Shown one piece after another: positions 1-64,000 of a stretch of 64,000 nucleotides of DNA (position 1 is its first letter; each line of letters starts with the position of its first letter). Location of the stretch: the NCBI GenBank assembly GCA_963699155.1, contig OY969414.1, positions 1,163,757 to 1,227,756 on the forward strand, read 5' to 3'. The notes under the pieces are model-generated. The model saw only the letters and a list, made by a program, of their open reading frames with translations, was not told where the DNA came from and ran no database searches. The position numbers were made by a program, and so were the translations under genes. The stretch comes from an uncultured Chlamydiales bacterium (GTDB lineage: Bacteria; Chlamydiota; Chlamydiia; Chlamydiales; JAAKFR01).

Positions 1-9
1 CTCTGCCCC

Positions 10-903
10 TTGATTGCCACTCAATTTGGTTTCCAGTGGGGATTTTTGATTGCAGCCTTAGGTATGGTCGTGGGGGTTGTAGCCTTGATTTGGAAAAGAG
101 ATCTGTTACCCCAGGAGCGTCTCCCCATCCAGAAAAAGAACGCTCTGGCAGTTTTGCCTATGATGGCTCTGATTTTAGGTATGGGCATACTAGCAATTTT
201 TAAAGAAGAGATGGCTTTACCCTTCCTGCCATGGATTACAGGAGGCTTTTTTTGCTTCTTTGCTTGGAAATTGCTGAAGGAGCATACCCTATCCAAGAGC
301 CAAGTTCGTCAATTTCTGATCTATCTGGGTGCCCTCATCCTCTTCTTTGCGGCCGAGGAGCAGATCTGCTCCTCTTTAGTGCTTTTCTCTGAAAGAGAGA
401 CAAATAGAGCTCTACTTGGCTGGGAGGTGCCAAGCAGCGTGATCATGGCGGTGAACCCCGTGGTGATCATTCTCTTCGGAACGCTAATCTCAAAGTTTCG
501 GGCAGCCATTTTCACTCCATTTGCCCTTGTGGCGCTCTCTTTCGGTAGCGTGGCTCTTCTCTGTTTATTCCATCTGGCAATCAGCTTCTGGGGAGTGATT
601 GGAATGGTGGCGGTTGTATCCCTGGCCGAATTGATGGTGGGACCTATCGTGATGAGTTTTGCTTCAGAAGTGGCTGCGAAGGGGAGGTCGGGGATGGTGA
701 TGGGAATGGTACCCATCGCTTTTTCACTCGCCTTTCTTTTGGGAGGGGGCTTTAGTAAGATGGTGGCAATTGAAGATCAGGTTACCTCGCTCGCCACGTA
801 TGGGGCAGGCTTTGGGAAAATTGCCCTTCTGACACTTATCGGAGGGCTTGTGCTGCAATTATTGCTAAGGAGAATGACCCGTGAAAAATATTCAATTTCT
901 TGA
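10..903 (+). CDS. POT/PTR-family MFS peptide transporter (5' part lies outside the window)
   Basis: Multi-TM protein; GFQWGFLIAALGM, FFAAEEQ..SSL.LF, VNPVVIIL and AELMVGP segments typical of POT transporters. Confidence 0.8.
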   Translation: MIATQFGFQWGFLIAALGMVVGVVALIWKRDLLPQERLPIQKKNALAVLPMMALILGMGILAIFKEEMALPFLPWITGGFFCFFAWKLLKEHTLSKSQVRQFLIYLGALILFFAAEEQICSSLVLFSERETNRALLGWEVPSSVIMAVNPVVIILFGTLISKFRAAIFTPFALVALSFGSVALLCLFHLAISFWGVIGMVAVVSLAELMVGPIVMSFASEVAAKGRSGMVMGMVPIAFSLAFLLGGGFSKMVAIEDQVTSLATYGAGFGKIALLTLIGGLVLQLLLRRMTREKYSIS

Positions 904-2215
904 GTCACTTGACGGAATAGAAGCTGATCTACTGATATTGAGAGATCCTGCTCTACAGCAGAAAATCGATCACCAATTGAAGGGAGCCCTCTCTTTTAAT
1001 CTGAAGAAGGGAAAGTCTCCTGTCTGGATGACCACAAATGGGGCCCATACAATCTCTCGGATTGTTTTACCGACAAAAGATGATGACTTAGCCGCGCTTG
1101 CCACTGAGAAAAGGGTAGTGGTGGCTATCGCCGATCAGCCGGCAGAAAAAGTGGCTTTTGAGATTCTTGTGAAAGAACCGTCGGCGGAATCTTTCATTTT
1201 TTTATGCCCCAATGCTGCGCAAGCGGAAAAAGCCTTTCAGAAGGAGCGCTTTCTTTTGGAGGGGCTCTTTGCGGCCAAAAGATTGATCGCCGCTCCCTCC
1301 AATTTATTGCCCCCTCAGGAATTTGCAAATCAGTGCCGTCTCCTCGAAAGCCAAGGAGTGAAGGTCGATGTTTTGGATGAAAAAAGGCTTAAAGAGATCG
1401 GTGCTGAGGCTCTTCTTGCAGTAGGGCAGGGGAGTATCCACCCTCCAAAAATGGTGGTCATGGAGTGGCGTGGTTCAAACGAGCGGCCACTGGTTTTGAT
1501 AGGAAAGGGGATCTGTTTCGATGCGGGGGGAATCAACCTCAAGACGGCCAACCTGACCGAAATGAAATGGGATAAAGCGGGTGCTGGGGCCGTCGTAGGT
1601 GTCTTGGATGTCCTTTCAAAAATGAAGGCTCCCATTAACGTTGTAGGGATCGTTGTACTGGCAGAGAATATGCCCGATGGGGCTGCCCTGAAGCCGGGCG
1701 ACGTCATCTCCACATTGGGGAAGAAACGGGTGGAGATCATCGATACCGATTGCGAGGGAAGGCTCGCTCTTGCCGATGGTCTTTCGTACGCCCAAATGAA
1801 CTATCACCCTCAAGTATTGATTGATCTGGGCACCCTGGCTGTAGAAACCTTTGGTGCCTTAGGAAGAGAGTATGCAGGTCTTTTTTGTAATGATGCTGAA
1901 CTCACCAACGAGCTTATCCAAGCAGGAAATGCCTCTGGAGACAAGCTGTGGCCCCTTCCCCTTGGCCCCTATTATGCAAGTCTCGTCAGCTCAAAAATCG
2001 CCGATCTCAAAAATGCGGGAGGTTACCGCTATGGGGCCAGTTCGGCAGCGGCAGAGTTTTTAAGGGCCTTTGTCGATCCACAAATCCCTTGGGCCCATAT
2101 CGACATTGCGGGAACAGCCTGGAAACTCGATGCTCCCGAAGCCGGCGTTTCCGGCTTCGGGATTCGATTGCTGGTCGACTATTGTATTAATAAAATAAGG
2201 AACCAGTGTTGCTAA
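881..2215 (+). CDS. pepA: M17 leucyl aminopeptidase family protein
   Basis: GKGICFDAGGINLK, MKWD, AENMP, DTDCEGRL and WAHIDIAG motifs; overlaps the transporter stop. Confidence 0.85.
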   Translation: MKNIQFLESLDGIEADLLILRDPALQQKIDHQLKGALSFNLKKGKSPVWMTTNGAHTISRIVLPTKDDDLAALATEKRVVVAIADQPAEKVAFEILVKEPSAESFIFLCPNAAQAEKAFQKERFLLEGLFAAKRLIAAPSNLLPPQEFANQCRLLESQGVKVDVLDEKRLKEIGAEALLAVGQGSIHPPKMVVMEWRGSNERPLVLIGKGICFDAGGINLKTANLTEMKWDKAGAGAVVGVLDVLSKMKAPINVVGIVVLAENMPDGAALKPGDVISTLGKKRVEIIDTDCEGRLALADGLSYAQMNYHPQVLIDLGTLAVETFGALGREYAGLFCNDAELTNELIQAGNASGDKLWPLPLGPYYASLVSSKIADLKNAGGYRYGASSAAAEFLRAFVDPQIPWAHIDIAGTAWKLDAPEAGVSGFGIRLLVDYCINKIRNQCC

Positions 2216-3401
2216 ATTCCGCTCCTTTAAGATTAAAATAAACGTGATCGAGAATGACCAATGGATCCGCTCTCTTTTTATCACAGTCGATTTCTTTGGC
2301 AATCTGGCGATAGGAAATAATTTCATCTAATGCTCTTGGGGAGGAGACACTAGAAAGCTTAGACTCCTTTTCAAATGGGGGCTCAATCGCAGCCAAAGCA
2401 AAGATCATCTGTGTAAAACCAATCTGGTTGACTATCCCTGTAAACAGACCCTTGTCATCCCCACGAACCGCTCCTACAAAAACTAAGAGAGCAGTTTCAG
2501 CAGAAAGTGTGGTAGTCGCAGCGTCTGGAAGGATTGAAAATTCGGCACCAGCCTTTTCCGGCTGTAGTAGAACACGAAAAGGTTGTGCCGAAGTTGACTT
2601 GAAGCAAACAGGCTGACACTCCTCTCTCAAGCGCAGCATGATCGCTTGATACTCATACAAAATAGATCCGAATGCCTTAGGGATGAACAAGAGGGGATCG
2701 GGGGTGTAGAGATGGGTCATCTCAATAGAGAGCATACTCATTAGAAATCCTCTGTCTTGGCATGAAGTTACTTTTTCTGCTTCTATTCTCAAGAATGCCA
2801 AGGAATTTAGGGAGAGGTTATGTTGAACGGCTTCAATGATTTTCATTCGGCTTCTCATGTCAAGTATGGCAATTTTATTGGAAAGCGACGAAAGCTTGTC
2901 GATATTCGAGTATGTGTGGATGATGCCATTCGGAAGTTTTTCAGATAGAGTACGGGTTTGTGCAAGAAGATAGCATTGGAATAGAAAAGCCAGTTTTTGT
3001 GAAATAACCGGACTGCCCAAATTCTCTTTAAAATAGACTCCAGGGCTAGATTTGGGTTTCTTGCCCGAGGTTCGATAGACCTCTACTCTTCTACGATTGA
3101 TCTCCTCTACAATCCCAGCCATTTTTTGGAGTAGATTCACTGCTTCTACTCTCAGTTCAGGATCGGCAAAAAAGAGATTCTGCAGAAAAGCGACAACCTG
3201 ACAGCTCCCATTTCCGGGATTCGTGTCGAGCTTTTTCACCTCTTTCTTGTCCCAAGCTTTGCAGGCTCCTATCGCAGTTCCTGTCAATAAAGTGGCTACA
3301 GCCAACATTGTCTTCTCATTCACTCTCTCATTGACAATCGCATCGATTAAAGCGGTTGGCAAAAGAGCGGATGCTAAATTAGTCGTTGAAATTCCAGACA
3401 T
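2187..3401 (-). CDS. Hypothetical protein (~404 aa)
   Basis: Long ORF; ATG at 3401 with GGTGA RBS; no recognised motif. Confidence 0.6.
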   Translation of the reverse strand: MSGISTTNLASALLPTALIDAIVNERVNEKTMLAVATLLTGTAIGACKAWDKKEVKKLDTNPGNGSCQVVAFLQNLFFADPELRVEAVNLLQKMAGIVEEINRRRVEVYRTSGKKPKSSPGVYFKENLGSPVISQKLAFLFQCYLLAQTRTLSEKLPNGIIHTYSNIDKLSSLSNKIAILDMRSRMKIIEAVQHNLSLNSLAFLRIEAEKVTSCQDRGFLMSMLSIEMTHLYTPDPLLFIPKAFGSILYEYQAIMLRLREECQPVCFKSTSAQPFRVLLQPEKAGAEFSILPDAATTTLSAETALLVFVGAVRGDDKGLFTGIVNQIGFTQMIFALAAIEPPFEKESKLSSVSSPRALDEIISYRQIAKEIDCDKKRADPLVILDHVYFNLKGAEFSNTGSLFY

Positions 3402-3441
3402 ATCTTCACCTTGTAAAAAAAATTTAAAAAAATAGAGTAAA

Positions 3442-3468
3442 CACCAGCTCAATTACCTTAAGCGGGTG
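3442..3468 (-). terminator. Hairpin plus U-rich tail, candidate attenuator terminator
   Basis: Minus strand CACC-C-GCTTAA ggtaa TTGAGC-T-GGTG, followed by TTTACTCTATTTTTTT. Confidence 0.5.
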
Positions 3469-3500
3469 AAAAACTAACTGTTATATGGAAAAATTAAGAA

Positions 3501-3587
3501 TTATTGCCGATGGCAATGATGATGATGGGGATGCACTGAAGTTTGCAAAGTAGCAACTGAAGAGATGACAGTTTGATTGATTTTCAT
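3501..3587 (-). CDS. His-rich short peptide, candidate leader peptide (28 aa)
   Basis: MKINQTVISSVATLQTSVHPHHHHCHRQ; GGAG RBS; 6 His in the last 10 codons; hairpin downstream. Confidence 0.55.
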   Translation of the reverse strand: MKINQTVISSVATLQTSVHPHHHHCHRQ

Positions 3588-3652
3588 TGCTTGACTCCAA
3601 AACATTAGCTCATATTTTTGAGCTGCTATAATTTTACCCGAAGCGTAGCTTT

Positions 3653-4699
3653 TTAGGCAACAACAGAACCGCACATCGCAGCTCTCACCTCTCTGGAGCC
3701 TTTGTGAGCGGTTTTCCCATGCATCGTGGCGACATTGTCGACAAAGATCAGGTCGCCTGCTTTCCAATCGCGGCCCACTTGATGCTTTTCTAGGATGTTC
3801 AGAATGGTGGAGGCCTCTTCAAGGCTGATGGGAGTGCCATCATCAAATTGGACATCAAACTGACGGCTGCTCTCAGTAGGGTAGAGGATGGTTGTGGCCG
3901 CTAGATATTTCCACCAACCCCCACACAGTTTGGGGCTCAGGATATCAACATAGATCTGGTTACAAAATAGGGTGATACCCTCGCTCTGGATCGTTCCAGG
4001 AATGCCGCTGCGTGAAACAACAAGCCACTTCTCATCCCATCTGTAGATTAAACCCTCTTCTCGAAACTTTTGTTCGACAACTTGTCGATCCTCGCTACCA
4101 AAACGGGCCTTGATCGTTGCGTGAGAGGGATTCAGTGTTTGAATCCATCGAGTATAGGCGCTTCCTTCGGGCAGATAACGGGCAGTATAAGTCAGGGGTG
4201 TGGTGCGCAGCTTTTCCCATAATGCAGGTAAAGCCTGTTTAATCTCTTCTGTGATATTTTTCACATTGGCAACGACCGTCTGCCCCATACCAGCCTGTGG
4301 AGGCGTCGAACAGAAAAAGGAGATGTATTGAGGCATCTGTTTTCGATCTCCGCCTGAGACCTCTTGATGGGGAGGGACCCAGACATCATCTGACTCAGCT
4401 GTCGAATGGTAGACATTATTGCCGACCTCTCTACGTGGCGTATCTCCCTTATAAACATCGGGTGGCTTTCCCAAAGCTGCTGTGAAGGCAGCGTGGAATT
4501 GAGCCTCTACCAGATTAAAGCCGCTAAAGACCACCGCTCCATAGGTTTTAATCGCCTCCGCGATGATTTTCTTATGGCTCCCTGCCCACTCAATAAAGTC
4601 GATGGGCTCACGAGGAGTCACCACGAGGGGGCATCCTGTTCTCGTTACAGAAAAACAGTGAAAATGGGTTTCAGGAAAGAGACTAGCTGTTATGGACAT
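3653..4699 (-). CDS. TauD/TfdA-family (SyrP-like) 2OG-Fe(II) dioxygenase
   Basis: YGAVVFSGF, PPHQE, ISFFCSTPP, GQT and WKAGDLIFVDN..TMHGK motifs. Confidence 0.85.
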   Translation of the reverse strand: MSITASLFPETHFHCFSVTRTGCPLVVTPREPIDFIEWAGSHKKIIAEAIKTYGAVVFSGFNLVEAQFHAAFTAALGKPPDVYKGDTPRREVGNNVYHSTAESDDVWVPPHQEVSGGDRKQMPQYISFFCSTPPQAGMGQTVVANVKNITEEIKQALPALWEKLRTTPLTYTARYLPEGSAYTRWIQTLNPSHATIKARFGSEDRQVVEQKFREEGLIYRWDEKWLVVSRSGIPGTIQSEGITLFCNQIYVDILSPKLCGGWWKYLAATTILYPTESSRQFDVQFDDGTPISLEEASTILNILEKHQVGRDWKAGDLIFVDNVATMHGKTAHKGSREVRAAMCGSVVA

Positions 4700-4824
4700 A
4701 TACTTCTCGACTTTGTACATTTTTTGACGGCTTCTTCGAGAGAATCGTCGTCGCATTAATTATTTTTGCGCTCATGAATAATCACGCTACCTCGATTTTG
4801 AAGCCAGCTTTTTTGGCCCTGCCT

Positions 4825-5359
4825 CGCTGAGACTCTCGGCTGCTGGAGCAGCCTCGGTCTCAGGCGCGGGTGGGGGCGCCGAAGGTCGCTCGCGGCCCTC
4901 TTCGGCCGCTGCCACTCCCAACGGCGCCAAATGCGAGCCGCTGATATCTTCATAGGTAAAAACTTTCCTGGAGCTATTATGGAGCCCCAACAACCCTATT
5001 CAGGAATCTTCTCTTCCATGTGCAAAGCCTCGTCTGAGAAGCCCCAGAAGGACTCAGATAGAAATAAGATGGTTAGATGATCTTCTGCCGAGTGACTACA
5101 AAGCACGTTTTGTTTGGGATTTTGTAGGACAACTCATATCTTGGACTGTTTTAGGTAACATAAAGTCAGCAGAAGGCAAAATAGGTCGTTCCAGCGTCAG
5201 ATCTAAGGCAAGGATAATGAAGATGGCTTGCGGAGGATTAATCCTGCCTATAACGTGCAATTTGCCACAGAGACCATAAGTCGAGTGATTATAGGAGTGG
5301 CTCGGCGCCCCCACCCGCGCCTGAGACCGAGGCTGCGCTAGCAGGCGAGTGTCTCAGCG
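4825..5359. repeat. GC-rich ~58-bp imperfect inverted repeat (4825-4882 / 5302-5359)
   Basis: TCGGCGCCCCCACCCGCGCCTGAGACCGAGGCTGC at 5302 is the exact reverse complement of 4848-4882; similarity continues with mismatches. Confidence 0.85.
5022..5200 (+). pseudogene. IS1182-like transposase N-terminal remnant
   Basis: Frame reads AKPRLRSPRRTQIEIRWLDDLLPSDYKARFVWDFVGQL..IKSAEGKIGR, like IS1182 transposase N-termini; no start codon in frame and no DDE domain. Confidence 0.6.
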
Positions 5360-5460
5360 GGGGCCAGAATGGAAACAAGATAAGAAGATCAGCTTACGCT
5401 GGCAAGATAGGTAAGATTATCATGGTTATCTTACGGCGATAGCCGATCTTGTTCGATCCA

Positions 5461-5718
5461 CTACTTCCTTGTGGAGAGGTAGTTGATTTCACTTCTGAGC
5501 TGTGTGAGAGAGCTCATCAATCGGTCTCTATTTTCGAAAGCATCTGCACCGGCGCCGAGGTAGAGATCTTGAATGGCTTCGAGTCTTTGGCTCAAGGTGG
5601 TAAATTGATCGATGGTGATGATACCATCATTGACTTTTTGCTGCAGAAGATCCTCTATCTCGTTGATCAACGGCACAGGATCATCGCGGATTCTATCAGG
5701 TCCATAGGAATAGGCCAT
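5461..5718 (-). CDS. Small helical hypothetical protein, paralog of 5817-6131
   Basis: YSYG..EIEDLLQQKVNDG.I.IDQFTTLSQRL; AGGAG RBS. Confidence 0.7.
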   Translation of the reverse strand: MAYSYGPDRIRDDPVPLINEIEDLLQQKVNDGIITIDQFTTLSQRLEAIQDLYLGAGADAFENRDRLMSSLTQLRSEINYLSTRK

Positions 5719-5816
5719 GAGATTACTCCTTCCTGTTTATTATATAAATTATTTGAATTCTTTAGGACTATTTTCTAACCTTAAAGAGATAAAGAGTCCT
5801 TTTTTGAGGTTAATAT

Positions 5817-6131
5817 ATGACTGAACCCGTTAGTGGAAGTCGAAGTTCCTATTCTTATGGCTCGCATAAGAAAGAAATTCAAAATGCCACAGAAATCATC
5901 ATGGAGATTGAGAATATTCTCCAGACGAAGCTTAACAATGGTGAGATCAATTTGCAGGAGTTTACAACGCTCAGCCAAAAACTGAATGGTATCCAGAAGC
6001 AGTATCAGACAGATCAAGGCAAAGAGAATAAAAACCAATCTCAATTGATCCATGCGCTCAATGATCTTAAAAACGAGATTGAATCGATTGCTGGCGGGGG
6101 AGCTACTTCCGGTGGTAGTGCTAAAAGCTAG
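5817..6131 (+). CDS. Small helical hypothetical protein, paralog of 5461-5718
   Basis: YSYG..EIENILQTKLNNGEINLQEFTTLSQKL; GAGG RBS. Confidence 0.7.
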   Translation: MTEPVSGSRSSYSYGSHKKEIQNATEIIMEIENILQTKLNNGEINLQEFTTLSQKLNGIQKQYQTDQGKENKNQSQLIHALNDLKNEIESIAGGGATSGGSAKS

Positions 6132-6133
6132 CG

Positions 6134-6967
6134 CTAGAAAAAGAGTTGTCCTTTGATGTGGATGGCGTTTTCGTCGCCGAAACGGCCCTCTACGGTGACG
6201 GCAAGGTTTTTGCAGTCAAAGGGGGGAGCGAGAGTGAGGCCAATGGCATAGCCAAAGTGGCGGCTGCTTTCGAGGTTGATGAGCGTTGCTACTGGGGGAC
6301 TGGTTGGTCTCACTAAGAGAGGTTGGTTGTTAAACTCCCACAAGGCGCGTGACCATTTGATGGCGATGTAGGGGACAAAATAGCAGCTGTACCGATAGGA
6401 AACCCCTGCTCCAAACTGCCATTCTGAATAGCGGGCGTGATCATCATTGGAATTTCCGCTGACATTCACGATGCGCCAGAGATGGGTGTGAGGTCTCGAA
6501 GAGAAGTATTGGCCCATGACGCCCAAAGCAAAGCAGCGGTAGTGCCAAATCGTGGCATGGGTCCCCACGCTCCAAGAAAAAGCTGTATTGGTGAAAAAAT
6601 CGAACCGAGGGCTAGGGTTGGAGCCATTGAAGGGTTTTAAACTGGTATTGAGCGAAAGCTGGGTGGCACCCAGTGTGGTGAAAATTTCAAATAGCTCTCC
6701 CACTGTGAGTCCCAAATAGCCTGCGTTAGTAGTGATATGGCTATAATCGATCTGTTTTCCAGCCACCGTTTTGAAGTGGCGGTTGAAAACGAAATCGCCA
6801 TAGTAGCCGAGCGTAAAATAGAGGGGCCTCTCCTCACTATTGCTAGCGCACTCTTTTTTACATTCTTTCATGGTAAAGAGGCTGGCCTCAGAGGGATTCC
6901 CGATGGGGAGAGCCTCAACTCTTGTCAGCAAGAAGAGGGCGGCTACGAAAAGAGATAGTTTTTTCAT
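6134..6967 (-). CDS. Chlamydial MOMP-like outer-membrane porin
   Basis: Signal peptide + ALPIGNPSEASL, YGDFVFNR, YSEWQ, VPYIAIKWSRA; C-terminal GQLFF. Confidence 0.85.
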   Translation of the reverse strand: MKKLSLFVAALFLLTRVEALPIGNPSEASLFTMKECKKECASNSEERPLYFTLGYYGDFVFNRHFKTVAGKQIDYSHITTNAGYLGLTVGELFEIFTTLGATQLSLNTSLKPFNGSNPSPRFDFFTNTAFSWSVGTHATIWHYRCFALGVMGQYFSSRPHTHLWRIVNVSGNSNDDHARYSEWQFGAGVSYRYSCYFVPYIAIKWSRALWEFNNQPLLVRPTSPPVATLINLESSRHFGYAIGLTLAPPFDCKNLAVTVEGRFGDENAIHIKGQLFF

Positions 6968-6978
6968 GAGATGCCCTC

Positions 6979-7788
6979 TTAAAATCGCAGTTGTCCGTTG
7001 ACGTAGATCGCTCTTTCATCACCAAAGCGACCCTCGACGGTGACCGCCAGTTGATGGCAGGCATAAGGATTGAGAGTCAGCCCGACAGCATATCCCCACT
7101 GTTTTTTGCTATGCAAATTGTAGAAAAAGGTGCCGGTATTACTTTCGATCAAGATATTGCGGCCATTCGCCAGCTTCCAATGGGCTCTGGAATATTTCGC
7201 TGCCACATAGGGGGTGAAGTAGGGGTTGTAACGGTAAGAAATTCCGCTTCCGATTTGCCACTCTTTGTAGTGCGTCGTCACCTTGTCATCCAAATAGGCC
7301 ACAGCTCCAGATGCAATATAGACCCGCTTAATATCGGGTTTAGTCGAAAAATATTGCCCTTCGATGCCCAGAGAAAAGCATTTGAATTCGTAAAGTGTGG
7401 CACGAGCGCCGATGCTATAGGAGAAGCGGGTTCCCGACTCGATCTCAAAGAGGGGAAAGGGGTCCAGCTTATTAAAGGCGGTCAAGCTAGTGTTCAATGA
7501 GAGGCGCGAAGTTCCCAAAGTGGCAAATAGTTCTGCACGCTCCTTAACCGTGAGCAGCAGGTAGGCAGCATTCGTGAAGAGCTTCACTGTATCGACATCT
7601 TTGCCCGGTTTGGTCTTCAAATGACGATTAAAGACATAGTCTCCATAAAAGCCTATCCCAAAACCCACCCAACGACAGCTTTCACACTCATCCGAGCGAA
7701 ACAAACTGGCTTCAGAAGGGTTTCCTACGGGAAGCGCATAGAGCCCATTGAGGAAGAGCCCTAAACAAATGATCAGAACTGTTTTCAT
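6979..7788 (-). CDS. Chlamydial MOMP-like outer-membrane porin (tandem paralog)
   Basis: ALPVGNPSEASL, YGDYVFNR, YKEWQ; C-terminal GQLRF. Confidence 0.85.
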   Translation of the reverse strand: MKTVLIICLGLFLNGLYALPVGNPSEASLFRSDECESCRWVGFGIGFYGDYVFNRHLKTKPGKDVDTVKLFTNAAYLLLTVKERAELFATLGTSRLSLNTSLTAFNKLDPFPLFEIESGTRFSYSIGARATLYEFKCFSLGIEGQYFSTKPDIKRVYIASGAVAYLDDKVTTHYKEWQIGSGISYRYNPYFTPYVAAKYSRAHWKLANGRNILIESNTGTFFYNLHSKKQWGYAVGLTLNPYACHQLAVTVEGRFGDERAIYVNGQLRF

Positions 7789-7857
7789 CGATACCTCAGA
7801 ATAAACAACAGAGCTACGTTACCCAATCAATCCATTTTTAGACACAAGAAGGTCTGA

Positions 7858-8394
7858 TTATTCCTTTGTTAATGCGTAATGCATTTGGACGAGCCCGCTG
7901 GGATAGGAGCGCGCAGAAAGAAGCTGACAAGGCATCTCCTTGCCGATAGTAAAAAGGGGAATGCCAGAGCCGAGCAGGTGAGGAATGATAGAGAGGATCA
8001 TCTCATCCACCAATCCCAATCGCAAAAATTGGGAGATAGTCTTTCCTCCATCGATCCAGATAGTGCCGACCCCTTCCACATGCAATCGTTGGAGCAAACG
8101 GCCGATGTCGCCAGAGAAGAGTTCTGCTTCTGGAATGACGTTTTGGAGAGTTTGGCTGAGAATGAACATTTTCTTGCCCGTATAAGGCCACATAGTTGTA
8201 CCGTAGGCACTGCTTGCCACTTCATAAGTTTTGCGGCCCATGATGACAGCGTCGATGCCAGTCAGAAAGCGTTTAAAGCCATAATCCTCATCCGATCCGC
8301 CGACACTGTCAAGCCAATCGAGGCTACCATCTTCACGTGCAATGAAGCCATCGATGCTGGAAGAAATATATATTGAAATTTTAGGTCGTTCCAT
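7858..8394 (-). CDS. Dihydrofolate reductase family (RibD C-terminal-like) protein
   Basis: SSSIDGFIAREDGSLDWL, MGRKTYE, WIDGG and PHLLGSGIPLF motifs. Confidence 0.85.
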   Translation of the reverse strand: MERPKISIYISSSIDGFIAREDGSLDWLDSVGGSDEDYGFKRFLTGIDAVIMGRKTYEVASSAYGTTMWPYTGKKMFILSQTLQNVIPEAELFSGDIGRLLQRLHVEGVGTIWIDGGKTISQFLRLGLVDEMILSIIPHLLGSGIPLFTIGKEMPCQLLSARSYPSGLVQMHYALTKE

Positions 8395-8403
8395 TTTTTT
8401 TCC

Positions 8404-9606
8404 TCATTTGGTGAATAGATTGGCGATTTCGCAATAAATGATCAACCCCCCTGCCAAAATAGTTGAGCGGAGAAGCCATCGATATTTCAATTCAGGATAG
8501 TACCAATTCTGCACTTTTGCTCGGCGCAGCAGATAGGTGGGCAGCAAAATGGCGATGATGGAGAGGATCATTCCAGCAAAACCTAAGATAACGATAAAGG
8601 CATTTGGAATGAGGAGCGATACGATAAATGGCGGAACCACTGTCAGCGTGGCAGCTGAGAGCCTACACAACGTTCTGGAAGCTATTTTCTTTGTAACCAT
8701 CCTTTGAAAAGTATCGCATAAACCGATGCCAACGCCGACTATCGAAGTGAGAATCGCTAGCAGCGAAATCCACCAGATGAGGAGCTGCACAGATCGTCCT
8801 TGGACAATGGTGGTGAGGGTATCGACAAGATCACCAATTTCAGCCTCCCCTTTCACCATTTTTTGGTAGAAAAGAGGGTTTTGATGGTGCACGACACTCA
8901 AAATGCTACAGCTCCATGTGATGTAGACAATCGCAGGGATGAAACTGCCCCACAAGAAGGCTCGTTTCAAAATTTTGCCCTCTCTGTTGCAGTAGTTGGT
9001 CAGCGTGTGAAAGATCACCTGGAAGCCGAAGGAGGTGAAGACAACGGGAATCACCGCTTGCCAGACAGAGAGTTCATGAGAGCTCTGAGCGAAGAGGGGA
9101 AGATCAGACCACTCCATTTTCGCGACGAGGCCAGAAATTAAGAGGAGAAGAGTGATCACTAAGCCGATAAATAAATAGCGATTGATATGGTCGATCAATT
9201 TAACGGGTAAGAGAAGGAGAGCCCAAGTGAGAAGAGCGCTGAAGCAGAGCAGACTCACCTGTTCAAACTCTGCATCTTTGCACAATGTTTGTACCAAGGA
9301 GGCGCCGGCATAGAAGAAGACTGCCAAAAGCGAATAGGAGAGAAGTTTGAGACTGCAACTCCCAATGGCTGCTGCGATGGGTCCCGAAAAGCGCTTTCCG
9401 AGTGCTCCTAAAGCCAACCCCTCGTCTGCCTGTAAATTCAGCTCCAGATTAACGAGAGAGGTATGATACATCACCCACCAGATAAGCAGCATCAGCAAGA
9501 TACTGCAAACGAGTCCCAATTTAGCGAGAACCATCGGGAGAGCAATCATGCCGCTCCCGATGCAGGTCCCAGCGACCAATAAGATCGATCCCATCTGTTT
9601 TTGCAT
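8404..9606 (-). CDS. Aromatic amino-acid permease (TyrP/Mtr, HAAAP family)
   Basis: ILLVAGTCIGSGMIALP and PVVFTSFGFQ motifs; ~11 TM segments. Confidence 0.85.
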   Translation of the reverse strand: MQKQMGSILLVAGTCIGSGMIALPMVLAKLGLVCSILLMLLIWWVMYHTSLVNLELNLQADEGLALGALGKRFSGPIAAAIGSCSLKLLSYSLLAVFFYAGASLVQTLCKDAEFEQVSLLCFSALLTWALLLLPVKLIDHINRYLFIGLVITLLLLISGLVAKMEWSDLPLFAQSSHELSVWQAVIPVVFTSFGFQVIFHTLTNYCNREGKILKRAFLWGSFIPAIVYITWSCSILSVVHHQNPLFYQKMVKGEAEIGDLVDTLTTIVQGRSVQLLIWWISLLAILTSIVGVGIGLCDTFQRMVTKKIASRTLCRLSAATLTVVPPFIVSLLIPNAFIVILGFAGMILSIIAILLPTYLLRRAKVQNWYYPELKYRWLLRSTILAGGLIIYCEIANLFTK

Positions 9607-9611
9607 AACTA

Positions 9612-9776
9612 ACTCCAGCTCGGCTTTTAACTCCCTCGACTGCAGAGAGATTTTCGAGAAAAAAGGCTTGCTTGCAGGCTCGGAAATAGCGCTTTGGCTA
9701 TTACCTTCGCCTGCAAGTAAGCCTTTTTTCTCGAAAATCTCTCTGCAGTCGAGGGAGTTAAAAGCCGAGCTGGAGT
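9612..9776. mobile_element. 165-bp palindromic MITE-like insertion with 6-bp target duplication TAACTA
   Basis: Arms 9610-9679 and 9709-9778 are reverse complements at 69/70 positions; TAACTA at 9606-9611 and 9777-9782. Confidence 0.85.
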
Positions 9777-9779
9777 TAA

Positions 9780-10760
9780 CTATTTTCTACAACCCCAATT
9801 AATCCAGTGTTCTAATAGCCGCGACATAGTGACCGGCAGATTGGTCTTGTGGATTCCATCCTGAGGAACGATCTGCTGATGCACAAGATCCAAGGCTGCG
9901 AGTTGGAGGCATATTTCTGCAGTACCCCTCCAGTGGCTAGTGACCGATTTCTGCAAAGGGCAGATCTCTTTAAGAGCCGTGATACTCTCTAATTGGATGG
10001 TATAACGACGATCTTTCGGGTAGGAGGTGTAGGGACAACCTTCGCTCACATTGATGGTTGTGCTCCCTCTCTGTTTCCGACCAGATTTGCAGTAGAGAAA
10101 CTGAATCGCAGAGTCGGGCCAGAGCCTCTTATAAAAAGTGTCAAAGGTTTTCTCATCCCAGGCCTCATCTAGGGAAAGAGAATGGTTCTGCTGAGGTGAA
10201 GTTTGATAGAGCCATCCAATTTTGAACCCCACATCTCTGATTTCATGCATGTAATGGGTGATCGCAGTTTGTGTACAACGATAGCCGTAATGACGGGTAT
10301 CCATTCTGTAACACTGCATCTCCCTATGACCTTCCACTAAGTTGTGGATGGTTTGGAGCTCGGGCAAAGCCACTAAGTCAGATGAGAGAACAATTTCGGT
10401 GCACTCTTTCAATTTGGCCAGCTCTAGCAAGGGTGCCAGGCTCCAAACTATCCGTTCTACCTCTTCTTTCTCACCACCTGCTTCAATGGCCATACTATCG
10501 GCGATCAGTAGAATCACTACTGGGCGGGCTTCTGGATTTGACTCCAAAAGCTCTGCTCTCAGAACAGCGGCCGTCAGTAACATCGGCATGACATCGACAG
10601 GCAAACCTGAGCTCAATTTGTCTTTTACCGACCAGAGCCCGATTCCCATATGGATGTTCAGTTTTTGACCCTTTGGATGGGTCAATTTGTCGCTATTGTA
10701 CGTGAAGAGCGAAAGACTCTCAGACAGTAGCTTCTGTTTGTTTATTGGTTCTAGAGCCAT
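9780..10760 (-). CDS. Hypothetical protein (326 aa) in the aminotransferase-permease operon
   Basis: ATG at 10760 with GGAGG RBS, overlapping the upstream gene end. Confidence 0.7.
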   Translation of the reverse strand: MALEPINKQKLLSESLSLFTYNSDKLTHPKGQKLNIHMGIGLWSVKDKLSSGLPVDVMPMLLTAAVLRAELLESNPEARPVVILLIADSMAIEAGGEKEEVERIVWSLAPLLELAKLKECTEIVLSSDLVALPELQTIHNLVEGHREMQCYRMDTRHYGYRCTQTAITHYMHEIRDVGFKIGWLYQTSPQQNHSLSLDEAWDEKTFDTFYKRLWPDSAIQFLYCKSGRKQRGSTTINVSEGCPYTSYPKDRRYTIQLESITALKEICPLQKSVTSHWRGTAEICLQLAALDLVHQQIVPQDGIHKTNLPVTMSRLLEHWINWGCRK

Positions 10761-11791
10761 GATTCTTCCTCCATCATTTTTTTTAAAATTGAGATAAACT
10801 TTTGATTCGTCTGCTCTTTTTGCGGCGAGATCCGGATATATTTTTCTAAGCCAGCGTACAGAGAGCAATCAACGACGGCGATGCCCCATTGGTTCGCTTT
10901 GTGGCAGAAAAGGGTTGCTGAGCCGCATTTAAAGGGCACTTGGGCGATAAAGTTTTGCCCTTGAGAGGGCACGATAGAAAAACCCAATTTCTCTAACTCG
11001 CAAATCAGCCATCCTTTTTCCTTTAAAATATAGTCCAGACTACGCTGGAGATGCTCTTGATCTTGAAGCGCTGCCATTGCAGCAGCGATAGCGAACAGAT
11101 TGACCCTATAGGACCTTAAATTGGCTTTTATTTGATCAATAACAGGGGAGTGAGCAACGAGATAACCGATGCGTAAACCAGCCAATCCATAGGATTTAGA
11201 AAAGGAGCGCACCACGATGATATTGGGGTGGAGTGGATAATCTAAAAGTGACTCGCCAATGTAGTCTGCGCCTGCTTCAGAAATCAGAAGTGGAACGGAA
11301 GAGTGATCCGCGAGATGGTGCAGCTGAGAAATATTGGTCCAGATCCCCGTGGGATTGTTGGGATTACAGAGATGGATACAGGCCGTTTTTGGCGAGATGA
11401 GATCGACCATTCTCTCTAAGTTGAGAGTGAAATCTCTATTGAGAGGAATCTGATCGACAGCGCCTTGCAAGCTTGCCATGCAGGCGACAGACTCGGGAAA
11501 GGTTGCAGCAGGAACGATGATCCCTTTTCCGATCGCAAAAACTTTCAAGAAATCTTCCAGGAGCCCATTCGCTCCTGCGCCTAAAATGATGGAATGGGCG
11601 TTGATGCGATGATGTTGAGCAATCAAGTCGATGAGCGGTTTCTCATCTGGATAACGATTCACCCGCTCCATCGCGTCAATCATCCCTTCCAATGCTCGTG
11701 GAGAGCAGCCAAGGGGATTTTCAGATAATGAGAGATCGATGGGAGCTCGTCTCTTATGAGCATAGCTATGCTCATATAAAAGAGGTTTCAT
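10751..11791 (-). CDS. PLP-dependent class I/II aminotransferase (HisC/aromatic aminotransferase-like)
   Basis: LSENPLG, RYPD, CNPNNPTG, RSFSKSYGLAGLRIGY. Confidence 0.85.
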   Translation of the reverse strand: MKPLLYEHSYAHKRRAPIDLSLSENPLGCSPRALEGMIDAMERVNRYPDEKPLIDLIAQHHRINAHSIILGAGANGLLEDFLKVFAIGKGIIVPAATFPESVACMASLQGAVDQIPLNRDFTLNLERMVDLISPKTACIHLCNPNNPTGIWTNISQLHHLADHSSVPLLISEAGADYIGESLLDYPLHPNIIVVRSFSKSYGLAGLRIGYLVAHSPVIDQIKANLRSYRVNLFAIAAAMAALQDQEHLQRSLDYILKEKGWLICELEKLGFSIVPSQGQNFIAQVPFKCGSATLFCHKANQWGIAVVDCSLYAGLEKYIRISPQKEQTNQKFISILKKMMEEESWL

Positions 11792-11885
11792 GATAACAAA
11801 TTTTTTTTAAAAATTTCGAACAAACGCAAAAATCGCGTTCTTTTTAGTTCCGAGAGGTTCTAAAAAGTTTCAAATGGTGTGGGAG

Positions 11886-12011
11886 TTAGTTGAAAAAATA
11901 GAATGCGCTAAAGGCGCTAAAGTAAAAGTAGGAAAATGGAGAGGTGATGGAAGAATGTGAAAGTTGATGACCCTCTTGTTGAGAGGAGCGCTTTTTTGGG
12001 ATTGTTTTCAT
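11886..12011 (-). CDS. Phe/Tyr-rich leader peptide (41 aa), candidate attenuator
   Basis: MKTIPKKRSSQQEGHQLSHSSITSPFSYFYFSAFSAFYFFN*; AGAGGA RBS; 7 Phe + 3 Tyr in the last 16 codons. Confidence 0.7.
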   Translation of the reverse strand: MKTIPKKRSSQQEGHQLSHSSITSPFSYFYFSAFSAFYFFN

Positions 12012-12136
12012 CGCATTTTCCTCTTTGGCATTGCCAAAATACAACCCAAATATATCTCACAGGAAGATTTACTGTCAATAAGGCTATGGTAAAAATTTTC
12101 GATTTTCTCTATGAAGCAAGAAAATGAGGTATCTCT

Positions 12137-13609
12137 ATGAGTTCCCAAGAATTTCAACGCCAACTCAACGAGCAGGTTTTTCCACCTAATTGGGTGAACC
12201 CTGAAGCCAAAGGGGAGTATGATCTTCTCGTAATCGGAGGTGGGCCAGGAGGCATGACTGCGGCCATAACAGCTCAAAGCTTGGGAGCGCGCACTGCGCT
12301 TGTCGAAAAAGAGCATTTAGGCGGGGAATGTTTCAACTATGGTTGCATACCGTCGAAAGCTTTTTTGCATTCTTCTCGCTTGGCAAAGAGGGTAAAAGAG
12401 GCCTCAGAATATGGCGTCGAGGTTTCTCAAGGATGGAAGGTTGAATTCAAGAAGGTCATTCAGCGGGTGCATGCATTGCAACTATTCCTCGCTCCTAATG
12501 ACTCGGTAACTCGTCTCAAAAATTTGGGATTAGATCTCTTTTTAGGTGAAGGTCGTTTCACAGGTAGGCGTGAGGTCGAAGTAGCGGGTCAAAAGATCCG
12601 CTTTAAAAAGGCCATTATCTCGACAGGTACGCAACCTATTCCCTTAAATGTGCCTGGCATTGGGTTTTCAGATTATTTGACCAATCAAAATGTCTTTAAT
12701 CTTTCCGAATTGCCCAGAAGACTGGCAGTGTTCGGAGCAGGTCCTATTGGCTGCGAGCTTTCACAAGCCTTTTTACACTTAGGTTCAGAGGTCTATTTAA
12801 TCACTCGCGGTACCCATTTGCTTCCTCGAGATGATGAGATGGCTTCAGAGCGCCTCCAAAACGTATTCGAAAAAGAGGGAATGAAACTACTGAAGCAAAC
12901 AAAGCTGCTTCGCGTGGAGAAAAAAGGGAAGGAGAAGCTTCTCTATCTAGATTCTCAAAAAGAGCCGCTCGTCGTGGATGAGATATTAGTAGCGATCGGT
13001 CGAAAACCGGCGGTCGAGAGCTTAAATTTAGAAAGTGGTCAGGTTACTTATGATCTGAAATCGGGAATTCAGGTCGATGACTATCTGAAAACAACCAATC
13101 CCGATATCTATGGGGCAGGAGACTCTTCCTCACGCTTTAAATTCACCCATCTTTCGATAGATCTGAATAAAATTGCTGTAAACAATGCGTTGAATGGAGA
13201 TCGTGAAAAAGCAAGCGCTCTGGTAGTGCCCTGGGCGACCTATACAGAGCCTGAAGTGGCCCATATTGGTCTGCAGGAAGCTGAAGTGAAGGCTCTGGGA
13301 ATCCCTTTTGAAGTGGTCACGATTGAAATGTCAAATGTGGACCGGGCGATTTTGGATGGGGAGACAGTCGGGTTTGCAAAACTCATTGTCAGAGAAGGGG
13401 AAGAGCAAATATTGGGAGCGACCATCATGGCCGCCCACGCAGGAGAGATGATCTCCGAATTGAGTGTGGCTATGAATAGCGTGAATGGCCTCACATCATT
13501 GTTAAAGGCCATTCACCCCTTCCCCACGCAATCCCAAGTGCTCAGGATGGCGGCAGAAGCCCTCGTGCAAAAGCGTAAGAGCTACGCTAGTGCTGCATCC
13601 CGCCGCTGA
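12137..13609 (+). CDS. FAD-dependent pyridine nucleotide-disulfide oxidoreductase (MerA/LpdA-like)
   Basis: GGGPGG, GGECFNYGCIPSK, IHPFPT; lacks the C-terminal Cys pair of true MerA. Confidence 0.85.
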   Translation: MSSQEFQRQLNEQVFPPNWVNPEAKGEYDLLVIGGGPGGMTAAITAQSLGARTALVEKEHLGGECFNYGCIPSKAFLHSSRLAKRVKEASEYGVEVSQGWKVEFKKVIQRVHALQLFLAPNDSVTRLKNLGLDLFLGEGRFTGRREVEVAGQKIRFKKAIISTGTQPIPLNVPGIGFSDYLTNQNVFNLSELPRRLAVFGAGPIGCELSQAFLHLGSEVYLITRGTHLLPRDDEMASERLQNVFEKEGMKLLKQTKLLRVEKKGKEKLLYLDSQKEPLVVDEILVAIGRKPAVESLNLESGQVTYDLKSGIQVDDYLKTTNPDIYGAGDSSSRFKFTHLSIDLNKIAVNNALNGDREKASALVVPWATYTEPEVAHIGLQEAEVKALGIPFEVVTIEMSNVDRAILDGETVGFAKLIVREGEEQILGATIMAAHAGEMISELSVAMNSVNGLTSLLKAIHPFPTQSQVLRMAAEALVQKRKSYASAASRR

Positions 13610-14342
13610 TGAAGAAGGTTTCATCGGTGATCCAGGCAGAATCATCGGAGGCCAAAAAGAGTACCAAACGGGCCACATCTTCTGGCTGTCCAATACGGGC
13701 TAAGGGAATGTCCTGAACCTTTTTCTGCCACATTTCATCAGTAAACACTCCCATCGCACGGGTCCCCTCGGTTTCAATAATTCCTGGATTTACAGCGTTC
13801 ACACGGATTTTGCGCGGTGCCAGCTCTTTTGCTAAACATTTTGTGATCGCATCCACAGAGGCCTTAGTCGCGCTATAGACAGAGGTATTGGCAAGCGTCA
13901 ACGTACTGGCTACAGAACTGATATTGATGATGCATCCACCCCTGGAGTTAAACTGTTTCACAGCTTCTTTGGTAACCATCAATAATCCAAGAACATTAAT
14001 ATCAAATTGCTTGTGATAGTGTTCCGGAGTGATCTCTTCTAAAGAGCTAAATTCATAGATACCTGCATTGTTAATCAGGATGTCCAACTTACCAAAGGCT
14101 TTCACAGCTTCATTCACGAGGCGCTGCGCATCTTCTATTTTGGAAACATTACCTTGAACAGCCACCGCCTTTCCCCCAGCGGCGACAATTTTAGAAACCA
14201 GCTCATCGGCCTCTTTCTTACTGCTTGAATAGTTGACTACAACAGAGGCCCCTTCTGTAGCGAGCTCTGTAGCGATGGCAGAGCCAATCCCTTTCGAAGC
14301 TCCTGTCACAATCGCGACCTTATCTTCTAATTTCTTTGACAT
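13587..14342 (-). CDS. Short-chain dehydrogenase/reductase
   Basis: TGASKGIG, NNAG, YSATK. Confidence 0.9.
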   Translation of the reverse strand: MSKKLEDKVAIVTGASKGIGSAIATELATEGASVVVNYSSSKKEADELVSKIVAAGGKAVAVQGNVSKIEDAQRLVNEAVKAFGKLDILINNAGIYEFSSLEEITPEHYHKQFDINVLGLLMVTKEAVKQFNSRGGCIINISSVASTLTLANTSVYSATKASVDAITKCLAKELAPRKIRVNAVNPGIIETEGTRAMGVFTDEMWQKKVQDIPLARIGQPEDVARLVLFLASDDSAWITDETFFISGGMQH

Positions 14343-14472
14343 AGACCAACCTCCTAAAATACTAATACTAGGATACTAAGAATCAATAAGATTGTCAAGA
14401 AATTATTTAAATTTGCCCTTAAGATGGTCGAAATTGCTTTCCGTTTACTTCTGAGTAAGCTATAAGGGCTAC

Positions 14473-15531
14473 GTGTATTTATCTGATTTTGAAATCCAAC
14501 GTCCTCCCTATTCTTATTCCCAGGGAATGGGTCTTGAACTACTGGCTGAACTGCACAAGATCGCAGAGAAGGAAGGGGGCCCCTCATTTGAGCAGCATAT
14601 TTCCGAGAGGATTGCCAAGGTCTGCTGTAAGCCAGATAAAATCAACAACCGCAATACAACGATCACCAACGAGTGGCTCAAAGAGCGGAGAGGTTTTGGA
14701 GAGCGAAATCGCACCTTCCAAGCATATGCCGAAGAGGTTTTTAAGAAATTTTACCCCAACTCAGCTACCCCTCCTGCCGAACTGATCCATGTGACCTGTA
14801 CAGGCTATTTCTCCCCCAGCGCTGGGCAAAAAATGGTAGTTGAGCGAGGTTGGGAAAAAAACACTTTGGTGACTCATGCCTACCATATGGGCTGTATGGC
14901 AGCGCTCCCAGCGATTCGTATGGCTCTCGGCAGCGCCTCCCTCCACTCTTCCCGTGTCGATATTGTTCATACAGAACTCTGTTCTCTCCATTTGAACCCT
15001 GCGCTGCATAGCGATGAACAGCTGGTGGCTCAGAGCCTTTTTGCGGATGGATTGATTAAATACTCTCTCTTTCCTGAATCCTGTCCAAGACCCTCTCTGC
15101 GTGTGTTGACTGTCTACGAAGAGCTGATTCCCGGTACAGCAGAGAGGATGAAATGGGAGTGTGAAGATTGGGGATTAAAGATGACCCTTTCCAAAGAGAT
15201 ACCTGTCCTCATTGGAAGGGCGATTGCTGACTTCATTCAAAGGCTAGAAGAGAAAAGTGGCGTCTCTCTAGGTCAAGCCCATTATGCGATTCACCCAGGC
15301 GGACCTAAAGTGATTGAAATGATCGGCAAAAAATTAAATCTCACTCAAAGTCAGCTAGCTATTTCAGAGAAAATTCTCTATAACTTTGGGAATATGTCAT
15401 CTGCCACCCTGCCCCACATTTGGGAAGAGATGTTACGAGATCCAAAAATCCCAGCGGAGAGCTACATTGTGGGTTTAGCTTTTGGACCTGGTCTCTGTAT
15501 GGCAGGCGCTGTGTTACAGAAAAAAGCGTAA
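14473..15531 (+). CDS. Type III polyketide synthase (chalcone synthase-like)
   Basis: Catalytic Cys (HMGCMAA), His (IHPGG) and Asn (GNMSSAT); FGPG. Confidence 0.9.
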   Translation: MYLSDFEIQRPPYSYSQGMGLELLAELHKIAEKEGGPSFEQHISERIAKVCCKPDKINNRNTTITNEWLKERRGFGERNRTFQAYAEEVFKKFYPNSATPPAELIHVTCTGYFSPSAGQKMVVERGWEKNTLVTHAYHMGCMAALPAIRMALGSASLHSSRVDIVHTELCSLHLNPALHSDEQLVAQSLFADGLIKYSLFPESCPRPSLRVLTVYEELIPGTAERMKWECEDWGLKMTLSKEIPVLIGRAIADFIQRLEEKSGVSLGQAHYAIHPGGPKVIEMIGKKLNLTQSQLAISEKILYNFGNMSSATLPHIWEEMLRDPKIPAESYIVGLAFGPGLCMAGAVLQKKA

Positions 15532-15535
15532 TTTT

Positions 15536-15985
15536 ATGAATTGGTTGTGGCTGCTTTTCATCCCTTTTATCATTCAAACCGTCGTCATTTCATACGACGA
15601 ATTCTTTTTTCATCTGAAGAGGGGCTTGCCGCGGTGGGAACGGATAGGCCATCCTCTCGATACCTTTAGTGTCGTCCTCTGTCTCGCTTTTACGATCGTT
15701 TTTCCCTATAGTAAATCTCTCATTCTTCCTTTTGTAGCCCTCTCTGCTTTTTCCTGTCTGTTGGTGACTAAAGATGAGTTTGTTCATAAAGAACATTGCA
15801 ATGCGAAAGAGCAGTGGCTTCATGCACTTCTCTTTCTTAACCATCCTCTCGTCTTGATCAGCCTAGGATTGATGTGGGCGCAAGGAGCTTTCTTTGTCCC
15901 ATTTTTGACCATTCAACTGGTTTTTATCTCTCTTTTCTGCCTTTATCAACTGATCTATTGGAATCTGGTATGGAAAGAAAAGTAG
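15536..15985 (+). CDS. His-motif membrane protein in the PKS operon
   Basis: ~4 TM segments; DEFFFH, WERIGHPLD, KDEFVH, EQWLHALLF. Confidence 0.7.
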   Translation: MNWLWLLFIPFIIQTVVISYDEFFFHLKRGLPRWERIGHPLDTFSVVLCLAFTIVFPYSKSLILPFVALSAFSCLLVTKDEFVHKEHCNAKEQWLHALLFLNHPLVLISLGLMWAQGAFFVPFLTIQLVFISLFCLYQLIYWNLVWKEK

Positions 15986-16743
15986 TCAACAATGCCTTTT
16001 ATGATGATTTGGGAAAAAAATGGTATGAGGCCTATGACCACCCCATCGCCTTGCTGAGGGCAGAAAATAGAGCACGCGCTCCTTGGGTTGCCCAAAAAAT
16101 TCACGATCATTTTGAACATAAAAAGTGTGCTGTCCTCGATATTGGCTGTGGTGGAGGGTTTTTAAGCAATGCATTGGCTCAGCAGGGGCATCAAGTGACG
16201 GGTGTCGATCTTTCGGAAGAGAGCTTAACTGTGGCACGCGAACATGACACAACCTCGACTGTTCTCTATAAAACAGGAAATGCTCTTGCACTTCCCTTTG
16301 CTCCATCACAGTTTGAAATCGCCTGTGCGATGGACCTTCTCGAACATGTGGAAGATCCCGGAAAAGTGATTGGTGAAGCTGCCCGTGTTTTAAAGCCAGG
16401 GGGGCTCTTTTTCTTCCACACCTTTAACCGCAATTGGCTAAGCTGGCTCTTTGCGCTAAAGGGAATCGAATGGTTTGTCCCAAATTCTCCCCCCAATATT
16501 CATCTCTACCGCTTATTCATTAAGCCAAGTGAGATGTCTACCTATTTCCAAAAGAGCTCTCTCAAGCTTTCTCAAATGTGTGGCTTAATGCCGATCATGG
16601 ATAAAGCGTTCATTAAACTCCTCCTCAGCCGCCAAATTTCGCACCAATTTTCATTCAAAATGGTGCCCTCTCTCAAGTGTGGCTACATGGGTTATGCGAT
16701 TAAAGATAAGAGCATTACCGACTCACAAAACTCCAAAAGATGA
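15970..16743 (+). CDS. UbiG-like SAM-dependent O-methyltransferase
   Basis: VLDIGCGGGFLS, MDLLEHVEDP, LKPGGLFFFHTFNR. Confidence 0.85.
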   Translation: MERKVVNNAFYDDLGKKWYEAYDHPIALLRAENRARAPWVAQKIHDHFEHKKCAVLDIGCGGGFLSNALAQQGHQVTGVDLSEESLTVAREHDTTSTVLYKTGNALALPFAPSQFEIACAMDLLEHVEDPGKVIGEAARVLKPGGLFFFHTFNRNWLSWLFALKGIEWFVPNSPPNIHLYRLFIKPSEMSTYFQKSSLKLSQMCGLMPIMDKAFIKLLLSRQISHQFSFKMVPSLKCGYMGYAIKDKSITDSQNSKR

Positions 16744-16913
16744 GGATTTCTACCAGATAGAGGGCTAGTAGAATGAAGGTCCCGATGATGTTGATCTTCC
16801 GGCGCGATCTGATATCTGGAGTGAGCCAGGATTTAAATAAGCCTCATGCACATCCTCTGGAATTGTAAGCTTAGTCGTAATGATGTTGGCTTTCTTGACG
16901 AACTGAGCCATCT

Positions 16914-17399
16914 CTAGTAGTGAACGTGATTGGGCATCTTTTGGAATTCCTTCCACACTTCCACTGCTTGGGGCCGTAAGTATTCAGTTGACTTGATACG
17001 TCGATCTTTAGGATCTTTCCTCAGTTCATCCTGAATATCGGAGTCGGCGAAATTACCATAGGTGAGTGCATCTTCAATGGTTGAGGCATAAAAAATTTGA
17101 TCGATATGAGCCCAGTAAGCAGTGGCAAGACACATCGGACAACATTCCCCTGTTGTATAGAGATCGCACCCATCTAAGTGACAACTTCCAATATTCTTAC
17201 ACGCTTCTCTAATGGCTTGCATCTCACCATGCCAGGTAGGATCGTTATGTTTCACAACTTGATTGTAACCCTCTCCAATAATCTTACCGTCTTTAACCAC
17301 AACGGCACCAAAGACGCCGCCCGATTTTTCAACGAGTGAACCTTGACGTGCCAGTTCAATCGCTCTTTTCATAAACTTTTCTTCTGGTTTTCTTGCCAT
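16914..17399 (-). CDS. Zn-dependent nucleoside/guanine deaminase (GuaD-like)
   Basis: GGVFGAVVV, DPTWHGEMQAIREAC, ECCPMC. Confidence 0.8.
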   Translation of the reverse strand: MARKPEEKFMKRAIELARQGSLVEKSGGVFGAVVVKDGKIIGEGYNQVVKHNDPTWHGEMQAIREACKNIGSCHLDGCDLYTTGECCPMCLATAYWAHIDQIFYASTIEDALTYGNFADSDIQDELRKDPKDRRIKSTEYLRPQAVEVWKEFQKMPNHVHY

Positions 17400-17740
17400 C
17401 TTCTCCCCCTCCATAAAACAATATTTTTACTTTTCAATTAATTATAAGCTTTTTTGTTAAAAAGAAGAACTACTGTTCTATTCGTTCCAACACAGTCACT
17501 TGGAAGAGCAGGCGGAACACTTTGCTCATATTGAAAGAGTTGTGCAGGATCATATTTCAGCTTCACACTTTTCAGTCTCTGCACGTTACCTCCATAGTAA
17601 GCCAAATTTTCTCTTATCAGAATGAGTTATTTTACAGAATGACAAGTGAGTGAACATAGATCGCAGAAGTGGAAGAAGACAGAATCGCACTACTCTGACC
17701 ACAGCTTGCTCGGGTAATGACGATATTCATAGTGCTCCCG

Positions 17741-18244
17741 CTAGAGCAGAGATGAATCAATGGCAACATGCTTAATGCAACGTTGGGATAGATTGGGTGG
17801 GGTCCATGCATAAACAATATGTATTAGCCCTTGCGAATCAAGTATAGCTGAAGGCATTTCTCCAGAGTCTCTTTCTAAGGTTAGAAGAGGTTGCCAGGAA
17901 TCGCCTCCATCCTGAGAAAGAGCAATAATTAATGGAAAACGATCACTATGAGAATGGTTGTAGATAACTAATAAAGAGCCAGTTCCTAAATTTGTTACCT
18001 CAATACTTGAATCAGGATTAGGGAGAGATGTAGGTTTGAGTTCACTCCATGTTTTTCCGCCATTATGAGATTTAGCACTCCAAATCCAGCCTTTTTGGCC
18101 AATTTTAGCAGCTCGATCTCTACAAAATAGCTTTAGATGCCCATTTTGATCCTGGACAAGCGAAGGTTCTATTGCTCCAAAATGTCTTCCCGGAATTTCT
18201 ATAGCACGCCTGGAGCTACCTCCGCAATGGATGGGCTGTGGCAA
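17741..18244 (-). pseudogene. C-terminal half of a BNR-repeat exo-alpha-sialidase-like domain
   Basis: Asp-boxes SHNGGKTW and SQDGGDSW; LPNPDS; out of frame with the KdsC ORF. Confidence 0.7.
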
Positions 18245-18840
18245 TCAAAATTGGAAACTACAGGAGAAAGGCACTCGCTGACAAGAATTGATTTCCTTGT
18301 TTTGATTAGAAAATCTGTAAGCTCCCGCACTGCACCATGACCGCCTTCAAATGAGGAGATCCATCCACACGCTGCCCTAACTTCAGGAACAGCATCTGTT
18401 GGGCAGCAAGCCAATCCTACGATCTTCAAAACGGGTAAATCAGGCAGGTCATCACCCATATAGCAGATTTCATCAAGCTTGAGATGATGTATATCCGCAA
18501 GTTCTTTAATAATAGCCACTTTATCTTTGACATTTTGATAGATATGGCAAATTTTGAGTTCTTGACTCCTTCTTTCAACCATAGGAGAAGCGCGGCCGGT
18601 GATAATAGCTGTGATGAAATTCTCCTGTGCAGCCAAAACAAGCCCGAGCCCATCTTTTACATTAAAGACTTTGAGCTCCTCTCCACTCGATGTGTAGGTA
18701 ATTTCTCCATTTGTCAAGACGCCATCGACATCAAGAGCAATCAGCTTAATATTTTTAACGCTCTCCAGATTACCTTGAATCTCATAACCAGATATCGTGA
18801 GAGAAAGCAGGCAAAATAGTGCAGATAAAAAAGGCTTCAT
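18199..18840 (-). CDS. kdsC: KdsC-like HAD phosphatase with signal-like N-terminus; tail begins a sialidase domain
   Basis: LDVDGVLTNG, FNVKDGLG, IITGR, YMGDDLPD, GGHGAVRE. Confidence 0.75.
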   Translation of the reverse strand: MKPFLSALFCLLSLTISGYEIQGNLESVKNIKLIALDVDGVLTNGEITYTSSGEELKVFNVKDGLGLVLAAQENFITAIITGRASPMVERRSQELKICHIYQNVKDKVAIIKELADIHHLKLDEICYMGDDLPDLPVLKIVGLACCPTDAVPEVRAACGWISSFEGGHGAVRELTDFLIKTRKSILVSECLSPVVSNFDCHSPSIAEVAPGVL

Positions 18841-19289
18841 GAGGCTTGTAAAGCAACATAAATTTTAATTTCAGGGTTGTTTTGAAGGGCAAACTGAGGT
18901 GGATAGACTTCAAAATCAACAGTATAGGCACGTATAATAGGCGAAGCCCAAATTTTTTGCCAAGCTGTCACTACAGATTCGGGGAATTTCCCTGTAGCAG
19001 GAAAGAGAGCATACTCAGCTGCTGGAATGACTTTGCCAGTCAGCCCCACTGGAATGCTGTTCAAATCAGCCACTTCATATCCAATAATGCAGGAGTAGGG
19101 TTTTGTAAAATCACCCTCATAATCTGTGTAGAGAGAAAAGATCGTCTCACACAGCTTATTAGGGATTTTATCAGCAATGCGCTCATTAAAGAACCTCTCC
19201 CAATGAGCAGGGATCTCTTTTTCTGCTCTTTCATTTGAAGTTCTCAATGAGATCCCAAGAATGAATTTCTCACCTATTTTTTCCTGCAT
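18837..19289 (-). CDS. GyrI-like small-molecule-binding protein
   Basis: GISLRTSN, YTDYEGD, AWQKIW, RAYTVDFEVY. Confidence 0.85.
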   Translation of the reverse strand: MQEKIGEKFILGISLRTSNERAEKEIPAHWERFFNERIADKIPNKLCETIFSLYTDYEGDFTKPYSCIIGYEVADLNSIPVGLTGKVIPAAEYALFPATGKFPESVVTAWQKIWASPIIRAYTVDFEVYPPQFALQNNPEIKIYVALQAS

Positions 19290-19654
19290 AAGATCTTCCT
19301 ATTTTTGAATTGGCGAGGACAGTAAGTGTGATTGGAAAAATACCGAAACACCGGGCAATTCAAAAGGAGCGTGCAACAAGTACAAAATTTCCATTTTTCT
19401 CTTCTTGTGATTTATGGATCATTCCTTTATACCCCTGAGAAGTTTTTTTTGCACAGAGATATGCTCCAACTCTTATTTTTAGAGAGAGGCTAAATAAGGC
19501 GAGACAGTGGCATTTGAGTGGAGTTTATTGCCTTGAATGGCTTCTAATCCTTGTTGCAAAGAATTATCCAGCTATGTGAGAAGGATAAATTCCTTTTTGA
19601 TGGGTTTCTGTATAGTTATGGCTGATATTTTACGACATATATACACCCCTAAGG

Positions 19655-20692
19655 ATGGATCCTGCTATCGCCGAGATGGAAACAGCTCGTTTGCAAGATT
19701 TTGTCTTAAAAAACAAAATTTTAGACCGCGATTATAAATTCTATTCCCTTTTTATTTTTGGAATTTATAGTGCATATATAATGACGTTATATTTTATTGC
19801 TAATAGCTCTAATTACTTTGTCATTGTTTTACTCTCTATTTTTTTTGGCATAATCGCTACACAGATCGCAGGGCTAATGCATGATGCAGCTCATCAAGCG
19901 ATGTTTAAGTCAAAAAAAATGAATCATTTGTTCGCGGGTCTTTTTGCTGCAACAATAGGGGGTAACTATCGACATTGGATTGATAAACATACGCAGCACC
20001 ACGATCACCCCAACCGCATAGATTCAGATTCCGATTTAGAAGTGCCATTTTCTTTCACAACCGAACATTACCTATCGCAAACAGGCTACAAGAAATGGTT
20101 CCGCCGATATCAAGCTTGGATTTACTTGCCTATGTGCAGTTTCCTCTTGTATGCCATGCAATTCGATCAGCATATAATCCAGTTATATAAACGCAAATTC
20201 AACGCCTTAGATTTGTTGATCTGCTGCGTAAGTATTTTCTTGTGGTATGTAATGCCTTTTCTTCTATTTGGAGCTACAAAAGCGATAGTCTTTATTCCCA
20301 TTGCTTCATTTGTAACAGGCATTTACATGGCCAATATCTTTGCCACAAACCATAAAGGAATGCCTCAACTTTCTAGAGATACCGAAATGTCCAACCTTGA
20401 GCAACAAATCATTACAACTCGCAATGTGCATCCCGGAAAATTAACCGACTTTATTTATTTGTGTTTAAATTATCAAATAGAACACCACTTATATCGCCAA
20501 TGTCCGCGAAATAAATTGAAATTATTAGTTCCTTACCTCAAAGATCTTTGTCAACGAACTGGCATTCCTTATACGGTTCAAACTCCATGGCAAGCCTATA
20601 AAAGTATTTTCACAGACTTATCGCAGACAGCCAAAAACGGTCAAAAAGCACTTAAAGAACGCAAGAGCTCTTCCATGTTAATTCTTGAGTAA
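19655..20692 (+). CDS. Membrane fatty-acid desaturase (delta-6/front-end-like, no cytochrome b5 domain)
   Basis: His boxes HDAAH, HTQHH and QIEHH. Confidence 0.9.
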   Translation: MDPAIAEMETARLQDFVLKNKILDRDYKFYSLFIFGIYSAYIMTLYFIANSSNYFVIVLLSIFFGIIATQIAGLMHDAAHQAMFKSKKMNHLFAGLFAATIGGNYRHWIDKHTQHHDHPNRIDSDSDLEVPFSFTTEHYLSQTGYKKWFRRYQAWIYLPMCSFLLYAMQFDQHIIQLYKRKFNALDLLICCVSIFLWYVMPFLLFGATKAIVFIPIASFVTGIYMANIFATNHKGMPQLSRDTEMSNLEQQIITTRNVHPGKLTDFIYLCLNYQIEHHLYRQCPRNKLKLLVPYLKDLCQRTGIPYTVQTPWQAYKSIFTDLSQTAKNGQKALKERKSSSMLILE

Positions 20693-20845
20693 GCCCAAAT
20701 TATCTTCGACCGTTTCAATGACCTCGTCCATACTTCCGTGTAGGACTTGTTTAAAAAAGCTAAGGGTGAATCCCTTTGCAGTGTGGAAAGGAATATGGGA
20801 AGGGAGTGACAAAGCACGTGGATCGACTACAGATCCAAATATGGG
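20687..20845 (-). pseudogene. Pyruvate oxidase (PoxB)-like C-terminal remnant
   Basis: Minus frame VVDPRALSLPSHIPFHTAKGFTLSFFKQVLHGSMDEVIETVEDNL, with no upstream gene body. Confidence 0.5.
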
Positions 20846-21206
20846 GTTTCAAGTTTTCTCTCTTTTGTTTGGAGTGTCATATAGAGTCTCTTTTCAAAAT
20901 TTAGTTTAAAATAAGTTGCTGAGCTGTTTGTGACTTCTAAGTCGGAAAATGTAAATTCCGATTTGGATCTGCCTCATCAAGAGGTCCCTGCCGGTGCGAT
21001 GAGGGTGATCGCTCTTAGGAAACCGAATAGGAGCCGGGATCGGTCAAAGCTAAATCTTTCAAGGCTTTAATAAAATTCTCTTTGGTAATGTATCGCCACC
21101 ATTTTTTTGGACACGAATCTGACATAAATAATTTTTTTATACTGCCACCGAGAACATTGGACACGGATTTGCGATATACTTAATCGCAAAACCAAGGAGA
21201 TCCAAC

Positions 21207-21518
21207 ATGGAAGAAGGTGGTCAAATCAAACGATGGACCGCGGCACGTAAGATTGAAGTTGTCTTACGTCTATTAAAAGGAGAGTCCATCGATAAACTAA
21301 GTCGAGAACTCGGTGTAGAGGCTTATTTAATCGAAGAATGGCATTCAAAAGCAATTCAGGGCATGGAAGTGGGATTAAAAATGCGTTCCGAAGACCCTGT
21401 TCAACATGAATTAGACCATGCTAAGAAACGCCTGGGAGAGCTCATGATGGAAAACGAGCTCTTGCAGATAAAGGCCAACAAAGCACCGGGTTTTCGTATG
21501 GGGAGGTCCAAGAAATGA
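21207..21518 (+). CDS. IS3-family OrfA (HTH)
   Basis: RWTAARKIEVVLRLLKGES..LSRELGV; stop overlaps the orfB start. Confidence 0.85.
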   Translation: MEEGGQIKRWTAARKIEVVLRLLKGESIDKLSRELGVEAYLIEEWHSKAIQGMEVGLKMRSEDPVQHELDHAKKRLGELMMENELLQIKANKAPGFRMGRSKK

Positions 21519-22552
21519 GCGAGAAGATCTCTCCTTCAACCCATCTTAAATATGGTGTAGAATTAGTTTGTACAGTGTGGAAGTTTCCTCGCTCATCTTT
21601 CTATCATAATAGAAAGCGGCCATATAAACCTAAGGGGCTTCGAGGAAAAAAGCCGACCCTCTCAGACAATGATCTATTGGAGGCCATCAAAAAAGACATA
21701 TCCGAAAGCCACTTTCAAGGAGAAGGACATCGAAAAATACATGCTCGATTAAAACGCTTCAAGAAACTAAATATTGGGCGGAATCGAGTTTTGAAGCTAA
21801 TGAGAGAGCATAAAATGCTCTCTCCGTATCGCGTTGAACAGGGAAAAGAACGCCTACATGATGGACGCATTACAACAGACCGCCCCAATGAAATGTGGGG
21901 TACAGATGCCGCTAAGATTTTCACCCTCGAAGATGGGTGGGTGTGGTTTTTCGGAGTAATTGAACATTGGAATGCTGAATGTCTAGGGTGGCATGTCACA
22001 AAGAAAGGAAGTCGATTTGCTGCAATAGAAGCCTTAAATAAGGCTGTTGAGGTTGTTTTTAGCAAAACATCCTCTAATGTGGCTCGTGGGGTCAGTTTAC
22101 GAGTAGATCATGGCTCTTAATTTATGTCAGAAGGCTTTATTAACCAAACACGGTACTGGGGCATAAGTATAAGCAAGGGCTTTGTGAAGGAGCCTGAAAC
22201 CAACGGGGTGATAGAAAGGTTTCACAGAACATTTAAGGAGCAGATTGTACACGGTAGGCATTATCATGGCCTAGAAGACTTTAGGAAGGCTGTAGCAGAG
22301 TTCATTAAGTCGTACAATGAACACTGGCTTTTAGAAAAGCTAGATTATCACTCCCCTCTGGAAGCCAGGGAGTTATATTCCAAAGAACACCCTTCTGAAC
22401 AAATTTTATCGGCGTTAGCTGAGGTTGGAGAGGGAGCACGGCTACTTTGTTCTGGCAAGGATATGATAGCAAAAACTGAGAATTTTAGAATAATTTTAAA
22501 GCGACGGAAGAAATTTACGCAAATTTGTGTCCAAAGAAATGGTGGCGATACA
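21515..22552 (+). pseudogene. IS3-family OrfB DDE transposase with in-frame TAA at 22118-22120
   Basis: PNEMWGTD, VDHGS*F, PETNGVIERFHRTFKEQ. Confidence 0.85.
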
Positions 22553-22599
22553 CACTCAGCATCGTGGGTACATTTCATGATGCGAATACGATTAAAATT

Positions 22600-23010
22600 T
22601 GCAGCCTTTAAGACTTTGCTTATGAAGGCAGCTTTTCCTAGATTATACCCTGTGAAAGGGGAATTATTTTTTCATATGAAGATTTTTCTTGCAAAAGTTT
22701 ACCTTTTAGCTCTGCATACTCATTAAGTATTCAGGGTGGTTTGCAAATAGTCTCTGAAAAGAAGGTTGAGTTCAATTTCAGGGTGCCCCTTCTTGTATAT
22801 GTGAAGGTTAACATCTATGCCCTCAGAACGATTAAAATAAAATCGCATAGGAATATTGTACTTTCCCTTATATGTGAATCCCAAACTTTCGAGGTAGAAT
22901 TGCCATTTAGGATTGCCAACAACCCTTATCATGTCAATGACTCGTTTAGCAGAAAGACCCGGCCGGAGTGAGCCGATGTGATGAATGGCCCAACAATTCG
23001 ATCCTAGAGC
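22600..23010 (-). pseudogene. GrpB/UPF0157-like remnant
   Basis: IHHIGS..SAK.VID, VNLHIY and LLFRDYL fragments in broken frames. Confidence 0.6.
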
Positions 23011-23034
23011 CTCCTAAATTTTTACAGCTTCCAT

Positions 23035-23683
23035 TCAATATTTTAGGCCAGTAAGATTATAAGGCGCTACGACGATGTTTTTAGTCTGTTTACTTGAAAC
23101 ATTTTCAAGCTTTTTACCAACAAGCAAGCTCCCTATGTCTTGAAGTGGATAATCATTTTTATTTTCAGACATTTCTTTTTTCATTTTTTCCAAAAAAACA
23201 TTTAGATCTTCTTGATCGTGAAGTTCGTAAAATTGAACATGAGGATATTTCTCTTGTAGCTCAGTGATAGTTTTTCTCACGCGCTTATCAAATCCCCAAA
23301 GATATCGAATTAAAAGCAAACGAACACATTCTGAAAATCTCCTCTGCACGATATGAAATGCGATGATCTTTAAAAACTAATTGTTTAAAAATGCGATATA
23401 AACACAATAAACGGTTAAATCGAAAATATAAAACAATATTGGCCTGGCTATAGCGCATTTCTAAAGATTTTGTTGCATTCCCATCGATGATCCAAGACTC
23501 TTGTTGCACTAAATTCGCTTGAATTGTCAAAAAATCTTCATATTTACGTTCTTGCCATTCTTCGATAAAAAAATAACGGTCCAAATGATAGAGAGGGAGC
23601 TGCATTACTTCGCTTAAATGGAGGGCAAAGGTTGACTTACCGCTACCTGGTATTCCAAAAATCATAATTTTTTTTGGCGACAT
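23035..23683 (-). pseudogene. FlaR-like P-loop (topology modulation) protein, frameshifted
   Basis: GIPGSGKST, YHLDRYF, WIIDGN; split into two ORFs. Confidence 0.7.
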
Positions 23684-23693
23684 ATTGAAACAG

Positions 23694-24190
23694 TTAGTTT
23701 AATGAGAATTCAACAAATCTTTCATTTCGAGTGACATTTGATAGTGAGGCACAGGGTGCCAACTGGCAATGAATTCCCCAATAATTTTAAAGCCAACCTT
23801 TTCATAAACATGGATAGCCTTTGTGTTGGTTGCCTCAGGATCTATAAGCACTTTTTTTACATTGGGAATTAACTGAGAAGAAAGTGTCGAATCATATGGA
23901 CAGCCAACCCTTTGCCTAAGTAGTCGGGATCACAAATAAAGAGATCCAGTGTGATCGTGTCAACGCTATCAAAGGAGGTAATGAGAAAGGCGAAGGGGAT
24001 ATTATAGTCGTAGCCGATCCAATAAGTGGTATCAGAACTTCCCTGAAAAAAATTTTCTAAACCGTTTAAGGTATTATTAGACGTTTTCAGTGAATCCATT
24101 CCCGAATATATTTTTGTGCTAACCATTCTTGGACGAGTTGTTTTTGATTTTCTGGGCGTGAGAGAAATAAAAGAGTACGCCACCTCTTTT
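23694..24190 (-). pseudogene. GNAT acetyltransferase (AAC(6')-like), frameshifted
   Basis: LDLFICDPDYLGKGLA; downstream frame IDPEATNTKAIHVYEKVGF. Confidence 0.65.
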
Positions 24191-24228
24191 GGTATCTTGC
24201 GATTACTTCTGAAATGACATGACGAGCA

Positions 24229-25068
24229 TTATTCGCAAGAGTCAGTTTTATCTTTGTAATAGGGGAGGGCGATAAGAGCATTTGATAGTGCCCAGCCTTG
24301 TCCTCTTATCCACATTTCATCGTCGACTTGTAGAGCAGAGCGGAAGATAGCTCGTGTGTAGGAGGGTAAAAGGTTCCATGCGATGATGAGATCAGAAGCG
24401 GGGTCACCGATACCCAGAATGCCAAAATCAATCACCGCACTAAGATGACCATTCACTTGGAGAAGGTTGCCTGGCGAGAGATCGCCATGTATCCAGACAG
24501 GAGGCTTTGACCACTCAGGCGCCCTTAAAGCGTTTTCCCAGATCTGTGTAACTAACGGTACATCAACCATTCCCTCTAATTTTTCTAAAGCCTGCTGAGT
24601 TTCAAGGTCTTTTTCTATTAAAGGCACACCTCGATTGGAACGGGGACCATTGGATAGATTTATGCTGCGCATAGCCCGAATAAAAACAGCCAGTTCATGT
24701 GCCAGTGCTATTGGATTTTGAGGAGGAGCCCAACACGATTGTTTCCCTGCGAGCCAACAATAGATCGACCATGGGTAAGGATATTCGTTTGTAGGTTGAC
24801 CTTTAGCAAGTGGGATAGGAATTGAAGTAGGTAGAAAAGGGGCTATTTTGGGCAGCCATAAGTATTCCTTATCCACATTTTCTACAGCCCAACCAATCTT
24901 TGGCAATCGTATGACCATCTCGTTGCCAAGCTTGTAAAGTGCATGGTCTGTACCTGCAGAAAGGACGGGTTTAAGCTCTAAGCTCGCCCATTCGGGAAAT
25001 TGTTCTCTGATGAGGTTTTGTATAAGGGGCTGATCGATGTGGAATTCATCAGCGTGCATTTTAGACAT
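24229..25068 (-). CDS. Aminoglycoside phosphotransferase (APH) family protein, 3' end probably frameshifted
   Basis: SAGTDHALYKLG, WIHGDLSPGNLL, VIDFG. Confidence 0.85.
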   Translation of the reverse strand: MSKMHADEFHIDQPLIQNLIREQFPEWASLELKPVLSAGTDHALYKLGNEMVIRLPKIGWAVENVDKEYLWLPKIAPFLPTSIPIPLAKGQPTNEYPYPWSIYCWLAGKQSCWAPPQNPIALAHELAVFIRAMRSINLSNGPRSNRGVPLIEKDLETQQALEKLEGMVDVPLVTQIWENALRAPEWSKPPVWIHGDLSPGNLLQVNGHLSAVIDFGILGIGDPASDLIIAWNLLPSYTRAIFRSALQVDDEMWIRGQGWALSNALIALPYYKDKTDSCE

Positions 25069-25261
25069 GATCTGTACCTTTATAAAAAGTGGTAATATTT
25101 TACTTCTCCATAAGCTAAGACGTCAAGGTCGCAAACCTCTAGAATCATCAAAAATCAGGTTGGATTAGATGGGTTTAAGTTGTAAGATACTCTGACAGAA
25201 ATCTAGCAAACACACCATATTAGGAGGTGCAAATAAGAGCTAAGTCATTAAGAGTAAAGAG

Positions 25262-25303
25262 TGGGGCAACCTGGATTTGAACCAGGGACCGACGGGTTAT
25301 GAG
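25262..25303 (-). repeat. att site: 42-bp duplicate of the tRNA 3' half
   Basis: TGGGGCAACCTGGATTTGAACCAGGGACCGACGGGTTATGAG is identical to 55193-55234. Confidence 0.95.
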
Positions 25304-25417
25304 GGCGGTAGAACGCCAACCTATCAGCAACATTCAGCCGCTTTCAGAAGGAAGATAAGCGATTGTTACACAAAAAGCTACTGGTTTTTATCCGTTGATT
25401 TGGGTTGTTTTGGTTAC

Positions 25418-25440
25418 TCACTGTACCGCTATTGTACCGC
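25418..25440 (+). promoter_or_regulatory. Candidate integrase arm-type site (tandem TGTACCGC)
   Basis: TCACTGTACCGCTATTGTACCGC, 21/23 identical to 55090-55112. Confidence 0.7.
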
Positions 25441-28400
25441 GCTTAACGAGTCCGCGACAGCTGCTCTGCCAGCATCTCTAATGGTAGAACTTTGGAGGTC
25501 AGAAGCAACCCATCTCCAGCCGTTTAGTGATTCGTATTGGGCTTGTTCTTCAACAGAGAGGTGTCCTTGTTTATATTTTTGACGAATATTGGACACGTAA
25601 TACCCTATTTTTTTTTTCATTCTCCACATGCTTGATAGGAGGGCATGCATGACCTTCCCGTTCAAGATAGCATAGCAGAGCCAAATAGTTTTCATCTTTT
25701 TGGTCATCAAAAATACCAGGGGCAAGTTTTTCAAGTCGTTCCATGAATGGTTTTGAGTCTGGGTATTTTTGGGAGAACTTTTTTTATTTTTGATTTCAAT
25801 TCTCGTATTTCTTTAGGGAGTATATCTGGTTGATAACCACTCTTTTCGAAGTAAGAGATCAGTTCCTGCATGCCTTGAAAGTAAGGAAGCTGCTCAAAAT
25901 AATTCCATGCCCATTTATCGCCTAGAGAGTGAAGGTAATCAATTATAGGCTCTGCAAGCTTATCTTTGCGTTCTCTCAGATCCGATACTTTTTGACCAAG
26001 AGGGTATCCATCAGCACAAATGTATCCTTGCGAGATATGAGCATTCCCATGTTCCTGTAGGTAAGCATCTATGCGAGGCTGAACTTCTTGTATGAAGATT
26101 CGTATGTTATGTTTTTCAAAAAAGTATGGATCTAGCGTTAGTATCCTCGTTTGAATTGGCTCTTTGAGCTTCCGTTTCCGCATGCTCCTACACCATCCAG
26201 CAAGATCGAATCCATCTTCCAGGTGCTCCTCAGGTACAATGATTTGATTCGTACGATTCTTAAATTTTTCATATAGTTTTAACCCTCTCTCTAAATACTC
26301 ATCATCGCTTTCCATATCATCTTGCAGCTCTTCTAAAAAACGAGGTATTTTCGAAATTCCTTCAAGAATATTGGGAGCAACCTCTGGGGAGTTTTTTTGA
26401 TCTTATTGCGCAGATTATCAAGACGAATCGAGTATTTCACACCTTTATGACAGATTTCTTCCCTATGGCCAGTTTTTGGTATAGTTTTTTCCTTCGCGAG
26501 CTGCAAATTGGGACATAGCAAGAGTGGCAGCCTCAGCCCATTCCTGGGTTGGGGATAGTTTAAAGTTGTTATCTAAGAGGAGTCGTTGTTGCTCAGGGGA
26601 AAGCTTTTTCCATTCAGCGCCTTTTCTTATGTGTTGCATCCAGGCGCCAAGGCTATAGCCATCTTCAATGTGTGTATTTGGGATGATAGGAGTGCCAAGT
26701 TTCTCCAAACAGAAATAAACATTCCAATCCAATCATCAATGGATAGGGTTTTATTCCGTTGAAACTTCTTGGCAATAAAGCCTGGTAATTTTTGCAGTCG
26801 TTCTTGTTTATCTGGGGATAGGGTATGAAAATTTTTCTTTTGATCGCTATACCAAGAGCCCAATTTCACTGCTTTGCCATTTACCTCAACTTCGTAATCT
26901 TTATGTACTCTGCAATTGCCACGCTCCTCAGTATACTTTACCAGAAGTCCATAGTTGAATTCCCATCGTGCATTTTTCTCATCATCACAAGAACGAATGG
27001 CTTCACGCAATTGTGCAAATGTTTCAATGCCACAAGCGTCGCTAGTGTATCTGAGCAAACCTTCAAGAGGGTTTGTGATCTTTACAATCTCAAAATCAAT
27101 ATCTTCAACGTTAATCCCACGCATCCTAAAAGTTCTGCGGAGTAACATACTCCAAACTTTGTGTCCGATCTCTTCGGCATGAGCAGCCACTTCATATTTT
27201 TGTAAAATTTCAGGGAGAATATTCTGATATTGTTCGTATAAAACGGCAATTCCTTCTCCCTTCTCACGATTAATTTCGCTAATATTTGTAAGGTGTTTAA
27301 CGACATCATGTAAGATTAACAGCCGCGTAGATTCGGGCAATCCATTCATTTGTTTGTGAGACTCTTCGCCTATCTCCTGATCAATATTCTTTTTAGTTTT
27401 TACAATAGGAGATGGAATGGCCACAGGGTTAAGAACATCTTCGAGTATGAGAGAAGCATAAATGGCTTTGAGATAATTGTTTAAGTTTTCCTGAAAACAA
27501 TCATTTTGCTGGTCCAAAGAAAAAGGCAATAACTGTATGACCTCGACATGCTGTTTATCCTTTGCATCACGAAATAGCCTGCCAATCATTTGCACCACGT
27601 CTACAAGCGAAGCGCGTGCGCCTACAATTATACTGCGATCTGCCCAAATCCAATTAGCTCCTTCTTTGAACATGCCTAATGCAATAATGAGATCAAGTGC
27701 ATCACGCTCTAGTTTAAGCGCTTCACTATTGAGAAGTTCCTTTTTTTTAGCACGCTGATCTTCATCAACAAGATCAAGCATTTTGAAGTCATTATGCGAA
27801 TTTTTTAGATGGCTTAGACCGTCGCTTGTATCAATCAATTCTCCGCCATGAATCTTTTGATATTCTGAAAAAATTCTTTTAACTTCTCGATATTTATCGC
27901 CTGTAGATAGTCGTGATTTAGGATGAGGAACATAAATAATGTCTTTACCTTTTCGGTGTTTGACAAGACATCCAATAGCATTTATGTAATCGTCACCGCA
28001 AAGCAAAAAGTCAAAGCTAAATGATTCAAGATACTGCATGGACTGAAGATATTCATCATAGGGTAAATTAAACCTTTTGAATTGAGATTCCATAGATGGG
28101 GTAAGCAAGCTGCAACGGTCACCTCGGAAAAAAGAAGCTGTTGTGAGACCAAGTTGTACATGGTGATGCGTTGAATTTAAAAGATTTGTTACCAAGTCAC
28201 CCATGCCATTACTAATAACTACATCTTCAATGTCTTCCATAGCTACATTCTTAACGTGATGAGCCTCATCGACCCAAAGCAATAAATTGTTTAAGAGGTG
28301 AAGTTGATTTTCTGCCTTGAGTCTTTTATATGCTTTTACAAGGGTTGCATGGGTGCAAAGGAGCACTCTATCATTAAGATTTTGGTATGAGTTTGAAAGC

Positions 28401-28783
28401 CAATCAATTAAATATTGGATTGTGCTTTTTTTAGTATCTTTATTGCAGAGATTATGTGTGACCCTCCAATGCAAAAATTCTCCATCAGGCATTTGAAATT
28501 TGGCATCGACAAAACCAGGAGCAATAATTGTTTGTGGTACCGAAATAATCGTTCGCAAAGAGTCTGCTCTTCGCATTTTATATGCAGACAATAGGCACAT
28601 CATCCAGGATTTTCCGCTGCCCATGGGGGCATTGAGTATCATAAAAGGCTTATCTCTTAGCATGGCAAAGGCTCTTGTTTGCCAACCGCGCATCGAAAAA
28701 TAACCTTCAATGCTTGAAGGTAAGCAAGGGTTACGTTCCCATGTAAAATCAAATGCTTTTTTTCTTGTAATTTCGTCTGTCAT
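25429..28783 (-). pseudogene. SF2 DEAD/DEAH helicase with multiple helicase-associated (HA) repeats; C-terminal part frameshifted
   Basis: APMGSGKS, VDEAHH, TAS, QMIGR in 26627-28783; repeated DG.xLG.W units continue in fragments down to ~25.5 kb. Confidence 0.75.
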
Positions 28784-28875
28784 GGGATTATCTCCAATTG
28801 AGTTAGCAGTTTACGAGTCTTATTGGAGAAATCCAAGGCAAAATAAATTTTACCTATGAAAGTAGTTATCTTTCT

Positions 28876-29112
28876 TCATTCGGGCATCAAATCTTTTGGA
28901 GAACATTCCAAAGCACTTGCCAAGGCAACGATATTCTCAAGCGCAATATTCCGTTCTCCTCTTTCAACCGATCCTACATAAGTGGGGTGCAAGTTGGCTT
29001 TTTCAGCCAATTCTTCTTGAGTTATACCCATTTCGAATCGTCGCATCCTTACTTTTAACCCAAATGCACGGCGAATAGGGGTTTTCTTTCTATTGTGTGG
29101 CTCTTTACCCAT
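28876..29112 (-). CDS. XRE-family HTH regulator (C-protein-like)
   Basis: FGLKVR..R..ITQEELAEKANLHPTYVGSVERGERNI. Confidence 0.9.
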   Translation of the reverse strand: MGKEPHNRKKTPIRRAFGLKVRMRRFEMGITQEELAEKANLHPTYVGSVERGERNIALENIVALASALECSPKDLMPE

Positions 29113-29255
29113 AGTATTTCCAAATAGACTCAGGCTAAGAGTTTTGATCAGCTCAATACACAGACTATGGGTCCGAAAAAATGATTATGAGTACAGAACA
29201 ATTGCTGAAATAGCTAATATCCTCGCTTTCAAAAACTACGAGCAGGAGGCACTGC

Positions 29256-29621
29256 ATGAAAGAAGACATTGTTGAAAAATTGTTAGAGTACTTGCAAAAC
29301 ACGCAAGATTTTGTATTGGAACAGGTTCCTCAAGTTATTCAGCAGGCATTAAGATATGAGAAAATCTCAGCCTATATGGTGGCGATTATCATGTCTGCGT
29401 TGCTTTTAGCAGCCGCTATAATTTTCTGTTATTTTTGGAAGAACCCTTCTTTGGATGTCCATGGCTGTCGTAAAATTTCCTCAGTCATGGGTATGTACAT
29501 ACCAGGAGCTATATCTGCTATTGTTTTTATTCAACTTTGCGTTTCAATAGATAGATTGATAGAAATTTATATAGCTCCAAAATACTTTTTGATTCAGTTA
29601 TTTATGAATATGAAAAATTGA
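29256..29621 (+). CDS. Two-TM hypothetical membrane protein
   Basis: GGAGG RBS; two hydrophobic segments; 18 nt upstream of the RAMP-like gene start. Confidence 0.7.
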   Translation: MKEDIVEKLLEYLQNTQDFVLEQVPQVIQQALRYEKISAYMVAIIMSALLLAAAIIFCYFWKNPSLDVHGCRKISSVMGMYIPGAISAIVFIQLCVSIDRLIEIYIAPKYFLIQLFMNMKN

Positions 29622-29639
29622 TATTTGGGACAATCGATT

Positions 29640-30248
29640 ATGTTATTAAAAGCAAAAATTTCAATCTCTGGGAAACGTCCCATCTTATTCAACCGATTTT
29701 CAGTTGATTCTATCTCTCTTGAGAAGCAAGAACGCACAGGAGTAGCAGGGAACAATCCAGAAGAGTGGAAACGGACTGTACTCAAGACAAATGAAAATCA
29801 GCTTTATGTAGAGTCTACCTATATTTTCGGTTGCATTAGGGATGGTGGCAAGCACCTCAAATTAGGAAGGGGCACTTTGCAAGCAAAAATTGCATCGACA
29901 CTTGTTGTGCTCGATGAGATCATTCTTTTGGATAGATTTCTTCCCAGGGAGGAGGATCTTACACAGGACAAAAATGCTCTCGTCTACCTGGATGTCAGGG
30001 GAGTTAAAAATCCCTCAAGTAAAGGCCGGAATATACGCTACCGTGTTGCCTGCTCCCCTGGATGGAAAGCCGTTTTTCAAATTGAATGGGAAAATACGGT
30101 CATTTCAAGAAACGAAATGCATTCTTCGTTAGATAGCGCTGGATCATTTGTTGGGTTGGGAGATGGGCGAGCTATTGGTTTTGGCCGTTTTGAGGTGGAA
30201 CAGTTTGATATTTTAGAAGAAGCACCCAAGCAGAAAAAGAAGTCATAA
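29640..30248 (+). CDS. Stand-alone Cas7/RAMP-like RNA-binding protein (202 aa)
   Basis: N-terminal strand AKISISGKRPIL; LYVESTYIFGCIR (like the PxxxxKGxxR helix of RAMPs); thumb-like DVRGVKNPSSKGRNIRYR; C-terminal G-rich loop GLGDGRAIGFGRFEV. Confidence 0.7.
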   Translation: MLLKAKISISGKRPILFNRFSVDSISLEKQERTGVAGNNPEEWKRTVLKTNENQLYVESTYIFGCIRDGGKHLKLGRGTLQAKIASTLVVLDEIILLDRFLPREEDLTQDKNALVYLDVRGVKNPSSKGRNIRYRVACSPGWKAVFQIEWENTVISRNEMHSSLDSAGSFVGLGDGRAIGFGRFEVEQFDILEEAPKQKKKS

Positions 30249-30251
30249 TGC

Positions 30252-30317
30252 GGTGGGGCATGGCATGGCTAGGCTTGTCAAGGCTTGGTGGTGGCGTGGT
30301 GGGGCAAGGCAAGGTTT
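30252..30317 (+). ncRNA. GGY-NN pentamer array, candidate guide RNA
   Basis: GGT-gg GGC-at GGC-at GGC-ta GGC-tt GTC-aa GGC-tt GGT-ggt GGC-gt GGT-gg GGC-aa GGC-aa GGT-tt; 13 units, intergenic, then T-rich. Confidence 0.75.
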
Positions 30318-30323
30318 TATTTT

Positions 30324-30614
30324 ATGCCCAAAAAGAGACAACCAAATGCAATTTGGCGTTTAAAGCGCGTCACAATTTTAAAGAGGGATGGGTATCGTTG
30401 TACTCATTGTGATGTTGTTGTGACTATTGAGACAGCGCACATTGATCATATTCAGTCAGGAAAGTTGGGGAGTAATCATAAGTCTAATTTGAGAACACTT
30501 TGTCGTCGATGCCATGTATTGCGGGCTGATCATCGGCATCGCGGAATGACAGCAAAGGCTCTTTGAGATGGAGTTATACCTCCAAATTGGCGTGAGCTTG
30601 TCTGGGAAGATTAA
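30324..30614 (+). CDS. HNH endonuclease with in-frame TGA at 30564-30566 near the C-terminus
   Basis: RDGYRCTHC..HIDHI..GSN..NLRTLCRRCH; frame continues DGVIPPNWRELVWED* after the TGA. Confidence 0.85.
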
Positions 30615-30640
30615 TAAAATTGTACCCATTTTCTGGTATT

Positions 30641-30853
30641 TTACAACTCTTTTTCTTTGTATTCTTCGGGGAATAAAACCTCCTCCTTGGATACCCTTCC
30701 TTCAGTAAATTCTTCAATTTTTTTTGCTAATTTGACGCTTGGGTTCTTTATTCCACTCAAAATATGTTGAAGATGCCCTTGAGAGATTCCAATTTTTTCA
30801 GCAAAGGCTTTTTTTGTTGTTTTGGTTCGAAAAAGGTATTCATCAAGCTTCAC
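30641..30853 (-). CDS. Cro-like HTH regulator
   Basis: GTG start with GGAG RBS; KKAFAEKIGISQGHLQHILSG..PSVKLAKKIE. Confidence 0.8.
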   Translation of the reverse strand: MKLDEYLFRTKTTKKAFAEKIGISQGHLQHILSGIKNPSVKLAKKIEEFTEGRVSKEEVLFPEEYKEKEL

Positions 30854-30888
30854 AATAGCTCCAGGGATTTTCCAACAATATATAAGGT

Positions 30889-30959
30889 TATCTTTTAGAT
30901 GAAAAGATGTATCTTTTGGTTTTGACCAAAAAGATGAATCTATGTATCTTTTAGATACA
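30889..30959. promoter_or_regulatory. Operator-like repeats in a divergent promoter
   Basis: TATCTTTTAGAT twice (30889, 30945); palindrome TGTATCT-TTT-AGATACA; ATCTTTTGGT/ACCAAAAAGAT inverted pair. Confidence 0.6.
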
Positions 30960-30979
30960 AAAGCATCAAAGGAGCACAT

Positions 30980-31765
30980 ATGTTGCAGAAAATCCAGTCA
31001 CAAACTCCAGAACTCTTGCAAGACATCCAAAATATGAGGAATCTGGCAGAAACACTTATGACAACAAAACATTATCAGCAACTTGGATCAGATGGGATTT
31101 TTGCTGTGATTCAAAAAGCAAAATCTTTGAACATTAATCCATTAGAAGCATTGAATGGAGGCTTGTACTACGTTCAAGGACGCGTAGAGATGAGTGCACA
31201 AATGATGAATCAAATGATTCGTGCACGTGGACATTCTATTCAAAAAGATTCAAAATCTACAAAACTACTTTGCATTTTGCATGGGAAACGCATTGATAAT
31301 AGCGATGCTTGGACTGTCAGCTTCGGCATCGAAGACGCCCAACGTGCTGGTATCTATCGTCAAAACAGTCCATGGACAAAATTCCCGGAAGCGATGTGTT
31401 TCGCGCGCGCCCTTTCAATGCTAGCAAGGCAACTATTTCCCGATGTGATTCAGGGATGCTATGTTGAAGGAGAAATTGGTGACTCGCTAAATGAGGGACC
31501 GATGGTGACAACTGAGACGCAAACCATCACTCGAGAACAATCTCAAAAACTTGAAATGCTTATTGGAAATGATGAGGAATATAAGAAAAAATTACTCACA
31601 TTCTTTAAGATTGAGAGTCTCGAGCAACTTCATATCTCTCAGTGGAACCGTATCGTTATGGCAACACAAAAACACGCAGAAGTACAACAAAAGAAAATAG
31701 CAATTCAGCCACTCTCAAACGCTGGTCAAAGCGAAGAAGAATGTCTACAAGCAATGGAGGCTTAG
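30980..31765 (+). CDS. RecT/Red-beta-like single-strand annealing protein
   Basis: NPLEALNGGLYYVQG, DAQRAG, PWTKFPEAM..ARA..LFPDV; adjacent to a YqaJ exonuclease gene. Confidence 0.75.
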   Translation: MLQKIQSQTPELLQDIQNMRNLAETLMTTKHYQQLGSDGIFAVIQKAKSLNINPLEALNGGLYYVQGRVEMSAQMMNQMIRARGHSIQKDSKSTKLLCILHGKRIDNSDAWTVSFGIEDAQRAGIYRQNSPWTKFPEAMCFARALSMLARQLFPDVIQGCYVEGEIGDSLNEGPMVTTETQTITREQSQKLEMLIGNDEEYKKKLLTFFKIESLEQLHISQWNRIVMATQKHAEVQQKKIAIQPLSNAGQSEEECLQAMEA

Positions 31766-31766
31766 A

Positions 31767-32636
31767 GTGCACTCAGAACTTATTCAAAATACTCCTGAAT
31801 GGCATGAGTTTCGACGACAGAAAATAGGTGCAAGCGATGCTCCAATCATCATGGAAGTCTCGCCTTGGAAGACTCCCTATCAACTCTGGCTTGAAAAAAC
31901 TACAGGCACTCTCTCTCCCATTGCACCTCAACAAAGACGGGGTTTAGAGTTGGAGGAAATGGCAAGATGTGCTTTTGAAAAGCAAACCGGAAGAGTGATG
32001 TTTCCTAAAGTCGTACTCCATCCCTCATTTGATTGGATGATGGCCAGTCTCGATGGAATTGATATCGATGGCACTTCAATTGTAGAGATTAAATGTCCTG
32101 GTCAAGTCGATCATGAAATAGCAAAAGCAGGGAAGGTGCCTGAGAAATATTTCCCTCAACTTCAACATCAATTAGCCGTAACCGGTCTGGACATGGTCTC
32201 TTATTTGAGTTTTGATGGAAATGAAGGAGTGATCATCGAAATAGGAAGGGATGAGCATTTCATTGCAAAAATGATCGATTTAGAGAAAGAGTTTTGGAAA
32301 TGCGTGACGACTCTTACGGCCCCTCCATTGCAAGAAAGGGATATTGTCAAGCGTGAGGATCTAGAGTGGGCCGAAGTATCTAAACAATGGCTCGAGGTGC
32401 ATCAAAAGATGCAGGTTCTTGAAAATGAAGAGAAAGCATTACGTGAAGTTCTTATCCAAATGGCAGGGGTTCAAAATGTCACAGGTGGAGGCGTTCGGTT
32501 AACACGCTCTCTTCGCAAAGGCAATGTACAATATGGCCAGATCCCAGAACTTCAAAATATAGATTTGGAAAAATACCGCAAAGAACCCATGGAAATTTGG
32601 AGGCTTCTACCTTCTGATAAAAAGAAGGATGCCTAA
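31767..32636 (+). CDS. YqaJ/lambda-exonuclease family protein
   Basis: EWHEFRRQKIGASD, ASLDG, VEIKCP, YFPQLQHQL. Confidence 0.9.
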   Translation: MHSELIQNTPEWHEFRRQKIGASDAPIIMEVSPWKTPYQLWLEKTTGTLSPIAPQQRRGLELEEMARCAFEKQTGRVMFPKVVLHPSFDWMMASLDGIDIDGTSIVEIKCPGQVDHEIAKAGKVPEKYFPQLQHQLAVTGLDMVSYLSFDGNEGVIIEIGRDEHFIAKMIDLEKEFWKCVTTLTAPPLQERDIVKREDLEWAEVSKQWLEVHQKMQVLENEEKALREVLIQMAGVQNVTGGGVRLTRSLRKGNVQYGQIPELQNIDLEKYRKEPMEIWRLLPSDKKKDA

Positions 32637-32845
32637 AAAAGGGACTAAGGATGAACTTCATCCATTTTTCTGAACTTCAGGGTTACTGGTTGACAAAATC
32701 ACAGAAATATTGAATATGAAATTTTATAATGGGTTTGAGCCTATTCTCTTCTTCCATTTTGGAAGAGAGTTGTGTATCAAGCGTAGGGCGTTTTCTTACG
32801 CTTGCATCCGATAAGTGCATGGCATCCTCATCTTAATAGGTATTC

Positions 32846-33844
32846 ATGGAACTAAAAGCCAATAATCATTTAGCTCCTATTGTAGTAATCACAGGAGCCT
32901 CTGCAGGTGTAGGGAGGGCCACGGCCCTTCGATTTGCTAAAAGCGGAGCTAAAATGGGGTTAATAGCTCGAGATGGCGAGCGTCTCAAAAATCTGGAAAA
33001 GGAAATCACAAATCTAGGATCTGAAGCCCTCTCGATTCCAATGGATGTAACCAATGAAGACGATATGTTCCGCGCTGCGGATGAGGTCGAAGAAAAGCTG
33101 GGACCGATTGACATTTGGATCAATAACGCTATGGTTACGATTGATTCGGAATTTATAAATATAGAGCCAAAGAATACGCCCGCGTCACTGATGTGTGTTA
33201 CCACGGTTTTGTCTATGGCACAATGGCTGCTCTTTCTAAGATGTATCCTCGAAATAAAGGGGTGATTGTCCTCGTCGGTTCGGCTTTGGCATACAGAGGG
33301 ATTCCACTCCAATCGGCTTATTGCGGAGCTAAACATGCGATACAAGGATTTAGTGAATCTTTGCGCAGTGAACTCATCCATAATAAAAAAAATATCTTCA
33401 TCACCATGGTTCAAATGCCCGCGCTAAATACTCCTCAATTCCATGTGGTGCAAAACAAATAGACCTAACAAACCAAAACCCGTGGCGCCCATTTTTCAAC
33501 CGGAAATTGCAGCTGAAGCGATTTTTTGGTCGGCGCACCATCCCAAAAAACGGGAAATTATCGTAGGAGCGAGGAATACCGTAATCGTATGGGGGAATAA
33601 ATTTTTCCCTGGATTTGGAGATTGGTATCTGGCTAAAACATGCTATAAATCTCAAATGACAAAAGAGCCGGTTGAAGAGAATCGGAAAATAAATCTTTGG
33701 ACCACCGTAAAAGGACCTTTTAAGTCTCATGGAACATTTGATAAAGAAGCTGTAAATAAGAGTTTGCAACTCTATTTCGTCATGCATCCATGGATCTTCC
33801 TGTTTGATTTTAGTTTTAATTTTAATAGGGGCATAGTATTTTAA
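32846..33844 (+). pseudogene. SDR oxidoreductase, frameshifted
   Basis: TGASAGVG, YCGAK and PIFQPE spread over three frames. Confidence 0.8.
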
Positions 33845-34061
33845 TAAAATGGCATTAAAAAAGGAAACATAATCAGGTCGATAAAAACTTCTGTGTATAA
33901 AATCCCAACTAGTTCACCCGAATCTGATGGTACAATTCGAAGTGGGATGAAACAACTCTGGTTTTAGTATCCGTCGTGAACAGGTGATTCAAACAACAGG
34001 CAAAAAAGTGCATCATTTAGCAGAAATATTAAAAATGGCCATCGACCAATAAAACCATTCG

Positions 34062-36468
34062 TTAAGAGCCGATGCGGACAATGAAATCTACACCTTCCCA
34101 ATGCTTCGCTTCCGGCCAGTGAAAAGTGAATTTCACTTCATTTCCAGTAGAAAGTTGCGTCGTCATGAGATCAGCGCTATGAATCCCTAATCCTACATCA
34201 TGTGTTTTTACATCATGAGTTGTTTGCCAATTATCAGCGCTCCAATGAATGATTGCAGGCGTCAATGTTTCGATACGGAGTATTTTGCCGGGATAGATGA
34301 AGCGAATCTTTTGATTAAACCTCCATATCATCCTTGGAGATACCGTTTTATCAATCAGATAACGTTTCACGGTTTGAGGAGGCATATCGAAGACTTTCCC
34401 GTCATGTAATGAACGTCGCAATTTGAGGTATTCTGCATGGGCCCAGACAAGAGGCATAGCCGAACCGGAAGGTTTACCCAAATACAATCCCTTTTCTGGT
34501 ATATCCTGCTTATCCCAGACTTGTTCTGAAATCAGCCCATTTTCTCCTGCGAAAGATTCCATGGCGTTAAGCAGCTTCTTTGCATTTTCGACCTGACCTG
34601 CTGCCAATTCGTAATGGGCTCGTTCACCTGTCAACAAGGGCCAACCACGGCCTATTCCTGTCCCATCAAATGGCGAGCCATCTTCATGTTCCCCATAGCC
34701 ATCATCATTGTAGCGATGCCATGTAGGCCCGCAAGGGGTCTCTATTTTGAGCAATGCATCTATCACTTTTACTGTATCGCGCATGCGTGGGTCATCCGCA
34801 GCGCGCAAACCAAAGCGTACTAGAGCAAGTGCATCGGGGCTTATCAGATGTTTAGTAAGCATAGTATCTTCAGCAGCCGAAACGTTTGGGATATGTACAT
34901 CCTTTTGTAAACGGGATACGCCTCCTGCTTTTTGCGTCGGAACAATCCGTACATAAAACCCTTGGACGTTAAATTTACGGCACCAGTCTGTTCCAGAGAC
35001 GTACATCCACTGATCGATGGATGTATTCCATACATCTGCGACCTCACGCAAGTAATTTGCAATCGATGTTTCCTGATTCAAATCGGCAAGATCAGCTGCT
35101 GCCAAGAGTGCAGCAATTTCTGCTCCAACAGTGAATTGTGAATATCCTGGATCTTCTTCCCAACGATCTTCTGGGCTAACAGGTCCATTGCGGACTAAAT
35201 AGCCAGCCGCATTTCGTACCATCGGCCAAAACTGAGCTGCGCTTTCCCTCGTCAATGCCCTTTCACGCAAAGCAAAATCAACCAAAAGAATGGGCAGGGC
35301 AGTTTCATCCATTTGGATTCCAGTCCAATTGGGCGAGCCATCCACCCACATATTCTGGGGCCAATACCCTTCAGCATGTTGAGTTGACTGCAAGAAAGAA
35401 AGCATGCGACGGACATCCTCATGCGCACCGGCAGCTAGCAAGGCGCCTGCCGTTTCCACCATGTCGCGGGACCAAATAAGGTGGTAACCACCCAGGTCCT
35501 TATCTCCCTTACTAAATCCCCAAGGTATGGATAGGCTAGCTATCAGGCCCCCCGGAGGTGTTTGGGATTCATGAGTGCGTATCACAGAGAGACTCTTTCG
35601 AGAAAGGGTGTTAGGAAGGGGATCTATCTCTTTCAACGCAGTATGCCCATTTATCCAATCCTGCCACCCGGCAAGGTAGGCTTGCTTTGCCGGATCAAAA
35701 CCAGCCTTAAGGCTGGCGATGGCATTGTGAGCGGCTTCTTCAGGATTCTTTGCCAAACCCAAGAGCCAATAGGAAATTACCACCCGATTTTGCAAGATCG
35801 ATTTGAGCAGTGAGAGACACATTGCCCCTTTCAGCGCGCGAATATTCACAAGTCATTTGTTTGTGATCTCTTAAGTCATGCCATCCATCTGAGGGACCTA
35901 CGTAGCTAACAGATCGTTTTAGCCAGGGAACGGAACAGGCAAGAGCTAATGCACAGTCTTTTCTCTGAGCAAATAATAGCTGAGTATTCTCAAATTCAGC
36001 TAGCCAAGCGGTATTATCCTGACCTTGATTCTCCAGATGTGGTGAAAGTACGACGTAGATTTTATAATCTGGTAATTGCCCTTGAAGTGGGATAAATTGC
36101 GTCTGTTGTAACACAGTATCTCGCTGAGAGTCTGTCACAATCTGTTTTTCAATGCGGTACCGATGTTCATGGCAGGTATTGACTAAACTAAATGCTGGTA
36201 CGCCATCGGCCATCCAGTGCACTTGTGAATCAGTATTCCGTTTCTCTTCTGAAAAAAAATGGCTCCCATCTGTGGCGATTAATCCCATATCGCGAGTACA
36301 AGCTTGGTCAATACGGGGATAATAGATTTCATTGAAGATTCCATGGCTAAGTGTAAACCAAATATGACTCTTGTCGCTAAGGGCCGTTCCAACTCCTGTT
36401 TTAGCGCTAGAAGTCCAACGAGCAGGGACACCGGGACTGCCGGGGGCGAAATTGTTTGGTGTTGGCAT
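34062..36468 (-). pseudogene. GH15 glucoamylase/glucodextranase, frameshift near 35.77 kb
   Basis: WTSSAKTGVG, GGYHLIWSRD, DRWEE, SAMPLVWAHAEY. Confidence 0.85.
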
Positions 36469-36667
36469 GCTATATCCTTTTTGCATTTCCAATCTTTTCT
36501 ACATTTCTCTATTTAAAAAATAAATATCAAAATCATGTAGATACAGTTTGTCTCCACGTACCAGTTGGCTAAAATTAAAATAATAGTTACAGTCGTGTTA
36601 TCTTCGGTGAGTTGTTGTAAACATCTCATTCTTAATCAAGTTACTGATGTAATAGGCGTGGTCGAAC

Positions 36668-37870
36668 ATGAAACCAACTAGTCCTAGCATCCTGACAATC
36701 AATGGCGGTTCATCGAGCATTAAATTCGCGCTATTCGAAGCGAATAGCCCCCTGAATCGCATTCTGGGGGGCAGCATGGAGCAGATTGGACTGCCGGAAC
36801 CACCTTCGTGTGAAAGGGATCGAGCCAGGCGGATCACATTTCGCGACCTACTCGCTCAGAACCATACTGCAGCGGTAGATATCTTGATGGATTGGATTGA
36901 AGAGAGGTTCGGGAAAGATGCATTGACCGCAGTGGGACATCGCATGGTACATGGTGGAAAAATATATAAGCCGCAGCGAATTACTGAGGAAATGGTTGAA
37001 GAATTGCGTCAACTTCAGTCCTTTCGATCCTGAGCATCTGCCTGAAGAGATCCTTTTGATCGAGGCATTTCATCGTCGATTTCCTGACTTCCGCAAGTAG
37101 CGTGTTTTGACACAGCTTTTCATCATGATCTGCCACGGGTAGCTAAGTTGTTACCGATTCCACGCCGTTATGAAGCGCAGGGAGTGAGGCGGTATGGGTT
37201 TCACGGGTTATCCTATGAGTTTTTAATGGGAGAACTGGCCCGCTTGGCTGGAACAGAGGCAGCACAAGGCCGGGTCATCCTCGCCCATCTCGGCAATGGT
37301 GCGAGCCTAGCTGCGGTGCGACGGTGGCAAATCTATGGATACCAGCATGAGTTTCACTCCGACAGCCGGGGTGCCGATGAGTACACGTTCAGGAGATCTT
37401 GATCCGGACTAGTTTGGTATTTGGCACGCACGGAGGGATTCGATGCAAAACAATTCAATGAGATGGTTAATTTTCAGTCGGGACTGCTTGGTGTATCGGA
37501 GATTAGTTCCGATATGCGTGACTTGCTCGATCATGAAACTCAGGATATACGGGCAGCTGAAGCGGTCGCATTGTTTTGTTATCAGGTTAAGAAATGGATC
37601 GGTGCATTTGCAGCGGCGTTAGGTGGACTGGATACACTGGTATTTGCTGGTGGTATCGGGGAGAATGCACCTACGATTCGTTCCCGGATTTGCGAAGGTT
37701 TAGGATTTCTTGGAATCGAATTCGAAGAAAAACAAAATGCAGGCAAATGAAGGAGTTATTTCTACGGCAGCCGGCCAGAGTAACTGTCCGGGTCATACAT
37801 ACAGATGAAGAATGGATGATAGCACATACGGTCTGTCGCGTCCTTGGACTTAGAAGTCTTAACAAAGTGA
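36668..37870 (+). pseudogene. ackA: Acetate kinase, multiple frameshifts
   Basis: [43 protein letters not shown]. Confidence 0.9.
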
Positions 37871-37926
37871 AAAACATGATAATGAAGCATGCTGTAGAAA
37901 CTAGAAGTTGAAAAACTGGTAAGCCA

Positions 37927-40280
37927 TTGTCGCCCGATCTGCTGCAAAAAATGAATGCCTATTGGCGGGCTGCGAATTACCTTTCGGTCGGCCAGATTTA
38001 TCTCTATGACAATCCACTGCTGAAGGAGCCACTAAAATTATCTCATGTGAAGCCGCTAGTGGTTGGACACTGGGGCACAACACCGGGCCAGAATTTCATC
38101 TATGTGCATTTGAACCGGGTCATCAAGAAATATGACTTGAATATGTTCTACATCGCCGGTCCTGGCCACGGCGGCCCGGCATTAGTGGCGAAATACTTAT
38201 CTCGAAGGCACCTATAGTGAGATTTATCCGAACATCAGCCAGGATGAAGCGGGCTTAAAAAAACTGTTCACGCAATTTTCGTTTCCCGGTGGGATTTCCA
38301 GCCATGTTGCGCCGACAACACCAGGGTCGATTCACGAAGGGGGTGAGCTAGGGTATTCACTCAGCCATGCCTTTGGTGCTGCATTCGACAATCCCGATCT
38401 GATCGTCGCTTGTGTGATTGGCGATGGTGAAGCAGAAACTGGCCCTTTGGCGACCGCATGGCAATCCAATAAATTTCTCAATCCAATTACCGATGGAGCT
38501 GTGCTGCCGATCCTACACCTAAATGGTTACAAGATCAGCAATCCGACTATCTTGGCTCGCATCGAGCATGAGGAATTGGAACAATTTTTCCGAGGCTGCG
38601 GCTGGACGCCTTATTTTGTGGAAGGTGATGAACCGGAAGAGATGCATCAACTCATGGCCGGTACTTTGGAAAAAGTCATCGAGGAGATTCGGCAGATCCA
38701 AAGCAACGCACGCAACAAGAATGACACTACTCGGCCACGCTGGCCAATGATCGTCCTGAGATCACCAAAGGGTTGGACTGGGCCAAAAGTTAGTTGATGG
38801 TCTGCAAATTGAAGGGACATTCCGAGCACATCAAGTGCCGCTTCTGGTAGATGCCGAGCATCCCGATCATGTTCAAGCAGCTTGAAAGCTGGATGAAAAG
38901 CTACAAGGCAGAGGAACTATTCGATGAGAATGGGCAGGCTTATACCGGAATTAGCTGAGCTTGCGCCTAAGGGTGACCGGCGGATGGGCGCCAATCCTCA
39001 TGCCAATGGTGGTATTTTGCTGCGCGATCTGCGTAATGCCGGACTTTCACGATCACGCGGTGAATGTGCCGTCTCCTGGCGCTGTCATGGCTCAAGACAC
39101 GCTCGTGCTGGGCAAGTTCCTTCGTGATGTGGCCAAGCTGAATCAGGATCAACGTAATTTTCGTATTTTCGGTCCCGATGAGACACTCTCGAATCTTTTG
39201 GGTGCAGTCTTTGAAGTCACTAATCGTCAATGGGACGCTCGGGAAGTAAAAAATGATGAATTTCTCGCACCCGCAGGACAAGTGCTGGATTCGATGCTCA
39301 GCGAGCACCAGTGCGAGGGATGGCTAGAAGGATATTTGTTAACCGGGCGGCATGGGCTGTTTAACAGTTATGAAGCCTTCATTCGTATCGTCGATTCGAT
39401 GTTCAGCCAGCATGCCAAATGGCTGAAGGTAACATTGGAATTGCCCTGGCGCCGGAAGATCGCATCGTTGAACTACCTGCTTGCCTCTCACGTCTGGCAG
39501 CAGGATCACAATGGATTCACACACCAAGATCCCGGTTTCATTGACCACGTGATCAATAAAAAGGCCGATATCGTACGCGTTTATCTACCCCCCGATGCCA
39601 ATTGCCTACTCTCGGTCTTTGATCACTGCCTGCGCAGCCGACATTACGTCAATGTGGTGGTAGCCGGCAAACATGCTCTCCCTCAATGGTTGACTATGGA
39701 CGCTGCAATTGTCCATTGCACGGAAGGAATTGGCATCTGGCAATGGGCTAGCAATGACCAGAATGCTGAGCCAGACGTGGTGATGGGCTGCTGCGGAGAT
39801 ACTCCCACACTGGAGATCTTGGCTGCTGTTTCCATTCTCCGCCAGCATCTACCCGATCTGAAAATCCGGGTGATCAATGTCGTCGATCTGATGAAGTTGC
39901 AGTCTCAGAGCGAGCATCCGCATGGTCTAAGCGACAAGGATTACGATTCTCTATTCACCAAAGATAAGCACATCATCTTCGGCTTTCATGGATACCCATG
40001 GCTGATCCACCGATTGACCTACCGCCGGACCAACCGCAACCTCCATGTTCGTGGCTATAAAGAAGAGGGCACCATCACGACTCCCTTCGATTTGAGAGTG
40101 CAAAACGACCTGGATCGCTTTCATTTAGTGCAAGATGTGGTCGATCGCCTGCCCCATTTAGGTGGTAAGGGGGCTTATTTGAAGCAGATGATGCAAGACA
40201 AGCTCATCGAGCACAAGCACTATGTCGATAAGCACGGCCAGGACATGCCGGAAATTCGGAATTGGAAATGGAAGGGATGA
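37927..40280 (+). pseudogene. xfp: Phosphoketolase, multiple frameshifts
   Basis: [50 protein letters not shown]. Confidence 0.92.
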
Positions 40281-40350
40281 TAGTGCGATGGCGTTGCGAT
40301 TGATTGAGATAGTGTTGCAGGCTAATTCTCCTATTACAAAAGAGTAGAAT

Positions 40351-41376
40351 ATGACTATGGAAGCGCTAATAGATATCGCGAAAATGTTAGTTGCTGGAGA
40401 CAAGGGTCTTCTGGCAATGGATGAAAGTAATCCAACCTGTAACAAACGATTTGCCAAGTTGAGGAATTCCCGAGACTGAGGAGAACAGACGATGCCTATC
40501 GAGAGTTAATTGTAACAACACCTGGTCTTAGTGAGTGCATTAGCGGTGTGATTCTTTACGATGAGACAATCCGTCAACAGAAGAAAGATGGAACTCCATT
40601 TGTTAAGGTTATCACCGATGCAGGAATTATTCCCGGCATTAAAGTTGAACTGGTGCAAAGGACATGGCAGGTCATCCTGGAGAAAAAATAACTGAGGGTC
40701 TCGATAGATTGCGCGACGTTTGGCTGAATATTCTCAAATGGGCGCCCGTTTTTGCTAAGTGGCGCGCGGTGATTGCAATAGGCGATAGTATTCCAAGTCG
40801 AGGTTGCATCGAGGCAAATGCATAGGCATTGGCTCGCTATGCCGCATTATGCCAGGAGGCTGGACTGGTACCCATCATAGAGCCGGAAGTGCTCATGGAT
40901 GGCGAGCATACATTAGAAAGATGCTTCGAGGTAACAGAGGAAGTCTTACGAATAGTTTTCAATCAACTTTACACGCAAGGTGTGATGCTGGAGGGGATGA
41001 TCCTTAAGCCCAATATGGTGCTTCCTGGATTGACTTGTCCCAAGCAAGAAACGGTGGATGAGGTGGCTGATACCACAGTAAAATGTCTCTTGCGAGCTGT
41101 CCCGGCTGCTGTTCCTGGCATTGCGTTCTTGTCAGGTGGACAAAGCTGTGAATTGGCTTCGGCCCGTTTGAATGCCATGAATGTTAGATTCAAGTCACGA
41201 CTCCCTTGGGCGCTTGGCGTTTTCATTTGCGCGCGCCATCCAACAACCTGCTTTGGAGATTTGGCAAGGCAAAGAAGCCAACGTGCCCGCAGCACAAGAA
41301 GCTCTTATATCATCGAGCTAAATGCAATCGGGCTGCACGCCGTGGTGAATACACTCCCTCGATGGAAAGGGTATGA
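40351..41376 (+). pseudogene. fba: Class I fructose-bisphosphate aldolase with frameshifts and an in-frame TAG
   Basis: KGLLAMDES, PGIKV, AKWRAV, VPIIEPEV, ILKPNMV, FLSGGQ. Confidence 0.85.
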
Positions 41377-41400
41377 GATAGTAATAACAGAGATACCATT

Positions 41401-43863
41401 ATGGGATCAAATTGGCCAGCCCAGGATCAAATCGAAGTCCGATACGAAGGATGATTTAAAATCCCTACCCTTGCGGAGGTGGAGAAAAAATTGGGTTCTT
41501 CGCCGGAGGGCCTTAGCGAGGCCGAGGCGCAGAAACGACTGACCCAATATGGACCTAACGAGATTGAAGAAAAGAAAACCAATTCCGTTCCTGAAATTCC
41601 TCTCCTATTTTTGGGGTCCCATCCCGTGGATGATTGAAGTAGCCGTGATTTTATCTGGAGTGGTTCGACACTGGCCCGATTTTTTCATTATCCTCATTTT
41701 GCTTTTTGCTAATGCCGTAGTCGGATTCTGGGAAGAACACAAAGCGGCCAATGCCATTGCTGCTCTGAAGGCCCAGCTTGCGATCAAGGCCCGGGTGAAA
41801 CGCGATGGGAAGTGGATTACTCCCGCGGCGCGTGAGTTGGTTCCAGGTGATCTCATCCGATTGCGGCATGGGCGACATTGTTCCGGCGGATGCGCGGCTC
41901 CTGGATGGAGATCCGGTAGAGGTGGATCAATCTGCGCTGACGGGAGAATCATTGCCCGTCGAGAAGAAATCTGGCGAGGCGGTATTTTCAGGATCGATCG
42001 TCCGCCAGGGTGAAATCGGCGCATTGGTCTATGCTACTGGAACGAATACTTACTTCGGTAAGACGGCGCAGCTGGTACAGGAAGCACATACCGTCAGCCA
42101 TTTTCAAAAGGCCGTTTTGAAGATCGGCAATTACCTGATCATTCTTGCGGCTGTTATGGTGGCGGTAATTATTACCGTAGCGATCTTCCGCGGCGATCCG
42201 ATTCTCACCACACTGCAATTTGCCCTTGTACTGACCGTGGCCGCTATTCCTGTGGCAATGCCGACGGTTTTATCGGTGACGATGGCAGTCGGTGCGCGCC
42301 TCCTTGCCAAAGAAACAGGCGATTGTGAGCAAGTTAGTGGCTATTGAGGAATTGGCAGGCGTGGATATCCTATGCGCGGACAAGACTGGCACCTTGACCC
42401 AAAACAAGCTGACGCTGGGCGATCCATTCAGCGTGAACAATATTCCAGCCGAACAAGTGATTCTCAATGCTGCGCTGGCATCGCGCGCGGACAATAACGA
42501 TACCATTGATCTGGCTGTTCTTGGTGGCCTGAAAAACAAAGATGCGTTGAAAGACTATCAGGTGATCCATTTTCAACCATTCGATCCAGTGCATAAACGC
42601 ACCGAAGCCACAGTCAAGAGTGCAGATGGAAAACAGTTCAAAGTGACGAAGGGCGCACCTCAGGTGATTTTGGCATTGTCGGCCAATGCTGGACAGGTGA
42701 AGGATGCTGTCGAGAAAGCTAGTAGACGAATTCGCTGCACGTGGCTTTCGTTCGCTTGGCGTAGCGCGGGCCGATGGAGATGGCGGGTGGCAGTTTATCG
42801 GTGTGTTGCCCCTGTTCGATCCACCACGAGAAGATGCCAAAGCAACGATTGCGACCGCAGGGCAAATGGGCGTAAAGATCAAGATGGTTACGGGCGATCA
42901 ACTGGCCATTGCCAAGGAAACTGCCAAAAAATTAGGCATGGGTACAAATATCCTTGATGCCGCAGTCTTTAGGCGACTCAAAGCAGTCAGGAGACCGCAG
43001 AGACTGCTGAATCCATCGAGAAGGCCGACGGTTTTGCTCAAGTGTTCCCGGAACATAAGTTCCACATTGTGGATGTCCTGCAAAAACGGGGCCATATGGT
43101 TGGCATGACAGGAGATGGGGTAAATGATGCCCCTGCTCTGAAGAAAGCCGACTGCGGCATTGCCGTTTCTGGTGCGACAGATGCAGCGCGTGCAGCAGCC
43201 TCCATCGTGCTGATGAAGCCCGGCCTATCGGTAATCATCGATGCCATCAAGGAGAGCCGGAAAATATTCCAGCGGATGAATAGCTACGCGATCTACCGTA
43301 TTGCCGAGACATTGCGCGTACTGCTTTTCATGACAGCAGCGATCCTGATCTTTAACTTTTATCCCTTGACAGCCGTGATGATCGTGATGCTGGCGTTGCT
43401 CAATGACGGCGCTATCCTGTCTATTGCCTATGACAACGTTCATTACAAGGATCAGCCTGAAGCCTGGAATATGCGTATGGTACTGGGGATTGCCACCGTG
43501 CTGGGCATCATCGGCCCCGTGGCTGCATTCGGTTTGTTCTATCTTGGGCGACGTGTTTTTCACCTCGACCATAAGCATCTCCAGCCGATGATGTATCTGA
43601 TGCTTTCCGTTGCCGGGCATCTGACAATTTTCCTTACCCGCACGCGCGGTCCTTTCTGGTCTATACGCCCTGCGCGGATTTTATGGATGGCCGTATTCGG
43701 CACACAAATCATGGCAACATTCATCGCAGTCTACGGATTTCTTATGCCACCACTTGGCTGGAAATGGGCCGGATTTGTATGGGGATATGCACTGATATGG
43801 GCCTTCTTGAGTGACCGCGTGAAATTGCTCGCGTATCGGATTTTTGATCCAATTAAAATCTAA
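41401..43863 (+). pseudogene. P-type (IIIA) plasma-membrane proton-efflux ATPase, multiple frameshifts
   Basis: LTGES, IPVAMP, DKTGT, KGAP, DPPR, TGDGVNDAPALK. Confidence 0.88.
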
Positions 43864-43873
43864 AAAACCATCC

Positions 43874-44000
43874 GATTTGACACCGCAGATCGCCAAGCGT
43901 GCGTATGAACTATACGAGCAACGGGGCCGTCAAGATGGAGAGAGCGGTTCAAGATTGGCTCCAGGCGGAACATGAAATACAGAAAGATAAATCACATAAA
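43874..44000 (+). pseudogene. DUF2934-like small domain, probably the original ATPase C-terminus
   Basis: QIAKRAYELYEQRGRQDG, then DWLQAE in a shifted frame. Confidence 0.6.
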
Positions 44001-44103
44001 GAGAAATTGCCAAAATGACTCCAGACTCCAACTCATTTGATTCAAGCATTGGCATATCATTTGCTGGAACAAGCGTAATAACATTTATTATTGACGGCAT
44101 ACC

Positions 44104-44268
44104 ATGCTTTGGTGGTCTGTATTTTTTTTGATTGCCGCAATCGTGGCAGCAATTTTTGCCTTTGGAGAGATTCTCGTTGGCGCAAAATCAATTGCCAGAT
44201 TTTTTTTCTGGGCTTTTCTGGCTCTGTTCTTTGTCAGTATAATTTTCTATACCTACACCCTGCCTTAA
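44104..44268 (+). CDS. DUF1328/UPF0391-like small membrane protein (54 aa)
   Basis: MLWWSVFFLIAAIVAAIFAFGEILVGAKSIARFFFWAFLALFFVS. Confidence 0.7.
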   Translation: MLWWSVFFLIAAIVAAIFAFGEILVGAKSIARFFFWAFLALFFVSIIFYTYTLP

Positions 44269-44360
44269 GTTGTGTTTGTTTAAGGAATAGTAAATGAAAA
44301 TTTTTGTAAGAGAAACATCATCTGAAAGTTTCTCAAGGTAAAAGAAAGAATCTGCCATTG

Positions 44361-46145
44361 TTAGTGAGTGTGTTCGAATTTGTGTTCTTCAAACTGAAGT
44401 AAAGAAAGTAATAGCAATACTTGAAAAAGTCTATTCACAATAGACTCTGTTATTTCTTCTAATTCAATAAGACCATGGCAAACATTATTGCGTATGTTCC
44501 AGCCCAAGGGGCTAGTTAATAATAACTTGAAATAGGTAAGAAGGTTATCGTCAAAAGCATTTTTAAGTTCATCTTTTTCAAGGATAGCACCCAAAGTCAA
44601 AAGTTGAAAACCTCCATTCTGATCTAACCTGTAAGTTACTCACCCTGCAATTCCACAAGAGTTGGCAGTATGTGCTCGATTTGAGGAATCAGTATGTAAG
44701 CAGCAGAAAAAAAATCCTTGTTTAAGAAAAAATTCAAACCCTTTGCTAGCGCATTTTTCCTCTTAGAAATTTGAGAAATACGAAATAACTTTTTTGAAAA
44801 AAAATGATCTATAAGATCATCAACATGAACATTAAATGTTGATATGACATTTTTAAGAATGTCGTTCAAAAATACGGTCAATATTGCTATGTCCTGCGAC
44901 ATTTGCAACAGAACATGGCTATCTAAATCCTCAGCAATAGGCTTCACTCTTGCTAAAGTTCGGCCTTGTTTATCCTGCTTATTAATGCCAATAAGAAACG
45001 TCAATGGGTATTGCTTAAACAGCTCCTGAACGGTGTGCGCAGCTTGCTCTTTTTTGAGGAAGGAAACTTATAGCCATTGTCTCAAGGGCACTTGATAAAG
45101 ACCCCTTCACAAACTCCTCTGCATATTTTTGATATTCTGCAGCAGAAATAGTTGTTTTTGCCTCTACGATATGCAAATCTTCAGGAGGTAATTCTTGGAT
45201 AGCTCTCAAAATTTTCTGTTTGAAAGATTTACCTAAACCAAATCTTTGGAAAATATGCAAAGCTTCTCTCAGCCAAGCCTCCGCAACCATCGGTGATACT
45301 TTTTTTGCAGCAACTAATACTTCTTCTCCATATACGGATAAAACTTCTTCAATTTGCTGAGGTTGTCGAGGGATATGCTTATTTAAATAATAGTCGGCGA
45401 GCCTTTCGGCCGCTTGATGCAATCCAAAGATATTATTACTAGCGCTTTTCAAGCGCACAAATCTTTCTTTTAGTCGTTCAATAATAAGGTTAGTTTGTTC
45501 TGTGGAAAGTAATTTTGACACTTTTTTATCATCTACTAAAAGATCATAACTAAATCCCCAAGTTCCAAGTTGTTGATCTACAGCATACAAAGACTCAAAG
45601 TCGATGATTTTGTTGATCAAGGCTGTGATTCTTTGTATATCAGAGATTTGCATGGCAATATTTAAGCCTCTCGCAAGAGCAATCTTTCCTTCTACGGCGG
45701 GGAATTTAAAAGGTATAGCTCTTGAGCAAAGGGCAATTGTCTGATCGACTGCTTCTTGTGCAAATTTTACATCTGCTCCAGAGCCTGTGACTGATTTGGT
45801 GAGATCCCAAACTAAGTCAGAATATCTTAACCGTAGGGCAGGGTGTTGAGCATACTTGCATCGATCTTGCCAATATTCGAGAACCTCAGGTGTCAGAACC
45901 GAAATGGATGGATTTTCAAAAACGGAGCCATCATCATGTTTGCACCTGAAGTACGGACCATAGTAGTTATTTATACCCGCATTTTTGGCAAACAAAAATG
46001 CCAATGATTCAGCGCGGAATGCAAATTCCTCGTTGATTTTAGGTTGTTGTTCTGCTAACTGACGAAGTCTATCAGATATTTCAGCTTCACTGAATGGATC
46101 TGTTTTGGATTCATAATCCAAAAATATTGATTCTACACTTTTCAT
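44361..46145 (-). pseudogene. DUF4209-like protein with C-terminal HEPN motif, frameshifted
   Basis: ILIPQIE and GWNIRNNVCHG (RxxxxH); split into three ORFs. Confidence 0.7.
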
Positions 46146-46149
46146 AATT

Positions 46150-47271
46150 TTAGAAATGATCCCTATCTGAAGCATCCTCAGTTCTATGTTCTGTTAGTTT
46201 TGCTTCAATTTCAGCTGCGGTGGGTAATGTGCCCTCGAGTTCTTTAGGAAGGGTATCTAAAATGGTCACTTCATATTCAGAAACACCCATGGGCATTGTA
46301 CTTCGTTCTAAAGAGTATTCAACTTTTAAATCATTCTTTGTGCGGCAAATAATCATCCCTATCGATGGGTTATCTGAGGGATGTTTGATTTGTCGATCCA
46401 CTGCAGCGAGGTAAAAATTCAATTTCCCTGCATATTCTGGTTTGAAGTCAGTCGTTTTTAATTCTACTACACAAAAGCAGCGTAGCTTGATGTGGTAGAA
46501 AAGCATGTCTAAATAATAGTCATCTCCTGCGATCTCGATGTGATACTGTCTGCCAATGAAAGCGAATCCCTGTCCTAGTTCTAAAATCAACTTTTCTAAA
46601 TTATCGATAAGCCCACGCTCAAGTTCTTTTTCAACATAATCATTGGTGAGAGACAAAAACCCAAAATTATAGGGACTTTTTAAAATATCAATAGCTAAAC
46701 GAGAGTGGGGATCGGGTAGGCATGTCTTAAAGTTTGTAACGGCTTTTCCCTGTCTTTTGTAAAGATTTGATTTAATAGCCTCTTCTAATGCTCTTCCACT
46801 CCATCCCTTTTGCAGTACCTGATGGGCATACCAATTTCGAGTATCTGGATCCTTTAACTTCTCTATTAGCAGGATGTTATGCCACCATGGAATTTGTGCA
46901 AGCAGTGTCTGCACAAATTGCGGATCAGGGTAAATTTCGGCAAACTTGCGCATGTATTTTAAATTTCTAACTGAGAATCCAGAAATTCCCGGAAACTCGG
47001 TAGCTAAATCTTTAGCCATCCGGTCAATTATTTTTGCACCCCATCCCTCTTTATTCTGCTTTTCAAGAATAGATTTACCAATCGACCAATAGAGTTTTAC
47101 TAACTCGCTATTGACAGATAGGCTAGCACGCAATTGGGCTTCTAGGATTTTTTTCTTAATCTCTTCAAAAAAATCTTTGTAATTGATTGGGAGAAGTTGT
47201 GAAGAATTGGGCTCAGCAAAAAGATTTGTTGTCATAATATAATGGGTTTGTAAATCGAGGAATTTTTCCAT
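46150..47271 (-). CDS. YhcG/DUF1016 PD-(D/E)XK nuclease-domain protein
   Basis: LYWSIG, GFSVRNL, ELGQGFAFIGRQY, VVELK, GKLNFYL. Confidence 0.9.
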   Translation of the reverse strand: MEKFLDLQTHYIMTTNLFAEPNSSQLLPINYKDFFEEIKKKILEAQLRASLSVNSELVKLYWSIGKSILEKQNKEGWGAKIIDRMAKDLATEFPGISGFSVRNLKYMRKFAEIYPDPQFVQTLLAQIPWWHNILLIEKLKDPDTRNWYAHQVLQKGWSGRALEEAIKSNLYKRQGKAVTNFKTCLPDPHSRLAIDILKSPYNFGFLSLTNDYVEKELERGLIDNLEKLILELGQGFAFIGRQYHIEIAGDDYYLDMLFYHIKLRCFCVVELKTTDFKPEYAGKLNFYLAAVDRQIKHPSDNPSIGMIICRTKNDLKVEYSLERSTMPMGVSEYEVTILDTLPKELEGTLPTAAEIEAKLTEHRTEDASDRDHF

Positions 47272-47344
47272 ACCGATCGAGAGAAGTCAATATTTTCATG
47301 TGGAGTATCTGATAACGCATGTATTATTTAAGATGGATGCAGTC

Positions 47345-48880
47345 TTAAAAATTTCTGTATTGGTAAGGAGCTAACGGAGACATGAAGTTATCATAGGCTG
47401 CCCTGCCTTTTTTGCGTTGAGCTTCTTCATCAGCATGATTTTTTGCATTCGCTGCTCGTAAGCTGAGAGCAAGATAGCGAAAAGCATCCGCACCATCGCT
47501 AGAAAAGTCATGGACAGGTTTATCACTCCAGCATCCATGCCGTTCATTCCATTCTTTTTTGTAATTTTCAAGTGCTCGAATCCCTTTTTCACATTTTGCT
47601 TCGTCAAACCAGCAACGGTTGAAAATGGCTCGCACAGCATCGATGCCTTCTTGGAGACTCAATTTAGGAACGGGAGTCAAAGTAATGCCATGGTTGCGTG
47701 CGATTTGGATGCGATTAAGGCCACTTCCATATTCATGATTATTAGCATCGTGAGGAACGAAGTATTTCTGCGTAAAATAAGGCTTATCTTTTAAAATTTT
47801 AAGATAATGTGTCAGTGGCTCTCCCGACATTTCATAGTAATCTATCAAATGCACTTCCTGTCCTAGAATTTGATACCACCAGATCGCTGTTGAATCGTTA
47901 AATCCTAAATCCATGGAGACAAAGGCAGGTACTGTTTCGTCGTAGACAACTCGTCCAATTCGTTTTTCAGCTCTGGCTTTTGCAATATATTTGCCATAAT
48001 ACAAACCCTCTGTGGAAGCCTGGAAAGCTTCATCTGGGGTGCTTGGATATTCTCGCTTCATATCCTCATGCTGTGTGACGTATTTTTTGGCATACCAGCT
48101 CATTTGAGAGGGGTGCAGGGTGATTTTGTGTACTTCATGTAACTCCTTGAAGTACTCAAATAAGTCGGGAGGAATAGTCACTGCGTTCTCAATCCAATAC
48201 TCCCTATTCCTGAACCAAGGGAAAAAGAAAAATTTGAAATCCAGCGGGGTTAATTCTATTTCAGAGTCTTTTAAAGCTTGCGCTCTCTTACACATTTCAT
48301 AAAAATAACCCTCCCTCCCTTCGGCTGTCGATTCGATGAAGCAATACTGACCAGATGCTAACGTATTCAATGAGCCCGTGACGATTTCTCGTGCTTTATC
48401 AGGAAATTTAGCGCATATCTTCCCAAATTCCGAAATGTGCAAATATTGAAATGTGCTCGATCTCAAAGACATACCCACTCTCAATGAAGAGCCATTGGAA
48501 AATTGGATCATCTGGGCGGTGTCCATGTTTGATTGACGCAGTGCTTTCAGTTCTTCAGGCAGATTGTCATATGCAAATTTTGCACGGCGAAACAGCTGCT
48601 GAGCATCTTCGAGGGTATGTGCAATGATCCCTGCTGAAACGTTGGAGTTGAATAAGCAACGATCGAGGAACAGAAGGCAAATGAACGTTGAAATGCCCAA
48701 CTGTCTGGCTTTAAGAATGAGATTACAATGGTGGATCCCATTATACAGCTCTTCCTGTGCCCAATTCATTTGAAATCGAACTTTATTGCCTTGCTTATCA
48801 ATGATGTAGTAGAGATTGTTGAGTCTCCATCTTGGATTTGCAAGGAGCATCTGAGCAACGTCGATTTCTTCAGTTTTCAT
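47345..48880 (-). CDS. terL: Terminase large subunit
   Basis: ILKARQLGIST, LHISE, IESTAEG, DLGFND, SDGADAFRY. Confidence 0.85.
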   Translation of the reverse strand: MKTEEIDVAQMLLANPRWRLNNLYYIIDKQGNKVRFQMNWAQEELYNGIHHCNLILKARQLGISTFICLLFLDRCLFNSNVSAGIIAHTLEDAQQLFRRAKFAYDNLPEELKALRQSNMDTAQMIQFSNGSSLRVGMSLRSSTFQYLHISEFGKICAKFPDKAREIVTGSLNTLASGQYCFIESTAEGREGYFYEMCKRAQALKDSEIELTPLDFKFFFFPWFRNREYWIENAVTIPPDLFEYFKELHEVHKITLHPSQMSWYAKKYVTQHEDMKREYPSTPDEAFQASTEGLYYGKYIAKARAEKRIGRVVYDETVPAFVSMDLGFNDSTAIWWYQILGQEVHLIDYYEMSGEPLTHYLKILKDKPYFTQKYFVPHDANNHEYGSGLNRIQIARNHGITLTPVPKLSLQEGIDAVRAIFNRCWFDEAKCEKGIRALENYKKEWNERHGCWSDKPVHDFSSDGADAFRYLALSLRAANAKNHADEEAQRKKGRAAYDNFMSPLAPYQYRNF

Positions 48881-49307
48881 GGTTAAGAAGCTCTTTTGAG
48901 GCACCATCGATACGATTTAGAACAAAGGCAAGAGGATTGCCAGTATCGCCTGAAACCTGCTGACGATCGGTCCAACCACAAGTATTTGCTAAAACTAGCT
49001 TCGTGATACTTGCGTTATAGAGATTCAGCAAACCCCCTTTGATTAGCTTCGATTGCTGCCAATGTTGAGCCCGCCTATACACTCCAGAAAACTTTTCATT
49101 TTCTTTAGCCCATATTGCAAGTAGGTCGGGATCATAGCTTCGTTCCAGAGCAAAATCTTTAAACCAGACGCTATCGGGTCGCTGCATCCATTCCTCAAAT
49201 GCAGTGGCTTCGTCTTCGATAAACTGTGCAGTGTACATTTTAGGACGACCCCCATTTTCACTGCCTGGATATGCGGTATGACCTTTTGGAGCTGGCATGT
49301 TGCCCAT
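48870..49307 (-). CDS. terS: Terminase small subunit-like protein
   Basis: MPAPKGH..GGRPKMYT N-terminus; overlaps the terL start. Confidence 0.75.
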   Translation of the reverse strand: MGNMPAPKGHTAYPGSENGGRPKMYTAQFIEDEATAFEEWMQRPDSVWFKDFALERSYDPDLLAIWAKENEKFSGVYRRAQHWQQSKLIKGGLLNLYNASITKLVLANTCGWTDRQQVSGDTGNPLAFVLNRIDGASKELLNHEN

Positions 49308-49410
49308 ATGTAAAAATTGCTTTGATTTAATTTTTTTATATCACAATTTTCTTATTTTTTCAAAAAAAACTAGCGCGGATGTGATTGATTTTTAAATATT
49401 TTAATGAATT

Positions 49411-50403
49411 TTATTTAAGTATTTCTAAAACCCATTCTCTAATGTCCAATCCTTGTTGAATGGCCTCACCGATGTCTTTTCCCACAGGGGTAGGACATGC
49501 TTCTGATGCAGGATATAGTTTTTGCCATTTGGTAAGCATAGCAATGCCACCCTCATCATTGTCGTGACATATCAACACTTTTCTTCTTTTCGCCCAGTAA
49601 TCTGTCACAATATCTGGATTTTTTGTATTGCTACCAACAGCCACAACAAAAAGCAAGTCGCTACAAACATGATGCAGAGCCAAGGCGTCAAATTCACTTT
49701 CCACAATCATCATGATCGGCTTCTGAGTATTTCCAACGATGTTTAAGCCATTCATAGATCCTGGCATCGCCCAATACTTGGGAAATTTTGCATCTTTATA
49801 CCATCCTTCTCTTCGGATTTTGATACGAATAACCTGCCCTGAAGGCTCTGTAGTTGGAATGACAATTCCTATCGGGATTTTTATTTCTGGCTTATCATCT
49901 ATTTCAAACTCTGAGCCAGATAATGTGATCTTACGGTCACAAAATCCTATGCCATAATTTTTAATGGCTTCTTCAGGAATACCCCTTTTAGTTAACCATT
50001 GTATTTGTGCAGGATGATTCCAAATCATTTTATGAGCCCATGCTACGCAATCATTAGCTCTTTTTAGCCATTTTTCACTCGGTGCATGCAGAATCGGAGT
50101 CACAAATGTTTTGTTGTCGACAGTTGAGAAGAGTGACCTTCTGTGCGAAATATTTAATTTTTTCGCTATCTCTTTAAATGGCACACTCAAAAAGTCTACA
50201 TAAAATTGAATTGTGTCACCCCTTACCTGGCACTGTCGACATTTATAATATCCAATGCAATTTTTCATTTGTCTGTTAGGCTGGATATAACATCTATCAT
50301 GACCTCCGCATGCAGGGCAGGATCAATGATATTCTCCTCCATGAGTAGCTGATACCCTTTTTGGATCTAACCCAATCTCTCTAAATAACTGTAGCAAGTC
50401 CAT
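49411..50403 (-). pseudogene. Zn-finger + Toprim primase with in-frame TGA at 50323-50325
   Basis: GGEYH*SCPACGGHDR..CRQC; VESEFDA, HDNDEGG, GKDIGE. Confidence 0.8.
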
Positions 50404-50457
50404 AATTCCTCTAACTCGTTATCTATAAAGTCTTTAGCAAAATGAATTATGAAAATC

Positions 50458-50631
50458 ATGACAAAATGACACAATTTTCTATCTTGTTATCTGCATATTT
50501 TTCTAATTTAGCTTGAATTGATGCGAGAATGGTGAATATTGTGTCATTTGTGTCATTAAAAGATTTAACAATCTTATTATCAGTTGTTAATAAAATGACA
50601 AAATTGTGACAGCTGTATGACGGAAGTGACG
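50458..50631. other. Cluster of RTGAC repeats in both orientations, candidate replication origin
   Basis: ATGACA/GTGACA/ATGACG/GTGACG and inverted TGTCAT repeats in the AT-rich gap between helicase and primase genes. Confidence 0.45.
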
Positions 50632-50652
50632 AATACAATGCTGAACCCCCGC

Positions 50653-52328
50653 TCACTTTTGGTACCCCATAGCATCGTTTTCATCATTGAGAAGTTTGAT
50701 CCCTTTCCATAATCGATACTGACCTGTCCTTCCATCAACCTCTTCTCCAAATTTATGAATCAAATAATTCGCCATTTCATTTTTGTTGGGCTTAGCATAA
50801 CCGTTAGAATCGCAAAACTTTTCCAGTGCTTGACGCATTTTGTTTTTTTGTGTGGAAAAAGCTGCATCCAAAATGCATTTTTCGTCTAAGAAATGTCCAA
50901 TTACATCATTTTCTTTTCGGTAGTTTTCTGTTTCCTGAAGGACAATGCTTGGGATTAAAAGACCGTCTGTTTGATATTTAATACATCCAAGAATTGCCAA
51001 GCGAGAATGCTTTCAGTTTCCTTGAATAACTTTTCTTTAAATCCAGGATCTAACAACCGCTCGTGAGGGTCTTTTGGTTCTGCGACAAAGTGCGCATTGA
51101 ATGGAATTAAATAGGTTCTAGACCAGAGAGCCTGGTCATCGGCAGGTGCCTCAGGCTTATAATTTGTTTGGATGAACATTGTATGCGATGGCTTTATTGC
51201 AAGGTCAACATTGGAATAGAGGCGCCTACAGGGGATCGTGTCTCTTCCACTATAGTTTTTCACTTTGGCTGCATCGATTGTCTTACCCTTATTAATTTCA
51301 GAAAATATTGCAAAGCGGACACCTTGAAGGTTTGCAAGTTCTGGACTTGGACTATTTGAATTCTGAGTATTTTTTTGTAATAAAAGCATTTCAGAAGGAA
51401 AAGTTCTGGCTAATTTTCCCAATACTCTCTCCAAGGCTTGTAGCAAGGTTCCTTTTCCATTGCGGCCTTGTGCTCCATAAAGAAAGAAAACTTTTTCTTC
51501 TTTTGCATCACCAAGAAGAGCTGATCCAAGACAACAGGCTAAAAAGTCCATCAACTCCTCATCTTCGAGTGTAATATCTTGGATGAATTTATCGAATAAT
51601 GCGCTATTAGCAATTGGAATATAAGGAGTTGGACACACCGTGCGCAGGTATCTTGCTGGTAGGTGAGGTAAAATGTCACCTGTTTTTAAATCAACAAGAC
51701 CATTACTGCAGGGAAGAAATCCTGGACAATGATCCCAAGTGCCTTTGAAAGAGACTTCTGTGCTAATGAATGTAAAAACAGCACTATAACGTTTAGCAGT
51801 ACGCAAAGTAGATGCTCTTTTTTTAATAGCATTTATAGTGTTTGCTTCATTTACATAAGAGGCAGCCCATTCATATAACTTTTCAACCTCTTTCATGTCT
51901 TGGTAACGTTGTCGAGCGAAATCTATTTCCCAATGAGTGCCATTCCAAACATAAAATGCTCCATTTTTCCCTTCAGAGCTGTCAAAAACATATTTATCCT
52001 TATGCAGATAAATAAATAATTCGGCATCTCCTCGTTCATTTCTATCTAGAGCATCCAAGACCATTTGGAGCTTCTTATCATTTGCGTTCTCTTCTTCAAG
52101 TCGAGCCGCGTTTGCTTGTATTTCAAGAATCCTGCTCATCTCAGAAGCATTTGTAAAGAGTTCAGGATTAGTTTTTAAGATTTCTTTTAGAGAACTACCA
52201 AGAGAAAAGGCTTGAGCTTCTAATAAAGAATTTTTCTCATTCCTAAGATCCTTTCTTTCGATTAGAAGCTTTTCTATTGATTCTCTTCCGGATTTATTAT
52301 TAACGAATTTGTTATTAACTGTTTGCAT
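50653..52328 (-). pseudogene. P4/D5-family SF3 helicase-primase, frameshift near 50.99 kb
   Basis: WNGTHW, NGLVDLKTG, GRNGKGT, LQGVRF, QTNYKP, ALWSR. Confidence 0.85.
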
Positions 52329-52359
52329 TTATTAAACACTTGTTGAGCAGCGCTTTCAA

Positions 52360-52560
52360 TTATCTCTTTTTTCCTTGGCAATCAATCCATTCATCAAAAA
52401 GATCGATTCTGAGAAGTAAGCGCTTGCCGATTCTCCTAACTGCCTTTTCAAGGCCATTTTTGTGGCGCTTATGCAACAAGTGTCGCAATTGACCTTCAGT
52501 GAATGGATATCGTTCGCTACTAACGATTTGTTCAGGGTACCAAAATTCATAGCTGGACAT
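52360..52560 (-). CDS. Excisionase/AlpA-like DNA-binding protein
   Basis: 66-aa basic protein ending RRIGKRLLL..FDEWI; AGGAG RBS. Confidence 0.7.
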   Translation of the reverse strand: MSSYEFWYPEQIVSSERYPFTEGQLRHLLHKRHKNGLEKAVRRIGKRLLLRIDLFDEWIDCQGKKR

Positions 52561-52655
52561 AGATTCTCCTATTTTTGAATATGTCCTAATAATAGCCGAT
52601 GTTTTTGGTAGAGTCGATTAAAGCCGTGGGAGTACGACCAACACTTTTTGGCAGT

Positions 52656-53948
52656 CTAGGGTGATAGAGAAGTGACAAGTTGCTGATATCTATGGCCTGG
52701 CACTTCTTGAGGCAGACTCATGAATGTAAGGAAGGTAATTTTACCAGGATAAGGCAGGTTAGCCTGTTCAATAGCTCTGCGTAATACTCTGTCTAAGCAG
52801 CTTTGTGGAGCTAAAAAGAAAAGCGAGGATTTGGGCTGGCCGAGTAATTGGAGATAATCATGTAAGAAAAAGGAAATGGGTGCTTCTTTTTTTCCAAATG
52901 ATGTGAGTAAGGATAACGCAGGAAGTGGTTGAGATGGTGATAAATCAGATAAGGATAATTCACGTATTTGATTGATTTCTGAAGTTATGCGAGAAAAAGC
53001 ACAGGTCAAACATATCCATAGCAAACCGAGCGCCTGAGCTGCATTTCTTTGAGCATCCCTTCTCCCTGTTAAAACTATTGAGATCAGGTTTTGAATGATC
53101 TTGACAACGCTAAATTGATCAATGGGATATTTTTGTGGTTTCACAAGACGAATCAGGCAATTGCCTTGCACATTCTTCTCAAGAGGGAGTATGTTATTTA
53201 AATGGTGTAAATCTTTATAATTTAGTTCATTACGAATGAAGTTTGCAAAACTGTTGAGGGATTCCCACCATTTTCCATCTTTCTCCTTGGGTAAAATCTC
53301 ATGAGATAGTTGTTGCAAATACTCAAGTAAATCGATCCCCTTACGCGGATAAGAAATAATGTCGTATCGAATTTTGAGATCATCTGCTTGCTCGAACCAT
53401 TTCTCATACCACTTAGCTGCAGATTCTAAAAAGAGAGGCGGTATTTGATCTTCTAACGTTTCGGCAGGGAACATGTCGTTCAAATAGCCTTGCGCATCTC
53501 TATCAAGGTGTTGGCGAATAAAATTCACAAAACTATTTACGGATTCATACCACTGTTCATCTCTATTTTTAGATAAAAATTCATAGGATAACCGTTGCAA
53601 ATACTCAAGCAAGGTAGTTTCTGCATTATCTTTGCAAGAGCGAGAAGTTATATTTAATTGACTTTTAGGATCATGTGCATGATTGCGCCATTCTTCATGC
53701 CATCTTGTAGCAGATTCTAAAAAGAGAGGCGGTATGCGCCTCTCTATTTTTGCCTTTGTCATCAAAGGCAGATAATGATCTGTGGCAAACATCCAACAGC
53801 GAGCTTGTTCTATTTCAGAGAAATTAACCCCTGATCCAAGCTCAGGGGAGATGGAGCCATCAGGATGGCCCATTGTGTTTATTCGGAAAGCGATTTTGGC
53901 TTGTAAATTTTTGAGAACTGCTTTGATTGGAGTGATGTTGTAGCTCAT
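52656..53948 (-). CDS. Hypothetical protein with an internal ~97-aa duplication, coupled to the integrase gene
   Basis: IPPLFLESA..LLEYLQ.LS..W.ES.NSF.NFIR occurs twice; start overlaps the integrase stop. Confidence 0.7.
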   Translation of the reverse strand: MSYNITPIKAVLKNLQAKIAFRINTMGHPDGSISPELGSGVNFSEIEQARCWMFATDHYLPLMTKAKIERRIPPLFLESATRWHEEWRNHAHDPKSQLNITSRSCKDNAETTLLEYLQRLSYEFLSKNRDEQWYESVNSFVNFIRQHLDRDAQGYLNDMFPAETLEDQIPPLFLESAAKWYEKWFEQADDLKIRYDIISYPRKGIDLLEYLQQLSHEILPKEKDGKWWESLNSFANFIRNELNYKDLHHLNNILPLEKNVQGNCLIRLVKPQKYPIDQFSVVKIIQNLISIVLTGRRDAQRNAAQALGLLWICLTCAFSRITSEINQIRELSLSDLSPSQPLPALSLLTSFGKKEAPISFFLHDYLQLLGQPKSSLFFLAPQSCLDRVLRRAIEQANLPYPGKITFLTFMSLPQEVPGHRYQQLVTSLSP

Positions 53949-55019
53949 TCGGCTTGCTCCAAAATTCGAGAAGAAGCTTCTTCGCTAAGATGGCGCACAT
54001 CTCGTACATCAAGATGTGTATAAACTTCAAGCATTTGGATCGTTTTATGACCAAGTGCAGTTTTTAATTGAAGACTATTGGCTCCAGATTTTGCTGCTGC
54101 AGTTGTAAAATGATGTCGTGTTCCATGAAATACAAAATTTTCGATATCGGCTTGTTTTAAGGCAGTTTTCCATGCTTTACTGATATCAATCTTCCCAAAA
54201 GCGGTTTTGCTTGCAAAAACTAAAGGTTTTGAGGGGTCGCGGTTTTGGTAAATGGATTTCAGCTCTTGAACAACAACATCTACCAGGGGCACACTGCGTG
54301 CTTCCCCATTTTTAGTTTCGGTGAAATGTGCCACTTTGTTTTGAAGATCGACTTGATCCCAAGATAATCCTAAAATTTCGCCCTTGCGAGCACCTGTAGT
54401 CAAGGAGAAGAGAACAATGCAATAAAGATAAGGATTTTTACTGTTACGGCAAGCTTCAAGCAACCTCTGGACTTCATTGTTTATCAATGGACGTCGTTTT
54501 TTTGTAAATTCTTTTAGCTTTATTAGGTTAGAACAAGGGTTTTCATCGATCCATCGCAATTGACGGCATCCATAAGTCAATGCTCCTGAAAGTGAAGCAA
54601 TGTATCGGTTTACTGTAGACGCTGTGCGCCCTTTTCCTTTTGGTGTTGGTGTACTGAGGAGCAGTTGTCTTTCTTCAGTTAGCCGCTCTGGAGTCACATG
54701 GAAGAGGAAGTAAGTACCAAGTCGTTTTTTCCAGTAATTGAGGTGACGTAGTGTATCTTTTGACGAGCTATGGTGTTCTAAGGTTCCACTGGTGATATAG
54801 CGATCGACTAGATCGCCAAAGGTATTCTTTTGTTTGTATCTTTTGAAATTGAAACGCCCATTTCTAATCTCAAGCTTCTGTTTCTGCCGCCCAATCCCTA
54901 GCTTCTTCTATGCGATCGACAATTTTGCAAACGGTATCATGCCCTTTGATGCGAATCAGTACTTTCCAACCAGGAAGTGTTTTGCCATTTTTATCTTTTC
55001 TTCTAGTAATGGTTGCCAT
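53945..55019 (-). pseudogene. int: Tyrosine integrase with a frameshift after ~48 codons
   Basis: TGARKGE, TKNG, FHGTRH, LGHK, VYTH; N-terminus MATITRRKDK.. from 55019 is out of frame near 54875. Confidence 0.88.
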
Positions 55020-55089
55020 AACTCAAACCTCATTTTGTTAATTGATTTGAGCGGCCGAAAATGCTGGATAGTGCTGGTTAGATTTTTTT

Positions 55090-55112
55090 TCACTGTACCG
55101 CATTTGTACCGC
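55090..55112 (+). promoter_or_regulatory. Candidate integrase arm-type site (tandem TGTACCGC)
   Basis: TCACTGTACCGCATTTGTACCGC, matches 25418-25440. Confidence 0.7.
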
Positions 55113-55192
55113 AAGACTGAAAACTAGCGAGTTACACTAATTTTTTCAATCTCAATCTTGCTCACAGATGCTCGTCAGTGCTGGATAAAGGT

Positions 55193-55265
55193 TGGGGCAA
55201 CCTGGATTTGAACCAGGGACCGACGGGTTATGAGTCCGCTGCTCTAACCGCTGAGCTATTGCCCC
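55193..55265 (-). tRNA. tRNA with CAT anticodon (Ile2-like, or Met); no encoded CCA; integration site
   Basis: GGGGCAA/TTGCCCC acceptor stem, TAGCTCAGCGGTTAGAGC D-arm, CT-CAT-AA loop, GGTTCAAATCC T-arm. Confidence 0.93.
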
Positions 55266-55338
55266 GGAGGGGACATGGTAGCGGGGGGCTGTTTTTTTGT
55301 GGAGAAAAAGAGCGGTGGGACGATATAACTCGTTTTTT

Positions 55339-56577
55339 ATGAGACATTGGTTACTTGGTTCTGTGATTTTTTGGTGCGCGGTGGTGGTGGCCGAGGATTG
55401 TAGTGTCTCCAATTATTATTGTAATGATGCGATACCGAGGACAAGAGCTGATAATATTCCGCAAACTCATCTGATCGATATGAGCGACGAGTACCTGACG
55501 GGGTATATCCAGGCTCTCGTCGATATGAATTACTATGAGTTTGAGGTGAGTACCATTGTCAGTGGGGGAGTCGTCTATGTCTTCAATCTGCCGTACAATG
55601 AGGTGATCGCTAATAGTATCTTGTGCTTTATCTATGACATCCCCGGTGTGAGCTCTATCCAGAGAGTCAACTGCCCTCCTGACGATTTCATCTGCGCTCT
55701 GGAAGAATATAACCCTCAAGCTGCACAAAATATCGCGGACTCTCAATCCTATTTGGCCATGTGCGAAAATCCAGCCGATAGTTGCTCGATTCGGGGAATT
55801 TGGTTTCCCCAAAACACAGTGCTCTTTCAGCCGCTCGTCGCCGATCCCAGGCAAGTCACCAATGGTGCTGCGCTACGCTTCAATGACCGTGTCATTGGGA
55901 AACATGTAGGAGCGGTCTTTTTTGGGGATGACTTCATCTTTCTGCGCTTGAAAGATATCTTGTACTGGCGTGGGGACATGGATTTGGGAATTGAGGCGGG
56001 GATTTTTTCTACTTTCCATCTTGATAAACCGAAAGCGTGCATGTTCAACACCGACTTCTATGTAGCAGCGCTGGTCACTTATGCGTTTGACCGCTGGTCT
56101 TTCCGCTTCAGACTCTGGCACCTCTCCTCTCACATCGGTGATGAGTTTCTCATCGCCAATCCTGGTTTCGACCGTCGTAACTTGAGCGATGAAGGGGTCG
56201 ATTTCTTCGCCTCCTATCAGTGGGGCCAAGCGATCCGCCTCTATGCCGGTATCGGAGATATTTTTGACCGTGACAAGGAATTCCCCGAACACCCCTTTTA
56301 CTTGGAGTGGGGTGCTGAAATCCGGGTCTTTGGGGGTAGGGATTGTTTCAATAAACTCTACTTCCAACCCTTCTTGGCCATGCACTTCAGGGCATGGGAA
56401 GAGCACCACTACGATCTCGATCAAAACTATGCGCTGGGCGTGGAGTGGAGCAAAATTCAGGGGATTGGCCGGCGCCTGCGTCTCTTCGTCGAGTACCACA
56501 ATGGCTTCAGCAAAGAAGGACAGTTCTGTAAAGAAAGATGTAGCTACATCGCTCTGAAGACGACCTATGGCTTCTGA
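55339..56577 (+). CDS. DUF1207-like chlamydial exported protein
   Basis: Signal peptide; LFQPLVADPRQ, RLWHLSSHIGDEF; terminal Phe. Confidence 0.75.
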   Translation: MRHWLLGSVIFWCAVVVAEDCSVSNYYCNDAIPRTRADNIPQTHLIDMSDEYLTGYIQALVDMNYYEFEVSTIVSGGVVYVFNLPYNEVIANSILCFIYDIPGVSSIQRVNCPPDDFICALEEYNPQAAQNIADSQSYLAMCENPADSCSIRGIWFPQNTVLFQPLVADPRQVTNGAALRFNDRVIGKHVGAVFFGDDFIFLRLKDILYWRGDMDLGIEAGIFSTFHLDKPKACMFNTDFYVAALVTYAFDRWSFRFRLWHLSSHIGDEFLIANPGFDRRNLSDEGVDFFASYQWGQAIRLYAGIGDIFDRDKEFPEHPFYLEWGAEIRVFGGRDCFNKLYFQPFLAMHFRAWEEHHYDLDQNYALGVEWSKIQGIGRRLRLFVEYHNGFSKEGQFCKERCSYIALKTTYGF

Positions 56578-56580
56578 TGA

Positions 56581-58695
56581 TTACTCTACAATCACAAAGC
56601 CATCTGGATAAATCGGACCCGAACTGCCGATCTGCAGTTTTCCGTTGAAGAAGTCGCTGTAGATACGTAAGCCCTGTTCGGCATTTTGGATACAAAATAA
56701 ACTGTTGCTGACCCATTCCGAACCCTTGATGGTCCCTGCACGGAGATTGCATTGGAAACGATGGGTGATTTTCTCCTTCCAGTAGGCGGGATCGCCAAAA
56801 AGGATAATGGGGCCAAAGGGTCTGCTACCCACTTTGTGGCGTACCTCTTCTAGGGCAAATTCAAAATCGGTGCCGATGCCGCCCATCACAAAGATGGGAA
56901 AGTCGAGATAGAACTCCGCCTGCCTCTCGACGAGCTGATCAAGTCGATAGGTCATCTTGGCTTCGACGTAAGGATTTTGCCTCTGCTCGTTGACCACCAT
57001 GTCGGGGCGAAGTTGGAAATCGACGATATTGGCGCAGGAGAGGATTCCTACCTCTTTAGCCATTCGATTGCCCATCTCCATCGCTCCCGGCCCTCCTCCT
57101 GTCACCAGAGCGAGCGGGGTATTTTTGCCGAGTAATGGGTGATCGACATTTTTTCTTATGTCGAGCATCCCTTGCAGCAGCTTCTTCAGCTCGATTTCAA
57201 AATTGCCTTGCATCAGATTAGAGCCATAGACGCCGAAGAAGGAGGCTTTCTCGAAAACGTCGATCTTATTCAAGGGGACAAACATCCCTGAGGTCTTGCT
57301 AGGACGTTGGATATACTGAAGAATCTGCCCACTCGTCTCATCAGCCCAATAGACAGGGATTCCAAAGGTGACCAGGTCGAGCAGCATGGCGCGGTCTTCT
57401 TGCGAAAAGTAGTAGCCATGGGAGCGTGAAGGAACCTGAAAGTAGAGTCCCATCAAATTGGATTGGACATAATAAGAGAGCAGCATCCGCTTCATCAATG
57501 GCGAGGGAAAATAACGTGTAAACAGAACACCTTGGCTGGTGATCAAACCGCTTTCAATCGCTTTGAGGAATGGGTAACAGGGCTGTTGTTCGATGTAGCG
57601 CTCCACCATGAGCGATTGTCTCACTTTATGGACAATTCCTGGAAAAGGTTGCTGTGGAGGATTGCGGAGGATCCAATCATTGGCAGAGAGAGCCTTCATT
57701 TGGCTCCCTTTGACGATGAAAGTGGCTGCCCGATCTCCAAGCGGTTCTGGAGCTGTTTTGAAGGCATCGAAAATTGCTTGAGGCTTTTCTAGATAGATCT
57801 GGAGCTGATCGCGGTCGGAGAAGAAAACATGCTCACGATGTGGCTCAAGAGTATAAAACTCCAAGGGAATATCGTAGATCTCTTTATCGCTCTTGCCAAA
57901 GAGCTCATAGATATCTCCTGAAGCCTGCGTATCGGGTTGAAGAACGCTGGCAGTCGTGTGTTGATATCCTTTAGGAAGCAGATCAGTCGCCACCCTTGCG
58001 AAAGCTGTGCGGATATGGAGAGGCGCCGAACAGACAAGCAAAATGTCATCAGGAGTGACCATGCGCGGCACATTGGGAACCCATCTTTGATGCAAGCGTA
58101 AGAGGTCTCGAAGGGCCATTTTTGTTTTGAGGGCGCGGCTGATGGTGGGAAGAAACGAATGGATCGAGGACTCAAACTGCATGACTCCCTCACGCAAGCC
58201 CAAAAAGGCGACACTCTTACCATCGATCACTTCGAGTGTCAGCTGCTCACTTCCATGCAACCCTCCAAGAGAGAGCAGGGGACGTCCTTCACGGTCTGAT
58301 CGACCAAACATCCGTGTGAGATAATCAGGGCTTCTCACACGTCTGCGCTCATCGGCAGCAAAGAGTTTTCCGATAAAGGCGCCCGGCGTCAGCAAAGGGA
58401 GCATCTCGCGAGCGAGCGCACCGATCGAGGAAATTTCCACCTTCACATGGGCGCATCCTTTCTCACGGTCAAGGATAATTTCTTTGCCCACGCCATTAAG
58501 GCCCAATTGTGCCAAGAGACTTTTGAAGTTGAACATCACTTGACCAGGATCGATCTGAAACCCGACAAAAACGGGCGAGATATTTTCAATGAGCAGCTCA
58601 GCAACAGAGTGAGTCTCGCTGATGGAAGAAATTTTTTCGATTCTTCCATCAGGAGTGACGAGATCGAAATGTCCGGGATAGAGAAAGCTTGTCAT
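56581..58695 (-). CDS. Conserved chlamydial protein with a C-terminal LOG/lysine-decarboxylase-like domain
   Basis: TGGGPGAME, GGIGTDFE. Confidence 0.8.
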   Translation of the reverse strand: MTSFLYPGHFDLVTPDGRIEKISSISETHSVAELLIENISPVFVGFQIDPGQVMFNFKSLLAQLGLNGVGKEIILDREKGCAHVKVEISSIGALAREMLPLLTPGAFIGKLFAADERRRVRSPDYLTRMFGRSDREGRPLLSLGGLHGSEQLTLEVIDGKSVAFLGLREGVMQFESSIHSFLPTISRALKTKMALRDLLRLHQRWVPNVPRMVTPDDILLVCSAPLHIRTAFARVATDLLPKGYQHTTASVLQPDTQASGDIYELFGKSDKEIYDIPLEFYTLEPHREHVFFSDRDQLQIYLEKPQAIFDAFKTAPEPLGDRAATFIVKGSQMKALSANDWILRNPPQQPFPGIVHKVRQSLMVERYIEQQPCYPFLKAIESGLITSQGVLFTRYFPSPLMKRMLLSYYVQSNLMGLYFQVPSRSHGYYFSQEDRAMLLDLVTFGIPVYWADETSGQILQYIQRPSKTSGMFVPLNKIDVFEKASFFGVYGSNLMQGNFEIELKKLLQGMLDIRKNVDHPLLGKNTPLALVTGGGPGAMEMGNRMAKEVGILSCANIVDFQLRPDMVVNEQRQNPYVEAKMTYRLDQLVERQAEFYLDFPIFVMGGIGTDFEFALEEVRHKVGSRPFGPIILFGDPAYWKEKITHRFQCNLRAGTIKGSEWVSNSLFCIQNAEQGLRIYSDFFNGKLQIGSSGPIYPDGFVIVE

Positions 58696-58783
58696 GATTA
58701 TGTTAATTTATCTACTTGTTTAATAATCTAAACTGGTTAAAACTGGTAGGTTATTTTTAACTCGACTTTGAAGGGATGCACCG

Positions 58784-59677
58784 ATGAAATATCCTCGCAG
58801 AGTGGGAGTCCATGATGGCACCTTTCATGCTGATGAAGTCACGGCATGCGCTCTCCTGATTGTCTTTAACTTCGTTGATATCGATAAAATTGTCCGCACA
58901 AGAAACAGTGCCCTACTCACAGAGTGTGAATATGTCTGTGATGTCGGAGGGGTCTACGCACCTTCAGAGAAGCTCTTTGATCACCATCAAGCGAGCTATC
59001 AGGGAGAATTGAGTAGCGCTGGGATGATCCTCGAATATCTCAAAAGTCGGGGGGTAGTGAGTAATGAGGAGTTTCATTTCTTCAACAACTCCCTGGTGAT
59101 CGGAGTTGATGCCCACGATAATGGCCGGGCGCCTCAACTTCCTGGCTTCTGCACCTTTTCCCATATCATCGCTAACTATAACCCTACCTCCTACGAGGCT
59201 TCAGAGGAAGATTTTAATAGATGTTTTCAGGAAGCTCTCCACTTTACCGTCGGTCATCTCAAGCGCCTATATGAGCGCTATCTCTACAACCGCGAATGCC
59301 GCAAGATGGTGAAAGCGGCGATGGAAACAAAAGGTCCTTGTCTCTTTTTTGACCGTCCCATCTCCTGGATCGAGAGTTTCTTCTCACTGAATGGTAAGGA
59401 TCATCCTGCATTTTTTGTCTTGATGCCAGCTAAACAACATTGGAAGTTGAGAGGGATCCCGCCCGATTATGAACGGAGGATGCAAGTCCGTCTCCCACTG
59501 CCCGAAGAGTGGGCTGGTTTACTCGGCGATGAATTAAAAAAAGTCTCTGGTATTTCAGGTGCCATTTTTTGTCATAAGGGCCGTTTTACCTCGGTCTGGG
59601 AAACAAAAGAGGATGCGCTGAAAGCCTTGAAATATGTGTTGAAAAAGGAGGGCATTCACTATGAAGACACTCTTTGA
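58784..59677 (+). CDS. MYG1/UPF0160 family protein
   Basis: HDGTFHADE, DVGG, FDHHQ, LSSAG, FCHKGRF. Confidence 0.9.
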   Translation: MKYPRRVGVHDGTFHADEVTACALLIVFNFVDIDKIVRTRNSALLTECEYVCDVGGVYAPSEKLFDHHQASYQGELSSAGMILEYLKSRGVVSNEEFHFFNNSLVIGVDAHDNGRAPQLPGFCTFSHIIANYNPTSYEASEEDFNRCFQEALHFTVGHLKRLYERYLYNRECRKMVKAAMETKGPCLFFDRPISWIESFFSLNGKDHPAFFVLMPAKQHWKLRGIPPDYERRMQVRLPLPEEWAGLLGDELKKVSGISGAIFCHKGRFTSVWETKEDALKALKYVLKKEGIHYEDTL

Positions 59678-59999
59678 AAAAATTATCGACAGGGAACTAC
59701 CCGGTGAGATTGTCTACGAAGACAAGAACATCATTGCCATCAAAGACAAATATCCAAAAGCGCCCGTACATCTCCTCATTGTTCCACGCAAGGTGATCGA
59801 GGATCTGCAATCGCTTCAGGATAAAGATCTGCCTCTGCTCATGGAAATTGTCAAGGTGGCGCAAAAGCTGGCGAAGGAGTTTCAGGTGGATGAAGAGGGG
59901 TATCGGCTCCTCGTTAATAATGGACCTAATGCTGGTCAGTCGATTCCCCACCTCCATTTTCACCTGCTGGGAGGACGGCCGCTAGGGCCGATGGGGTGA
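59661..59999 (+). CDS. HIT-family nucleotide hydrolase
   Basis: GQSIPHLHFHLLGG. Confidence 0.92.
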   Translation: MKTLFEKIIDRELPGEIVYEDKNIIAIKDKYPKAPVHLLIVPRKVIEDLQSLQDKDLPLLMEIVKVAQKLAKEFQVDEEGYRLLVNNGPNAGQSIPHLHFHLLGGRPLGPMG

Positions 60000-61705
60000 T
60001 GCGAGGCCTTTTTATATTCTCTCTACTGCTGCCGATATTGCTCTGGAGCTCTCCTGTCGATGTGGCGCGTCGCGTCCAGGCCCATCTTCTGATCGGCGAT
60101 ACCAAAGCAGCTTTGAAAGAGGGGAGAGCGGCGGTCGCAGAATACCCTGAGGAGCCATTGGTCTATGCATGGGCGATACGGAGTCTTGCGGCTGCAGGTG
60201 AAGATAGTGAGATGATGGCTCTCTGGGAAAAAATGCATCTCTCTTATGAAAAAGAGGCGCTTGACCAGGATCTCCTCGAAGAGATGTGCTGGGGCATCCT
60301 GAAAAAGGGGAGGAGTGCCCCCGGGCTCTCTTCCCAAATGATCTCTCTGATCGGTGCCGCACTAGGCCAAGATATCAGGGCCCTCCCTTTTTTATTGATG
60401 GGACTCCGCCACACGAATGTCCACCTTAGAGAAGTGGCTGCCGAACTGAGTGCCCACTATGGAGATCAACCGCTTAGAGAAGAGATCGCGCGGATGGTAC
60501 GCGAAGAGACAGTTCTCGATGTGCGTGTGGAGGTGATTAGAGCTGTCGGTCAGCTGCATATGGAAGAGCTCCTTCCCCAGTTGATCCACTCTGTCGCCAA
60601 TCCGAAAACGGGACCGAGAGAAAAACTGGCAGCGATCGAGGCCATCATTCAGATGATGGATAAAATTGGAGCTGATGAGCTCAACCACTTGGCGACCTCT
60701 TCGAGGGCCGGTTTGCGCCAGCTGGCCTGCGAAGTGATCGCCCACTGCGATGCGAAAGAAGAGATCACTCTCCTGAGGCCCCTCCTGACAGACCCCCATC
60801 CTGACGTCTCTGCGGCTGCGATCCATACCTGGGGACTCCTTAGAGAGCCTGTCAATGAGGAGATTCAACAGTTAGCAACAAGAGCTGTCGATCCGAATGT
60901 CGGTATCACAGCGAGCTGGTGCTGGCTGATCGACAAGCCCCAGGAGGCAGAATCTGCCATGGAAAAGTGGCTCACCCACTCTCAAGCAAAAGTGCGGGCT
61001 TTAGCAGCCGGGGCTGTTGCGGCTGCAGGCCCCTACGGTGTGCCACTTGCGATGCGCTTCCTAAAAGAATCGCAGGATTCTTATGTCCGCCTCAATCTAG
61101 CGATCGGTTTAGCCGGTCAGCGCCTTTCGATTCCTGACGTTTGCACAGTACTCGATGATGCCCTGAAAAATCACAAAGAGCGTTGGATGCTTTCCGAAAA
61201 TGGGATTTTTCATACCCTCGAAAAGAGCAGCATCAGCCATAGCCCCAAAGGTCCCAATTATCCCGAAGTGGTCAATCAGTCGGTGCGTCTCGAACTTCTC
61301 AATCTCCTCGCCATTCTGGAGTATCCTTCTGCCCTTGAAACCATCAAACAGTTTCTCAAAGAGCGCAAGTGGGGGTTAACCGGTCTTGCAGCAGAGTCAC
61401 TGTTAGGTGAAGGGGATGAAACAGCTATCGATCTCGTCCGAGAACTTTTGAAAGATCCCGATAGAGAGATCCGCATAGAAGCGGCACTCGTTTTAGCCAG
61501 TTGGGCCAAGGATAACTCTGCCCTTCCCATCCTTATGGAGGCCTACCCCAAATCGGATCGCCAATTGCAGCTCAAAATCTTAGAATCATTAGGCCGCATC
61601 GGGGACAAGGTCAGCCTTCCCTTTTTAATCGAAAGGCTTAAAGAACCCTCTCTGATGATCCGTATGGTCGCCGCCTGCGTCTTGATTCAAACATTAAATC
61701 ACTAA
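59996..61705 (+). CDS. HEAT-repeat protein with signal peptide
   Basis: Repeated LL.D...VR..AA..L units. Confidence 0.8.
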   Translation: MMRGLFIFSLLLPILLWSSPVDVARRVQAHLLIGDTKAALKEGRAAVAEYPEEPLVYAWAIRSLAAAGEDSEMMALWEKMHLSYEKEALDQDLLEEMCWGILKKGRSAPGLSSQMISLIGAALGQDIRALPFLLMGLRHTNVHLREVAAELSAHYGDQPLREEIARMVREETVLDVRVEVIRAVGQLHMEELLPQLIHSVANPKTGPREKLAAIEAIIQMMDKIGADELNHLATSSRAGLRQLACEVIAHCDAKEEITLLRPLLTDPHPDVSAAAIHTWGLLREPVNEEIQQLATRAVDPNVGITASWCWLIDKPQEAESAMEKWLTHSQAKVRALAAGAVAAAGPYGVPLAMRFLKESQDSYVRLNLAIGLAGQRLSIPDVCTVLDDALKNHKERWMLSENGIFHTLEKSSISHSPKGPNYPEVVNQSVRLELLNLLAILEYPSALETIKQFLKERKWGLTGLAAESLLGEGDETAIDLVRELLKDPDREIRIEAALVLASWAKDNSALPILMEAYPKSDRQLQLKILESLGRIGDKVSLPFLIERLKEPSLMIRMVAACVLIQTLNH

Positions 61706-61736
61706 AAGGTTTAAAAAATTCTACTGATTTGCCATC

Positions 61737-62936
61737 TTGGCGTTTATGGCTTGGGATTCCAAGATTGCAGACATTCAGCGTTTACTTGCCGAGCAAAAGG
61801 TCGATGGCTGGCTGCTTTATGACTATCATGGCTCCAACCGTTTTGCGCGGCAGATCCTCTCTATCCCAGCGCATCAGGTTCTGACACGTCCTTTCTTTTA
61901 CTGGATTCCCCGAGAGGGCACCCCTCATAAAATTGTCCACCATATCGAAGCGGATTCTCTCTCGCATCTGCCGGGCACGACCCTGCTCTACCTCTCGCGT
62001 ACAGAACTGGAGAAAAAGCTGAGCGAGCTGCTGAGCGGCGTGAAGAGTCTCTTGATGGAATATTCTCCGCGTGCTCTCAACCCCAATACCTCTGTTGTCG
62101 ATGCGGGGAGTGTGGAAATGGTGCGTGAGATGGGTGTCGAGGTGAGAAGCTCTGCCGATCTACTGCAGCAGTTTACAAGCGTCTTGACTGAAGAGCAGAT
62201 TCAGACCCATTTAGAGGCTGCAAGGGTTCTCATCGCCACTGTGGCAAAGGCTTGGGATCTGATCGTTGAATGCCTCCGCCACGATCAGATCATTACCGAA
62301 TATGAGGTACAGCAATGGATTTTGAGCGAATTTGCCGCCCAAAAGTGCCTCACAGAGGAGGGGCCGATCTGTGCCGTCAATGTCCATACCGCCCAGCCCC
62401 ACTACTCAGCAACCAGAGAAAGTGCTCTCAGAATCACACAAGGAGATTTTATCCTCATCGATCTCTGGTGTAAAAGGGATCTCCCGGATGCCATCTATGC
62501 CGATATCACCCGTGTGGGGGTTGCAGCAGCAGAGCCTACGCCTCGTCAACAACAGATCTTTGATATCGTAAAAAATGCGCAACAAAAAGGGATCGACTTT
62601 GTGCGGAGCAAAATAGCGGCAAAAGAGCAGTTACGCGGCTCTGATGTCGATGATGTCTGTCGCCAAACGATCCAGGAGGCTGGCTTTGGGCCCTATTTTA
62701 CCCATCGCACCGGTCACAATATCGACAGGCAAGTTCATGGCGCGGGAGCCAATCTAGACAATTTAGAGACCAGAGATCACCGCCCCCTTTTGCCCAATAT
62801 GTGTTTTTCGATAGAGCCTGGCATCTATCTGCCAGGGGAATTTGGGATTCGTTTGGAATCCGATCTGCTCATCTTACAGGGTGGCTCTGTCCAAGTGACG
62901 GGTGGGCAGGAAGAGAATATTATTTGTTTGTTGTAG
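61737..62936 (+). CDS. M24 Xaa-Pro aminopeptidase family protein
   Basis: LIDLW, YADITR, HRTGH, FSIEPGIY, GIRLE. Confidence 0.9.
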   Translation: MAFMAWDSKIADIQRLLAEQKVDGWLLYDYHGSNRFARQILSIPAHQVLTRPFFYWIPREGTPHKIVHHIEADSLSHLPGTTLLYLSRTELEKKLSELLSGVKSLLMEYSPRALNPNTSVVDAGSVEMVREMGVEVRSSADLLQQFTSVLTEEQIQTHLEAARVLIATVAKAWDLIVECLRHDQIITEYEVQQWILSEFAAQKCLTEEGPICAVNVHTAQPHYSATRESALRITQGDFILIDLWCKRDLPDAIYADITRVGVAAAEPTPRQQQIFDIVKNAQQKGIDFVRSKIAAKEQLRGSDVDDVCRQTIQEAGFGPYFTHRTGHNIDRQVHGAGANLDNLETRDHRPLLPNMCFSIEPGIYLPGEFGIRLESDLLILQGGSVQVTGGQEENIICLL

Positions 62937-62949
62937 TTGAGGTTAGATA

Positions 62950-64000
62950 ATGAAACTAAAAATCATGTTGCTCGCAGCTCTCCTCTTCATCCCCCAGATG
63001 GCCCCTGCCTATTATGTTTACCACCCCTGCTGCCGTTCTAATGGTTGGTGGGCCGACATCGATTACTTGGTCCTCTGGAGAAAAAAACGGTTTTATCCTC
63101 CTCTTGTCACCTCAAACCCGACTCTTCTCCCCGCTCTTGGAGCGCCTGGAACGCAGATACTGTTTGGGAATGAAAAGGTAGGCGGCAAAGCAAAATCGGG
63201 CTTCAATATCGATGTGGGAGCCTGGATGAATCCCTGTCTCGCCTTGGGGACAGGCTTTCTCATTATTGCTGACGAACCAGTCAAATTTGACATCAAGGGT
63301 AATGGAGTCGGACAGCCGATTTTTGGTCGCCCCTTCTTTAATACGATTTCAGGGTTAGAAGATGTAGATGAGATCTCTTTTCCTCTCAGCGCGGTGAACG
63401 GAGAGATCAACATCGATACCTTCAATCGGGCGCTCGATTATGATCTCTATGCCCGTTGGCGCTTCGGGAAAACCCCCAGCCTTAAACTCGATTTTTTGCT
63501 TGGCTTCGATTACAACCAAGTCAAAGACAATCTGACCATCTCGACCAAATCGACAACTCCTTTAGTTCCGATCGGCCCCACTGTGGAAACCGTGAAGGAT
63601 CTCTTCAAGTGCAGAAATGAGTTTTATGGTGGCCTTGTCGGAGCGATCGCAGAGTGGAGGACCAAAAATTGGGCATTCATGTTCACCGGGAAACTGGGTA
63701 TCGGTAATATGCGTAAAACGGTGGAGATCAGAGGTGACACGACGTTGATCAACACCCTCCTTTTTAATGGATCGACCACCATTCCTGTTGGGCTTTTAGC
63801 CCAAACCTCAAACATTGGTGAAACGAAACATAACAAATTTGAAGTGGTGCCTCAATTCCATGCCAATTTCCAGTGGCATGTTTGCGACTGGTGTGGCCAA
63901 ATATGGCTCAATGTGGGCTACATGTATATGTACTGGCCCTCAGTTGTTTTAGCCGGTGATCAGGTCGATCTCAACATTAACCTCGATCAGCCACCTCTGG
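62950..64000 (+). CDS. BBP7-like outer-membrane beta-barrel protein (runs off the window end)
   Basis: Signal peptide, WWADIDYLVLWRK..PPLVTS..TQILFG, GRPFFN; not in the ORF track because its stop is outside the window. Confidence 0.65.
   Translation, partial: MKLKIMLLAALLFIPQMAPAYYVYHPCCRSNGWWADIDYLVLWRKKRFYPPLVTSNPTLLPALGAPGTQILFGNEKVGGKAKSGFNIDVGAWMNPCLALGTGFLIIADEPVKFDIKGNGVGQPIFGRPFFNTISGLEDVDEISFPLSAVNGEINIDTFNRALDYDLYARWRFGKTPSLKLDFLLGFDYNQVKDNLTISTKSTTPLVPIGPTVETVKDLFKCRNEFYGGLVGAIAEWRTKNWAFMFTGKLGIGNMRKTVEIRGDTTLINTLLFNGSTTIPVGLLAQTSNIGETKHNKFEVVPQFHANFQWHVCDWCGQIWLNVGYMYMYWPSVVLAGDQVDLNINLDQPPL

Follow-up and report, generated by a model that had tools for sequence, protein, structure and literature searches.

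The window analysed here, by which we mean the whole stretch of 64,000 nucleotides (64 kb), comes from an uncultured Chlamydiales bacterium whose genome is a complete single contig of 2,399,326 bp (2.4 Mb). Four features stand together in it: a gene for a 202-aa RAMP-like protein, an array of GGY/NN pentamers that begins where this gene ends, a small HNH gene directly behind the array and, upstream on the opposite strand, a gene of the XRE family (Table 1). The features are named after VIPR (Viral Interference Programmable Repeat), a system in which the protein, Vipr, is a RAMP of about 20 kDa; its guide RNAs (vrRNAs) comprise 9-16 YNNGG units plus a 3' tail, are processed to less than 100 nt and are bound by Vipr, and their NN pairs read DNA in such a way that a single base, usually the wobble base of a codon, is passed over between one pair and the next (bioRxiv 10.64898/2026.04.26.720920).

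Table 1. Features of the module, with positions counted from the first nucleotide of the window.
Feature	Position	Strand	Evidence
XRE-family HTH gene, 'control protein'-like	28876..29112	-	Pfam HTH_3 E 7.4e-15; PADLOC control protein E 2.8e-18
vipr gene, 202-aa Vipr, ancestral-type Cas7-like RAMP	29640..30248	+	PDB sequence match, profile, fold
vrRNA, guide part, 11 units, NN = GC GG AT AT TA TT AA TT GG GT GG	30247..30302	+	22/22 NN target match
vrRNA, 3' end, GGCAA GGCAA GGTTT + TATTTT	30303..30323	+	units mismatch target; conserved in related arrays
HNH accessory gene, vap-like, 80 codons, ends at in-frame TGA	30324..30566	+	PF01844 E 1.5e-6
In-frame remnant of HNH C-terminal tail, DGVIPPNWRELVWED then stop	30567..30614	+	cut off by TGA 30564-30566

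The frame of vipr opens with the ATG at 29640 and closes with the TAA at 30246-30248; the C-terminal stretch of its product reads ...VGLGDGRAIGFGRFEVEQ... and the protein ends ...VGLGDGRAIGFGRFEVEQFDILEEAPKQKKKS. An earlier note on this DNA, made from the sequence alone, had reported a RAMP-type glycine loop in this ORF, and the loop is indeed present (GLGDGRAIGFGRF, residues 172-184). The Pfam RAMPs model matches with E 0.043, which is below its cut-off, and among PHROGs the match is to an unnamed family (phrog_4652, E 9e-12). When compared with PDB sequences by phmmer, the protein is only remotely similar to its best match, the Vipr of phage SUSP1 (36pp_D, E 1e-4, residues 59-188 only). A profile of the family, made from an alignment of 32 members (A1), matches the same entry at E 4.8e-9 over positions 7-190 versus 5-190, and this is the sole PDB match at or below 0.01.

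The predicted structure points the same way. The AF2 model (pLDDT 83.8, pTM 0.78) has a beta-hairpin at residues 115-138, in the position of the thumb. Foldseek places Csm3/Cas7 at the top of its matches (E 1e-7), and VIA-align gives Z 11.7 to a type VII Cas7 and 11.1 to Csm3; all 50 of the matches listed are entries of CRISPR effector complexes, with type VII Cas7 and Csm3 chains leading. The structural comparison that the earlier note had proposed for 29640-30248 therefore returned a Cas7/Csm3 fold. In the preprint that describes VIPR, a Vipr is defined by a structural Z of at least 6 to Cas5, Cas6 or Cas7 (10.64898/2026.04.26.720920); the value for the predicted model of the window protein, 11.7, exceeds this.

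According to the structural companion preprint, a cryo-EM study in which the filament and a triplex are shown (10.64898/2026.04.26.720927), the residues of SUSP1 Vipr that contact GGY are H17, R138, D177, W178 and R179. Three of these – D177, R179 and R138 – correspond in the alignment to D175, R177 and R135 of the window protein, positions at which the family shows little or no variation, and SUSP1 K82 aligns with K71. The other two are not kept: W178 is replaced by G176 and H17 by N18, at a position where most relatives have H. The window protein retains 34 invariant family positions of A1. The family itself comprises 828 proteins at E <=1e-3, from Chlamydiota, Bacillota, Chloroflexota, Cyanobacteriota and others, and one relative, WP_013181753.1 of Waddlia chondrophila, has 78% identity; the protein listed by us as P0053 is A0A0F9L9J6, which is not among the five seed proteins named in the Methods of 10.64898/2026.04.26.720920. 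Judged by sequence profile and predicted fold, the 202-aa ORF is a Vipr protein.

These data also bear on a simpler reading, namely that the gene is an orphan CRISPR Cas7 next to a chance G-rich spacer and that there is no RNA-guided module. The RAMPs match, sub-threshold as it is, and the fact that the closest solved folds in the library are CRISPR Csm3/Cas7 would both fit, but the PDB entry that is matched by sequence is a Vipr, and no Cas7 is matched in this way. Furthermore, PADLOC models of Cas1, Cas2, Cas5 and Cas6 found 0 matches among the 77 window ORFs, no CRISPR-like direct-repeat array was found within the 64-kb window (both absences as read by the earlier note), and Cas1 (PF01867) has no match across the complete 2.4-Mb genome. 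Compared with the Cas7 of class 1 types III and VII, the window is thus without companion cas genes (0/77 ORFs) and without a repeat-spacer array.

The array consists of 13 units from 30252 to 30317 (GGTGG GGCAT GGCAT GGCTA GGCTT GTCAA GGCTT GGTGG [T] GGCGT GGTGG GGCAA GGCAA GGTTT). It starts 3 nt past the vipr stop, and the HNH ATG at 30324 follows 6 nt after its end, as had been described. Two details had gone unmentioned: an extra T at 30292 moves the register after unit 8, and one unit is degenerate, with GTC in place of GGY. The target match described below adds one more unit at the 5' side, AAT-GC (30247-30251), which shares bases with the stop codon of vipr.

Chance is excluded by the statistics of the array, and with it the second element of the orphan-Cas7 reading. 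With both strands of the 64-kb window considered, the array is the sole period-5 GGY chain of at least six units; the longest GGY chain in 200 window shuffles had 7 units compared to 12 observed, and 20,000 shuffles of the 66-nt segment, matched in composition, never gave more than 8 units. Tandem Repeats Finder reports only an 11-nt period, 1.9-copy fragment (30282-30302): it misses the period-5 array because only three of every five bases repeat. No Rfam family was found at E <=1 in 28800-31200, and a scan for promoters and terminators gave counts at the level of shuffles, with no site defining the ends of the vrRNA.

If array and protein belong together, then the two should co-occur in other genomes, a prediction made in the earlier note for both the array and the HNH gene, and borne out for both. 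An array was counted as adjoining vipr if it lay within -200 to +1200 nt, on the same strand, and had at least 8 units. Such arrays adjoin vipr at 56 of 75 related genome loci and at 16 of 31 metagenome loci; the background is 0 further plus-strand and 2 minus-strand arrays in the 948 kb of the genome loci, and 2 arrays in the 124 kb of the metagenome loci. The place of the array varies: among the 56 genome loci it is upstream of vipr in 5, no more than 150 nt after vipr (with HNH following) in 24, and after HNH in 27. Across related loci GGY is constant and NN changes from locus to locus. One pair of loci (L037 and L049) shares all 11 guide NN while differing at the GGY positions of 8 units: that NN stays the same despite drift in GGY is a sign of selection on the NN code.

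The 3' end of the array is distinct. Over 60 related arrays, variability is lower in the last three units than in the interior (3.0-3.3 bits versus 3.9 bits), the second- and third-last being mostly AA, AT or AC and the last mostly AA, TT or AT; many arrays of this kind close with GGYAA GG and then a run of T. This conservation suggests that the last three units, together with the U-rich end, probably form a 3' handle. For type II VIPR a structured, invariable 3' tail (a pseudoknot, in the SUSP1 clade) has been described (10.64898/2026.04.26.720920); it may not be a mark of every type. For a tail of this kind the window array appears to have neither room nor folding signal: the HNH ATG comes 6 nt after the array, and the folding z of the array region is -0.53 relative to shuffles. 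From their position, the last units of the array likely carry the ribosome-binding site of HNH.

A further prediction concerns the NN positions: if the array is a guide for a gapped target – as the earlier note proposed – then its NN should find a match when written with a gap. The NN were written as NNx (a 1-nt skip) and scanned against IMG/VR. A 16-base core of the guide is present in 74 contigs, one group of which also matches one unit before and two units after the core; the resulting pattern of 11 units and 22 bases matches 22/22 NN bases, with a 1-nt skip, in 23 IMG/VR contigs. Four controls of the same composition (reversed unit order; 0-, 2- and 3-nt skip) gave 0 IMG/VR matches each. 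The extra T at 30292 leaves the 1-nt skip in the target unaltered. Units 12-14 (AA, AA, TT) face AC, GA, AA or AG in the target and, being mismatched, do not read it.

All 23 sites are on the strand opposite an ORF, about 16-42 codons into it, and encode SVPTPNFNYIIPA; at every site, every skipped base is a codon wobble position, so that synonymous changes leave the guide match intact. The ORF is full-length in 13 of the 23 contigs (308-334 aa stop to stop) and a shorter open frame of 100-172 aa in the remaining 10. It encodes a major head protein (phrog_1357, E 1.5e-19; Phage_capsid_4 at E 5e-4 is below cut-off). The 23 contigs are related to one another and amount to about one independent match. 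As the mark for a natural target we took at least 80% NN match at a 1-nt skip; the best match in the window's own genome (21/28 NN) is under this mark; tblastn found no counterpart of the capsid gene in this genome (best E 0.34), and tblastx no similarity between the genome and the target contigs. On these comparisons a phage capsid gene offers the guide a natural target that is, by computation, perfect, and the idea of a gapped target is upheld in silico. Since the guide-target match passes all four controls, it is a further point against an orphan Cas7 with a chance spacer: co-occurrence of array and vipr, together with the target match, refutes that reading, to which we give next to no credence.

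The guide shared by L037 and L049 provides a second case. Its 20-base pattern is found in 113 IMG/VR contigs, and at 80 of 80 fetched sites it lies opposite an ORF of ~315 aa that encodes FYGNFVTITNQ, again in wobble register; the next upstream unit matches at all 80 sites, and the last two units mismatch. The ORF is homologous to the first capsid protein (30% identity, E 6e-41). An anatomy of the HNH-linked clade follows: a guide part of 11 units, then two or three conserved units that do not read the target, with the array placed upstream of vipr, between vipr and HNH, or after HNH.

The two guides are complementary to the mRNA of the capsid gene (23/23 and 80/80 sites). It could thus be argued that the Vipr-vrRNA filament acts on this mRNA, as an antisense RNA, and not on DNA, the more so as Vipr-vrRNA can pair with ssRNA according to 10.64898/2026.04.26.720927. 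However, two guides on the same strand represent no more than a 1-in-4 coincidence, published natural targets are on both strands (10.64898/2026.04.26.720920), filaments are less complete on RNA (10.64898/2026.04.26.720927), and the conserved partner is, going by its sequence, an HNH DNA nuclease. We consider targeting of mRNA improbable, and DNA the preferred target.

The partner gene is conserved well beyond the window. An HNH homolog is directly downstream of vipr, on the same strand, at 68 of 75 genome loci, which range over Chlamydiota, Bacillota, Chloroflexota, Cyanobacteriota and other phyla; 50 IMG/VR contigs encode Vipr relatives, and 35 of these 50 viral loci have an HNH homolog. Small HNH genes are common in phage DNA and the best PHROG matches of the window copy are generic HNH endonucleases, as would be expected if the gene encoded an independent homing or packaging endonuclease that merely adjoins vipr and is no accessory. 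Yet it is one HNH family, with a conserved tail of its own, that follows vipr at the 68 loci and in many phyla, the linkage holds with the array in three different positions, and the window HNH is the only copy in its genome: an unconnected endonuclease is very improbable. The accessory gene remains our reading. The earlier note went further and proposed that the HNH protein may be a recruited effector, a claim that gene order (68/75 loci) does not establish, the window HNH being truncated; prediction of a Vipr-HNH complex for the L001 pair (alignments A2 and A3) gave a score of 0.22 against a mark of 0.32 and says nothing either way.

The truncation is a matter of one codon. Most HNH homologs have 95-100 aa and end ...ALKDGIIPPNWRELVWE, and W89, R90 and W94 are nearly invariant in the family (A3). 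The window copy keeps the catalytic D-H, the N...H and two Cys pairs, and the family profile covers its positions 1-96 with one TGA inside. This TGA (30564-30566) sits where relatives have Lys or Arg, and removes the conserved 16-residue tail. A search of metagenome contigs for near-identical loci found relatives at 43-58% identity only; a contig of run X1 (DNA-type, 5.8 kb, depth 2.5) is ~98% identical to the window, with 31 differences over 1,435 aligned nt, and has an arginine codon at the position of the TGA. Since the frame is open in X1, the truncation either is a point change of recent origin or reflects an error in one assembly or the other. The array of the X1 contig is without any difference from that of the window.

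Genes around the module show further signs of wear. The stretch is phage-like, short and gene-poor (a helicase with HA domains, the XRE gene, a small membrane ORF, vipr, HNH, an HTH gene, RecT and a YqaJ exonuclease); searches of its ORFs with Pfam and PHROGs and a check of the neighbourhood of vipr found no phage structural genes. The genes that flank the module are split: ack, xfp, an SDR, a glucodextranase and IS3 fragments. The 'mobile element' of the earlier note is a phage-like remnant (helicase, XRE, HTH, RecT, YqaJ) that is without structural genes and stands amid many split genes. Vipr itself was sought in 60 relatives, 3 at the level of genus, 25 of family and 32 of order, and was found in none.

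Most of these neighbors do not travel with vipr. Homologs of the membrane ORF, the HTH gene and YqaJ are near vipr at 1 of 75 genome loci each, and those of RecT and the helicase at 0 of 75. The XRE gene is another matter: a homolog is found on the opposite strand just upstream of vipr, and thus divergent from it, at 25 of 75 related genome loci. Given this arrangement, the gene at 28876-29112 is a probable regulator of the module, and an XRE-type regulator would be a frequent fourth component in the HNH-linked VIPR clade.

Is the module, then, a decayed remnant – VIPR once, but in this genome now neither nuclease nor silencer? The TGA that costs HNH the nearly invariant W89, R90 and W94, the ack, xfp, SDR, glucodextranase and IS3 sequences lying in pieces on either side, the lack of phage structural genes nearby, and the absence of Vipr from all 60 relatives are what decay would produce, and with HNH truncated in a neighbourhood of split genes the module may be inactive. 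On the other hand, the vipr frame is full-length and open, with all 34 invariant positions of A1; the guide still matches phage sequences of today perfectly, at 22/22 bases; X1 has the very same array despite 31/1,435 differences around it; and the published type II VIPR silences without a nuclease (10.64898/2026.04.26.720920). We regard decay as possible but doubtful. Having lost the 16-residue tail of its HNH, the module may be a silencer only, or it may be decaying with its surroundings.

Weighing all of this, the locus is very probably a VIPR module made up of vipr, one vrRNA, an HNH accessory gene and a divergent XRE-type regulator. The earlier note had matched it to VIPR, and the match holds for the protein (profile match to SUSP1 Vipr, E 4.8e-9), the array, the gapped target and the HNH linkage. 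By analogy with SUSP1, Vipr protomers would polymerise on a repeat RNA of ~75 nt, one per pentamer, burying each GGY and presenting each NN; the 11 NN pairs would read a 32-bp DNA site as NNx, with every third base skipped. Going by the target match, this site would lie close to the 5' end of the gene for the major capsid protein in an uncultured phage group. Binding of the filament may block expression of the capsid gene and, in relatives with an intact gene, the HNH protein may cut the bound DNA.

To our knowledge, the phages known so far for chlamydiae are small Microviridae. The contigs targeted here, at up to about 40 kb, belong to uncultured head-tail phages, and their capsid protein has no match among 50,697 GenBank phage records. 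Capsid homologs are present in 7 of 401 genomes of the phylum, and all 7 belong to the order of the window's organism. In one of these homologs (L318) the window guide matches 18/22 at the corresponding site. The L037 guide matches 21/22 in a capsid gene with one internal stop, at ~209,000 of the G201 contig, that is, inside a chromosomal contig of more than 200 kb; two further capsid matches are on contigs of about phage size, which may thus be genomes of phages that ended up in the bin of a host. Some of the targeted phages carry a divergent VIPR of their own, with GGA/NN repeats. The 8 GGA/NN guides of two such phages (L368 and L370) match the window's genome no better than unit-shuffled controls.

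Taken together, we tentatively suggest, while placing the balance somewhat against it, that the guide acts like a CRISPR spacer for host assignment, linking a chlamydia-related bacterium to an uncultured group of head-tail phages. If this is true, VIPR records an arms race in which tailed phages of environmental chlamydiae compete with one another. The same tentative reading would have the guide of this clade built into the vipr-HNH messenger: as its last units would double as the ribosome-binding site of HNH, assembly of the filament could set the dosage of the nuclease. To those who study chlamydiae, the guide points out candidate phages.

In the fold library, the solved structures closest to the window Vipr are the class 1 backbone proteins Cas7 and Csm3 (8z4j_F of type VII; 6ifk_E and 6xn3_F of type III-A), with which it has the predicted fold in common (Z 11.1-11.7 over 160-169 residues) at a sequence identity of 12-15%. 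Both kinds of protein polymerise along a guide, and in both the thumb flips bases at a fixed period; the periods differ, VIPR having 5 nt of RNA and 3 nt of target, and Cas7/Csm3 having 6 and 6. Unlike class 1 CRISPR, the window is without repeat-spacer array, Cas1/Cas2, Cas5/Cas6 and large subunit. A second point of reference is TIGR-Tas, a non-CRISPR system of tandem interspaced guide RNAs that is likewise repeat-encoded and phage-associated, with RNA-guided DNA targeting and optional nuclease domains. It has an 18-nt period and, instead of a RAMP, a Nop-domain Tas protein, which is not related to the window Vipr. TIGR-Tas is named beside VIPR in bioRxiv 10.64898/2026.10.21.760802.

VIPR itself has been divided into seven types with six vap genes. 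Types III-V carry nucleases or helicases, HNH-domain Vaps are found in types II, III and VII (Fig. S21 legend), some systems have a single vrRNA, types III and V are located in defence islands, and IMG/VR viruses are matched by 44/63 guides of type III and 23/39 of type V (10.64898/2026.04.26.720920). Two other preprints touch on VIPR: a third concerns phage-satellite competition and a fourth the recovery of VIPR arrays via period-5 entropy. VIPR and its coupling to HNH are thus already known from preprints of 2026, and the expectation in the earlier note that an HNH-coupled version would extend VIPR goes too far, since both HNH vap genes and nuclease types III-V are described in 10.64898/2026.04.26.720920. 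What is added here is a new host lineage, a target and the anatomy of a clade. The case also demonstrates that a VIPR locus can be recognised by a reader from raw sequence alone, and that the 1-nt-skip code, as published, yields a perfect natural target even for a system distant from the models in E. coli and Pseudomonas.

With type II (phage SUSP1 and a Pseudomonas fulva prophage) the window module shares a Vipr of ~200 aa with RRM core, G-loop and thumb, a similar number of GGY/NN units (13-14 here, 9-16 published), a 1-nt skip on the wobble position, and the absence of CRISPR array, cas genes and self-target. It differs from type II in having one guide and not an array of several, in the position of this guide – inside the operon, between the vipr stop and HNH start codons – in the apparent lack of room and signal for a 3' pseudoknot tail, and in its partner, which is HNH in place of the DNA-binding Vap1. 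In comparison with types III-V, the nuclease gene, the HNH Vap, the single vrRNA and the IMG/VR target all fit; the nonsense codon in HNH sets the window apart, as does its setting, which is a short phage-like remnant with RecT and YqaJ where types III and V have defence islands. The locus therefore most resembles the nuclease-linked, single-guide, virus-targeting class, and within this class it is probably type III, as judged from the text of the preprint.

Many genes around the VIPR module (the vipr gene, its array of GGY/NN repeats and the HNH gene) are fragmented. Among them are an acetate kinase and a phosphoketolase, each split over three ORFs, as well as an IS3-like transposase, an SDR and a glucodextranase. 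So many fragmented genes point either to a decaying region or to indel errors in the assembly. Directly after the HNH remnant, 10 bases of the window are replaced by 597 others in the 98%-identical contig of sequencing run X1. The wider neighborhood includes PADLOC candidates for defence genes: PDC-S39, spread across three ORFs, and PDC-S02, with a match at E 2.7e-147 and a PD-(D/E)xK domain. An upstream ORF of the APH phosphotransferase family has a PF01636 match that would fit a resistance gene and an ordinary kinase alike.

Features of the window surrounding the module
Feature	Position	Strand	Remarks
APH phosphotransferase-family ORF	24232-25068	-	PF01636, E 3.5e-29; 5 kb upstream
Fragmented genes	21207-22723, 32846-33462, 34062-36492, 36668-40280		
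Replacement in X1 contig	30634-30645		
PADLOC candidate defence genes	44364-47271	-	~14 kb downstream

Among the 23 IMG/VR contigs whose major-capsid gene is matched by the window guide, the capsid frame closes after 100-172 codons in 10 (L153, L155, L160-L164, L166, L167 and L169); the N-terminal target peptide is intact in each of these. The short frames could stem from an insertion or from errors in the assembly, or the gene could be organised differently in these contigs.

Targeted phages themselves encode a relative of Vipr, with 36-38% identity to that of the window (L368 and L370, 1250-2400 in both); tblastn detected no HNH at either Vipr locus. These are the same IMG/VR contigs as L250 and L264, targets of the second (L037) guide. 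Several GGA/NN pentamer arrays flank the relative; their repeats carry a purine at the position that is Y in canonical vrRNAs. Several of these arrays end in GG followed by TTTTTATTT or a similar T-run, closely resembling the end of the window array, GGTTTTATTTT.

Follow-up and report, generated by a model that had tools for sequence, protein, structure and literature searches.

The locus raises a simple question: what is the role of a short, G-rich tract in which a nearly constant triplet alternates with a variable dinucleotide, and which is placed tightly between two genes of a chlamydial genome? In the window (the whole stretch of 64,000 nucleotides that was analysed) the forward strand from 30252 to 30317 reads GGTGG GGCAT GGCAT GGCTA GGCTT GTCAA GGCTT GGTGGT GGCGT GGTGG GGCAA GGCAA GGTTT. 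The array is composed of 13 units of the form GGY+NN, of which 12 have kept GGY (unit 6 has GTC) and one, unit 8 (30287-30292), has an extra base and is therefore 6 nt long. The dinucleotides spell GG AT AT TA TT AA TT GG(T) GT GG AA AA TT, exactly as in an earlier, sequence-only reading of this DNA. The array fills most of a gap of 75 nt between the gene of a small RAMP protein, vipr, and that of an HNH nuclease; it is on the same strand as both, starts 4 nt past the stop codon of the former and ends 6 nt before the start codon of the latter.

The sequence-only reading had further stressed that the tract is rich in G on one strand and is not the product of simple microsatellite slippage, and both points are supported by the numbers. 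G makes up 32 of the 66 nt (48%) versus 21% in the surrounding 2 kb. When chains of GGY at 5-nt spacing were scored on both strands of the whole 2,399,326-bp genome, the array reached 10.5 and the runner-up 5.5, and strict runs of at least 4 units were found in the 64-kb window in the array alone. TRF picks up just a fragment of the array (30282-30302, with period 11), so the array is not a microsatellite of the slippage type. Its occurrence is far beyond chance.

The key to the probable function of the tract is provided by the VIPR (Viral Interference Programmable Repeat) systems, a minimal form of RNA-guided DNA recognition that has a non-contiguous code, is a possible ancestor of the CRISPR effectors and was described only in 2026. 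According to the text of the preprint (10.64898/2026.04.26.720920), a VIPR system combines a RAMP protein of ~20 kDa (Vipr) with an accessory gene (vap) and with vrRNAs of 9-16 YNNGG repeats, in which GGY is constant and the NN specify a dsDNA target, with one base skipped between dinucleotides and the skipped base usually at a codon wobble position. The same text distinguishes seven types, of which types III-V have predicted nucleases or helicases and types III and V are found in defence islands and match viral sequences. It also describes single-vrRNA systems and arrays that are interspersed with hammerhead ribozymes, reports that self-targets are absent and that type II VIPRs silence their targets without a nuclease, and presents the experimental use of NN as guide by the SUSP1 system (10.64898/2026.04.26.720920). 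A structure determined by cryo-EM revealed one Vipr protomer per repeat, with GGY sequestered and NN presented (10.64898/2026.04.26.720927), and later preprints have also dealt with VIPR (10.64898/2026.10.21.760802, 10.64898/2026.10.15.759431).

The window locus is a chlamydial member of the type of system that was described in these 2026 preprints. More specifically, we consider it very probable that the repeat (guide) part of a vrRNA is encoded by the tract, and we have similarly high confidence that the module as a whole consists of the HTH regulator, the RAMP protein Vipr, one vrRNA and the HNH nuclease as Vap (Table 1). Each defining feature that could be examined is present: a Vipr homologue, an array on the same strand, conserved GGY with variable NN, a vap gene and the absence of a self-target. 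Moreover, the dinucleotide code with one skipped base that the sequence-only reading had arrived at from the letters alone is the rule as published for VIPR (10.64898/2026.04.26.720920, in its text). From the likeness to the systems described there we infer that the vrRNA would be expressed at this locus, that it would form a filament with Vipr, and that it would have a natural target and bring about cleavage.

Table 1. Features of the predicted VIPR module in the window (positions are those of the window)
Feature	Position	Strand	Details
XRE-type HTH regulator gene, 78 aa, divergent	28876..29112	-	Pfam HTH_3 E 7.4e-15; PADLOC Control_protein E 2.8e-18
121-aa ORF between regulator and vipr	29256..29621	+	phrog_3054 E 5.1e-9; no Pfam match
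vipr, single-domain RAMP protein	29640..30248	+	202 aa from ATG 29640; TTG start 29625 gives 207 aa
Possible degenerate 5' unit AATGC	30247..30251	+	overlaps vipr stop codon; last two bases GC extend capsid-gene match
Predicted vrRNA guide region, units 1-10	30252..30302	+	NN GG AT AT TA TT AA TT GG GT GG
Probable semi-constant 3' end of array	30303..30323	+	GGCAA GGCAA GGTTT plus U-rich run
vap, HNH endonuclease gene, 80 aa	30324..30566	+	Pfam HNH 28.7 bits, cut-off 21.4
HNH frame continuation past stop	30567..30614	+	still encodes the family's conserved C-terminus DGVIPPNWRELVWED

The identification of the protein rests on both sequence and predicted structure. Vipr matches phrog_4652 and no Pfam family, and its homologues begin at the position of the ATG start codon. 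A profile of 21 members of the family gave one significant match among solved structures, namely the 'SUSP1 Vipr protein' (PDB 36pp_D, E 1.8e-9), in an alignment that covers query residues 7-190 and chain residues 5-190. The C-terminal glycine-rich loop reads GLGDGRAIGFGRF, and the Asp and Arg of this G-loop (D177 and R179 in SUSP1) as well as the thumb Arg (R138), the roles of which are given in the structural preprint (10.64898/2026.04.26.720927, in its text), are kept in the family alignment. In line with this, the top matches listed when the AF2 model (pLDDT 79.6, pTM 0.76) was compared with the PDB by Foldseek were Csm3/Cas7 of type III and type VII complexes and Cas7-11, with a best E of 9e-8 and a TM of about 0.5. 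In addition, the G-loop region of one Vipr homologue has a weak Cas6 match (E 0.002).

Homologues of Vipr are numerous and widely spread: 826 were found at E<=1e-3, the best 120 of which are 55-99% identical, and they occur in Chlamydiota, Bacillota, Chloroflexota, Acidobacteriota, Cyanobacteria and others. The protein encoded in the window is intact and 99% identical to one of them (P0001). Within the Chlamydiota the distribution of vipr is sporadic (9 of 401 genomes), and the gene was found in neither of the two genomes of the same genus that were searched. A tblastn search of Vipr against 50,697 phage records (cultured phages) gave no match. A scan of metagenomes for close relatives of the window locus yielded 31 loci, none with more than 58% identity, which precluded a unit-by-unit comparison of orthologous arrays.

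The association between array and genes could be established on a much broader scale from 99 loci that encode a Vipr homologue, where a chain was called at a GGY-period-5 score of at least 5. From 600 nt upstream to 1400 nt downstream of vipr, at least one chain was present in 71 of the 99 loci, in many phyla. The chains near vipr numbered 86, every one of them on the same strand as the gene, and the remaining 591 kb of these loci contained 4 chains, both strands taken together. Seven of the 86 lie upstream of vipr, 25 begin no more than 120 nt past the vipr match, which is the class of the window, and 54 start more than 120 nt downstream of it, mostly behind the HNH gene. Among the 58 unique arrays GGY is kept, the NN differ by locus, and all 16 dinucleotides are found at internal positions. 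One of the Acidobacteriota loci (L018) carries two more GGY/NN chains on the opposite strand (3945-4108), ~2 kb upstream of vipr, which may constitute a second, oppositely oriented set of vrRNAs.

The partner genes show the same constancy. An HNH gene was identified behind vipr by family searches in loci L007, L014, L035 and L048, and of the 68 loci displayed, most have an ORF with an MPKKR-type start after vipr. A small divergent HTH_3 gene lies just upstream of vipr in 9 of 10 other loci (L004, L014, L016, L030, L031, L035, L042, L048 and L058); the candidate gene at that place in the tenth, L010, gave no HTH_3 match. In the window this regulator resembles the 'control proteins' of defence modules. 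It is uncertain whether the 121-aa ORF next to it is part of the system, and two of the other loci (L035 and L048) have no ORF of at least 70 aa between the HTH gene and vipr. Beyond the HNH gene the neighbours vary and include genes for an OLD nuclease, a STAND NTPase, a methylase and IS66, as well as a tape-measure gene in L007; the module is thus self-contained and mobile.

In the Bacillota relatives vipr and the HNH gene abut or overlap and there is no array between them. The arrays of these relatives are bracketed by hammerhead-like elements of the form CGAAAC...CUGAUGAG (L014 6878-7103, L023 2095-2360, L043 6990-7241 and L012 6170-6240). One of these elements (L014 7034-7103) scores 39 bits against the type II hammerhead of Rfam (RF02276, gathering score 37), and the bracketing elements of L023 had no Rfam match at E<=1. 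In L043 the copies have UUGAUAAG or UUGACAAG as their core, which presumably would replace the C3-G8 pair of the hammerhead by U-A.

What would the array recognize? The mechanism was worked out on the systems of SUSP1 and P. fulva, as described in the text of the 2026 preprints, and is transferred here by homology. Each 5-nt unit would be bound by one Vipr protomer, the GGY bases would be flipped out and held by the protein, and the exposed NN dinucleotides would pair with a DNA strand of which every third base is skipped. If the GC upstream of the array is added to units 1-10, the guide would read x-GC-x-GG-x-AT-x-AT-x-TA-x-TT-x-AA-x-TT-x-GG-x-GT-x-GG. Read backwards, this is the template strand of the codons A-P-I-I-Y-N-F-N-P-T-P, which lie close to the 5' end in the major-capsid gene of an uncultivated group of tailed phages, with the skipped bases at wobble positions.

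The evidence for this target comes from a search of viral contigs with the 11-unit pattern (the upstream GC plus units 1-10), which has 22 specified bases and bounds that were chosen post hoc. The boundary at the GC was picked with the matches already in view; with GC as the eleventh dinucleotide the 23 exact viral matches are all kept. These 23 were obtained at gap 1; gaps of 0, 2 and 3 each gave 0 matches, as did the backward reading of the pattern. All 23 fall on the same site of the gene for a major head protein of 316 aa, which is related to phrog_1357 (E 2.8e-21) and scores 26.6 bits against Pfam Phage_capsid_4, just below the cut-off of 27 bits; one example is found in a record of 40,163 bp that was rated 100% complete. 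On the opposite strand the sites encode SVPTPNFNYIIPA(E/D)KY. In their alignment the NN columns are invariant and each skipped column has 2-4 different bases, from which it follows that the skipped bases are the codon wobble positions. The notion that a 3-nt period would ignore codon wobble, put forward in the sequence-only reading, thus has a counterpart in this capsid gene. The published rule of one skipped base with wobble-phased skips fits in silico, within post hoc pattern bounds and with units 11-13 unmatched.

The significance of the match has to be judged with care, and the chance figures that follow are our own estimates and not the results of a tool. Exact seeds of 8 units gave 74 matches in the viral contigs for units 1-8 and 43 for units 6-13. 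By our count from the translations, 24 of the 74 belong to one gene family, the capsid family, and there the match extends through units 9 and 10 and back into the GC. With ~35-40 independent families of 8-unit seeds, an extension through units 9-10 would occur by chance with a probability of about 0.1-0.2, and adding the upstream GC and the wobble phase brings this to roughly 0.003-0.01. The seeds from units 6-13 were discarded: the best of them reached 22/26, and no coherent family emerged except for two identical contigs. The full 13-unit guide also agrees with the capsid site at 22/26 positions, a level that by our estimate is expected many times by chance in such a collection, so that only the contiguous perfect run counts as evidence. 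We rather favour the capsid gene as the true target family, on a match that is not statistically secure.

The two ends of the array behave differently with respect to this site. Units 1-10 agree with it at 20/20 NN positions when one nucleotide is skipped between dinucleotides, whereas units 11-13 (AA AA TT) agree at 2/6. Of the 58 unique arrays, 16 have AA and 14 have AT as the NN in front of the last GGY, internal AA being at ~9%, and an ending in GGTTTT or a T-run is common to many of them. Given the poor agreement with the capsid site and the AA/AT bias, the last three units are probably not guide, and the last 2-3 units together with the U-run probably form a semi-constant 3' end. The idea that the dinucleotides act as guide, as advanced in the sequence-only reading, is therefore supported for units 1-10 and probably does not extend to units 11-13. 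A fold of 30235-30380 gave no signal (z -0.62), and nothing resembling the structured 3' tail of the SUSP1 clade was found; the arrays of the Bacillota relatives have a hammerhead ribozyme at their end instead. A scan of the tract for promoters and terminators gave nothing above shuffles, and in Rfam no fitting family was found, the sole overlapping row being a meaningless lncRNA match of 11 bits.

A second contig, from a public run, is 98.4% identical and spans window positions 29900-30600, where it has 11 substitutions in 701 positions. It has no substitution or indel in the array and shares the extra base in unit 8. Runs X2 and X4 yielded no sequence for this stretch. The suspicion that the extra base at 30290-30292 is a read error can thus be laid aside, as it is not peculiar to the assembly of the window. 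Provided that the capsid gene is the true target, the register of 3 nt on the target would run unchanged through unit 8, with this unit read as GG.

The gapped-motif search that had been proposed together with the code paid off in the viral contigs, at gap 1, and found no target in the genome itself, in keeping with what a system of this kind would lead one to expect. In the own genome of 2.4 Mb the best match at gap 1 was 19/26, equal to that of guides with shuffled unit order (range 19-21), and there was no self-target at any gap size; a match of 21/26 at gap 2 (position 1727447) exceeds the shuffle maximum, which is 20, by one. In 401 Chlamydiota genomes the full 13-unit pattern with at most 3 mismatches gave 2 matches (G400 and G376), the reversed control giving 0. 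One is located in the gene of a secreted protein and has its skips on codon position 2, and the other straddles a gene start; since they are neither wobble-phased nor in a gene of a mobile element, both are regarded as chance. Another candidate target was kept only as a weaker alternative. It is present at L149 and L268, where 24/26 positions agree only if an extra base is skipped at unit 8, in intergenic DNA that is rich in AT and immediately precedes an ORF of 412 aa (~0.1 such matches would be expected by chance, again an estimate); L145 and L156 have similar sequence around the 8-unit seed. When 57 other arrays were scored against the 40-kb phage G402 to see whether they converge on it, no comparable match was found.

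Among the 400 Chlamydiota genomes that were scored, 9 contain homologues of the capsid protein, the best with 49% identity (E 7e-95). Full-length homologues are present in the Chlamydiota metagenome-assembled genomes of L257 (G149:C102, 49%) and L258 (G395:C145, 47%). At the corresponding site, PTPYFIHKIPA, the chlamydial homologues agree with the pattern at 18/22 and 17/22 positions. This hints at tailed prophages in Chlamydiota, with mis-binning as a possible source of the two homologues.

The accessory gene is less well preserved than vipr and the guide, both of which look intact. The HNH protein of the window also gives a partial NCBIfam match to the HNH region of IscB and matches the ZorE HNH of PADLOC. 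Its frame ends early at an in-frame TGA (30564-30566), 16 codons short of the usual end of the family, where 7 aligned HNH homologues run on through the C-terminal motif. Of the related contigs, the two that span this codon each have a base other than that of the window at its first position, and the catalytic core lies upstream of the premature stop. The presence of an HNH partner suggests that the target would be cut and not merely silenced; in the window genome this nuclease arm may be impaired. Farther genes around the array encode RecT, a YqaJ exonuclease, a repressor and a helicase, which indicates that the island is derived from a phage. Considering the premature stop together with the many split genes in the island, the VIPR system may even be inactive in the window genome.

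Could the tract be something other than a guide? As a G-rich repeat that arose by chance or slippage, or as a G-quadruplex-forming spacer without a specific partner, it could draw on the GG every 5 nt, from which two-tetrad quadruplexes might form, and on the short period-11 repeat that TRF finds inside it. Such an origin is hardly credible, however, for an array that is unique in its genome (10.5 versus 5.5) and whose units are not identical copies; moreover, a quadruplex alone requires neither a third position that is limited to C or T nor the bias of 86 versus 0 for the gene strand. A cis-acting mRNA element, in which TRAP-like protein-binding triplets would cover the ribosome-binding site of the HNH gene and the NN would be without information, has the position of the tract in its favour: it ends only 6 nt before the HNH start, an AAGG at 30311-30314 inside its 3' end is located 9 nt upstream of this start, its 3'-terminal units are semi-conserved, and the Bacillota vipr and HNH genes that abut or overlap have no array between them. 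The TRAP site of the trp leader of B. subtilis has 11 G/UAG triplets with spacers of 2-3 nt, and the array is like it in form only, i.e. in its constant triplets, its variable spacers of 2 nt and the binding of one protein subunit per unit. It differs in the triplet, which is GGY and not GAG/UAG, in the protein, which would be a helical RAMP filament and not a ring, and in the spacers, which would carry information. A site of the true TRAP type was rejected on the triplets, which are not (G/U)AG, and on the neighbouring ORFs, none of which matches the TRAP family in Pfam. In its general form as well, the explanation by a cis element is very improbable: at other loci 7 of the 86 chains precede vipr and 54 begin over 120 nt past the vipr match, usually after the HNH gene, the arrays of Bacillota are cut out by the flanking hammerhead ribozymes, the capsid match at gap 1 would be unexpected, and the homologous SUSP1 system uses its NN as guide (10.64898/2026.04.26.720920, in its text).

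A different matter is whether the system is still alive. The locus might be VIPR by descent only, a relic that decays in a degraded mobile island, in which case the capsid match would be a fossil or chance. We regard this as unlikely, though it is the island itself that speaks for it, with an HNH frame that stops 16 codons before the usual end, an acetate kinase gene in 2 pieces, phosphoketolase in 3 and glucoamylase in 2, and a split transposase of the IS3 type; the two genomes of the same genus that lack vipr, the loss of GGY in unit 6 and the irregular unit 8 point the same way. Nevertheless, vipr is intact and 99% identical to P0001, not a base of the array has changed in a contig with 11 differences over the surrounding 701 positions, and the stop codon in the HNH gene is preceded by the catalytic core and differs at its first base in both related contigs. 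In addition, type II VIPRs silence their targets without any nuclease, according to the preprint text (10.64898/2026.04.26.720920). The reading of the tract as a vrRNA that is still active as a guide, directed at the major-capsid gene in a lineage of tailed phages that infect environmental Chlamydiota, with a 6-nt unit that causes no register shift and with the last 2-3 units as a constant handle, is one that we put forward tentatively, at somewhat less than even chances.

Should the reading as a live guide be true, the locus would be the first RNA-guided antiviral system described in Chlamydiota, and it would provide indirect evidence that tailed phages prey on members of this phylum. It would also imply two rules that the passages of the preprints considered here do not give: a 6-nt unit would be tolerated without a shift of the 3-nt target register, and the last 2-3 units of the HNH-linked clade would act as a constant 3' handle and not as guide. 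The locus extends the HNH-linked VIPRs to a member of the Chlamydiota, and it offers a concrete and testable pair of guide and target, the latter being a capsid gene from a group of phages whose relatives are found in chlamydial genomes. Furthermore, it displays natural variants of the code (the 6-nt unit, the GTC unit and the semi-constant terminal units) next to a truncated and a full-length HNH in near-identical strains. What is added here to the published description are the membership tests, the positions of the arrays and the processing by hammerheads across the clade, a candidate natural target and the code variants.

The comparison with the known systems shows where the locus is to be placed. 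With the type II system of the Escherichia phage SUSP1 it shares a small single-RRM RAMP protein that is homologous in sequence to the SUSP1 Vipr, and it has the general VIPR traits of YNNGG units (13 here, inside the published range of 9-16), a minimal locus with one accessory gene, and a wobble-phased match with 1-nt skips in the gene of another phage. Unlike SUSP1, the accessory gene encodes an HNH nuclease and not a DNA-binding protein, a single vrRNA lies inside the vipr-vap operon in place of several arrayed ones, no pseudoknot-type 3' tail was detected, and one unit has 6 nt. The host is likewise different, as the Chlamydiota are a phylum without mention in the main text of 10.64898/2026.04.26.720920. 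The resemblance to types III and V is in the HNH partner beside vipr (checked in the window, L007, L014, L035 and L048), in the single array of the window and the hammerhead-flanked arrays of the Bacillota relatives, and in the OLD-type nuclease, STAND NTPase and methylase genes among the neighbours in this clade. Going by the text description in the preprint alone, we would call the window locus 'type III-like', of the nuclease-linked single-vrRNA kind.

The closest solved folds found by Foldseek connect Vipr to the backbone proteins of class 1 CRISPR (Csm3/Cmr4/Cas7). Both form a filament along the guide RNA with a thumb that interrupts the pairing periodically; the period in VIPR is 5 nt of RNA and 3 nt of target versus 6 and 6 in class 1 CRISPR, and the guide information of VIPR is non-contiguous. 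A class 1 CRISPR-Cas system of the type III-like kind was considered for the window and rejected: repeats with a period longer than 17 nt were not detected by TRF in the 64 kb, and the 9 ORFs scanned around the array contained no cas family, the flanks being occupied by HTH, HNH, RecT, YqaJ and helicase genes.

Some further observations concern the island. At its left edge an IS3-type transposase is split over three ORFs (21207-22726), the first of which (21207-21518) is without a Pfam match and is followed by HTH_21 and then rve; the island has a low GC content (38-42% versus 47.5% for the genome). Several metabolic genes are in pieces (window 36668-40280 and 34062-36492), with at least 2 ORFs for acetate kinase, 3 for phosphoketolase (XFP) and 2 for glucoamylase/glucodextranase, as a result of either pseudogenisation or frameshift errors in the assembly. 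Inside the island, a 279-aa ORF of the Pfam APH phosphotransferase family was found on the reverse strand (24229-25068, E 3.5e-29). Finally, a ResIII/DEAD helicase of 718 aa and an ORF of 194 aa (25731-28783, reverse strand), both with 'helicase-associated' (HA) domains, adjoin the VIPR module on the opposite strand, and L048 has an ORF of 712 aa in the same place.
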